The notes beneath the pieces are model-generated. The model was not told where the DNA came from and ran no database searches. It saw only the letters and a list, made by a program, of their open reading frames with translations. A stretch of 59,567 nt of DNA, filler included, from Dirinaria sp. TL-2023a (taxonomy: Eukaryota): the NCBI GenBank assembly GCA_051941275.1. It is 5 parts of 5 records of this genome, joined end to end, with 100 filler letters (N's around TTAATTAATTAA, not from the genome) between each part and the next. Parts side by side here need not be neighbours in the genome. Positions count along the whole stretch, not along the records: positions 11,949 to 23,795 come from JAVEBF010000812.1; 4 more parts are not named here. The stretch is one strand, 5' to 3'. Both the position numbers and the translations under genes were made by a program. Shown here in pieces: positions 1 to 59,567 of this stretch (positions are counted from its first letter, which is position 1; the number at the start of each line of letters is the position of its first letter).

Positions 1-1152
1 GGGTAATCTTCGACAAACCGTTTCATGTCGGCTATAGACTCGATGCTGGCATTGTTCTTGGATTTGGACTGGTACTGTTCGAGATAATCTCTAATGTTGC
101 CTCCGAGATCGCCGAAGTTCAGATACATATTTTTCTTGAAAAATGGGTCTTGGTCTTGTGAGAGAACGACCTCCTTCAATTCCGGCCTTATATCTGGCAC
201 TTCGCTCAGATCCACTCTGCCGTTTCTAATGCCAATGAGTTCGTGTACCATGGCTTGATATGTCCACTGTGTCAGCAGTGGTGTGATTGGGTCATCTCTG
301 CGGTCGAGAAGAAGAAGGATGGGAGGCGTGTCCGTTTTCCTGAAGTCAAAGAGTTGTTCTTCTTGCGTTATGTGATACCTTATTTCCGTAGCTAGCTTTT
401 TAGCCATCAAGCTATTTTTCTCATATCTTATGAGAGGCTTCTTCTTTAGCGACAATAGTAAAGCGATGACTCCTTCGGTGCATCGTTGAAGTGCGTCTGG
501 GTTCCATATATCCGGCATGCTGCCCCATAGCTTTTGTTTTGGAAAGCCAAGGTCCAGTGAGAAGAGGTCAGGGTTGACGGTGATGTAGTCGCCAAAAAAT
601 TCTTGAATCGACTTGACCACTTCGTTATCATCAGCTTCCGCCAACCGCTCAAGGGAGGATTTGCGTATGACATTGCTGAAGTCTGAGTTTGCGTGTCAGC
701 CGCTGCTGACTCGAAGCGATTGGAAGTACTTGCAGATGTAGTATTCCCCGTACCTGGGGTCCCGCAATTCCTCTATCAGGTTCTGTATCGAATCGGGCGA
801 AGGCCGGACAAAGCAAATGCAGCGCAGATGGCGCATCTTTTCGCGATTGGCATTATCAAGCCGGCTGTTATCATCCGCAATCAATTTCAATCCTCAGTGA
901 TACGCGCGAATAACTGACTCAATAAGGAAGACTTCATGGTTGAGGAGCGCGGACTGGGTTATGGCGGTGGAAACGATCGAGACCTGCACGAAGTCAGTCA
1001 ATACTCGACTGCACCTGGTTTTCCTAAAAGACTCGCACTGTCTCACTATCGAGCAATAGTATCTTCATCTTCGCGGAAGACGATCCTGTCGCCACATCCC
1101 CTACGGACACCATCTTTGAAATGTAGCCTGACACGGCTGATACAACGTCCAT
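1..1152 (-). CDS. VPS45: Sec1/Munc18-family vacuolar protein sorting protein 45 (multi-exon, 3' end runs off the window)
   Basis: Spliced translation MDVVSAVSGYISKMVSVG...KMKILLLDSET / LNHEVFLI / RLDNANREKMRHLRCICFVRPSPDSIQNLIEELRDPRYGEYY; downstream PILLLLDRRDDPITPLLTQWTYQAMVHELIGI; GT-AG introns. Confidence 0.93.
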
Positions 1153-2333
1153 GATTGCTAGAGGGCAGTCTCTTCATGTGAGATGACATTACTTGGCAGC
1201 AATGACGCTATGACGCCCCGCTCACATCTTTTATTCAAGAGGTGGTCCTCGTCATTCAAGATGAAGTGAAGGCTGCTTCAGCTATCAATAGGTATGTAGG
1301 GATGGACCTAGGTAGACACCACGTACTGTACGGCTTGGCGCTCCTCCACGGACCGAGGGACAGTCTTAACCTTGGAAAAACCCTAAATAAACCCCAGGAC
1401 GGCCCTCGCTCATTTCATCTCACCAATACAGATCTAGTAAATAAAATGCTCTAAATCTCACATTCATTTTCCACAGATATCATCGCTGATATTCCCACAT
1501 CAAAGCAGAATAAGCCGCCAAATGAGTGTCAGTTCCAGACCTTCCATCCTCTGCCATCAATGGATATTAACCTAGTCCAAAGACGCAAGGTCGCCTTCTT
1601 CCCTTCTGATCGGGGATCTCTCCAAAACTGGGAGAGACCCCCCTAAAAGCGCGCCATACAGCGTGTGCGTCGCTCCGAACGCTTTCTGACTCAGTCTCAC
1701 CACGCCGTAATTATATCTAGGCACACGCATTGGTTGCGCAGCGAAGATCGCGGCGTGGTCTAATTAAAACACTTCATGCTACTGCTTGAGGCTCTTCTAG
1801 GATGGAAAAATGCTGTATTATGATGTAGAGGTTAGGTTACGATGTAGGATTTTTCGCAGCCAAGAAAGCACACTGCGGCTCGCAGTCAAGTCATCCAAAG
1901 CCAGCTGAAACATGCAGACTGGGCATGCGCCGCCGCTCCAATGCCGCGAGCATATGTAGGGTACGAACGCTGACATACATTTGCCTCTAATTTACTTATC
2001 TTACTGTGACTGTGCCTTGCTGCGTGATGTATGTACGATTGTGGGACTTCGTATTTTCATGTCAGACGGTTCATGTCATGCTTACATACATGAACTCGCA
2101 GGACACCCGGAGAATGGACAGTAGCATTCCCTATCTACAAGTAGGTCAGCAAAATTCTTATTCTGATATTTTCACTCGTATATAGCTCTGAAAATTCTTA
2201 ACCATATCAAGACATCTCTATGTTTAATTCGTAACCATTCTCTATTAGACCCTGCCTTGGTTGCACATCCGACATCAAACCATCGCATCTACCAGACCAA
2301 TTTTTCAGGCGATATCTCGGTACTGCAGGGATT

Positions 2334-2546
2334 ATGCGTTTCCTCTATGCCACTACTCTGGTTGTCCTTCCCTTCGCTTGCGCAATGCCGATATCTTCTG
2401 TCGACCGTTCTTCGATGGGCTCCAGCCATGAAATAAACCAGAGAGAGAGCTTTCGGGATGGCGTGGACAGCTCCTATCAGTGCAATGACGGATCGATTCG
2501 GGCTTATGACCCGAGTCATGGCATACCATTCAGCAATTTCCCTTGA
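2334..2546 (+). CDS. Candidate small secreted protein (70 aa, signal-peptide-like N-terminus)
   Basis: MRFLYATTLVVLPFACA|MP resembles a signal peptide with an A-x-A cleavage site; TATA-like TATATAG about 150 bp upstream; no homolog recognised. Confidence 0.35.
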   Translation: MRFLYATTLVVLPFACAMPISSVDRSSMGSSHEINQRESFRDGVDSSYQCNDGSIRAYDPSHGIPFSNFP

Positions 2547-2990
2547 ATGTCGCTGGATCGACGACCTAGAACAAGTATCAAATCACGACAGCTACGAAAC
2601 CAAATCCAGAACAGGGGAGCCCGAGCATCGTCCAAGTATCAAGTCAATCACAATAGCCTGTTGGAACCGCATCGACTGCCTTGAAATTCTCGAAGCAACT
2701 CGTCATCGGGGCCCCAAAAACGCTGGGCGATACCGTTGTATTCAAAGAATGCATTTCTTTATTGATAAGAGTTCCCTACTGCTCTTTCATATATAATTAG
2801 CGCATCTGGATGTTAGCATATGCTTTATCTCGAGTTCTGCTCTCAAGCCTGCTGTCTTCCTAATTAGAGCTTCACGTCGAATACTTCGCGCCCCAAAAAG
2901 TACCTTCCCGTATTATTCAGAAGAAGCGGTTCCTTCCTAAGCGGAGTATTCTTACTTCGTTTACCCTCGAACCTTGAGACCCTGCCAAGA

Positions 2991-4526
2991 TTATATAGAA
3001 TCTATGGTCTGTGTAAAGTCTCTATCAACCCATACCGCTCCGCCAGGCACTTTGTTCCTTGCATCGCTTTGGGCTGGCAATTGCGCCATGACATATGCTT
3101 GGTGCTGGACTGGGTATTTCGTGGTCCCCCAGCGCTCAACATCGGCCAGCGAAGTCTCAGACTCCGTTTTGAAATGACGCTTCATGGATGAGGGGCGATG
3201 TACTCCGGACTTGGAACCGCGCGATCCTCCAGACAGTACGGAGCGTATGCTACGCAGAAGTGTTTCGGAGGACCACCCACGGAGAAGCGGCCGAAGCACT
3301 GGTAGACACACTGCAATTATACCGACGCCCATTTCGAGCATGGCCCAAAACATCTGGATACTAACAAGGCCTGAAGCACGTAAGCGGTGGAACTTTCACT
3401 AAGTCGAGCATGAGTGGGGATCACGGTTTTACCTATGTAATCTGTTGAGCGAGCATCGGATACACTTGCCTTCATTAATACTGCAAGGATTAGCTTGCGG
3501 TTGCCCACAATTGAAGGTTATACTTCTCACATGGACTGCCAAATAACTTAGCATATATCACCATGCGTGTTATACCGCAAGCAATTGCTCTACGAAGCAT
3601 TAGCTGGCGCGCACGACCGGAATGTCATCCATACATTGCCCCGATTAAAAAAGTCAGTGTCACTGTAATTTTGCGCCTTACAGGCATTTGCAATGTCCAG
3701 ATCTGAAATCTGTATTAGCAGCCAGTCTCAAAGATCGGCCGCAAGCAGGATGCTATCGTACCAAAGGAACAGGCAGCACCATGATCGACAAGTCGACGAA
3801 TACATCAAGTACCACCAGCGAAATCCAGATATGAAAGAGGCGTCTGCATTTCCGCGCCAGTACGCCAAGCGTAGAGAAGTACGCCCCTATTGATGTGCCG
3901 CATGCCGAAGGAAGGGCGACGACAAAGGTTACAGCCCACGCCAAGGTCATCCCAATCAGAGTCCAACTGGTAATGTCGAACACTTTGCCGCGGAATATTC
4001 GTCTATAGAAAAACAGGAGAGATAATTTTAATGTCGAGAGTGTGACGATATGAATGAGGTTGAAGGAAAACTCGAGCTGAAATAATATCCGATGCCAGCG
4101 GTTAGTAAAGTCTGATCAGAGATAGGTATGTGTTCTAACCACCTTTTGTAATGTCATCAGGTCTGCGCCATTGTAGGTTAATTCACCAATTCCCATGTTC
4201 GGGGGATCATGCTGGCCGACGGAGTTTGTAGCTGAGCCTGAAGTTGAGATTTAAGCGATCAAAGTAAAATCCATTCCTCAAAGCCTCTGACTTACCTATG
4301 ATCATGATACAACATTCAGCGACAACGAGCACCTAGAATACATTAACCCCCCACACTAGCCAGATACGACATGGTGCTTTACCAATGCTGGAATACATAG
4401 CCAGTCGTCAAGCCCAAATCCTGCCATTGATCGTCGAACGTTGAAACGGGCTATGACAACGGAGATGCTTAGGATGATGAGCACTATGCCGATTGCAAGT
4501 ACGCTTGATTTGTTCACATAGGTCAT
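2991..4526 (-). CDS. PTH11-like (fungal rhodopsin-domain) integral membrane protein without CFEM, multi-exon
   Basis: MTYVNKSSVLAIGIVLIILSISVVIARFNVRR..GLDDWL; KLSLLFFYRRIF; DVFVDLSIMVLPVPL/IWTLQMPVRRK; WAMLEMGVGIIAVCLPVLRPL are family hallmarks. Confidence 0.88.
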
Positions 4527-6315
4527 CTTTGTGCGGCAGTTTCTGGTGATAGACAAAAGGATTGGGGTTATCAAGGAAGATGACGAAGTATTAAAAATGG
4601 CAAATAGAATATTGTGGAAATCATAGGATGAAGGAAGCCATTAGGCACGGCAGGGTCGTACATTATGGACACCACTACGGCCGAGCTGCTTTGTGTGGCA
4701 AGGTGTATTTGCGAGGTCGGTAGGCTCTAGTAACGTAGAGAATTGACGATTTCGTCCAACGTGGATGTAACGAACGTCTGCGGACGCCGCAGACAGGCAT
4801 TATTTTGTTTTTTTATGCTTCAATCCGAATGTATTCGTACCGATCCTGCGGCCTCGCGATAACAACAAGGTGGCCGGCCAGTCAGCAACATTGAGGGCCC
4901 TGCAGCGCGAACGTCATAATGGTTTTCCGAGCTCATATTTAAATTGCGCCGAGAAAATTGCCTGGAGTGGCTGACAACAGAATTGCTGTTGTCGCGACGA
5001 GAAACAATGCCAATGGAAGATTTGATTGGTCGCATGAGGGGTGCATCGATGACAGTTCAGCTCTTGCTCACACGAGCTTATGTCAGAAGGAGGCGACAAG
5101 GCAGACCCCCCTTTCGCATACAATCCGTACGCGGGAGGAAGTGTATCTGAATATACTTACTATCTCTTTCTGACAAAGATAGTCCTTTAAAGTTCGAAAA
5201 CCCGCATTGAAGACATGGTTAAGACTCATAGAGGCCGATAGTGACCTGATGGCTCGGATTGAAATATAGGACAGAGAGAAAGGGACAAAGATCGTCATCG
5301 GGCTGGTTACATGCTGCGTGACATCTGTTGCTTCGCCTTTTCTCTTCATCCTAATCAGGCAAGTCTCGGGAAAGTCGCAATCCGCAGTTCAGAAAAAGAT
5401 AACGAAACGATATCCTTACTACGCGGTGTTGCATCTGACTGCTACCCTGGCTTCAGCTTTGCAAGCAAAAATTAACTTTTGAGTGACGATAGAGTAGCCC
5501 CTCTACGAGCTGGCCAACCACTGCCCGATACCCATATAGAGTCGGCCTGCATGTACATATTCTTTCTCTCCATACATGTACACGTATTCATCAGTTTCTG
5601 AACCGAACCACCACTTGTTGCATTCGGCGCTGGTGAGCGCCAGATGCAAGTGAACTATATCGGACGATGCTTGCATCGCATCATCGGAGGTGTGCCTCGA
5701 CCCTGCTATGCTGTCACGAATTGGCACACATTTAACATAGTTCCGAGCATGTAAGAATCAGACGTTTCTAGTCCTAGAATCGGCTCGTATATTTGTAAGC
5801 GCGTTTGAAAGCTTCTTTGGATCACAGCTTTCCTCACCAAAACCAGGTGGCAACTGCCAACGCTTCAAACCTCTGAGGCGCTGTTTCATGATTCTGTTTG
5901 ATTTCTGCCTTAGAGCATTTGATGTGACCCTGCATCATATCTTATTCAACACGAAAATCTGGCTGGTAGCCAAGGTTACTGGCTCTTTCGCGTAGCTTTT
6001 AAGGAGCTTCGCGCTCCCTTTTGTAATGATTGACTATTGCGCTTGTAGTGTGTAATAATTGACGATATTACAAGACTGCCTGAAGAGTATCATAAAGAGG
6101 TTAAAGCCTGTAATCAGGCGTGTCCGGTACTTGGAGTTTCCACTTCAGCACGGAGTGGGAAGGACATATTTAGGTCAGGCACAAGCATACAAAGTATTAA
6201 ATGCCAAGATATGCCAAGATTTCTATCGAGAGTCAATCACGGCTTCTCGGCCCGTGCACCTACCTACTTGTATGAAGTCGCTCGAACAAGTGTATGCTCG
6301 CAATCGCTCACTACC

Positions 6316-6737
6316 ATGGCGGACGCCCTTCTTGCCCAGGTGCAAGAGCTCTTTGAAGGTCAAATAGTAAGTTTGCCATCGCATGCACTCACTACGCAAT
6401 AACTCTCTCGTCGAATCCTAACTAATTCAAATGCCTCGCTAGGATTTCGAAGGCCAAAAGCAGACCGAGCAATTTACCACGATCATACTCTCTGCAACCG
6501 GGGTATGGTCTTTTCATTCCTCCATACTTCTGCTAGCTTTCTAAGTGTCTACAGGTTCTAGCTTTCATCATTGGATTCTTACAGCAAAATATATGGATCA
6601 CCCTATGGATAGGGCTGGGCGGTACATTGCTGGCTTTCCTCATGGTTGTCCCGCCGTTCCCCATGTATAGAGAGACACCCGAAAAATGGTTGCCGAAGGG
6701 GAGTGGAATGGTGGGTGGCGAGATTACAGTTGGATAG
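6316..6737 (+). CDS. SPC1: Signal peptidase complex subunit 1 (SPC12), 3 exons
   Basis: MADALLAQVQELFEGQI/DFEGQKQTEQFTTIILSATG/VLAFIIGFLQQNI...VVPPFPMYRETPEKWLP. Confidence 0.9.
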
Positions 6738-7028
6738 CCTAGGGGGTGAATGGGCGGTGCATGGGTAGGAGTCTGGTGTTACAATCCGGAAAGGAATTAC
6801 AAGACACTCGAGAAGCTTCTCCAGCTTCATAGCGGTAAGAGGAGCCGTGCAATCTACTGGGCGTGATGCGCTAGTACCGAGGATAATGTGGCTTCATTCT
6901 CGTACGGTCAAAGTCATCTATGGATTTTGGCATTTAATCTTGGAGCATCTGTCCTTCATAACTGATACATCGCCAGCTTTTAAGCCACGCTTCTATTAGA
7001 CGCCTAAAATGCATTTGTAAAGCTCTTA

Positions 7029-7564
<536 letters not shown>

Positions 7565-8401
7565 ACTACAATGATGGAGTGCTGGCGTGCTTGGGTCGTC
7601 TGTAACTTCTTTGTAGGATTAATGGCGTTAAGGTACCGTGGGATGGACTGTGGGTAGTAGTAGTGGGCAAGGAATGCTGAGGAGTGAGGTCCTTCCCCAG
7701 AGCGTGGATGTAATATTTATGGTTGAGGTGCTGGTGTTATCCCCACAGAGTGATACAGCTTATGATGACACTTTTTCTCAGCCTGATTCTTGCTGTAAGT
7801 ACTAGTGAAGCTCGGAAAGCCTTCTCACATGGTTCAAAAAAGTGACTGGGTGTCGGGTGAAGCACACTGGGTTAGTGAGTTTGCATCACCCCGCGTTGAG
7901 GGCCGGGCATTATTATTGCATTGAATCCCGAAACAGGCAAGCGCGCTCTAGGTAGCTCTCGGCGCCCCGCATTATTATTACCGTATTGTTGAAACGCCTC
8001 AACCGGTCTCACTCTTCCACCTTGAATTATTTATCACACTACTCTCTCAACAACATCATACATCACCATGAACAGCACTATAAATACTGCTCGAGTAACA
8101 CCCCCAACTTTTCCATGCAATTTTCTCCTCCCTCTTCAAGCACTCTACAGATCAACAGCTTCGCCCACACCGCCCTTGCCCGCTCTACCTTGAACAAAGC
8201 ACTGCCACCCCAACAGCTAAATCAGCCTGCTCAATCTCCCCGATCGGAAGATCAACCATCCTCGCCACCACTATCCACCTCTGCGCTGTTGAGTCACCTT
8301 GAACATCGTAACCTTTTCTTTTACTACTAGGCTCAATTTTTCTCAAGGGCCAGTTTAAAGGCACACATTGCAGCATTCTCTTTAGCGCAGGACGTTCAAA
8401 T

Positions 8402-9940
8402 ATGCCTCGTCGAAAAGGAGCGAGGCATCATTCTCAGGTAGCGGGCTCACTAAACGCTCAGGAATACCAGCTATCGAATCAACCTGATGGGATAGTCCCG
8501 CCGGGCGGAGACGTATCTCCTCACTGCAATGGCGGATTCAAAAACGCTCATCTTCCAGCCAGCGCTACTCCGCCAATCACACCTCAGAGACCTCGTTCAA
8601 TGTACGATTCTCCTTCTCTTTACGAAGGGTCTTTCAATGGTCAGCGCTCGGGAAACGTGTCAGCTACCGAAAGCGCTAGTTCGAAGCAAAGAAGGTCTAG
8701 CAAAGCTCATAACAAACGCCAGAGCGGTTCACATATGAATGCTCGTATGAATGGCAACTCGCAGACCAAAAAAGGGAATAACTATGAAAGCTTCCGCATT
8801 CCTAGCATAACTCCGTCCGAGGCTTACGCTGGACCTACTTTCCATGCATCACCTGCACCTTCGTCGTTGCCAATGCCAAAATTTTTCTCCAAATCGGTTC
8901 CGGATGTAAACAAAGCAAAGGGATTAGCTACTATGATGGCGAACGAGGCCGCCGAAAGTGACCTGTCGCCGGAAAGTAGTGAAGGCAGCCCCTCACAAGA
9001 GAAGGCCGAGCGTTCGAATCAGGAACTCCGAGAAGAGTCACCACTCGACATTTTCTTCAAAGCTGACCGAGAAGAAAAAGCAAGGGCACGTCAAGGCAGC
9101 TCGGAGAGCCCCTACTTACGAGAGACTCTCAATAGCCAAGCAGCCCGAACCTTGAGACCTGCAACAGGATCCCCTTCCCCAGTTCGGCATCACTCGCGGC
9201 ATGATACCGGCAGCTCTACGAATGGAATTTTCCCTCTGGAGTTGGAAGATGGGAACTCTGAAGGCCAGGCCAATTCTACAAATCAATCGGCTCGTCCCGG
9301 AGATATAAGCCGCGCCAGCAGTGCGCCCGTCGATGTTACGACCCAAACCGGAAGCGACGAAGCCTTGAAGCGTTATGCCAGCAGTCTGGCCTTGAAGAAA
9401 TTGCTCATGTCGCCGAAGCCTGAGCATCCTGATTCTCCTGTCTTGGTCTCTTCGGAAAACCCTGTCAAAGCAGGCAAAACGGCTAATGCATCTCCTACTC
9501 CGGAAGCTTCCGGCCCGTTTACACCCACGAAGATTCCAGGTCCTGACGTTCGTATTCTGAGCCGTAATCAACCGGCTACTTTACCTCAACTGCAAAAGCA
9601 ATTCGGCACTTCGCTCGCGCAGAATACTTCTCCTCGCCCTCGTCCTCCCTCGTCGAATCTTCGACAGCAATTATCCGCACCACAATCTCCAGTGCAGGAC
9701 GGTGTGCCCGAACTTCCCTCAACTCCGACACCTTCACGGGTCAACGGTGCTACCGAAAACCCCACTTCTCGAAATGTACATAATCCTCCGTTTTCTCCTC
9801 TACGATCTACGGCATTCTGGGGCGTCAATTCTCCTTCAGGAAATAGTACGACTGACGTTTCTTCCATGGAGAATGAATTACGACGAGTCTTGAAACTTGA
9901 TACCCTGGGCAGCGACGGCGCTAACGGAGTCCGATCGTAA
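8402..9940 (+). CDS. Disordered Ser/Pro-rich protein with an Edc1/PNRC2-type decapping-activator motif
   Basis: 512-aa single-exon ORF containing YAGPTFHASPAPSSLPMPKF (YAGxxF plus LPxP). Confidence 0.75.
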   Translation: MPRRKGARHHSQVAGSLNAQEYQLSNQPDGIVPPGGDVSPHCNGGFKNAHLPASATPPITPQRPRSMYDSPSLYEGSFNGQRSGNVSATESASSKQRRSSKAHNKRQSGSHMNARMNGNSQTKKGNNYESFRIPSITPSEAYAGPTFHASPAPSSLPMPKFFSKSVPDVNKAKGLATMMANEAAESDLSPESSEGSPSQEKAERSNQELREESPLDIFFKADREEKARARQGSSESPYLRETLNSQAARTLRPATGSPSPVRHHSRHDTGSSTNGIFPLELEDGNSEGQANSTNQSARPGDISRASSAPVDVTTQTGSDEALKRYASSLALKKLLMSPKPEHPDSPVLVSSENPVKAGKTANASPTPEASGPFTPTKIPGPDVRILSRNQPATLPQLQKQFGTSLAQNTSPRPRPPSSNLRQQLSAPQSPVQDGVPELPSTPTPSRVNGATENPTSRNVHNPPFSPLRSTAFWGVNSPSGNSTTDVSSMENELRRVLKLDTLGSDGANGVRS

Positions 9941-11239
9941 AACGACTAGCTCTGTATTTGTATCGGCGTTATCTGTGTGTTTATGAGCCCTGTGTTCGGC
10001 GCTCATATAGACGCATTTCCGGTATCTGGTGGAGCTTCTTTCCAGTATTTGTGTATTGGATCTTATCCTAGGCCTTTGGTTTCCTATGACTGATCCTTAT
10101 TATTAATTCGTTCTGTTTTACGTTATTCTGTAATTGACGGTTTGCCAAATGATGACAGCAAACCGCGCTCAGTATCACCCGAGCTCTAAGCCTCGACTTG
10201 GACCGCAATACTCTTACACTGGCGCTGCCGGTTCAATGGCATACAAGACGATGTTAATGTTACTTTCGCGCAAATGCAACCTTCATACCTCAACCTTTGA
10301 CCTCAAAATCCAAACGGCCCTCCTATACCAAGGCTGGCTGGGGAGAATTCCATATGTTCTATAAAACTCTAGGGCACAATACAGTAATAGTACTGTCACT
10401 CGGGCTTTCACTCCTTTGTCCGTTCCTGGCTGAAATAGCCACACACTACATCAATGCTAACCGCTTCTCTAACCGAGAAGTAAGTAACGGCATATCTACG
10501 CTAAAGTTTTTCTTGATTCGAAAAACATCCATGAGGGAGTCGAGAAACCTTGTCAGAAACTATCGTCTCACCACGTCCTACGGCTACAGCCAAAAACAGC
10601 ACGTTCTGCACAATACATTTCATTTGTTTCCACGTCACAAGCATGTTTAGCATAAGGAGGGATGAGTTCGCCGCTCAATCGATCAGTGGCAAGTTGGCAC
10701 ATCTGCCCAAAACCGTTTCATTTGTTTGAATAGTGGTCGAGATGAGGGAGAATTGGGAGGAGCAAGCACTATCACCTACACAATAGGGGCTCAAGAACGG
10801 TGCGGGAAATTCCTTGGAAGATATCCTACACGATCGAGTCAAGGTCCTGCTGCGGTAGCTAGATGGGTAGATAGAACACGAAATTTTCCTCCTTTGACCC
10901 TGAATATTTGCGTTGCCACTACGTGTTCAGAGTACGAATGAAGTTTCGAGTCTGGCTAAATCTGTAGTCACTGTCTAGAACGTTGAGTTTAATGGTCTAC
11001 CTAAGTTACTGAAGCCGCGAGAGGCGTAGTCTTGAAATATATAATGGCTTTGCATGCCTTGCAAAGACTTGTAAGTAAGCTGAGGTAGCTCTATATGCCC
11101 ATATTTCTTGCATTTCGTCATGATTGTTGGTGGTCACGTGCAACGTTTCTTTCTGTGATAGGGCTCGCAGCAGGCTCTGGATGCGAGCTGAGGGGATCGG
11201 AAGAAAGACGTAAGCTGGATATTGCTCAACTCGCCGCTT

Positions 11240-11848
11240 TCATCCCTCTACCCTTGCACGTCTTTCAGGCATATCCCTCTTTTCTTTCTGGGCCTTTCTC
11301 TTCGTTCTCTTCGCCATCGCCCTCTCCCTGCTCTTTTCGCCCATCCCCTCCCACTTCTCCTCCAGCATCTTCTTCTTCAGCTCGCCCTTCTTCAAGAAAA
11401 ACGGCCTCTTCCCCTCCTTCACCTTCTGCCTCTCCTCCTTCCGATGCTCCCTCACCACTTTCTGCTGCGCTTCCTTCCTTTCGTCCGCTTGCTTCCGACT
11501 CTCCATCCGCTTCAGCGCTGTCTGCAGTTTCTCTTTCTCCTCGGGGGGCAGCTTGGGAGCGCGCAGCGCGGTCTTGAGCTGTGCGATCTCGGACGCGTTG
11601 TACGATTTGAGGAAGGAGTAGGTCTGCTTGACCCGATTCGGGTCCAGAGGTCCCGTCAGCGGGTCGAAGCGGGGGTCGCGCGCGGGGATTGTGGTCGGGG
11701 TCGAGATCACGGACCGGTGTCGGCCGACGGCGTGTTTGGAGGATAGAGCTTGAGGAGCATGTTTGGAGGGACGAGACGGTTTGGAGGGGTCTCGTCGTGG
11801 TGGTCGCTTGTGGGGAGGGAGGTCGGGTTTTTCAGAGGGGGAGGAGGG
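11240..11848 (-). CDS. RRP36: rRNA biogenesis protein Rrp36 (5' part lost at the contig end)
   Basis: RDPRFDPLTG...YSFL...EERQKVKEGKRPFFLKKGELKK; basic coiled-coil C-terminus. Confidence 0.88.
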   Translation of the reverse strand, partial: PSSPSEKPDLPPHKRPPRRDPSKPSRPSKHAPQALSSKHAVGRHRSVISTPTTIPARDPRFDPLTGPLDPNRVKQTYSFLKSYNASEIAQLKTALRAPKLPPEEKEKLQTALKRMESRKQADERKEAQQKVVREHRKEERQKVKEGKRPFFLKKGELKKKMLEEKWEGMGEKSRERAMAKRTKRKAQKEKRDMPERRARVEG

Positions 11849-11948
11849 NNNNNNNNNNNNNNNNNNNNNNNNNNNNNNNNNNNNNNNNNNNNTTAATTAA
11901 TTAANNNNNNNNNNNNNNNNNNNNNNNNNNNNNNNNNNNNNNNNNNNN
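11849..11948. other. Artificial contig-joining linker (N44-TTAATTAATTAA-N44)
   Basis: Exactly 100 nt with a six-frame stop core; identical copies occur four times. Confidence 0.99.
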
Positions 11949-12211
11949 GGTGGTGGTGGTGGTGGTGGCTTCTTGTTCCAGGGCAGGCTTTCCCACGGGT
12001 ACGATGCGGGATCCGAATTCGACTCCGATCGTGACGTCGTGGTGCGCGATGAAGCGGCCTTCGCAGAGGCGGATTGTGAGCTGGGGAGAGGGTTGTTATT
12101 TCATGTTCGGTTCATTTCATGGGAAGGGGGAACTTCGTTTACACTGGATTTACCCGTGCCGCTGTCGCCGATGCAGACTAGCTTGGCGATATAATCCCAT
12201 GGTTGGGCCAT
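11949..12211 (-). CDS. RAB2: Rab2-like small GTPase, N-terminal part only (one intron, truncated by contig end)
   Basis: MAQPWDYIAKLVCIGDSGTGKSS / LTIRLCEGRFIAHHDVTIGVEFGSRIVPVG: P-loop plus the TIGVEFG effector motif. Confidence 0.85.
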
Positions 12212-13140
12212 CCTTCTTTCGACACTCGCACACGAGCGAGAATGGAGATTCGGGGCTCTGGGGATGAGCGTGGTAGCTAGGCTGTTGACGTCACAAAGGC
12301 CGGTATCGACGGACTTGGAAAGGCGTGCGTTGCGATACTGCGTAGAGGTACACGGGCGTCTGAGCTTCTGGTATGAAGCATGTTCTCGAGCTGGCTGGAC
12401 ACGAGTTGTGAATATCCAAAAGCCATGGAAGTCAGGGAATAGGTACCTACTTAAAGTACCTTAACAACCAAAAGACCAGCAGCCCAAATGAGGCGAAGCT
12501 TTACTTTAAAAGTAGCTTAGGTAAGATAATAAGACAAGCGCCAAGACCCCTCGAGCGCAGCTGCAGACGTTCCCGACGAAACAAGCTTTTTCGGCCCGAT
12601 GATTGGCCTTGATAAACTGGCCGCAACTCCGACTCCGCAGTCCGAGAGTCTCACCAGGTCCAGTCTTGGCATCCAAAGAAGACAGCAATCTGCCCCCAGC
12701 TCGGTTGGGAGCTCTCCCCGGGTTGCCGCTTTTAGTGAGCGAGCTGGGTGACCAGGGCTGATCTGGCACCCCATCACGGTGATCAGCACCTTAGTTCGGG
12801 GTGAGCAAGGCTATCCGTCACTTTGTCGTATATACACTATATTGTGAGATTTGGATGAGGAAGGCACTTGTATGTGTATTGCTCTATGCTTCTCTATTTC
12901 CAAAGGAAGAACTTTTGTGGGTAGTAGATACCCGAGGTCTGCTGACTAAGCAACAGTCTAACCACTTTTGTCAAACCATCCGCAATTTTTTGTTAGTGGT
13001 GGAGAGCTTTATGCCTTACATATATTTACACTCTCTATAACCAAGTCACTTGTTACGTTCCTTGATGCCAGATTAGTAGGTAGTAGGCCAACAAGTCAAT
13101 GGCACGTATTTTATATGTGTATGTAGCATGTATTGTCTAA

Positions 13141-13616
13141 AGTCTACGGAAAAGCATTTGTGGGCACTATTTACCCTTAGTGGTGTTGAGGTGACTAGTG
13201 TAGAGGCTAGACCGTTTTGGTCAACCTATCTAAGAAATGTTGTAGGAGGTGTTGAGTATGCGGTTTTACACTTGACTACCTTCTTGAGGTCATGAATAAC
13301 CCTCTTTGTATGATTTTGAACGGTCGCGTTCGACCTTCAATTGCCTCTTTTCCCATCGTGCTTCTGCTGCCTCAACCGTCTTCTGCGCTTTGGAAATCCT
13401 ATTCTCATCACGTTTCTGCTTCTTTGCGCGTACTATACCCACGATGACGACGTCATACTTCCTGACAACGGTATTAATTAATGCTTTACGCTTATTTTTA
13501 ATCAACTGATAGACGTAAGTCTTCTCTAAGTCATGCTCCACCAGTTCGCGAGAATGAGTCTTTGATTCGCGTCGAGGCTTGACTCTGATCGATCTTAAGT
13601 ATAGACCGGCCCTCAT
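13141..13616 (-). mobile_element. Probable degraded pogo/Fot1 (Tc1-mariner) transposase C-terminus with one putative end
   Basis: Basic helical peptide KRKALINTVVRKYDVVIVGIVRAKKQKR resembles Fot1-type C-termini; AT-shifted; no second TIR or DDE core found. Confidence 0.35.
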
Positions 13617-13884
13617 TCTTTTCTCTGCACGGATTAATCTCTTCTTATCCTTAGACCTACTCTACGCGACATCACTGTAGTAGAGGTGTACCCACCGTGC
13701 TCATCGCCCGGTATACCCAGCTCTTACATCTTTTCATGATTGCGAACGATTTATCTGTTATGAATGTAGCCTCCGATTCATCGTTTGCAGATGACGGCGA
13801 ATTGCGGATCTAAAGAATGCCGTTTTCTGCTTTGAATTTAGATCGATGCACATAATCTCAACGGTGAAAAAGCCCCTTCCTGTT

Positions 13885-14102
13885 CACCTCCATTTATGGA
13901 GGAACCTCTATGGCGTACTGCCTCGGCACGTACTCCTCCACGTAACTCCCCACCTCAATTTATGGAGGAACCCATGAGGCGTACTCGCTGGGCACACTCC
14001 CCGGAGGAGTATTCTCTGCCCCAGTGTGTAGAGGGACCTAGGTGGCGTACGCAATTTGTGGATGAACTCGTGTGACGTACTTGCCGTAGCATGTACTTCT
14101 CC
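13885..14102. repeat. Degenerate ~66-bp tandem repeat (2 good and 2 decayed units)
   Basis: CACCTCMATTTATGGAGGAACC...GGCGTACT...GGCAC at 13885 and 13951, weaker copies near 14019 and 14052. Confidence 0.7.
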
Positions 14103-15150
14103 AGCACTAGTCTGCTTTTCTACAAATTGGAGGCATACCTGTATCTTACCTGACCTGCCTAGCCCGCGAATCGTTTATCGCCAAAACCTTTTGGTCGGAG
14201 GAGGTAACCCTCCGGGTGTTGGAGTTGCAGGATAGCAAGTAGTGAGCTCGTGATTAGTCGCAAATATCTTCTCAGCCGGTAAAGGCCTTACTAGCGTTCC
14301 GAGCACCTTGACGTGCTCATTGCTCAACGAGAAAGGAGGGGAGAGAAGGCTTGCTGTGTATTGGACGACGGACGATCAGTGCTTGGACGGAAGTAACCCT
14401 GCGAGCAAAAGTACGCGAGAGAGCGAGCAAGCCGTACTTACTGCCATAATGGCGATAATCACCAAATGTGCACCAGAATTTGTCCATCAACACGGAACCC
14501 TCTGCTTTGTGACCCTTGGATGGAGTCATCGAGAATAGACCTGTCATAGGATTGATCGTCAGTTATTAGAAAATGAATGGAGTATTAGTCGAAGGAAAGT
14601 GGTCGCTCCTGACAGACGGTGCTGTTGCGCAGCATCTAGTCGGGGTTGAGGTTGGACTGAAACCTGTCTCCGTAGCTCCCGAGAGATTGGTGCAGAAGTC
14701 CTCGCTATACTTAGATCTATAAGACACTAAAATGATTGTTCTTCTTACCTTTTTACCATTCACAAGACTTGTTACTACGTATGTTAAATCATCGCAACAA
14801 TGCGCCTAGTACTACAGAACATTTCTACGCATATGTCGAGAGAAGACTTTCAAAGCCGACTCCTCATCACCTTGAGAAGAACTCTGCAAAGTTTGCGGCT
14901 TTGATGGCTTGACTACGACTCGGAAAGTGGTTACGCGATGGGTCTTATATGCAGCTTTATTATGCAATCTAGCGCAGAAGGACGAAAAATCTAGGTGAGC
15001 AAATTGGATCTAAGGCTACAAGGCGAAAGTGGATATGCTCTTGATTGCTCGAAAGGCAAGGAAGAAAGCCGGGATATCCTTGACCTAAGCAGCTTTCCTA
15101 GTAACAGGCAAAGATGCTAGGACAGTGCGCAAACGGAATCCCTCCCTCCA

Positions 15151-15690
15151 TTATACATCGGTCCAGCTCTCGGAATGTTTCCCAGGATTTGACCTGATCA
15201 ATTCCATCGAATCCCTTGGTACAACCCGCAGTTTTTTAATGCCACAGACTTCCATCTTCTTCGCTCGCCTAGGAAGGCTCGGATAAGGGGTATCGAAATT
15301 GTAGGAGGAAATCCAAGGGCACGAAGGGCTGTCTAAGGTCGTCTTAGGTGACATTGCTGCCTTGGTCCTGTCAATAGCTGGCGCTACCAGTGGCTGAATG
15401 GCCTCAGGCTTGTCGATGGCTTGCATTTCAGCATAGTCGTGCGGTATCGGTATCTCAAAATAAGTTTTGCTAGAGTCGAATGAATGGTATTTGTCCTGGT
15501 TTTGCCTCAAGCTTGCAGATGTGGTGGTCTTGAGGAAGGATGCTGCAGCATGTGTGGGGTAATGTTGGTGAAGTGGTTCGACTCCGGATACCAAATTGTC
15601 TGACTCGTCTGATTGAACACAGAGGAAGCGATGTAGGAAAGCTAGGCACTTGGATGGGCGGCAGCACCACCGTCGAAGTAAATCTCGCAT
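15151..15690 (-). CDS. Hypothetical orphan ORF (179 aa)
   Basis: ATG-initiated open frame in a gene-poor region; no recognisable domain. Confidence 0.3.
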   Translation of the reverse strand: MRDLLRRWCCRPSKCLAFLHRFLCVQSDESDNLVSGVEPLHQHYPTHAAASFLKTTTSASLRQNQDKYHSFDSSKTYFEIPIPHDYAEMQAIDKPEAIQPLVAPAIDRTKAAMSPKTTLDSPSCPWISSYNFDTPYPSLPRRAKKMEVCGIKKLRVVPRDSMELIRSNPGKHSESWTDV

Positions 15691-18600
15691 GGTTTTTGGA
15701 GTCGCTGAGCGTCTTGGGATGCTGGCTTATGGAGCTTTGAGGACTTGGGAGAGGTGGATTGCTTGTTGAATTTGGAGTTCTTGACCGGCTGTGATTTTGA
15801 CGAGTTTGCGACTGAATGTAATTACTACCTCGTGCTGTTTCCCGGTCCACAGCTCTGAAAGCAATTATGATAGAGCTGAGAAGGTATTATTTAAATAGAC
15901 ATGGAATGAGTGGCACGGCCCTGGAAGACAAATTGTGAATGCCATCCTCCACATCGCCTTCACACCAAGGCGGGTGACCCTTCCAGCTGGAGCATCGATT
16001 GCAGCGTACGTAGTTAGGGATACCATGGCGGTAGTTGTTATCTCGAAGAAAGGAGAGCGATACCAGACTCTCGGGTCTCTTATTGCATCTTCGTCGTAGG
16101 GATGCGACATATGTGTAAGCCAGAACTCGGAAGAGGATGTGGTTGAACGATATCTAGTTACCACTCACACAAAGGCACGGTCCACCCACAAGCCTATTGC
16201 GGAAAAAGGAGGAGCCACACCTCGGAACAATATAAGAGGGATGAGTCGGAAAGTCGGGCATAAGGTGATTTCGTGGAAACTTAATTAGGTACGTCGCAGG
16301 AATACCGCTCGCTCTCAATGACGGATCTAGATCACCATGGGGGCCGAACGCAGGATCACGCATGATCTCTCCAAAGGATCGGTCATTTTTCGAGTGGAAG
16401 CGTCAGCAGGTCTCGGGGAAAAGACATCTCGAATGCAGTCTCCCTGCGTAGTAAACGCCCAAGACTCCTACCATCAGATTTCGTGACCCATATAAAAGCT
16501 ACATGTACAACCTAGCCCATCGTGGGCTAAGCAGCCTGTTACAGAACGGCGCGACTAGTGGAAGATACGGAACAATTACATCAATTAGGGTCCAAAGAGA
16601 GTTGCAGGGAAAGCGCGTAATAAAGTTAAAACAATACTTTTGGGGGGCTGATGTGGACCAAAGTGGTCAATGCATGGACTCATGCTTGCGGACTAGTGGT
16701 TGTAGACAGGCGTCAAGCCTAAAGTACGACAACCTTTCGGACACCGCCCCTTTGCCCAGTGTAACACTTGCCGAAGGTGGAGCCTAGAAGATACCCATAG
16801 ATGAAATGCAACGAGAACCCGTCCTGCAAGCCTCTAAATCAGCACCTTATGCTTATCTAAAGTACCTACTGCCTATAAGCCACCGTGCTATGCTTGCACA
16901 CCAACTCTTATTTAGACCAAGCTCGTTTGACCATGTTGAGCTACAAACTTTTGCGTTGCCTTCTTCAAGGTCTCCTCCGAAGAAGAGCTAAGTAGCCACT
17001 CGGCGCAAGTATAATCCTCACTCAGCAGGCTGAGCTCCATCTGAACCACCCTTTGCGATCGCGGCAGCATACCGGCTTAAGCCTACCTGAAATATGAGGG
17101 ATCGACACCAATTTTGACGAGTGTCTGCCAAGCGTATACACAGCGCAAATCGTCTGCCACAACAAACCTTCCTTTGGAGCGATCCTTGGTATCTTACCAT
17201 AGCAGGTGTTTCCAAAATGTCCCTTACATGTTGTGCACTCAGACACGTTGATAAGTCTGGTGAAGGAGTCTTCCAACGGCTAGTTTTATTTCTCAAGTCG
17301 GCTATGTTTCCAGAACCCTTGATACTCCCCTATGGAGCACATAGTGTAAATGAAAGAGGCTTTCAGTAAATCCGACAAAAATAGACAACGTCGTTCGATC
17401 AGTGGATCGCTTGTTTCCAAGAGCGCTTTGACTATTTCAGAACTCGGCCAGCGCTAGATGACGCTCTACCTCAGCATCGTTGATGTTCCAAGATCCCATC
17501 GTTGATGGCGAAGGGGGGTGCCGGCCTAGTGTATCATTACATCTGTAGCTTATTCAATCAACCTGCACGACCTGGACGAGACCTTCCTTGTTTGAAAAGA
17601 CACCAAAAATATGCCATTGGTTGATGCTTTTCTAGAAAGACACTGATTAAAGGGGTCTCTAGATATAAGAATTGTTATTTTCTATTAGTCTGAGACTATT
17701 TTGCTTAGTAAAATTGCGATAAGAATTCCATTTTCACTTACTAGGGGAATTTATTTAACGAACAAATAACAGTGAGTGATATCTCAGAAATGCTGAGATG
17801 GTCCTTTTAAAGTTTGGCCAATCGCTTCGTACGTGTTTCCCTGCATCAGCTTAGACATCCGTCTCCCCGTGCGGAATGTAATTTCCGAGGTTGTCATGCA
17901 AGACATCTGGGAGACCAGGTTTTCGAGGAGGCTAAAGCACGCTCTGCATGTCCTAACGCCTCCAGATCTTGTCCCTCACATAATTCACTTGTGAGCGGCC
18001 ATTTAGTATCAACAGAGTCTGTCGGAGCACCCTCCAATCCCCGCTACTTGATGGACTCTACTCGAGTTTTGGGCGAGAACTCTTCTTGTGACATAGCCAG
18101 TCATGATTTTGTCGAGTATCCCTAGTAGTCTTTTCACGGAAGGACATCGTGAGACCAAACCTCACATCGGCTTCTTCAGTATCGCCACTTCCATCGGTGC
18201 GAGCAGTTTTAGACCAAAACAGTAAACATGATGATAGACATGAGGTGAGATACAACACGTTCTGTGGTGGGGAGGTCGCGCACCACACTTACTAAATCGG
18301 TTGGTCACCGATTCCCCGGAAAGTTTAACCCTCAACCATGTGAAATGGTCAGTAATACTTTCTCTAAAGACACATGTTGCCACTCCCATTGGCTCCTTAC
18401 AATATGGAAGTTTTGGCACCTGATCTCTTGTGGCGCTACGGAATGTCTCGCCAGCTGCAGAAATACATTAAAGCATTTGGTCAAGAGACCCTGAGGCTAC
18501 AAGATAAACCCCACTGTGGTGGTGATTAGGGAACTGGGGAGATCATCATCTGTGTTCTCCTTACAAGTTGCGTAGTCAGGATTTCTACTCGTTCATGATC

Positions 18601-18696
18601 CTCGAACAAAGTGGATTTTCGGCAAACTGTGAATATCTTTCTATTAGCGTTTAGTTGAAAACCTTAAAGAGGCCCTTTCCTCAGTCATCAAACCTC

Positions 18697-19944
18697 ATGT
18701 CTTCTATACCTATTGTGCTGTTATTAGGAGAGATTTATCACGCTAAGAAGGCTTGGGAAGATCTTTCAAAGATCGCAGAGCTTCGAGTAAGAAGGGTTCC
18801 TAGTCATCCAGCCTCAATGTTATTTCTATTGGGGTAAATGGAGACCACTGACCTAACCAAGACCAGCAAGTCAAAGCGGGTTGTAGATCACAGTTCTTAA
18901 GGGAGTGTGCAAACGGTGTTTATGATGGTCTGGTCGCTATCTCTAGGACCTATGAATCGATCGAGGTAGTCCTATCTCGATAGAGGATTAACTGGCGACG
19001 AAGCAATAAGCTTACTGTGCTCTGATCAATGGCAGATAACCGGAATGTTCGACGAAGAGCTTATCAGCGTTCTGCCCCCAACTGTCCAATTCGTATCACA
19101 CAATGGTGCAGGTTATGATCAGATTGACGTTGCCGCATGCAATAGAAGAGGTAAGGGAAATATCAACTAACAGCATTGCGTTCAATTTATTGAACGTCTA
19201 TAGGCATATCCGTTTCGAACACGCCACGTGTCGTCGATGCTGCTACAGCCGACGTAGCTATTTATCTTCTTCTTGGCGCGCTCCGCCGATTACATACTCC
19301 TTCTACTGCTATCCGCTCTGGAGCCTGGCGAGGCTCTATGAGCCTGGGTCATGACCCCGAGGGCAAAGTCCTTGGGATCCTTGGCATGGGTGGTATCGGT
19401 TCCGCTGTAGCATGCCGGGCTGCAGCTTTTGGCCTCAAAGTGCAGTACTATAATCGCCGGCCTGTCATGCCACACAAAAACGTCGCAAATGCTCGCCACG
19501 TCTCATTTGAAACGCTGCTAACGACGAGTGATCTGATAAGTGTGCATCTGCCCTTGTCTCCTGCGACGAAGCACCTGATTGGGGCGAAAGAATTCGCAAT
19601 GATGAGAGACGGAGTGGTCATTGTCAACACAGCCAGAGGCCCGATAATCGACGAACAGGCTCTTGTCGATGCGATGGAATGCGGTAAGGTTTTTGGAGCC
19701 GGGCTTGATGTGTATGAAAGGGAGCCTAAGGTTCACAGCGGGTTAATCGAGAGTGAGAAAGTGGTTCTCTTACCTCATATTGGCACAGCAACTTATGAAA
19801 CTCAAGTACGCCATCTTCTCAGTATGCGATGTGTTGGCTAAGGAGTCTAACAGTGATTAGTATGAGCTCGAAATTCTAGTCATCAAGAACGTTCGAAGCG
19901 CCTTGGAGAAGGGAGAACTGATTACACCGGTGGGGGATTTGTAA
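18697..19944 (+). CDS. D-isomer-specific 2-hydroxyacid dehydrogenase (glyoxylate reductase-like), 5 exons
   Basis: SHNGAGYDQID; GILGMGGIG Rossmann motif; VNTARG; GLDVYEREP; LLPHIGTAT. Confidence 0.93.
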
Positions 19945-20914
19945 AAGAATATGAATGTCAGGGATTGGTGGACATGGCGTGGCTTTAAAGGTGGAATGTA
20001 TGGGTGGAATGTATGTGTGGAACACTACATTGAACTTACGCCAATATGGGGTCGCCTGATTTCGGACCGTATATCAGTTTGTAGGATTTATTTGATTTAT
20101 CTCAAGAGGACAAGAGTACACGTTGTTCAACTATTATGTGGTTGTCCATGGATACAATGATTTTCGCTATAAGCTTGCCTCAGTACTCAGGCTCATCTGG
20201 CACGGATTGTCTTTGTAAGCACTCCTCTGGACGGTTTTGCATTTGCTCAAAGTATCTTAGCGGCACGTTTACAACAAGCGCTAATCTTGAAAGATTAGAA
20301 AAACCACTTATAACTGCCTGGAAAGGCAATCCTGTCAGAGAGTTTAAGAATAAAACACGAGAATTCAGTTAAATTCAGTTAAAAATTACTATATAACTAA
20401 ATATATTAAAACCCTCCCACTAGGTGCACACCATCCTACTCTGCTGCTACACCAACTTCACTTTGCTACCACACCACCCTAATCACTAAATCTATTCGGG
20501 CAGCCTCTAGACCTAATGGGGTAAACTATCCCGAAGAAAAGTAAACAAGTAAACATCGCGTTCTCTGGCTGGATGTGCATTTACTGTCATCTCCCTCATC
20601 TTCCTTCACCTCCTCGTCAATGGTCATGCAAATGAGGTCGCCCGCGGGGTGCGTTCAATGGAGCATGGAGCGGGGTAACACAAAGTGGATCAGCGAGACA
20701 GCGAGCTTATGAAAGATCTACTCCACGAGAGCCTTCAGCTTTCGAGTATGCTCTGGAGCTCCCATCGAGTCAGATAGCGGAGAGTCAGCTAGGTAAATAC
20801 TGCGGAGGACGACGAGACACACGAGGCACACGCGGATGTCGGGGTGAAAGAGGTGGTGACGGCGACGAGATATCAGGCGTTTCTGAGATCCGAATGAGTA
20901 ATTTTCAAGCATAC

Positions 20915-21202
20915 TGTCATGAACCTAACCTATGCGCGGTCACGTGCAAGGTCCCGTGTTAGCCCTGGACCCTGGAGGACTCTGGTGGTGTAGGAGATGG
21001 TCTATATCAAGTTATCTTGGGAGTGGTGTTGTTGTTCTTCCCCGATTGAGGTTAGCGTCTTCGGACCGCGTTGATTCGATGTGTTGCTCACACACGTATT
21101 TATTTACACTGCCTGTACTTAGATTTCTTCTTTTTCTTCTCTAGAGTTAGTTTCCTAGTCTAGTATTACCCACATGCTATGTTCGCTGTGCAGGCCTTGA
21201 CA
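20915..21202. mobile_element. Solo LTR, family A (288 bp)
   Basis: TGTCA...TGACA termini; 5-bp TSD CATAC/TATAC; homologous in inverted orientation to 22697-22941. Confidence 0.8.
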
Positions 21203-21359
21203 TATACTTGCATACCCTCTGACATGCTTCCTAACTGCAATTAGAAGTGCATTTGACATGCAATTAGATCTATCAAAAAAAGCTTTTAAAAGATGTGTTT
21301 CAGGTTCAAAATACTCCTAAGAAGCCCTGTGAGAAGGTTGAGAAAATCATCTGTTTAAT

Positions 21360-21763
21360 TGTTGCGATCTACTCACGTCGTCTAAGGCCAGACTAATAAG
21401 AGGCCTAGGTTTGGTCTTGTATGGAGAGGTCTGTCAAGGAACAACGAGTGCCACTGTGATATGGCGAATATCACACAAGATACTTTAGTACTTAATCCAG
21501 TAGTAGACAAGTTAACTGAAGTTGAACACGATGCCAAAAGAGCGTCGTGTTGGAGATCTATGTACACATTCCAATTTCCCTCCCAGCTATTCCAGATGTT
21601 CCAGTAGCCCTGTCTAGAAATCTAGATAGCTAGACGGCTAGACTCCAGCCATTCCAGATACGCCTTGGCATATCTAGAACCGCTAGAACTCTCTCCTCTT
21701 GGCAAGCCCGCTAGCCAGGGTCTTGCTTACTTAATCTTGTTCGATCCCTCTAGGGTCGTAACA
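21360..21763. mobile_element. Solo LTR, family B (404 bp)
   Basis: TGTTGCGA...TCGTAACA termini; perfect 5-bp TSD TTAAT (21355-21359 and 21764-21768). Confidence 0.8.
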
Positions 21764-22121
21764 TTAATATGATATACAGGTATCCTTCTCAAGCATCTTC
21801 TCATCATTCCTCATGGCTCATGAACTGTCGTGTTTACGGGGTTTGTTTGTTATCAGATTAGATCTAGATGCTGCCCAAATAGATTTAGTGGTTAGGGTGG
21901 TGTGTATCTAGTGGGAGCCTATTAAAATAAGGCTCCCGCTAAGAACACACCCCCCCTTCCAGGCTGCACACCCCCTCCTCTCTCTATAACATGTCAGCTT
22001 CATACATGCTTATCGCTCAAACAATGTCTTGGAACTCCTTCAAGACATTTAGTATCAATATTATATGACCATGCTCACGCTATCATGACTTGTTCTTGTA
22101 AGCTACCTTACACTTCTACCG

Positions 22122-22591
22122 TCTTACGACCCTGGAAACAAAGTCAATTAGTAAGATAGGCACCAAGTCCTTTGACTTGGTTTAGTTAATCTTTTGGCCA
22201 TGTCGGGACTTTTACCATTGGGAAACCTATCTAACCAAGGTTGGGTCTTTGACATTAAACCAAGTCAACACGGTCGCAAGGTTCTGAGTTCGATTCTCAG
22301 CTCGAACGTTTGAAGGGTTTTCGGGTTTTCGGCGAGGCTTTACGGCTGAGAGCTTACTAAGCTCGGGGCGACTACTTAACCATTTTCACTAAGGCGAACC
22401 TTCTATCACACCCTGAGCGCTGAGCTTCGGGACGAAGCTCAGAGAGGGACTCGGATAGTGTTACGACTCTGGAAACAAAACCAAGTAGTAAGATAGGCAT
22501 CAAGTCCTTTGACTTGGTTTAGTTAGTCTTTTGGTCATGCCGGGACTTTTACCATTGGGAAACCTATCTAACCAAGGTTGGGTCTTTGATA
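22122..22591 (+). mobile_element. Miniature non-autonomous LTR retrotransposon (TRIM-like), 470 bp
   Basis: 133-bp LTRs at 22122-22254 and 22459-22591 (10 mismatches, 8 of them transitions); consensus TG..CA ends; TSD TACCG/TATCG; 204-bp non-coding interior; purine-rich AGAGAGGGACTCGGATAG just before the 3' LTR. Confidence 0.88.
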
Positions 22592-22696
22592 TATCGTGTC
22601 TCGTGTGCTCAGGATAGTCTCTGATAGATCGAACCCTAACCCTAAAATCTTCTTCCGAGCCTTCTAAAAGTTCACTACTTTTCGGTACTTAAAAAT

Positions 22697-22941
22697 TGTC
22701 ATGGCCTGCACAGCGCTCATAGGCATATGGGTACTACTAGACTAGGACACTAAGTATGAGGAAGGAAAAGAAGAAAAAGAGGAAGAATACTAAGTACAGA
22801 AACCAAATAGGGGACCGGGCAATACACGGACCGAAGGCGCTAACCCGATCAAGCTGATATACCCAACTCAGGCTCCCCAGGGTCATGCTTCAGGGTCCAG
22901 GCTAGTCACGTGAACTAACCCTCCAGGTCAGGTTCATGACA
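22697..22941. mobile_element. Solo LTR, family A (245 bp), inverted relative to 20915-21202
   Basis: TGTCATG...CATGACA termini; perfect TSD AAAAT; shares GGCCTGCACAGCG...ACTAGACTAGG with the other copy. Confidence 0.85.
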
Positions 22942-23795
22942 AAAATCATAATTACTTGATGAATTCTATAGAGTATAAACCATTAATTAATACATCATCT
23001 ACATCATTTGAATTTACTATTGTCATTGAGTATCATGACTTCAACAAAATCGGTATTTCGTGATCGTTCTGAGCAAAATTCTCCCTCGAACTCTCGAAGT
23101 CGCTTAAAACTAGAACTTCTGCTCTCGAGAGGATAAGTTCAAAACATCGTCTCATCACCGCATCTTCTTTCTCACTTCAATTGATAAATTAGATCTAAGA
23201 ATCTGACGACATTGTAAACACTTCAAGCATAAAAACTTAAATGAGAAAGAGAGTGTGGTGATGAGGATTCTAATGTTTTGAAATAGTCGATTAAAAGCAT
23301 AAGCCCTAGCCCTAAGCGGTCTCGGAGGATGATTTCTCCTAGCACGAGTACGATTAACAAATCTCGGGTACGAATTCGGAATAAGGGCCGCCTTGAATTA
23401 TACATAATTCTCTATACTACGGAGACAGCGTTGGCGGATCTACGATTCGCTCACTCGAAAAACAGAATCGACACGTAATGATTTCGCATCTCTGATAAGC
23501 ATAGCCATCAGGCAGCAGCTCCCCCTGTCAAAATTAGGTGATAAAACGCATAATTACTATCTAGAAACTGAGAGAGCAACTCATCTATAATATACAAAGA
23601 GTTGATCACGTGCCGAGTAACATTACTCGACACGTGACATCGGGTAATCTTGCCCGGCACGTGACACAGAGGTCAGCACATAGAATTCCAACACCCTCTA
23701 CGTTTCAAGAGGCGCCATATAGGCATCATCCGTGCATCATTGAAGATTTAACGGGCTCGCGCGATCCTCACCTGCGTCGCGCGACCATAAAGCGG

Positions 23796-23895
23796 NNNNN
23801 NNNNNNNNNNNNNNNNNNNNNNNNNNNNNNNNNNNNNNNTTAATTAATTAANNNNNNNNNNNNNNNNNNNNNNNNNNNNNNNNNNNNNNNNNNNN
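23796..23895. other. Artificial contig-joining linker
   Basis: N44-TTAATTAATTAA-N44. Confidence 0.99.
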
Positions 23896-26800
23896 CGACG
23901 CCCGCCCCGACACCGCCCACGGCATTCACCACCCCGACCTCTCCGTTCGGCCCAACAACATCTTCCCACACACTGACCGCGATCCCCGTCCGGGCAACGC
24001 GTTCAAAGGCGCTCTCCCCGAGCTGCGCATCCAGCAGCACTTCGCCCTTGGTGTTGCCGTTGACCATGATCCTCTTCTCTCGGAGATGCGCCGCGGTGCT
24101 CGGCCGGGACCCGTCTGCTGCTGCTGCAGACCCAGGATGCAATCCCGGCGGCGTGGCCTGCATGATCGTCAAGCGCGCCTTGCCCATATCGCGCCATCGG
24201 GAGGCGGTCTCGCGGATGTAGAGGCGGATCTGCGCGTTGCTGAGGCCCATCTTCTCTGCGTTCATCCCGGGTGGCAGAGGCGTGCTGGCGCCGCTGCCAC
24301 TCGCACCGCTCCCGCTAGAGTTGTCCGAGCTCGTGTATACGCTGTTGGCGCGGCTCCCGATCCGAGAACTGATGGTGCTGCGGGAGATATTGAACATCCC
24401 GCCTCCAAAGCCACTGAAGCGTCGAAGAGCTGAAAAAGCGCTGCTCATTGTGCCGATGCTGCTCTCGCTGGCGGCGATACTAGCTGAGCGACCGCTGCTG
24501 GCTCGGTAGCTCGGTGAGCGCCCGATCCCGAACCATGAGCCGCTTCGTGAGCCGCCTTGGACGCTGGCACGGCGATCCATAGAGGACGCGGTGGTCGTGG
24601 GCGGACGAGCGTTCTGCAAGGCGATGTAGGTAGGATTGTTGATACGGGAATGATTGATCAGGGCGTAGAGAGCCTCGCATTCCTCTGGGTTGCGTGAACG
24701 AAACATGAAATGGGTATTCGTGGTGATCTGTGATTTCGGAGTCGGGCGTGACCGGACAGAGATGTCGATAGCGGTCCCACGACGGATTGGCACCAGAGGC
24801 GTAAGCTCCAAGGCTATGAGCGGAGACCGTGATAGCGTCTGTTCTTTCTCGGATAAAATAACTGAGGTATTTTCCGAAAAGGCTTTCACATCCTCGACGG
24901 GCGCAGGTGCTGAAATAGGCTTGTCATTTGAGTGAGCGGCCGACATCTCATAAGCTTCAATGAGGCCTGGAGTGACCACTATGCTACACTCATCTGGATG
25001 AATGCTTTGCCACGAGCCACTGTCAGCCCAGAAGAAAATTGATGCGATCGTCTTGGAAGCTTTTTTGGGCTGAATGGGCACAGCTCGGTAGGGCGATTGT
25101 GATGCAGAATTTGAAGGTGCAAGCGTGCCCGTTGGCGGAGAATAGAGCGAAGCTGGAGGAGTAGGCCCCTTGAAAGGTGGCACAATCCCCAATGGCATCA
25201 GTGGTGTCGCAACATCGCCTTGCTCCAGATCCTCATCGTCGGAAGAGTCAGACACCGAGCTTGGCTCATTGTGCGCTACCGTAGATGCATCTCCGTCCGA
25301 AGATGATTCTGATGCAGTTGACGGTTCGTATTCATGTTTCAAAGGGGACGAAGAGCGCCTGGGGCGTGGGTTTCTAGGACTGAATACTGGTATTTGAGGG
25401 CTCTTGGTCTGGCTGGGACTTGGGGTTGTGTGGGCCGGCGTAGGCGGAGGTATAGGCTCTGCCTGCTTTGAGCCAAGTGTAGAAGGATCCTCCTTGGTCG
25501 AACCCGATGGCGCGCCTGCGGACTCATTCTGAGGAGTCTTAGGCCATTCGGGCTCCTCTTCAGGCTCTTCAATGGGTGTTGTCGGTGGACTTTCTTTCCG
25601 CACTTTTGGAATTGTCGGAAAATCCATTGAAGGTACAGATGATCCTGATCTACTTGGAGATGGACGTGCATTTTTATTCTTATTGTGGCTCAGATTCGAA
25701 TTGCTGTGACATGCATCATAGACGGGCGATAACGATCTGTGGTCAGGAGAAGTTGCCTTTTGATCTAGTTTCGAATCTGTAGTTTGACGGCCAATTGTCG
25801 GGTTGTGATCCAATGGTTCACTGGAAACAGAGGGCTTTGAAACAGGGCTGCTCAAGGAATCATCAGCTTTTCTTGAAGTTCTCTTCGCTTTGGTTCTTCT
25901 AATCCCTGACATAGAACTCGTCCCGCTAAAACCTAAAGCTTCATTTAAACTTCGAGGAGTCCGCATTGATTCTGATGTTCGCGGGCTCCTCTGCTTTGGG
26001 GACGTTCGCGGATCATTGACACTGTGGGAGTTGGTTTCCAAAGCCTTGGTAGGCGTCCTCGGAGGTGATTTAGGTAAAGGTTTCTTGTGTAGCCTCGCGT
26101 TTTCTCCACTTGAGGCGCCAGACCCATGCAGAAAGTTATCCAGCCAAGATCTTGATGTCCCTTGGGCCTGTGTCTCTTGGGCTTGTTCGCCCATTGGAAT
26201 TTCAACCTCTCGCGGGCTGGGAGTCCGGCTTTTGCCAGGGCTGGGAGATGCAGCCGGAGCTTCTAGATTTGCTGCTACGTTCTCACTGGTTTTAGTTTTC
26301 TGATGCTTCCTCAGAAAACTTTGGACTCTCATCATTTTTGGAGGTATTGGAGTCAGCCCGAGCATCTGAACCCATTCAAATCCTGTTTGTTCATCCTCCG
26401 AACGTAAAGCAAGAAGCTCGTGCCATTCTGACCCGGACGTTGAGATTCCCCTAACCATGACCACGATTTCACCTTTCCTATCACCGTTGCGAGCTGAGAC
26501 GTAGCTGAGCTGGATAGGAGGAAATAAGAGCCATCGCCCGCTACCATCGACCTCGCAAATCAGAAGATCACCGCCGCCAGCAGCCTGTGAAGTGGCCTCG
26601 TCGCGGAGAAGCAGCTCAACGCAACAATCAAGAAGTTGTCCGCTCGAATGTTGGAGGGAAAGGTTGAAATGATCACGAGCCCTCACATGCCTTGTCTTGT
26701 CGATGCTGACGCCCGTTAGAGGGGCAAGTGTCCTTGGATTGCGAGCCCTAGTAGGATCTATACTGGCAGCCGCTTCATCTTCCAGTCTGGCTCGCTCCTC

Positions 26801-29344
26801 GTTTGATCGATTGCGAGCGTCTATAACAAGATTCTGGTAGTTTATAGAAAGGGTCCCAGCTTCAGGTGAAGGTTTGACAAAGTGAATACCTTTGAGTGTC
26901 TTGGACAAATACTTGAGGCGAACGAGTGGTCGCTTCAACAAGAAAGCAACATCTACTCTCTCACCATCTCCATTGATGATGTCGCCGTCCTTATTTCTCG
27001 GAAGGCCCTCGTCAAGCTCGTCCGTTTTCTCAGAGCTGCCTGTTGAAGTCTCCGCAGCAGGGGCGAGATTAACCACGACGTCTTGGAATCCCATACGCCA
27101 AGCTTTGATGTATTCTGTGTAGACTCTCTGCGCGCCATGGGCCCACGTCAAGAAAGCACGGACATCCTGTTGAGGTATACGTTTATGCAGTGCCTTGAGT
27201 CGTTCAAGGGCTATTCCCATATCAACGATTGGCTTGGTGAAATTCAGGTCCTCGCTGGATGCTGCAGAAGGCCGAAACAGTCCTGCGGCTATTGCTGAAT
27301 CCGACTTTGATAGCACGCATGTCAGCAGTACTGGGATTACTCCGTCCACTAGTGTACGCAATTCGCGCATGTACTTGGTTTCGTCCGTCGAAAGCTCATG
27401 CATGAGGTCCTCGACTGTAGCGGTAGCAAGTCTGCTTCGATTCGTACGTATGCTCCGCGCGGATACGATGCTTTTATTACCGGCTTTGGGTAAGGACAAA
27501 ACAGACATTAAATCAGCATGTTTAGCGAGTCGGCTCCGGGTCTGTTCCAGCGAGTGTGGATCGAAACGATCCTTGGCTTCGGTCTCAACTTCATCCTCTT
27601 CGATAGCTGGAGCTAGAGCGGTAGCTTCGGATGCCTCTGATACCGAAGGAGCTGCAGCCTGAGCTTTTGAGTTGAAGGTCTCTACCGATGCGATTGTAGA
27701 AAGGCGATGTTGCCCAGTAGAGGGGAAAGGGCGTTTGGAGGTGATCCCAGGTGGTCGTAAAGGCGAGATCACAGGTAATTCTTCGACAGGGGATGGGCTC
27801 GTGGCGGAGGATATCGCCGAGCGAGCACCATCCGGATCAGGGACTTCCCCCAATACGCCTGACTTTCGCCGCTGGCACGTGGGCGATGCTGGAGATCTTT
27901 TCGCTCCTCGTCTTCTGATTGGAGAAGGGAAGGGAGCTAAATCCGGAGCATCGTGTGTGATGTCTACTAATTTCAAGGCTGCTTCAGATCCAGTCGCAGA
28001 GCCGTTGATCTGAGGTTCAGCATCGAAGTTATCAGGAAAAGGATTGTCTTCTTGGATTGCTGAACTGCGAATCCTTCTCTTTCTTCGACTGCCCGTGACG
28101 TGGCGCCGTGTGCCATCCTTCGAATCCAAAGCCTCCCAGATTTTATTTGGATCTTCAATAGGAACCCGTTCAGATTCACATCCAGGCTCAGTCTCAAGCT
28201 TAGGATCGCCATTTGGCAATGTCTCCACGTCAGAATCTGGTTTCTCTTCTTCGAGGGTTGGTCGCAACGGAGGGATGGTCTCAATTGGCAGCTGTTCCCC
28301 ATCGACGAAAGGATCAGGGGTTTCACTCAGCCAAGCTTCGATGCTAGGTACCCTTGGAGTAGCGATGTCTGGTGGCTGATGCTTCGAGAAAATCTTCTTC
28401 GGTCCTCCGAGTACATGGCTTAGAATTTTATCTTTGTGAGCCTTGGTACTTGTCCTTTGGTCCGCGAACCCTCCGGATTCAGATTTTCGTGACTCATCTT
28501 CTGGCGAACTTATTCGCTTGTGACTTTTTATTCTCGTAGGCGGATCCTCTGTTAGAAATGGACCTTCCCGTCGCGATCTCTCTCCCTGTTGCTTTCCAGA
28601 AGACTCTTGTTGTGGGGACGCACTTCTCGATCTCGCACTCTTTATGTCGCCACAATCACTGCTGCGACCACCAGCGCTTTGTCTTTTCCATCGCTCGGGA
28701 TCCTTTCGTAAGCTGGGAGTCGTAGTGGATATTTCGACGCCATTATCTTTCCGTGCATGGTAGTACTCTTTCGTTGGCGACTTTCTCTCAGCTCGTTTGT
28801 CGCGGATAGCACTTTTTCTAGGCTCTGATACAGGCGTGACTCTGATGCCATCATCTGGAGTCTCTTTTCCGGGGGTTACGCCTCTTCTGGCCTCCTGGCT
28901 TCGTGGGCTTCCTGTCGGACTCCTGTTCGCTCTCCAGTGAGCATCGCTCACTACTCGCTTTGCTGGAGTACTGCGACTTCGACTTCGCTTGTTTTCCTTC
29001 TGTGCGCTTGGAGATACCTTTTGGCCCCCTCTTTTGCAAGGTTCCGTTGTTCCATCAAGATGCTTGTCGGCGCTTCTAGCTCCTGACGCCTTGCGCGCAG
29101 CGCTCGATTTCTGGGGTTGACGATTCTCCAAGCTCTTCTCCTCCTTTTCCTCATCGGTCTTATAACTATCAGGAGTTGTGATTACTCCTCCACCTTGCGC
29201 CTGCCATTGGCGAACCCGATCACGAACCGACGCAGTATCATAAACCCCCAATGGTTTACCAATATCCACGGGCTTGGACTTTGTGGGGGTCGTCAATGTA
29301 CCACGGCTAGTTAGGCTCCTTCTAGACGTAGCTGGGGAGGGCAT
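23896..29344 (-). CDS. Large (>1800 aa) fungal protein with a Dbl-homology-like helical domain and probable PH-like domains; C-terminus truncated
   Basis: Single uninterrupted ORF; ELSTDETKYMRELRTLVDGVIPVLL...FLLKRPLVRLKYL resembles DH conserved regions; beta-rich blocks are separated by Ser/Pro-rich disorder. Confidence 0.75.
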
Positions 29345-31327
29345 TGGTGACAATTCAACGTCCGCTTTTCCTCATATTAAGGGAGTGTCACGCTCCATAC
29401 GGGGAACCCGGAGATCGTGCTGTTGAGCGTTTGTTTACCGGCTTATCGCGGATTGGGCCTACGGTTCCTAATACCCTCTGCTGTTGGCAATTCCCAAAGA
29501 AACGGATCGTCAAACGGCCAAGTCGGTACAGATCGGCTTCTTCTCTCACAATTAGATCACTGATGTTGGGTGCTCGAAGTGAGAAGGTTCTGAAAGTTCC
29601 ATGGGCCCATAGCAACGACGCTAACTTGATCGGTCCGCGTAAGCTCCTCGTGTTTATCTGCCGGACAACTCCACCTTTATTATTTATTTCAAACCTTTTG
29701 TGTTAGGAAAGAAGGACCATGCTATACAAGTGCGCGCGAATTCTATTCCAGAGCATTGTTTGCTGCCATAACGTCTCTCGCTCAGATCTCGCATGTTTAC
29801 ATTAATGTTGTGTGTCGGGTGCAACTACCCGGTTGGCTCCGCAAACAGGTTTTCGATGTTGGACTTGGCGAAAACCTGCGGAAGCAAGACGAAGTCCTAG
29901 CCTGGAGAATGTGAAGAGCGATTGGAACGATCTTCACCGAGATGCCTATGGAGCACTGACTGGCGACATTGCTGCTCCCGCTACATTCAGCCCTAAAGCA
30001 CCGCTAAGTCGAGGTCCCGGATAAGTCCATAATCAAATTTCTCACATTAATTTCCTTCTCGTACTCTCTGTGAACTTCAATGCCACACTTCAATTTAGTT
30101 TTCTATCAGCGTTAAGAATGAATCTAGCAATGACGCCTATCATGCCTTCCCAGAAGGATACAGCTGTCAGCGAGAGAAACTCGAAGAACAATGTCGAATG
30201 GGCGCATCAGAATATACAGATCAAGCGTTAGACGCGTTCAATGTCATCGTCCTGGAGGAACCCTGTCTTCAGGATGAATCTTTACAAGTTGAGCGGCAGT
30301 ACCTGAAGACACAATCCATTACAGACCTTGGCCCCAACGGAAGGATCCAAGTATGTAGGATTAAGTATAGAACGTTCGAACCAGTGAAGCCCTTTGCCGA
30401 ATACTTTCTAACTCTCGGCTTCCAAATTGGCTAATTAATCGACATCGGAAGACTCATCTATGAAGCTAAACACTGTTTACGCAAAGGCTCACGATATGCC
30501 CAGAGTTCTGTATGCTAAAGGCATTCAAATATGGGGCGCGCCTGGTCGCATCGGCGCAACTAGGTAACTTCTCCTTCGGTATGACGCTTTAATGGCAATT
30601 AAATAGGTTGGGCAAGCTAGGTACTGAGATAGAGTAGGTCGAACATAATTCATGGAAAGTCACTTTTTAGGTGCTGGAAACGTGACCAGAGCCTTCCTAA
30701 TTGACCTAAATTCCATCGCCGCGAAATCAGTGACCGACTTCTACCACCAGGCCCTGTCTGCTGTGACACATGGCATCGCTTGTTCAAACTCGGGCGGTAA
30801 AGTCGTTAGAGCTGGCGTAATGAGCGGGTCCGCAGATAAAGAAGTACGGAAGCCGGAAAGCTTCTCGAGCGTTAGGGTAGTGGCTTGGTAGAGCCAAAGC
30901 CGAAAGGCTGAATAAGTCGTACAGGGAGTGGCATTCAATTACCCACGCCTTACTTTCACGCCTGATTGAAGCTATTGCCGTAGGTATCACTGGACATGTT
31001 CTCGCATAAACTTTGCCAGGGACTTGATAGTTATGTCCGAATTAGCAGTCATCAAGTGGATTGACACATAAGTTGCTGGTTTAGCAAGCCAAGGTAGCGG
31101 CGCTGAATCCGCGCTGGCGGCTCTTTCACTGCTTGTCTACCAAAAGTTGAAGAGACCTGAGATCCTCTTTTGCTATCTATTATTATTGCCTCATCACTCT
31201 TTAGCGCTAATGGACCCACCAACTCCAGGCTTGAAAGCTGGTAACATAAGATGCCTAATGGCTCATCGACCCAATGCAACGATGGAGCTAGTGGCCGCTG
31301 GGAAAGAACTTGAATGTGCTCTGATCT

Positions 31328-32297
31328 TTACTCTATTTTTTTATGATTACCATCGGCTTGCTGATCTTTAGACTGCTTCTCTAAGGCGGCAAAAGCCCTT
31401 GCAGAAGCTCTGACGCTTTTAACGAGTAGGACTATCCAATTTTTATTAGCTTTTATCATGCAGAAAGTACATGCAATAGGAAGATGAAAACGGTGCGCCA
31501 CTCACTGCCCGGTATTATAATCCATATGAAGTTCATGAAGAAGTAGTAGACCCAGAAGTAGTAAGCTTCAGGCCTGAAGTAGGTCAAACCATTGACATAA
31601 TGGTCGAACATGCTGGTGGCATAGTATAGAACATCGCCATACATCTGACCGAGAGATACCAACGCTTGGAGGGGGTATCGAAGGGGGTGTTGGGTTGTGA
31701 TCATCAGGGCTACGCAGTAGGCCAGCGGACCCCAGAATATCTACGGGACCAAGTCAACACCCAATTTTGTACAGTACCAACACCCACATACCGCAGTAGA
31801 AGTCTCCATGCATATGACAAACGGATCGCGGGTCATGTATCTTGAGTCAGAAAGGGCGTATTCCTTCCACAACTGCCCAAAGATATCTCCCATGCCTGCC
31901 ATACTAGCATGATTGTATGCGAAATAACCTAGGCACCTCAGCATGAGGACCAACGAGCGAAGGGTATTGTGTTGGTGGTACCTTCGAAGAAAAAGTGTAT
32001 TGACCCAGCTGCGTTCAATCAGCACCTGCTGGGAGCTCAGACGTATTAAGGCCACCTACTTAGGACGAACCATAGTATGGTTGCCTGCTGGCCCACAGAC
32101 AGATTTGGATTGTGGCTGCGCACCAAAGCCAATGTCAAGCCCAGTATAACGACACATCCCGCGGCGAAGGTGCCGAGTAATTGAGGAACTGAGTATTCGT
32201 TGGCAAGGTATCCAACGATGTTTGCCTCCAGTGGATAGAAGGGGTGTGGTGTGGTTTGCGTGACATTGGAGACGAAGTGCTCCATCTTCGTGTCCAT
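31328..32297 (-). CDS. EBP: Emopamil-binding-protein family sterol delta8-delta7 isomerase-like, multi-exon
   Basis: HPFYP...; WFVL/TGSIHFFFEG/YFAYNH; GQLWKEYALSDSRY; CME; SLGQMYGDVLYYAT; YFWVYYFFMNFIWIIIP. Confidence 0.92.
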
Positions 32298-33659
32298 GCA
32301 ATTCCTCAAAGCTCCAGATGGCCAATTTGTAGACTGTTGGCGATGATGGTGGAGTAGAAACAAAATAATGAAGGAGAAAGACCAAATTTTCAAGTTCGAA
32401 GTCGCAACGGAGCCAAGTCTACATGCAGTAAACTTTGGCGGGCGTTTGGCTCGTTCAGCGGCTTGGCAGGAGCTTCTCCCGGGGAAGGGGGAAGGCGCCG
32501 CCCGAGGCTCTCACTGCCTCGCATTATTGAGTACACTGAGTCTGTGGTATGTCATGAACTGCTCGGCTTGTCTTCGATCAACTGATTTTTGTTTTTCGTT
32601 TGGACAGAGCGCTCGAGGACCTTTATCTCTCTCGACGGGCTCTGAGGATCTGTTATGTTTGGGATTTTTGGAAGACGGTATGCGCTTTGGATGGGCTATG
32701 GATGGGCTAGGGAAGAAGGGCAAATACCTATACTCGATAAGATCCGCGCCCGTGTACTCGGTGCTGTTCAGATTGCCTAAGAGATCCAGAATTCCATAGT
32801 GTTTGTTGATGGCGCATTAGAGCTTCCAGGAGTAGGGCACAGCTTTCTTCCGCTTCAAGAAAATACCTGATTTCTCCGAACACATCCCGCGGCAAGTGAT
32901 TTGGTGTCCTACGCGTGTGGCTGCCCCACCAAGGACGTCTCTCGGAGTATTTTGTTTTGCTGATTGCTGATAGCATATTGTCAAATCAATCTTGAAAAGA
33001 GTAATAGAAAAGAGCACTGGCAGTCACCCCAAGCCATTCTTCGAATCGTGGACATCTATGTACATTGATGACCGATAAGGCGGCGGGAGCGCACTTTTAA
33101 GAACGCGCTCTCCTCCGATGATTGGACCTTCTCGATGGAACGGACATTGAACGATTCATGTTTACGATTGAGGCATCCACTCCTGAATTCAATCCCTATC
33201 GGCAGTAGTGCTAGTATGTACCTTAGAGTAGGGTACTTGAGTAGTGAAATGCCCTGCTGCCAGCACACACAGATTATTCCAGGATTGGTTGGCCCAAGAG
33301 TGAAGAGAGCGGACCGAGGGGACCGTCTGCGGTCCAAGCTTTCTCAGCCAAGGCGGTGGACCCTTTAACTTTTGACCCCTGCCAAGGAGCCAAGTCATCG
33401 ATCCCGTCAAACTGGGAACGACCAAGCTTTCCTCGCTTGCCACACCCTTGCATGTCTTCTGCGTCATGTTCCGAGATGCATTAAAGAACGTGGGGTGAGC
33501 GAGCTTTTATCATTCGACAAAAGCATCTTCTCCATCACATTATCATTACTTTTTTCCACCTTTATCAGAGCCATCTTCCTCTTTCCTCTTTCAATCAAAA
33601 ACACATCAATCCATCCAGTATTTGCTTGACATATCATTCAATCATCGAATTCACGAAAA

Positions 33660-35518
33660 ATGGTTCACCTCACCACTGTCCAGAGCGACAAAGCTCTCGA
33701 ACAGCCCATCGTCGAGGGCATCGAAAACATAACCTTCGATCAAGCTGAAGACGACCAAACCGTCTCCGTCTATGGCTCTCGCTTCGCAGCTCAAGAGATT
33801 CCCGCGCACGAGATGCCGGACCAGGAAATGCCCAAAGAAATCGCCTATCGCATGATCCGCGACGATCTGAGCCTCGACGGCAATCCGATGCTGAACTTGG
33901 CAAGCTTCGTCACCACATACATGGTGAGCCTCACGTTGCCTTGCTTTTTGGAAAGCATTCCCGACACGTTCATATTGCTGACAGCGACGCAGGAAGAAGA
34001 GGTCGAGAAGTTGATGGCCGAAGCACTACCTAAGAACTTCATCGACTACGAAGAGTATCCTCAAACCGCCGAGATCCAGAACCGATGCGTCTCCATGATT
34101 GCCCGCCTGTTCAACGCGCCCACACAGAATCCGAATGATAATGCTATGGGCACCTCGACAGTCGGAAGCTCTGAAGCCATCATGCTTGGTACGTTCCCAG
34201 ATGCACCTTTTGTGAAATAGCCAACCCTGACCTCTGCATCAGGAACATTGGCGATGAAGAAACGCTGGCAAAACAAGCGTAAAGCCGAAGGCAAAGACTA
34301 CTCGAAGCCGAACATCGTCATGAACTCCGCCGTCCAAGTGTGCTGGGAGAAGGCGGCGCGCTACTTCGAGGTCGAAGAGCGCTACGTCTTCTGCACCGAG
34401 GACCGCTACGTGATCGATCCCGAAGAATGCGTCAAGCTGGTCGACGAAAACACCATCGGCATCTGCGCCATCATCGGCACGACCTACACCGGCGAGTACG
34501 AAGACGTCAAGGCCATCAACGACCTTCTCGTCAAAGACAACATCGACTGCCCTATCCACGTCGACGCCGCCAGCGGAGGCTTCGTTGCTCCGTTCGTGGT
34601 GCCGGAGCTCGAATGGGATTTCCGCCTCGAGAAAGTCATCTCCATCAACGTCTCGGGCCACAAATACGGCTTGGTCTACCCCGGCGTGGGCTGGGTCGTC
34701 TGGCGCTCCCCGGAGTACCTGCCCAAAGAACTCGTCTTCAACATCAACTACCTCGGCGCGGACCAAGCGTCCTTCACTCTGAATTTCTCCAAAGGCGCTT
34801 CGCACGTCATCGGACAGTACTATCAAATGATCCGCCTGGGCAAGCGCGGCTACCGCTCCATCATGCTCAATCTGACGCGCACGGCCGACTACCTCGCAGC
34901 GTGCCTGGAACAGCTCGGGTTCATCCTCATGTCCAAGACGGGAGGCAAGGGGCTGCCACTCGTTGCGTTCCGGCTGGATCCCGCGAAAGGGCATCATTAC
35001 GACGAATTCGCGATCGCGCACAATCTGCGCGAGAGAGGGTGGGTGGTGCCCGCGTACACGATGGCGCCGCACAGCGAGAAACTCAAGCTCATGAGAGTCG
35101 TGGTGCGGGAAGACTTCTCGCGGAGCCGGTGCGACGCGCTCATCAAGGACTTCAAATTGGCGTGTGAGACCCTGAATGCCATGGACAAGCCGACGATCGA
35201 GAAGCACAAAGAGTACGTAGTTTTTAACTTTCCCCCCGAGATTCGACTCCCCCCCACTGGGATTAAGGGAAACTATTTTACTAAAAAAAAAAAAATTTCA
35301 AATTAGGCACGTCCAGAAACACACCTCGCACGGCAAGAAGAAGCCGAACCACAAGCGCTACCAGAACGAGAAACACTCGCTGCAAGGCAAGACGGGCAAA
35401 GTACGTCGTCCTTCCTCTTCCTCCACAAAACAAACTCCCCCACTCATTACTCACCATCCACACATCTATCGCTAATCAACTATTTTGTTTTTTTTTTTAG
35501 ACACATGCTGTGTGCTAG
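33660..35518 (+). CDS. GAD1: Glutamate decarboxylase (PLP-dependent), 5 exons
   Basis: [52 protein letters not shown] (PLP lysine); ends THAVC. Confidence 0.97.
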
Positions 35519-35738
35519 ACCCACGCACATCACGATATGTTCCGTTGGGAGGTACGAGTACCTACCTTACAGCCATGTCATCATCCTGTACTGTAAAGTC
35601 AGGCTCATGTAATTGTAGCATGTTAAAATAAAACCAATGAAAATGGCTGAGACAAAAACCCTTAGCTTAGCTAGTTACGTGTAGAAAAGCTCACACCAGC
35701 GAGAAACCACAAAACAGAAATCTCTAGTATCCCTTCCC

Positions 35739-35838
35739 NNNNNNNNNNNNNNNNNNNNNNNNNNNNNNNNNNNNNNNNNNNNTTAATTAATTAANNNNNN
35801 NNNNNNNNNNNNNNNNNNNNNNNNNNNNNNNNNNNNNN
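35739..35838. other. Artificial contig-joining linker
   Basis: N44-TTAATTAATTAA-N44. Confidence 0.99.
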
Positions 35839-36039
35839 CTGTTTGTTTCACTTTGTATATATATATGTTTCTCTCTCTCTCGTCTCTACGTTATTTGGTT
35901 AGTTGAACATTTTGAAGAGGGGCAGCTTTTGTTTTTCTGTTGTATATAATCAGTCACTCCTTCCATCACTGGAATCTCAGTTACCCGGGAGGCTTTTTTT
36001 TTTCTATCTCAACCATGGGCTGTGCTGAACCCTTCGCAA

Positions 36040-36365
36040 CACACTTCTGCGGTCCAGTGGCGAAAAAATGTCTTCAGTGGCTTTTGACAGGTTTCTGTGG
36101 TGGCGTGAGCAACATGCAGAAATTTTTTTTGGGTTGGGAGGGTGGTCGCCGAACACGCCTCTACGGGAATTTGTTGAGCACAACATCTCTTCCTTCACCA
36201 TGACACAACTTCTGCGTCTCGGTGGTGCGAATATGCCTTCACCGGCTTTTGACACATTTCTGTGGTAGTCTGTTGAGCAACATACCTGTGTTCTTTTGCG
36301 GCCCCGGGCGTAACGCATGTTCTCCTAGAATTTTGTTGAGCACAACATTTCCTTTCACCATGACA
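36040..36365. repeat. Degenerate ~160-165-bp tandem duplication
   Basis: GGCTTTTGACA..TTTCTGTGGT at 36079 and 36244; TTGTTGAGCACAACAT at 36171 and 36333; TTCACCATGACA twice. Confidence 0.75.
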
Positions 36366-36564
36366 GACGCCGGTATTTCGAACACCAACCCCCCCCCCTT
36401 CTTTCATATATATACATATCTCCCTCTCTCTCACTCACTCTCTTTACTCAAGACTTTCCACGCTCCTTATATTTCACCAACCTTCAGAACGCAAATTCTA
36501 GCAAATCCACGAGCCTGCAGCTTAGCTCTATCCTACCGTTCTAAATCAGTTCTGAATTCCAACA

Positions 36565-37776
36565 ATGGATTCTCATCAAATGGCATCGAAGCAAGCAATG
36601 AAAGAATCAATAGACAGTTTAATAGACCATCTGCCTCGCCGAGATCCTGATCCGTGTGGCGATGTGGTCCTAACGATAGGTCCAGAGGAGGATCAGAGAT
36701 GCATCAAGGTTTCATCGACTGTCCTAAGCCTGGCATCACCTGTGTTCAAGGTCATAATCTCCCCGCCATTCCTGGAAGGACAGGCATATTCGTCAGAAAA
36801 CCCCCGGAAAATCGACTTGCCCGAGGACGATGCCAACGCTATGACTTGGCTCTGTCACGGTCTCCACTGCGTCAACCTCTCAACAGACGACAATGTCCCC
36901 ATCGAACTTTTGGAGCAATTGGCTCTATTGGTCGATAAATACGACTGCGCAAGTTCGATAGCTGCTTGGACTCAGATATGGCTGAGGCAGTGGGGCGAAC
37001 TCGTGTACGTAGATGCCGAACGCTACTGGGATTTGATGAGCATTGCACTTGCATTCGACGACCACAGCGCTTTCCACCAGTTTTCAAGGCTTGTAATATA
37101 CCGCTCCAGATACACTGGGTTCGGTTATCGAGAAACTCCTGACTATCCCTGGCAATCAGCGCTCGCTGGCACAATTGTTGGTGATATCCCTGATTTTCTT
37201 GAAGGTACGTTACACGTCTGATGCTGCTCGCCCAATGCTCACTACTTTACAGCAGATATTTGCGCACGGCGAGAAGCTGTGCATAATTCCATCTGTGATA
37301 GTCTTGAGGAAATCGTTGCCCCTGCACTTGCGATAGACCCGAGAACCTGCTTGGATGCCGCAGGAGCTTCTATCCCTACCAACGGGTGCCGCCGCTCTGC
37401 AAAAATCATGCACTTCTTCCAATACCTGACCTCAGAGAATATCTGGCCTCGAGGCACATCATGGTCATTTCATCTCGAGGAAAAGTCTATCGAAGACATG
37501 TATGATAGGCTTGAGGAATTCCAGAATTGGCGTTTCCATGGAGAGCAACGGCCGAAGAAGCACAGGTTCTACGACAAGTCCAAGTGCCGTTGTGTTGTTG
37601 AAGACTATCGAAGGAAAATCGGAGAGATCGTGTTCCATGAGCGACAAAGGGAGAACGGCCTGTGCTTAGCGTGCGTGAAGCTTCGCAGAGCTAAGCGTCC
37701 AACCTACGGTGTCGATGACAACTGCCGGGAGGCGACATTAAAAGGGCACAAAATGAGATTGAATATCCGGTCGTAA
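36565..37776 (+). CDS. BTB/POZ-domain protein, 2 exons
   Basis: DPCGDVVLTIG...VSSTVLSLASPVFK...LPEDD...LVDKYDC; intron at about 37205-37252 rejoins the frame; C-terminal GLCLACVK. Confidence 0.88.
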
Positions 37777-38330
37777 CGTTTGCTTCGCTTTGGATGAGAA
37801 GGCAAGTTGTATGGATATTTGAAATGACAGCGCGTCTGAGGGAGTACAATAGCCTAACAAAGTAGTATGTATAAAGCAAATGCTGGAACACTCATCAGAG
37901 GATAAGTCCTTGTCTTCTTTACTTACCGGATGAATTTCCTGACCAAATCCCAAGTAAAACATGACTTGGCCTTTGATATCGCATTCTTGAGATCATCGTC
38001 CTCTATATTCGTCCATACCATCTATGTAGAAAGACAGTGTTATGTTTCGACTTTTTCTTTCGCCAGTCACTCTTGTAATAGTAATATGTTGTACAGGTCG
38101 TACTTCTTTCCACTAAGAAGACTCTGACATGGCAGTGAAGTATGGGATCCAAAATTCGTGCGTAGATGCATATCCATTCAGCCATTTACAAACAACATTC
38201 AGACCAAAGAAAAAAGGCATCTAGCTCTGAAGGAGAACAATGACTCACACACAAGAAACATTACTGTTCCAGAAACTTTGACTCCAACTCATATAGAACA
38301 CAATATTACGAAGATATGATATATCCAGTC

Positions 38331-39270
38331 TCACCATCCCCAAGTCCCCGGCCCACCTTTCGCAGTCCCGACAATATCGGAGCTGAGCCAGCCTCCATAG
38401 AAATCGCCCGGTTGTGGCTCGATTTTCTCCCCGTCCACGTAACAGTCCCAGGGTCCTGCGTCTGGATGGGCGAGAGAGAGGGTTTTTATTAGCGTTTGCG
38501 CCTTCCTCCCTTTGTAGAGACGGGTCTACATAATAATTTCTGGACAAGAAAGTTGATGGGAAATATTTCATCATAAACCTGGCAACAAAGAGGACAGAGT
38601 AGAAAGTTTTTTTTTTTTTTTTTTTTTTTTTTTAAGCAAAGGAAAGACAACACCACGGCTTACAGAGACTAACATATCCCTTGATATCCTGCTCCTCCGT
38701 CCAAAAATTAGCAATCAGCAAAAAATCTTCCAACCCCCCTTCCCCCTTCCTTTTCCTCAAGCTCTTCGTGGGTTGGGGAAGAAAGGGAGGAATATGACAC
38801 GATATGATGATATCATACGCACCTGAAACCCCTCCGTAGGCGACTCATACGACCAAACTCGGTTTTCAACCACATTTCCGTCGTTACCCGGGTGTTTGAG
38901 GTTCCAGTACGTGGCACTGCCTTTCCATTCGCAGAAGGATCGGCGAGAGGAGGGGAGAAGAGGGATTTGGAGGCTGGTACGCGGGAGATAGTATGCTTTG
39001 TTTTTGGGAATCAGATCTTTGGGGTTTTCCTGTGTGGGATGATTGGGGAAGGGGAGAGTTTCTGTTCGAGTGATGGACTTGGGGCGGTCAGATGGGGGAT
39101 GTTTTGAAAAGATTCATACTTGGTGGGTGGTGGGTTTCTAGTACCCAATACGCATCTTTTGTGTCTGCGATCAAGTGGTCGTCCCATCGGACTTGGAGAT
39201 GGCGGGGAGTTTTCTCGAGTAAAGGAGGGCGAGGGAAGGATTGCACATTTAACTTGGGCTTTGGAGGCAT
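38331..39270 (-). CDS. DUF427-like protein, 4 exons
   Basis: NVQSFPRPP...VLETHHPP/YYLP...FCEWKGSATYW...WSYESPT/IKGYVSL/YAGPWDCYVDGEKIEPQPGDFYGGW...KGGPGTWGW. Confidence 0.85.
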
Positions 39271-39679
39271 TCTGGAACGCGAAGATGGAAAGGTAGACTA
39301 CTCTTTCGGGAAGCGTGATCTGCTTTGGATTATGATACTTTAGAGGCTGGATCGTGTATGCAGCGCAATGGCAGGCTGCCGGAGATTTAGCCGGAGATAG
39401 CGCAAAACGAATAATATTGCGTCAACAATGTATATCACAAATCACTGAGTTTGGGGGATTCTGGGAGTATATCGAACACATTCACCATGGATACAACTGG
39501 TTCTCATCGCCGAACTATCAATGAAAGCATTCAGTAGGTGTCAACGCACTGATCGAGCCTTCATTCGGGTATATGCATAAACAGTCGGAGGAATTGTCTC
39601 CTGAACTATTGAATCACGGCCGCCTAATAATTCAAGTCTTCTGGTCCTCTTACTCTACCTTCTATTGACGTCCACCATG

Positions 39680-40530
39680 TTAGATCATCAACCTCTCCAC
39701 TTTGTCTCTCAATGCGCGTATCTAAAAGAAGCGTATGCGTTAGTTTTATCCTTCTGAGATGCAAGACAAATCCACACGTTATGGCTGCTGAGGAGATACT
39801 TCTCAAAATCTTCTCGAGCTTGAGACAGGCGAGAAATATTAGACATCGAAGAATAGATCTCTTACCTGCGTCATAAGCTCGCTGGCTTCGTTGGTTGTGA
39901 TGGATGCGCTAATGACAGATCGAGACACGCCACAGGCTCTGCCTAATGCCGTCTTTGATGGGACGTAGCTGCTCTTGTTAGCACAGGAAATCCGGCCATC
40001 TCCAATATTTTTGCATACACATATGGGACCTAAATAAATCTCTACGTTAGCACAATCTGTACCAAATTGTGTGAGAGGAATGCACTCACGTTCTTGTCTT
40101 CGCACAACAAAGGTAGGTGTAGTAAGATAGCCAGTGGAGCCGTATCAGCCGCAAGGATAATGATCTAGTCCCTCGTAAGCCTTGCGCCTTTATTGTATAT
40201 AGTTGTTCTACCTCAGAGGTCCCACGGTTCAACGTCTTGGTTGCTGAAACGGCGTCAGTCTGTACTCGTGACTCTGTCTCTTGCCAGCTTAGTATAGATA
40301 TTCTCTACCTTCATTGGCGCCCTAAATGCTCGTCAGTCGAAGAGTTCTGACACAGATCGCCAGGGTGCACTTTACTTTCTTCAGTTGACGGTAATGGCTT
40401 GCCTGTTGGACGAGGTCGAGTATTTCTTGCGACAGCGCTTGGTCGGCAATCCTGTGGTAAAGATCAGATTTGTGCGCTGAAGTTTCGGGAAAAGTCCTTA
40501 CGGCCAAGCTGCCGACTGTCCTTCGGCCAT
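39680..40530 (-). CDS. SNU13: Snu13/15.5K K-turn-binding protein (U4 snRNP, box C/D snoRNP), many small exons
   Basis: AAWP/IADQALSQEILDLVQQASHYRQLKK/GANE/ATKTLNRGTSE/IIILAAD..LLHLPLLCEDKN/VPYV/YVPSKTALGRACGVSR/IRALRDKVERLMI. Confidence 0.95.
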
Positions 40531-40919
40531 ATTGGACTTCTTTAAGCGTTCGGCAAACGGAGCTGGGCTGAATGTAGTAGAGAGGTATTGAAAGATTGAC
40601 TGGGGAGACAAAGGGTTCCTTGCGTTGGCTCGCCCTCTGTGCTCTGAATATTTTGGTCCTGGCGCTTTGGCACTTTTACCTCCAGGATACTTGATAATTG
40701 ATACATTCATCAATTCAAGGCTTGGCAGGAAGATCACGTGGCTGTGGCGCTACCGGAGAAGCCATTCAAGCCTCGACTCGACTACGACCTCATCACCACT
40801 TCCCTTATCAAATAACCAAAAGTCTGCTACCACCTGCCTACAGACATTCTCATATCTTCTTCAGTTTACCGGATTACAACTCCCAGCCAGTCCAGGACTT
40901 GATATCCTTTGTTTTCACA

Positions 40920-41805
40920 ATGTCTTCAGATCTTTGGTACGTTGTAGCTCCGCTCCATTCCATCTGTCCTGTACTCAATCATGATCAAGACACGAAGAGC
41001 AACCACTCACTCTCAAGATCTCGAATCCCATGTGTGTATTACTATGCTAACACTGATCATGATCTAGCCCCGTATATGCTGTTAGTATCTCTCCACCTCC
41101 GACCAACTGTGTCATGCCGAGCACTCTCACACCACCACCACCACCACCACCACCGATCTATCCATTCTACGTTACTGATACTGCGTCATAGCCCTTCTTT
41201 GGTGCTATGGGATGCACCTCCGCTATTGTGTTCACCTGCTTCGGTGCAGCGTACGGAACTGCCAAGTCAGGAGTTGGTATATCTGCGATGGGTGTCTTAA
41301 GGCCAGACCTCATCGTAAAAAGTGTGTCTAATCGAAAATTCTACAAGCTCAATCTGCTAATGTTGCACAGATATCGTCCCGGTCATCATGGCTGGTATCA
41401 TTGGTATTTACGGGTTGGTCGTGTCGGTGCTAGTTTCCGACAATTTAAAGCAAGAGCTGCCCTTGTACACGAGTTTCATTCAGCTTGGAGCGGGTCTTAG
41501 TGTGGGCCTAGCTGGTCTTGCTGCCGGGTACTACTGCCTCACCTTCGAGTCTTGGAGCTGGGAATCGCTAAACCTCATCTAGATTTGCTATAGGTATTGT
41601 TGGCGATGCAGGTGTTCGCGGTACAGCTCAACAGCCAAGATTGTTTGTTGGCATGATCCTTATCCTCATTTTCGCCGAGGTGCTGGGTAAGGTCCCACAA
41701 TATGACTCTACAATCCACCACTATATTGACACGAACAAAGGTCTTTACGGATTAATCGTGGCTCTACTCATGAATTCCAAAGCCACGACTGGTGTCAAGT
41801 GCTAG
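40920..41805 (+). CDS. VMA3: V-ATPase V0 proteolipid subunit c, multi-exon
   Basis: [37 protein letters not shown]...[15 protein letters not shown]...[29 protein letters not shown]. Confidence 0.95.
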
Positions 41806-42453
41806 GTGGAACCCTGAGCGATCCGCCCAAAACGACATGCTCATGACGCAAGCAACTACCTCAGGCCTCGACTATTGGAAGTGTATGAACAGTGGGTGGG
41901 GGAAGTTTGGGAAACAGTGACAGCTGTGGACGGTTTCTTCGTCCCTAGCGTTCGCATAGAGCATTGGAGCAATGCTACAAGTAGATAAGGGTAAAGAATG
42001 ATATTGTAATATTAAGTTTCAGTATCATTTTTCAATATCACAAAAGTGCATCTGTGTCTCGGCTTGCAACGCATTTCCTCGACCAGCGCTTTTCTTCCGT
42101 TCCAGCTTTCTTCATTTTGCATTCGGCCCCTCGGACGGTGGCGGGTCGATGCGTGCTGCATTTGGCGAGCGAGGTCGATCTCGTAAGTGTGACGAGGTTG
42201 GACCGTGCCGATGTACAAGTATGGGCATCATAATATCTGGTAAAGCCATTTAGGCTTCGATTTCGGCGTTCCATTCCAAGCTTTGACGACTGCTGCCATG
42301 TCGCCAATTTGCGGAGCGCAATGAAGAGCATGATCAAGCCAGCATGAAGCAGCAATAGCTTTTGACGCTTTTAATGGCGGAGAGCCTATCCCAACAGTAG
42401 GTGTCGTTTTGGTGCAGAGACGAAGAGACTGCACGTGCTTGTGCATCTACTGC

Positions 42454-43701
42454 TCACACTGCCATAACTTGCTTCGCGCCAATGCCTCGCTTGGAAAGGG
42501 ACTTCTGACCTGCAGAGTCGAATGATTTGTCTCGTCCCATTTGTCCACCTGCGGCTTTGGCGCTTTTATTGTTCGCCTTAGCTTTCTTGACAGCCTCATG
42601 AAATTGCCGCTGCTGCTCCTCCGTAAGGCCAAGCCGCTCGTCGACTTCCTGTGCCTGAGCTAGTAGATCTTCAAATTCCAGAGTCTCGCACACCTTTAGG
42701 TAGCTCTTGCATCCAGCGAGATCTCTGTAAACTTGCAATTTACCAGGCAGTAACTGACTCAGTAGGAATTTCGTATTACCGTACTTGTTATCCACCTCCA
42801 AGGCTAGTTTCATATACTCTTTCACCACTTCTTTCCACGGGAGTAAACCCCCTTCAGCTTCTGACCTGAAGCAGCTTGAGTTGGCTTCAGCAGCTGTAGC
42901 AATCATAGCGCCATCAGCACCGTATTCTTGTGTCAATACCAAAGCCTCGTCTCTGTTCTTTACGTCTCCGTTCATCAAACACGCAACTCCCTCGTCACGA
43001 CAGATGTCAGCTATCATACGAAGCTGATCACGTATAGCTTTCTCGCGCGGCCGCATGGGCGTCGTGCGACAGTGCACAGTCAATCCAGTAATACCAGTGT
43101 GACACAAGGTCTTGACAAGAGCTGCAGTCTTTTCTGGAGTCTCCAGTAACCGAATTTTAACGCTTATTCCTATCTGATAGACCTCTCCTATCTCTTGGAC
43201 TAAAGCTCTCAAGATAGAGGCAAGTCTTTCGGGTTCCCGTAGCAGCGCAGCTCCCATGCCACCAGAGGTCGAGAATGGCTTTGGGCAACCGGCATTGACG
43301 TCGATCCCGGCAACGTCTTCGGCAACCAATTTCGCAGCCTGCACTGCCGTTTCGGGCGATGCTGTCCCGATCTGGAAGATCAATTTCCCATGCTCCTTAA
43401 CAGGGTGCAATCGGTAGATCAAGCTTTCCTTGTTTGTAGAAGGAATTTTCATGCCGTTGGACTGTGGCCGCGTGAAATCTATGGTCGAGGTAGTAGGATT
43501 GAATCGCCTAGTTGTACCGATCATGGATCTGTCCACGGTCTCAGGTCCCCACACTAGGTCTGCACCGTACTTGAGAGCGAGGAGACGAGAGGGTAGCTCA
43601 CCAGAGCGAACCATGGGAGCAAGGACTATTTTGCCGCGGTAGTCGACACCATTCCGAGGAATGGCTACCATTTTTGAGCTTTGTGCCATACCAGATGTCA
43701 T
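42454..43701 (-). CDS. DUS2: tRNA-dihydrouridine synthase 2 (Smm1/Dus2); start at 43701 or 43689
   Basis: LAPMVRSGELPSRLLALKYGADLVWGPE; FQIGT; DVNAGCPKPFSTSGGMGAALL; VHCRT; NGD. Confidence 0.92.
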   Translation of the reverse strand: MTSGMAQSSKMVAIPRNGVDYRGKIVLAPMVRSGELPSRLLALKYGADLVWGPETVDRSMIGTTRRFNPTTSTIDFTRPQSNGMKIPSTNKESLIYRLHPVKEHGKLIFQIGTASPETAVQAAKLVAEDVAGIDVNAGCPKPFSTSGGMGAALLREPERLASILRALVQEIGEVYQIGISVKIRLLETPEKTAALVKTLCHTGITGLTVHCRTTPMRPREKAIRDQLRMIADICRDEGVACLMNGDVKNRDEALVLTQEYGADGAMIATAAEANSSCFRSEAEGGLLPWKEVVKEYMKLALEVDNKYGNTKFLLSQLLPGKLQVYRDLAGCKSYLKVCETLEFEDLLAQAQEVDERLGLTEEQQRQFHEAVKKAKANNKSAKAAGGQMGRDKSFDSAGQKSLSKRGIGAKQVMAV

Positions 43702-43927
43702 GAGGGCACGTAGCATATCACAAGTATTACCTGCATGAGAAGGACAAATGATTAGAGCATGACTCTTGAGATAAATGCTATCTGATTTGTTGCTTGGATT
43801 AGGGTTTGAAATTTTAAAACCCTGAATTTCAATCTGTGGACGAGGGACTTCCGGCAAGCGTTTATCGGCGCCACCAACCTGAATAGTCAAAAGGTTGAGA
43901 GAATCCGTTCGAGAGGCTGCATGTCCT

Positions 43928-45261
43928 ATGCTCGCCTCGACTACATCGAGACGACTACTGCAAATTAATCACGAATCATTGAATTGGTACAGACAAAACC
44001 TGCGCTCCAATTTCCGCACACTGGCTCCTAAGTCAAATGCTAACCCCACCAACCTTTACCCTCTAAATACCTCCATTTCTCGTGCTCAACAAGTCGCCCG
44101 ACATCTCTCTAATTCCACCCAGACAAAATCCGAAATGAGTTCTCTACCCGTCAGTGAGAAGGGTTACCACCCCAACGCCCCTAGCCAGTACACTGTGAGA
44201 AAAAATGGTGCGGCCAATACACCTGAGTACCGCATCTTTATTGAGAAGGATGGCGTGCCGCTGTCGCCATTCCACGACATTCCGTTGTACGCAAACGAAC
44301 AACAAACGGTGCTGAACATGATTGTGGAGATACCAAGATGGACTAATGCGAAGATGGAGGTAAAATTCCAATGCGTACTTGCGGCCCACTGCAGAATGCT
44401 CACAAAAACATTAGATCTCTAAGGAGGAGCCATTGAATCCGATCAAGCAGGACGTCAAGAAGGGAAAGCTACGATACGTCCGCAATTGCTTCCCTCACCA
44501 TGGATATCTGTGGAACTACGGTGCTTTTCCTCAGGTATGCACCGCTTTCAGACATCGCTCCATAGACCTCACTAAGCTTATTTCGCAGACATGGGAAGAT
44601 CCGAACGCCATTCATCCGGAGACCAAAGCCAAAGGCGACAATGATCCTCTGGACGTCTGCGAGATCGGCGAGCTCGTCGCTACCCCAGGCCAGGTCAAGC
44701 AGGTCAAGGTTCTTGGCGTCATGGCTCTCCTTGACGAGGAGGAGACTGATTGGAAGATTATTGTCATTGATATTAATGACCCATTGGCGCCACGGCTGAA
44801 CGACATTGAGGATGTGGAACGACATTTGCCAGGTCTACTGAGAGCCACTAATGAGTGGTTCCGTATCTACAAGATCCCTGACGGAAAGCCAGAGAACCAG
44901 TTCGCTTTTTCAGGCGAATGCAAAAACAAGAAGTACGGTCAGAGATGTGTGATATATTTAAATATACTGACAGGAGTAATTTAGGTATGCAACGGACGTT
45001 GTCCGCGAGTGCGCCGAGGCTTGGGAAAGGCTGATCATTGGGAAGACCCAGCGTGGAGATATCTCTCTGTACGTGTCTTGTAAACTTTTCGCTTCGTGTA
45101 TCCACAATCTGATTTCTTGCAGCGCCAACATCTCCGTCAATCATTCTCCCGACCGTGAGGCACCTAACTCTCGCAACATCAAGCGACACGAAGAGCTTCA
45201 ACCGGCACCAATCGATGGCATCTATGACAAATGGTTCTTCATCTCCGGCGCCGCTGTCTAA
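43928..45261 (+). CDS. IPP1: Inorganic pyrophosphatase with an in-frame upstream targeting extension (second ATG at 44135), 5 exons
   Basis: [70 protein letters not shown]. Confidence 0.96.
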
Positions 45262-45432
45262 AATCACCATCCAATCTTGGGACCAATTCCGTAGCATAGA
45301 CTTAAGCGATAGAGGCTTCAGCCAAGTGCAAAAAAGGGTTCGGATAGCAATGTGGAAGCTATTGCATGTGCACACTTCAATCGCTGTGCTATGCTTGAGA
45401 CATCCTTTGAAAAATTATCATCCAGTCATCAT

Positions 45433-45818
45433 TTAGCCTCCCAGCTCAGCCTGTCTATTTAGAGCCCTCGAATGTCGATCGACTTCTTGTACAATGTCCT
45501 CGATTCTCATGGTTTCCGGATCCAAGTGTAGCTCTTTCCCGTTCTCTGTACCACATAGTCTGGTTAGCCAATGCATTGAACAATATCTCGGGGGAACGAG
45601 TTCGGAGGAGTTATGGTAATATATGAAGTAGGCTACATACTCATTTTGAGACGAAGCGTGCTTTTCTCTTCACTGTTCCGCGACAGTAATGTGGTATTGA
45701 TCTTCATATTGGTGCGAGCATTGGCAGGGAGTTGGGCTAGGAAAAAGCGGCATGCATTGCCCGACCTCCTAAATGGATTGAACTTGACGGAAACGTCCGT
45801 GATGAACTGTGTAATCAT
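45433..45818 (-). CDS. MRPL44: Mitochondrial ribosomal protein mL53 (fungal MrpL44), 2 exons
   Basis: MITQFITDVSVKFNPF...ACRFFLAQLP.../NGKELHLDPETMRIEDIVQEVDRHSRAL. Confidence 0.88.
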
Positions 45819-46096
45819 TGCAGAAGTGACACGCGAATGTCTGAGATCTCTTCAGAGTGATTTGAGTATCCAGTAAGGGTTTAACAATGCGTAGCCGAGG
45901 AGCGCCCAGTTCACTTCAATTCTGCAGCCGCCTCGACCGCATGTATGTAATGGTGTGTCTGAGCTTGAAATACGGATATTGCCAAGAGCTGGTCGAACTA
46001 GGAGAGCTGGCCGAAGCGGAATCGTTCCGTCAATGACGGTGGACAACCTTAGCTCACCAAAAGCTTTATTATCCTGCAAATCGGCATTGGGATGCA

Positions 46097-47509
46097 ATGA
46101 GCGTCGAAGATATCAACACAAGACTTGTACCTCTGTTCGATTCCCACAAGCAGACTCTGCGGCTGATCAACCGCCTGGCCAAATTCCCGTCGCAACCTGG
46201 CTCGACTGCTCCAGGCTCGGAATCCGCAGATGCTCGCGTCGAACTCGGCACAGTCATTCACCAGAGCTTGAAGGAGCTCGATGAAGAATTCGAACTACTC
46301 CGGCAAGATGCAGAGGATCTGACGAATGTTTCTAGCTGGACATCAGGCGCTCGCAGGAAGGATAGCGAACGAGAGCGAGAAAGGACAGACCTAGCTGCTC
46401 AAGTGACACGTTTAGGGGAAAATCTGAAAACGTGAGCCCAGTCCCTTTCGCAGCTATTATGCCACTTGCTCTAACTTCACATTCGTAAAGCGCGCGCAAT
46501 CAGTTCCGAAAAGCACAGCTTCAAGCAAAGCGCAACGCAGAGGCCGCGAAACAGAAAGAGCGAGAATTACTCTTCACAGGCCTACAGGAGGGCAACGCGA
46601 TTGCCGATCATCCGCGACGCAAGGCTACCGAAAAACTATCCGAAGAGGAACAGCTGCTACAGGCATCAAGCGACGTCACCGCTGCCTTAAGAAACGCACA
46701 TGCGTTGATGAGCCAAGAGCTCTCCAAAAGCCAGTTTGCACAAGAAACTCTAGGTGGGCCTCGAGATGTCCTGTTTGCATTTGGCTGGCTCCACTGACGA
46801 TTTGAATTACACAGACGCATCAACGGCAACTCTGCAAAGCCTCTCCGAATCCTACAACAACCTCGACAACCTTCTCTCCTCTTCGAGGACCCTAGTTTCC
46901 AGCCTTTTGCACTCTCAGAAATCCGACACCTGGTATCTGGAGAGCGCTTTCTGGATTCTAGTCACCACTATCTGCTGGCTCGTTTTTCGGCGCATACTCT
47001 ACGGACCCGGCTGGTGGTTAATATATCTACCTCTGAGACTTGTCTGGAAGTTGATGGTCTTTAATGCCCAGTTGATACTGAGTCTGTTTGCTACGATAGT
47101 AGGATCTGTTGGGGCAGCCAAGCAAAGCGACGCACTATTGCAGGCTTCGGAGCGGATATCGACGAGCCTGATAGTCAAGCCGAGCGCTACAGGGGGCTTT
47201 CCAAGGTACCAGCCAAATATGCCCGCACCATCGGTTGCTGTTGGGGCCGGTGGCAGCGGAGTAAAGGCTCCGCAGCCGGGGGCCGAATCTTCGAGCGCAG
47301 AAAAAAGCCTATCCGAGAGGGTTGGCCAGATGGCGGAGCAGAGTCAGGAGGTGCAAAGAGCGCCAAGCACAAGCTCCGAGAATGCTGGCCAAGAGACTGT
47401 TCTGAGAGAGCGGAATGATGATGAGCCTCCGAATCCGAAGAAAAGAATATGGGAGGAACCCCGGCCAGAGGTACCTACAGAAGGAAGCCGAGCGCGGGAT
47501 GAACTCTAA
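46097..47509 (+). CDS. SEC20: ER SNARE Sec20, 3 exons
   Basis: Helical N-terminus; ASSDVTAALRNAHALMSQELSKSQFAQETL; SSRTLVSSLLHSQKSDTWYL plus TM helix WLVFRR; C-terminal RDEL. Confidence 0.9.
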
Positions 47510-47656
47510 AATTATACATAATTACCCTCAAGTATTTACTAAAGAAACATTGTGAGAACTTCCAATCACATATGCATCCTCTCCTAAGCCTAGCGTCATC
47601 ACGTGAGTTCGTGGATCAAAACCACCCGTAGCTTAAGCGCAAAATGACTCAACCTC

Positions 47657-47756
47657 NNNNNNNNNNNNNNNNNNNNNNNNNNNNNNNNNNNNNNNNNNNN
47701 TTAATTAATTAANNNNNNNNNNNNNNNNNNNNNNNNNNNNNNNNNNNNNNNNNNNN
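47657..47756. other. Artificial contig-joining linker
   Basis: N44-TTAATTAATTAA-N44. Confidence 0.99.
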
Positions 47757-48245
47757 ATTTTGATTTTGATTTTGATTTTCTCCCCCTGCTTGAGTCTGGA
47801 GAAGCGTACTACGCGACAAGAAGCCACCCAGAATCTTCCTGCAGGTTGGCAGAACCGTGAATTTTACTGATATTACCCCCTTACGCACTCAAACTGGACA
47901 AATGCTTCACGCGGGCGCAACGTCCAATAATTATCCTCTTAGATTCCAGGTACGTTCAGGTCACCAAGCCGTGGAAGTGCTGTCATGCGAGAAAATTTTG
48001 CCAGATGCGCTTTTCACAGCGAAGTGCTGCAGATGTGTAACCGAATGTTTTCGAATGATGTTGCCCTCGCTTTCTTGAGTTGGGAAAGGATTCAGGCTGG
48101 CGCAGTGCTAACAAATTCCCACGTGGATAAGCGCACTCCCATATTGCCAACTCGTGTCAGTGCTGTCAACCCAAAAAACATACTAGGTGGTCTTCCGCAA
48201 CAATCAGCCAAGCGCCAACGGTATGAACCTCATTCTAAAATGAGT

Positions 48246-49244
48246 TCATGGCGACGAGCTGCCGACAAATACCACTTGGACACTCGCAAACCTGACGAGA
48301 CATGTGTCAGCATGAACTGGCACGAAGCCTACGTAGTAAAAATACAGATGCGATCGACTCACGCGCAGGTCGCGGCGAAAACCTCGATCTTCCGAGCATT
48401 TGTAAAGACAAACATGATCAGCGAGAAGAGGAATGCAAAGACCGCTATCATAATCAATCGTATTAAGGTCCTAGTGATAGAGTTGAGTACAATTACGGAA
48501 GTGACCACGAACATCGATGCCAGGCCGGTGGACAGCCCAAAGGAAAGCCGGGCGAGCTTGATGTCGCTGTAGCGCACGAATCCTGACGGTTCGCCACCGG
48601 ATTCTTCATCACACGGCCGCGACCTCCAGATGCTGGGGCTAATATAATTGTGGAATGTATCCAGGGGATAGTCTGCGAGCCACTTGCTGAAAGGGTCATC
48701 CTGGCATGCGTCTTTACGCAGTGAAATAAGGTCATATTCGTGCTTGCTGTCCCAAATGTACTCGTCCGCGCTGCGCAAGAAGCTTTGGCCTTCTCTGGGA
48801 TCCGCAAGCCATGTCCGCAAAGCGTCCAACTGTGGTCGAGGAGGCGCGGTGTACTGGAACAGCTGGCTTATTTGGATGAGCGCTTGATCTGTGAAGATCC
48901 ATGTAAGCAAGAAACACTGTCGCAACGTTGTATCGTATTGGTCCTCCCTGACTATATTGCTCGAGCTTCGAACGTATATCCAACCACTTCTGCCATTGTT
49001 TCCCAGAGGATTCCGAAAGTTTAATCCACTCCTTTGAAAATTGTTTCTTCTTAGCGTCCTTTGATTCGTAGTCTTCCAGCGCGATGTCTTGATAATCTTC
49101 AAGCATGTGTACAAGCTCAGACTGAAGGTACAGCAGATTTTGAATGTTCAGATCACCAAAACGCCGAAATATTGCTACCCCTGGGCTCTCTTCCATGCAT
49201 GCTGCAAGCTGGGGATATCCGCGCAAGGGTCGTGACCAAGCCAT
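48246..49244 (-). CDS. DUF6594-like fungal membrane protein, 3 exons
   Basis: GYPQLAA...AIFRRFGDLNIQNLLYLQSEL...IRSKLEQY; C-terminal TM helices ending EVFAATCA/FASVQVVFVGS. Confidence 0.82.
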
Positions 49245-49767
49245 TACCTTGAAAAGCCTTGAATCGGAACTTCGCTCCAGTACTTTACGGATGCCAGAAG
49301 TTCGAATTGCTATGATAATAGAATTCCACGATGCGATGACAAGATTTTAATATCGACATCAGAATGGTGCGTGAATGAAGAATTTCTCCGCCCGTGGAAT
49401 ATACGCTCGCCTGTTCCGCCTATTGGCCCATGAGCTTCTCCGTTCAATGACCAATGACATGGTTGGAGACGGGTAGCTGCAACTGCAAACCTCTGGTAGC
49501 AATCGAGGGGTTTTGGACGTTGGCAGATTGCTCGGCTCAGCTGTTAACCAACGACTCATGCACAACGTGGTCCTGCAAGAACATAATATTCGTGTTAGAT
49601 ATTTGTCGCTACAGAGGTATTGCAATATATAAGTCGGGCAGCAGTTCTTACATTCTGAAGATATAGTATGCATAGCCGTCAATTGCCATTGGAAAGGAAG
49701 AATCATTTTCCCAAAGCAAAGCAAATTTAATTCCGTACACAGTAGCCCGAAGATCAGGCACCGTTAG

Positions 49768-50611
49768 GCTGCACAGTCGTTCAGTGAAACTGAAACTGGG
49801 TCATGGTTTGCTGAGTCGTACCAATTCACTATTAGGACGAGAGGCTAATAAACGGAAAAGGCTGACCCTTCCAGAGGAACTACGCTCCACGTCTACTCCA
49901 AAAGCGATAATGAATTTGTTGTCGTCGTTGGAGTACTTGACTCTGGAGTCAGGCAGGACTGGATATCTCGTGATCTTGTCGCAAGCCTTGGATTGACATC
50001 AGTCAATTTAGCAGAGCCAGCCATATTTGAAGACTTTCAAGGTACCACCTTTGTGGCTCAAAGCCGTGTCAAACTCCGATGGCATGGCAACAAATCTTAT
50101 CGTACACGCGAAGGATATTTCCTCGTAGCCGAGAGTGGGCCGTTCGACATCCTTATAGGCTCAGATTTTCTATTTTCGCAAGGTGTCTTTACTTTTCATG
50201 AGGCGGCATTGCTGCTTAAAACATATCCCATGAGTGAAGGTAGGAATTAAACCTGCACAGCCGCGTGCAGGCAGCCCAGCTTACGCGAATACAGAAGAGA
50301 GACAGCAACAGGAAACACAATTGAATGACCAACGGGAGGCTCAGGCACAGCGGCAGGCCGAAAGAGAAGACAACAGACGAGCTCGGGCACCGCCATCTAT
50401 CAGTTCGGGCACTACGAACAATGATAGTGGGAACGTCAACGACAACGATGACGATAACGACAATAAGCACAGCAAGGACAGCAAGGAGGAGAGCAAGGAG
50501 GACAGCAAGGAGGACAGCAAGGAGAACAGCAAGGAGAACAGCAAGGACAGAAAGGAAGACAGCAGTAACGATAACGCCGGCCAAAGCAGTGCTGACGCTG
50601 ACCCAACTTAA
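49768..50611 (+). CDS. Stand-alone retropepsin-like (single-lobe aspartic protease fold) protein with coiled-coil and acidic repeat tail; 5' end unresolved
   Basis: VVVGVLDSGVRQDWISRDLVASLGL...FLVAESGPFDILIGSDFL matches the hydrophobic-D(S/T)G and D-h-h-h-G-x-D-F-L motifs; plausible introns at about 49818-49874 and 50240-50294. Confidence 0.65.
50470..50565 (+). repeat. Coding 12-bp minisatellite (CAGCAAGGAGGA-like units)
   Basis: About 7 imperfect units encoding SKED/SKEN in the open frame. Confidence 0.85.
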
Positions 50612-51097
50612 CTCCATGAGTAGCATACCATGGATCCGCCATGGTAAAGGGTTGAATCCCCGTGGCTAGGCTCTTTAAATTGCCTGTTCTGATAGCTTCT
50701 CGGTTTTAGCACGTGAGAAGTGCTACAACGATTTTGAGGTCGTGGTCATTGGATTGCTCAGATTTGTGTAAGAGTAGATAAAGCGGATTGTTTCTGAATG
50801 CTATCCTTTTCGGCTTTGAATGTTTCTGAAACAAGGGGCGCCCTATAGAGTCTGCTATTGGCACCTGATACCGGTCAATGGTTTAATAACTTCACGCATT
50901 GACAGTGGGCAGGCATTGCGCAGTCTATTCGAATTCTGCGCGTTGCTGTTGGATCGTCAAGTTGTCCAAAACTCTGAAAAGGAGCCACTCGTGTATATCC
51001 AGCGGTTGCTCAAAAGGCAAATAAATGCAAATGAACATATTCAGCTGTTCAATGATAGGTGAAAGGCGTCCAAAATTGGACGTGGCCAAAAATCTCA

Positions 51098-52413
51098 TTA
51101 ATTTCCTGGAGGAGTTGCTGCGTTCCCTGTTCCGTTTGTGTTCAGACCAACCTCCGGATCATCGGTCTTCTTGCGGCGGTCATTGCAATCAACGTAGCCC
51201 ACGATACCTACTCCAATGCCGAAAGCCTTTTGTGCACTCCTAGGCCGCCATGCCCAACCGGCGCTGCGCTCAACTGGCACATGGTACATCCTGAAACTGA
51301 GCCAAGCTATGACTAAGCCAATGGCAGAACCTGCGATGATGTCAAATCCGTGATGCTTGAAATCAGAGTAACGTGTCGAGGATATATATAGTGCCACACA
51401 TATCGGTATCAAGGGCAGAACGAGCAAGTAGGTTGGTGGAGCTGCGGCCCCATTACGAAATGCTTCTTCGGGTATCGTGGTGTTTTGTGGCGTTACATCA
51501 TCCTTCTCCTGATCACTACGGTGTGGGGGAGTACTAAAGGCCTCTTGAGGTGGAGAAGGTGGGTAACCCAGCAGATAAGGTATCCTGACAGCGAACTTGG
51601 AGCAAAGATAAAGTGCGAAATAGAAGAGACCTGCAAATGAAACTAGAATCGAGTCAGCTGAAAATAATAGAAGCGGTCAATAGGGCATGCATATCGAATC
51701 ACTGAAACGAGGATTCGCAGCTTTCACCGTAATAACGATCTCTGCGGACGCTGCAAGCTGGAACAACTCACAAGAAGCATGCCCACTCGGGAAACTCTCA
51801 AATCCATCATTCAGGATGGCTAGATCGGTTTGGCGGCAAATCGTCCACGAAACCAGCGTTCCTTCAGAGATGCGGTCATTGACACCTGCGAGTACGAAAT
51901 TGGAGGCGTTGGCTAAATCTGGATCGCATCGGCTGATGAGATCAGGCCTTGGCTTCCCGACGAGATTCTTCAGGGATTCAACGAAAAGTGCAGTGACTGC
52001 GCAGCTGAGTGCCAAGCCCATCCAGCCAACGTTCCACTCCCAAAGCTTCAGTCTCCATGTCTGCGATCTGGACATTTGCTTCGATTGTGATATGCCAGGT
52101 ATGAAGATCAAGGCAATGAGAGCGATTAAGATGGCTGGTGCGACCAAGGCCACGACAAAATCCACCCCCATGGAGACTTTCTGGTGCTCGACGTAAGGGA
52201 AGCTGATATCGGGATCCACCAACGAAAAAGGCCGATGGTTCGGATGGACTTTCGAGACGCCACCGGCGACCGCAGCTATAGCTCTAATACGTGTCAACAC
52301 CGCGAATGCTCCGGCGCAGGTTCTGGTAATATTTACATGATGACGATCCAGTCCAGCACATAGGATATTAAAAGCCGACGTTCCGACCCCTGCAGCTTTG
52401 GTAGGGAAAGCAT
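51098..52413 (-). CDS. PAP2-family lipid phosphate phosphatase (DPP1/LPP1-like), 3 exons
   Basis: ISYVLDWIVI; KNLVGKPRPD (motif 1); SFPSGHAS (motif 2); STRYSDFKHHGFDIIAGS (motif 3). Confidence 0.92.
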
Positions 52414-53368
52414 TCTGGCATTCGTTACTCCAAACGCGCAAATACTATATGGACGTCACAATACGATTGGACTTTGATGTGGGCATTAATGTTGGGATTC
52501 TGAACGCGCTCTATTCGTTGAAAGCATTAAATCCCTTGAGAAGTGGCCATTGACAGGGAACGCGCGTTGTCTGTTGCTTAAAGTTCAGCCGCCATTTCTT
52601 GGCTTCAAAGCTTACTAAGCAGGCTGGTGTCGACTTTCAGATTTCCCCTTTTATCTTCTCTGCTCTGCAAACCTCACCAACATGCCCTCAACTTCTGCAG
52701 TGTGGCGCTTCAAAACTTGCATTGCTGATTGACGAGCTTTTCAACGGTAGCTCCGGCCGCCCACATGGAAACGATCCGGCAATATCCGCAAGCCCCGAGC
52801 CCCACAATCTGCCGTACTTTGAGCTGTAATTGGCCTTCAGTTGGTACGATGTTGGTGCTGGGAGGCAAGAATTCTAGCATACCTTATGGTACTACCTCAT
52901 GTATCGACGAGCAAGCTGCATGTTGAACGCCGCTTTTCCAAGGGGCAATACTGCATCACGTATGGGTTTAAGTGCTTTCCCGGAATAATCGGAGCAGACT
53001 TGACTATTCGAATGAAACTGGAAGGATTTCATCGGTAGTCAATACCTCTGGATACTAAGAGTAAAAATGTATCCTGCTAAATTGAAGAACTTTTGGGATG
53101 TGCTGTCTAATATTAACTTGAGTCTTTGTCCTTACTTCCATTTTCAGTCAGGTGATATGGGGGGAGCTCAACAATTTTCGGTCAACAAGCTCACTCCCAC
53201 GCCCATGCTCCACTATTGGCCAAGAATGGCGTTTTCGAGTTTCGCTGTTGGGGTTTTAGTGGTGTGGCTCTTGCGTCTTACGAAGACGTTATTGCTATTA
53301 AATTAATTCGACGCTTCCCTTTTCGATCGATAGCTGAAACTCGTCTCTTTCAGAAAATTCCCAGTAAA

Positions 53369-55519
53369 ATGTCGTTCCCGTCTATTCAAGCCCAATCAGA
53401 GGATCTTGCACCGGCGACGGTCAGTGAACAGACGATGAAGAACGGTGAGGTGACTCCGAAAAGCGCAGAGAAGGCGACTGGTATGCGGCCTTTAGAGACG
53501 CTGCCCATCACCCGAGAGGATGGCAGAATCGAGCTTCCAGAAGCGTACTGTCAAGATAAGCTCGGCTTCGCATTCTCCACTAGCAAGAAATGGCGCATTC
53601 TTTGCGTTATCTTCATCGTCCAATCGTCGATGAACTTCAATGCGAGTGTATACGGTAACGCTGTCCCGGCACTGAGGGAGCAATTCGGCCTCGGTCCCAC
53701 GATGGCGAGAGTTGGCCAAATGATATTTCTTATAGCGTACGGCTTCGGCAGCGAGCTCTGGGCACCTTGGTCTGAAGAATACGGACGCTTCTGGGTTATG
53801 CAGCTCTCGCTCTTCTTTGTGAACTTGTGGGCGATACCGTGCGCCTTAGCACCCAATTACGCGACAATCATAGTTGCTCGCTTCTTGGGTGGACTATCAT
53901 CGGCTGGTGGTTCCGTAACTCTCGGTACGTACATTGGTCATACAGGCTGGAAGGAGAAGTCACTGGAGGAATTGTCGCAACCTTCGCAGAATTACTTACG
54001 CCCGCTAACGCATGCTCCTTAAGGTATGGTTGCCGATATGTATGATGTCGAGGACCACCAGTATGCACTGAACTTCCTCGTCCTCTCCTCGTGCGGTGGC
54101 TCTGCCATAGGACCAATCTTTGGTGCGTTCATTGAAAAGTATATGAATTGGCACTGGGTCTTTTGGATCCAACTTATGTGAGTTCTGAACCGCCGATAGC
54201 ACTGACTGTACTTACATTTCATGTCCTTCAGCTTTGGATTCGTTGCGCAAGCCACTCATTACATCCTTGTGACGGAAACAAGAAAGGTGACATTGATGGA
54301 TCAACAAGCTCGACACATGCGCAAAACGAATCCCGAAAAATTCGGTCACATCTATGGGCCTGGCGAGCTAAGTCCCAAGATGAACAGGAAGCAAGTCGTT
54401 ACTATCTGGATAAGGCCTTTTGCTATGTTCGTAAAGGAGCCCATTGTGTGCTGCTTATCACTCCTATCCGGATTCAGCGATGCTCTGATATTTCTCTTCA
54501 TCGATTCGTTCCACGACGTCTTCCAACAATGGGGCTTCGGGATGATACAGATGGGATTGACCTTTGTCCCGTGAGTTTAGAAACACTCCTGACTTGATTG
54601 GCGTCTTTCCTTGCTGCTAATATTTGACTCCTCTATCAGAATCGTCATCGGGTATCTGGTCAGCTTTGTCTCGTTCTTCTATCCCATCGGAAAACACAAC
54701 AACATCCGAAGGAAAGACCCCCGGAGGCTCCAACCAGAAGCTCGATTATGGTGGCTGCTCTATCGTAAGTTGTGGCGAATACCAAGTTCACACTTCTTTT
54801 GCCCTGATACACTGACGTGCATGAAGTCGCGCCTTTTCTGACAGTAGGTTTGTTCTGTTTTGCGTGGTCTAGTCTTGGACCTCCTGGATTCCCTTGGATA
54901 GCTCCAATGTCTTTCGCATTTCTTTTGGCCATTGCAAATGTAAGTCATGACATCTGAACACTGTCCTATCGCGTGGTATCAGCGCTGATTTCAGTCCCTC
55001 CTTTCAGTATGCAATCTATATGGCTACGGTGGACTATATGGTGGCAGCATACGGCGAGTACTCTGCATCTGCTACAGGAGGCAATGCATTGGCAAGAGAC
55101 GTTCTGGCAGGAGTGGCTGCAATGGTGTCGCACCCTAGTAAGTCCTGAAGACTGTTGAAGCGACTTCGGGGCTTTTGCTTACGTGGACGACTACAGTGTA
55201 CAACAACATTGGGACGAAGAAGTGGCATCTTGTCTGGCCAGGCCTGATTCTGGGTTGTCTGTCGTTGGTCGTCACCATCCCGGTATATGTCATCTACAAA
55301 AAGGGTCCAGCTATCCGCGCAAAGTCGAACTTTGCCTGCAGAATAGCCGCGGATAGAGAGATATCTGCAAGTCGCCGTGGGACTCTGGCCACTCCAAGCG
55401 AGTTGGCCGACATAAATCGCAGATTTGGTAGCACGGTAGAAGAAGCTCTAGGATTGCCTGCTAGGGAATCAACTGGCGCTGTCGGGGAAGAAGCCAGTGC
55501 TAGAGAAAAGGTTTCTTGA
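53369..55519 (+). CDS. MFS transporter, DHA1/polyamine-transporter-like, multi-exon
   Basis: KKWRILCVIF; LWAPWSEEYGR; IIVARFLGGLSSAGGSVTLG/MVADMY; IRPFAMFVKEPIV; PEARL; DYMVAAYGEYSASA. Confidence 0.92.
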
Positions 55520-55818
55520 CGAAGATACAACGGTAGGGGGCCATGAAGCCGGCTCGCCAAACCCCACTATTTCAAGGGTCAAAGGGTGCATGAGTCGTAC
55601 GGGTCATTTGGTGATGTTAGCTTTTACCTAAGCTATTATAGAAATAAATGCATTGTGATCAATATATATGTCTTATCAACCACTTGATGGCGCGCTTTGG
55701 TCTAGTAGAGGTAGCTTTTCCTAACCCTACAAGTACCCTAAAAATCCAACATCTCTCAAAGCTCTCCTGTGTTTCTTGTCCATACTTTCCGTACATGTAA
55801 TAGCCATAGCTAAACACA

Positions 55819-56286
55819 ATGAGCTTCGGAGGCCCAGGAGGGAGGCAAATATCAGCTAAACCTATACCTCCAGAGCGTGGAAGCTTTCCACTTGAGTAAG
55901 CTCATCTAATTGCCTTCTACTTTGTTAAGCTAACACCCATCACAGCCACGATGGTCAGCACCCGATGCTTGTCCTTAAGAACCATGCATAAGCTGACTAG
56001 TTGATTAAGGGGAATGTAAACCTATTGTAGCAGATTATTTGCGATGCTTGCGCAGGCTGAAGGGTACTAACGATGAGGAGTGCAGGCTAATGGCCAAGCA
56101 GTACCTCAAATGCAGAATGGACCAGTGGGTTTCCCAGCCCTTGACTTTTATAATGCGATCGTTTTCTTATCGCCTATCTGACTTTATTTTCGCAGCAACC
56201 TCATGGCTCCTGACGAGATGAAGAATCTTGGGTTTTCAGACGATAAAGAATCGAATGACTCTAAAGCTAAAACCCCAAGGCCTTGA
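55819..56286 (+). CDS. COX19: Cytochrome c oxidase assembly factor Cox19 (twin CX9C), 4 exons
   Basis: PPERGSFPLD/HD/GECK...YLRCL...ECRLMAKQYLKCRMD/NLMAPDEMKNLGF. Confidence 0.94.
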
Positions 56287-56549
56287 TTACATAAAGAAGC
56301 AATTGATAGCATTCAAAGACGAGCGTCAAAGTGATTTTGAACATCAGATAATCATCGATCAGCTGGTGAAGTCCTTGACACGAACAACATTTGCAAGTAT
56401 CCTGTCATCAAAGCTAAAAGCGGCTTCGTTGATAATCCTAGTCCATCTTGATATTAGTACAGCTACCCGTTCAAAGTTCGCTGTGTGGAGTCATCGTGTC
56501 ACATTTACTTCAGCGGACACAATTCAAGACTGCAGGTCTTGGGTCTGTC

Positions 56550-58797
56550 ATGATGACTCTCCTTCCTCCAAATCCATGCCTTCAAGGAATCTTACTCATC
56601 ACAAAATTTGACTCGGATCCGAAGATTGTGTTCCACTACCCGCCGCGTCCTGGAGAGGATACTACTGGATTCAAAAAATATTTCGATCCTCTCCAATCTG
56701 ATGCTGCCGCTAGTTCGAGTGATGAAGACAGCAGCAGCTCCTCCGAGGACGAGCAAAAGCCGCCGCTTCTCTCTCCAAAAGATGAGGACGGTCAAAAAGC
56801 TCAAGATTTTGACGTAGAAGAGACCGGATCAGTATCCCCCGAAAAACCCGATGGAATGAGAAGCATAAAAAGACAGATGAGGTGGGATGATATCTTTGGC
56901 TATAATTCGGCGCTGTTGGCCAAGCTCTTATGTCCAGCAGCAGCGGGCCGTAAAAAGAGACTCGAGCTCGCACTTGACGACAATATCTTCTTGGGGCGGC
57001 CAGTCTACTCGAATGCAAGTGGTAGCTGGCGGAGGCAAAGCAGAAAGCGTAAACTCACGAAAGGTAGTGCTGCTATCGAGCAACAGTCTGAAAACGACAG
57101 AATGATCTCCACGCATGTCGCTGAAGACTTGGGGAAACCGTCCGGTACGGACACAGAAAGGGACGATAATGCGGATGCTTGCACCTTTTTTTCTGCCCCT
57201 GCTGGGGAACCGAATATCGGAGATAACCTGCAGGCTGGCCAAGGAATCCCTGAGCATTCCGAGACCAAGGCCAAGGACCATCTGAGCATGTTTCATGTTG
57301 TTCTCATACTGAACCCGCCACCTCTGGAATACCACATCAGAGTCAAAGAGCTGTATGACAACGTCGTCAAGAAACTTTCCAAGGCAATGAAGTGGGAACA
57401 GGTCCGCTCGAATTATGTAGCGCAGGAATCTAAGAACATTAGCAGCACGACCAAGAGATATTTCAAAGCGCAGAAGCTTTCAGGTAAGTCCCAATTGTCA
57501 TAGCACTTTGTCAAATGTCCAGAGTGTTTTTGCAAGTGAACTAAGATTCCGCCTCAGCAAAGACTTACTCATGGCCTGGCATGTGTACAAGCTGACCTTA
57601 GTAGAGCCAAACCCGCCATTCGCGCCACTTTATCATGAACTACTATCACAGTCCAGCCTGGCTAGAGGACTTGCACACGTGTACAGCAGTATATCAAACT
57701 CTCAGATTGCTCATGTGAGCTTAACATCCAAGCTATCCATATCTTTGCAGATCCCGATCACAACCTCAATATCTGCTCTTCCCAGTCTTACAGCGCCGCA
57801 GCTACCTGGGCTTTGGCTTACCACGGCCACTTCGATTCCTATCGACGACGCTCACATAGATAGCTCGCAATTAGCGTCTCATTTCGGTCTTCTTCTTCTA
57901 TCAGACTTGCAGGCGATATTAGCTGAAGTCAACTCTACACTGTCGCCGCTCACGGCGCCATTAGTTCATTACCTTCGAATGAGCAAACCAACCAAGTCTT
58001 TTAGCCAGATTTCGCAATCATCTGGCATATCACTGCCCGATATCCAATTTCTGGCATCACATCTGATTTATTGGCGACGAGCTCGGGCTATCCCACCACT
58101 TCACCAGCGAGATACTTTCATTGTTTCACCAAACGCAGACATGAGCAAGTTAGCATCGGCGGCTTCAGCTTTCGCAAAGATGTATCCTGCGTTGCCATCT
58201 TTGCCAAAAATCATGGCTATGCTCTCTTCCACACCCAGACCCTACTCAACCCTCATTCCGAGTAAAGATCACAAAGAAGCGTACATGGATAGCCTAGCAT
58301 GGCTTCTACGCGGTGGCTGGGTCACTCAGCTTCGTACCTTTGCATGGATACGGATTCCTCCAAACATCATTAAGACAGTAGAGGGACAGATTGAGCGGGA
58401 GAAGCTGTACCAAGAGGCGAAGCCCAGTACAGAGGAAAAAGACGGCAGCCTCGATATTCCTCCCACGTCATCATCGCCAACTTCTTCCACCCACAGCTCC
58501 ACCCATACTACGTTTCCAATCGCAGCTTCATCGCCTCTGCCATCACCTATACTCGTATCACAGTCACGGCACCCGACAACAGTTTCTTCAAAGCATCTCT
58601 CCGCCATCTCAGCCCACATTCTCAACGCGCAAGGCGCGGAAACTCAAAGCGCATGGAATGAGTGCGTCAAATATTTTGACGGCAAACACGCACTAGAGAC
58701 CATTGCAGTTAGGGAAGGATGGAAGAGGAAGAGAGTCGCTGAGCTGATCACAGGCTGGGAAACCTTGGGTGTATTACGAAGGGCGAGGCACTGGTAA
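56550..58797 (+). CDS. NPR3: Nitrogen permease regulator 3 (SEACIT/GATOR1 subunit), 2 exons
   Basis: LPPNPCLQGILL...IVFHYPP; MFHVVLILNPP; LYDNVVKKLSKAMKWEQ; HLIYWRRARAIPPLHQRD; WLLRGGWVTQLRTF; YFDGKHALE. Confidence 0.93.
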
Positions 58798-59567
58798 AAT
58801 TATTGGAGAGTGCACTAATCTTTTCGTCTCGCACAATCTCAAATAAATCCCTTCACCACATCTTCTTCCAATTTGCGAGAGCCCTAGCGGCCTAGCCGTC
58901 TCCATCGCCGCTGGGAACCACGAGACTAGTAGTCCCTCACATCAATATTGAGAAAAACAGTCTGTAATCCACGACCCACATCCGAAGTGCCAAAAAAAAA
59001 AAAAAAAGGAACACAATCATACCGCAGCAACTCGCACCAACAAACAATTCGCAATCTTCCATCCTCGCATTCCGATACTCCAACGCTCAGAAAGGAATCA
59101 ATCCTACATCCACACCACTCAGGTCCCAAGCAACAGCGTCCAAAAACTCTTCCCCAACTCAATCGCGCCTCCCTCTCAGCCGGCCCCTCAACAATAACCT
59201 CAATTCTCCAGAATGCTCTCACTACCTACCCTCCCCCTCTCCGCCCTATTCTCGGGACCCGACGACCGACTGCAGGGTGGCTAGGAGGACGAAATCCTTT
59301 CCTCCCATCGGACATGATTTGAGTGCAGTCTACTACCACTCACTCTCTACATGCGGGTACCGAGTGGTTCGAGAGACGAAGAAAATACAAATATCTTCAC
59401 TTCGAACGAAGCACGGAGAGGGCGGGAGAAATTGATATCTTATGCTGGTGAATCAACGTTGTTGGGCCGGATTTTCCTGGATAAACGGGGCGGGGATATA
59501 TATACATATGGAAAGTGTGATATGGACAAGGGAACATTGAATTTGAATACCTTACGTATGTAGTTGG

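Follow-up and report, generated by a model that had tools for sequence, protein, structure and literature searches.

The fungal retrotransposons that come closest in priming to the element described here are Tf1 and Tf2 of Schizosaccharomyces pombe, Tj1 and a set of self-primers predicted in filamentous fungi, all from the Tf1/sushi group of chromoviruses; the primer-binding site in these elements matches part of their own LTR in reverse complement, not the end of a tRNA. Self-priming has been demonstrated for Tf1: in the passages of PMC7175516 that deal with priming, the first 11 nucleotides of the RNA pair with the primer-binding site and RNase H cuts after nucleotide 11. The Tf1 leader is portrayed in the corresponding part of a second paper as a three-duplex 'pretzel' that is needed for priming (PMC10085805). 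Maggy, Skippy, Cft-1, Boty, Grasshopper and Afut1 are given as predicted self-primers in the relevant passage of a bivalve paper, which there mentions self-priming only as a comparison (PMC6934838), and a published screen for self-primers, as outlined in a section of PMC6317226, looked for at least 10 bp of complementarity beginning 0–5 bp after the 5′ LTR.

In build, the nearest counterparts are the described non-autonomous miniature LTR elements (TRIMs), with which our element has in common its size, a pair of short LTRs, an interior that has a primer site and a purine tract but no coding capacity, a 5-bp target-site duplication (TSD) and a presumed dependence on a helper; the described TRIMs have primer sites of the tRNA type or none assigned, and the one studied here has a site of the self type. 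Helenus/TRIMp3 and Cassandra resemble it in being TRIMs with a sequence like that of a small RNA, and fungal Helenus elements, as characterised in the sections of Kojima (2024) that concern them, also have a 5-bp TSD. Those sections place a complete tRNA-like unit, box A and box B included, within each Helenus LTR, match the primer sites of fungal Helenus to the 3′ end or anticodon loop of a tRNA, state that the author found the tRNA-like part of the LTR not to be complementary to the primer site, and report Helenus from Pucciniales and a few Agaricomycetes, with no ascomycete among the hosts named there (PMC10886601). They also name the precedents for TRIMs with Pol III-type promoters, Cassandra being the established one and Helenus and Ajax proposed (PMC10886601). 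The defining feature of Helenus/TRIMp3, tRNA-derived boxes A and B inside the LTR, is absent from our element: its LTR has no tRNA likeness, and only about 33 nt resembling a T-arm and the 3′ strand of an acceptor stem are found in its interior. A literature search covering main texts found no described self-priming TRIM and no lichen TRIM.

The element occupies positions 22122–22591 of the window, which is the whole stretch of joined Dirinaria sp. TL-2023a DNA that was analysed (59.5 kb). As judged from its sequence, it fits both the definition of a TRIM and the sequence criterion for Tf1-type self-priming, and we think it fairly probable that it is a member, by now old and mutated, of a TRIM family that lichen-type fungi carry and that primes itself as Tf1 does. 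Its parts are as follows.

22117–22121, plus strand: left target-site duplication, TACCG (4 of 5 positions match 22592–22596)
22122–22254, plus strand: 5′ LTR, 133 bp, beginning TC (originally TG) and ending CA (sequence reading, repeat finder)
22172–22184, plus strand: putative self-primer in the 5′ LTR, at the inferred start of R, overlapping the A-box-like motif at 22178–22189 (shuffles, fold ensemble)
22199–22212, plus strand: 5′ arm of a possible U5 stem, pairing with 22242–22255 (−10.9 kcal/mol, which 6.5–14% of shuffles reach)
22227–22296, plus strand: 70-nt block made up of the end of U5, the primer site and 28 nt of leader (no listed difference in X1, X2 or X3)
22242–22255, plus strand: 3′ arm of the possible U5 stem, adjoining the primer site on its upstream side (fold ensemble, shuffles)
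22256–22268, plus strand: primer-binding site of the self-priming type (complementarity; no listed difference in 5 spanning contigs of relatives)
22276–22308, plus strand: tRNA-like piece, comprising only a variable loop, T-arm, acceptor 3′ strand and discriminator (5′-truncated RF00005 match, 12.0 bits, E 2.1, gathering threshold 29)
22284–22300, plus strand: T-arm-like hairpin with a B-box-like core (sequence; pairing probability only about 0.2)
22420–22442, plus strand: perfect 10-bp hairpin with a GGA loop, immediately before the purine tract (sequence reading)
22441–22458, plus strand: putative polypurine-tract region, with the purine run AGAGAGGGA at 22441–22449, reaching the 3′ LTR (function suggested by position)
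22459–22591, plus strand: 3′ LTR, 133 bp, beginning TG and ending TA (originally CA), with a second copy of the primer at 22509–22521 (sequence, repeat finder)
22592–22596, plus strand: right target-site duplication, TATCG (4 of 5 positions match 22117–22121)

The paired LTRs, the TSD and an interior devoid of ORFs, all claimed in a preliminary description made from this DNA, were recovered in our analysis. The two LTRs differ at 10 of their 133 positions (8 transitions and 2 transversions), and their TG..CA ends, a feature shared with the Tf1/sushi group, have decayed by one point change each; the original TG at the start of the LTR is visible in a loose contig end of the relative run X3. Within the 204-bp interior (22255–22458), the purine run lies 9 nt upstream of the 3′ LTR and makes for a modest tract, and the pentamers CTGAG and CTCAG occur 6 times, versus about 0.4 expected. 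The longest ATG-initiated ORF touching the element encodes 42 amino acids; U3 measures only 50 nt; and of runs of T there are seven of length four and none longer, as had been noted earlier. Short LTRs, a non-coding interior, a self-type primer site, a purine tract, a TSD and relatives at other sites are thus all present, and the anatomy, together with a primer site that pairs with the element's own LTR, bears out the earlier assignment to the non-autonomous, TRIM-like LTR elements.

The differences between the LTRs also speak to the history of the copy. In half of the 8 LTR transitions, and likewise in the TSD mismatch, the first C of a CC dinucleotide has become T. At the four leader positions where relatives differ from the element, they have C for T (22297, 22302 and 22309) or G for A (22305); the context is CC or GG at three of them, and all four are of the kind expected from C-to-T or G-to-A hits on this copy. 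Changes of this type in the LTRs, TSD and leader indicate that the copy is old and mutated.

The evidence for self-priming rests first on complementarity. A repeat finder showed that 22256–22268 is the exact reverse complement of both 22172–22184 and 22509–22521, so that the primer complementarity is 13 of 13, beginning 2 nt past the CA of the 5′ LTR and hence within the limits of the published self-primer screen (PMC6317226). When the LTR was shuffled 20,000 times, matches went no higher than 11 of 13 (reached in 68 shuffles), with none of 12 or 13, which upholds the earlier observation that the primer site matches the element's own LTR and not the 3′ end of a tRNA. The duplex is 13 nt long, compared with 11 nt in Tf1. 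Folding of the RNA 22172–22312 gave −43.7 kcal/mol (z −3.33), with 2 of 200 shuffles equally stable, and in the fold ensemble the duplex of primer and site had a pairing probability of 0.61–1.0. When set against the three duplexes of the Tf1 'pretzel', the central one was clear; the stem between the end of U5 and the LTR segment behind the primer was weak; and a third duplex, between leader and LTR, was not detectable above shuffles, 47% of which reached the same value. The element differs further from the Tf1/sushi group in the tRNA-like piece after its primer site, in its size (470 bp versus about 5 kb) and in having no genes. With no ORF longer than 42 amino acids, and so no gag-pol with a chromodomain integrase, it could be only a dependant of a Tf1/sushi-type element, not a member of that group by genes.

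Relatives of the element were found in public sequencing runs. Twelve runs shared words with it, in small shares, and four of these, from four studies, were compared (X4–X6 and X8–X12 were left out): the DNA runs X1 and X3 and the RNA libraries X7 and X2 provided 10, 5, 4 and 1 contigs, respectively. All 20 contigs were 80–95% alike to the element. Two parts of the surroundings, 21962–22116 and 22613–22674, had no contig cover, the locus itself being absent from the compared runs, and because no contig covered the first of these parts, the relatives are copies elsewhere. At the LTR edge, loose contig ends passed into unlike flanks at 22256 in both X1 and X3 and at 22579 in X1, and one X1 contig lost its likeness at 22173, beside the inferred U3/R border. 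A 391-nt contig of X3 extended from U5 across the primer site and the interior to reach the 3′ LTR, with 128 letters in place of 101, which shows that this relative copy is miniature too. On the strength of these contigs, the element belongs to a family found in other organisms.

We know the relatives from difference tables that list only differences above a 10% share and that leave 19 indels undisplayed, so that 'no listed difference', as used here, is a weaker statement than 'identical'. With that reading, the primer site had no listed difference in the 5 contigs that span it, the primer copy had none in 5, and 3 contigs contained both. The preliminary description had proposed that conservation or covariation of the pairing between primer site and LTR would be informative: the pairing was conserved, inasmuch as no change was listed, and covariation could not appear because primer and site were invariant among the relatives seen. 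The invariance extended beyond the primer site to the whole 70-nt block (22227–22296), which had no listed difference in X1, X2 or X3, while U3 and 22297–22345 did vary.

The preliminary description had gone on to propose a split tRNA-type Pol III promoter, a proposal that our results do not support. The A-box-like motif does lie where it had been placed, at 22178–22189 and 22515–22526, overlapping the self-primer, but a promoter role for it found no backing. Of the 9 specified positions in what we take to be the A-box consensus, TRGCNNAGTGG, the motif matches only 6, without the conserved C and GG; matches as good as this, to the same consensus, numbered 1813 in the window versus 1734 expected, which is the level of chance; and since the motif coincides with the self-primer, self-primer pairing already explains its sequence. 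Matches to the B-box with at most 2 mismatches were likewise no more frequent than expected (144 versus 144). The two boxes are 109 nt apart, whereas in tRNA genes the distance is usually 30–60 nt. ARAGORN detected no tRNA in the 59.5-kb window, nor did Rfam detect one in 21000–24000 or 22165–22330. The RF00005 match appeared only once the stretch was cut at 22266, and it covered model positions 20–71 with the anticodon arm unaligned. At 12.0 bits versus a threshold of 29, and with neither a cloverleaf nor both promoter halves recognised, the element does not qualify as a tRNA gene or a tRNA-derived SINE.

The perfect T-arm-like hairpin at 22284–22300 (CTGAG, TTCGATT, CTCAG) is present exactly as had been described, and no other stem in the window combines 5 perfect base pairs and a TTCRANN loop. 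Because 24% of 300 simulated windows contained at least one such hairpin (mean 0.34 per 59.5 kb, or about 0.003 per 470-bp element), its occurrence is unremarkable per window and unlikely per element. Its pairing probability in the fold ensemble is low because a longer rival hairpin, 22281–22307, competes with it. In the relatives, the 3′ strand of the T stem differed in 3 of the 4 contigs that span it, the fourth being unreadable, with a share below the listing threshold: X2 and X3 have C at 22297, which produces an A-C mismatch, and one contig is short of 2 nt at 22298. The X7 contig diverges after 22297. The B-box core (22287–22296), on the other hand, had no listed change in 5 contigs of relatives. 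The question of whether other copies lack the T-arm and B-box, which the preliminary description had regarded as decisive against its proposal, therefore has a divided answer, in that the perfect T stem is absent from 3 of the 4 contigs and the B-box core is kept. Comparison with the relatives marks the perfect stem as peculiar to this copy, where it probably arose by a late C-to-T change.

If Pol III did transcribe the element, TFIIIC would be bound by a degenerate A-box in the LTR and by a B-box captured with the 3′ part of a tRNA, only the 5′ LTR would fire, and transcription would start just before the self-primer. The unchanged B-box core, the absence of T-runs longer than four, the 50-nt U3 and the precedents of Cassandra and, as proposed, Helenus and Ajax are all in keeping with such a promoter, as is the C at 22297 in X2 and X3, which is nearer to what we take to be the B-box consensus, GGTTCGANNCC. 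Yet the constancy of the core is not specific to the B-box, because the whole 70-nt block is equally invariant, and several results speak against the promoter: an A-box that matches at chance level and is the same sequence as the self-primer, B-box matches at their expected number, a tRNA model that recognises only a cut stretch at 12 bits, an overlong spacing and a T stem altered in 3 of 4 contigs. A relative in the RNA library X7 moreover carries a run of six Ts some 25 nt past the tRNA-like part, and its contig continues beyond them, which is weak evidence against Pol III because a contig cannot show where a transcript ends. We therefore consider Pol III transcription from these boxes very unlikely, and we give the same slender credence to the broader proposition of a self-priming TRIM family of lichen fungi in which an internal Pol III promoter, with its B-box captured along with a tRNA 3′ end, has been kept unchanged across species.

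A different function for the conserved leader, that of a hairpin used by helper proteins for packaging, dimerisation or primer cleavage, with its tRNA likeness due to mimicry or chance, would fit a block in which X1, X2 and X3 have no change listed, in contrast to the variable U3 and 22297–22345. Signals of the packaging, dimerisation and cleavage type are common in retroelement leaders beside the primer site; the fold favours the hairpin 22281–22307 over the T-arm; and the recurrence of CTGAG/CTCAG in the interior implies that the stem motif is native to the element. Against this explanation, conservation ends in the middle of the hairpin, pairing of leader and LTR is no better than in shuffles, and no change is compensatory, those at 22297, 22302 and 22309 each breaking a predicted pair and that at 22305 giving a wobble. 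We rate this explanation as unlikely. An internal deletion of an ordinary Gypsy element that happened only once, an alternative raised in the preliminary description, or else a chance pair of repeats, would explain why blastn within the 59.5-kb window found no copy besides the two LTRs, and why exact-pattern scans of public metagenome, genome and viral contigs with three stretches of the conserved block returned 0 matches. It is contradicted by the relatives, which have this miniature layout, are flanked differently and come from four runs, each of a different study, and we regard it as scarcely credible.

The reading that we prefer, of a self-priming TRIM, leaves the tRNA-like piece most likely either what remains in the leader of a tRNA or SINE 3′ end or a hairpin of the leader that looks like such an end, and the six interior copies of CTGAG/CTCAG imply that part of the likeness may stem from the element's own make-up. 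Among the points that count against this reading, a U3 of 50 nt is short for a Pol II promoter, and, so far as the aligned relatives go, a relic does not require an invariant B-box core or a C at 22297 that is nearer to the consensus. Some other origins for the tRNA-like piece were considered and set aside. A tRNA split between LTR (5′ half) and interior (3′ half) was rejected in that the 7 nt before the A-box-like motif fail, by eye, to pair with 22301–22307 and Rfam has no tRNA in 22165–22330. A captured pre-tRNA with its U-tail was ruled out by the C that relatives carry at 22309, which means that the TTT behind the 'discriminator' arose late in this copy. Read-through of the plus strand into a tRNA primer was dismissed on logic, as it would leave the antisense rather than the sense strand of the tRNA, and the idea that the T-arm had diverged from a duplicate of the hairpin at 22420–22442 was not sustained, 29% of shuffles attaining the same local similarity.

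For a self-priming TRIM of this layout, the following course of replication can be proposed. The genomic RNA would begin at or near 22172 in the 5′ LTR. As for ordinary TRIMs, Pol II or read-through is the most likely source of transcription; the relatives' contigs are present in two RNA libraries, a presence that does not show which polymerase made them. The first 13 nt of the RNA would fold back onto 22256–22268, the RNase H of a helper element would cut the duplex, and the freed 3′ end would prime the minus strand, while the purine tract before the 3′ LTR would prime the plus strand. Gag, reverse transcriptase and integrase would be supplied in trans by an autonomous Ty3/Gypsy element of the Tf1/sushi type, and the T-arm-like hairpin is a part of the conserved leader that adjoins the primer site. 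In the window, 12 of the 38 long ORFs were scanned, and none of these 12 encoded a reverse transcriptase or integrase, so that no autonomous partner was found among them.

A self-priming TRIM would extend Tf1-type self-priming to miniature elements without genes, whose leader would have to be cut by RNase H borrowed from a helper, and it would offer a compact natural substrate for the self-priming reaction, with about 100 nt from primer to binding site. For annotation, the locus counsels caution on two counts: finding a tRNA-like T-arm or B-box in a repeat is not proof of a Pol III promoter, and C-to-T hypermutation by the host may leave a hairpin 'perfect' as a by-product. Were the Pol III reading true, against the evidence assembled here, the concept of TRIMp3 would be broadened by a fourth kind of distinct structure, in which Pol III transcription and Tf1-type self-priming were combined for the first time. 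TFIIIC would then position transcription to begin at the self-primer, and the 5′ LTR alone would fire.

The surroundings of the element are gene-rich fungal DNA. There are 38 stop-to-stop ORFs of at least 150 amino acids in the window, and 11 of the 12 scanned match ordinary cellular Pfam families; in the joined window, the element's neighbours are a dehydrogenase gene fragment (19194–19841) and a DH-PH gene on the minus strand (23840–29371). Runs of 44 N occur in pairs at intervals of about 11.9 kb (11849–11948, 23796–23895, 35739–35838 and 47657–47756) and look like masking, not biology; one pair adjoins the end of the DH-PH ORF. The stretches 22695–22793 and 21925–21960 are covered by contigs from other runs whose flanks differ, which suggests that they are probably other dispersed repeats, and 21902–21950 forms a strong hairpin. 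The element and its flanks are bracketed by an 18-nt inverted repeat (21881–21898 and 22633–22650; 83% complementary) with telomere-like CCCTAA units, which we considered as the ends of a host MITE; by eye, no target duplication accompanies them. On the minus strand, 358 bp from the element and in the opposite direction, lies a solo LTR of 404 bp (21360–21763) with TG..CA ends, flanked by a perfect 5-bp duplication, ATTAA (21764–21768 and 21355–21359). Its first 12 nt are those of the inferred original start of the TRIM LTR, the remainder not being clearly alike, and this common start points to a shared integrase. The solo LTR may be the LTR of the helper family, and a loose end in X3 has an LTR start intermediate between it and the LTR of the TRIM.
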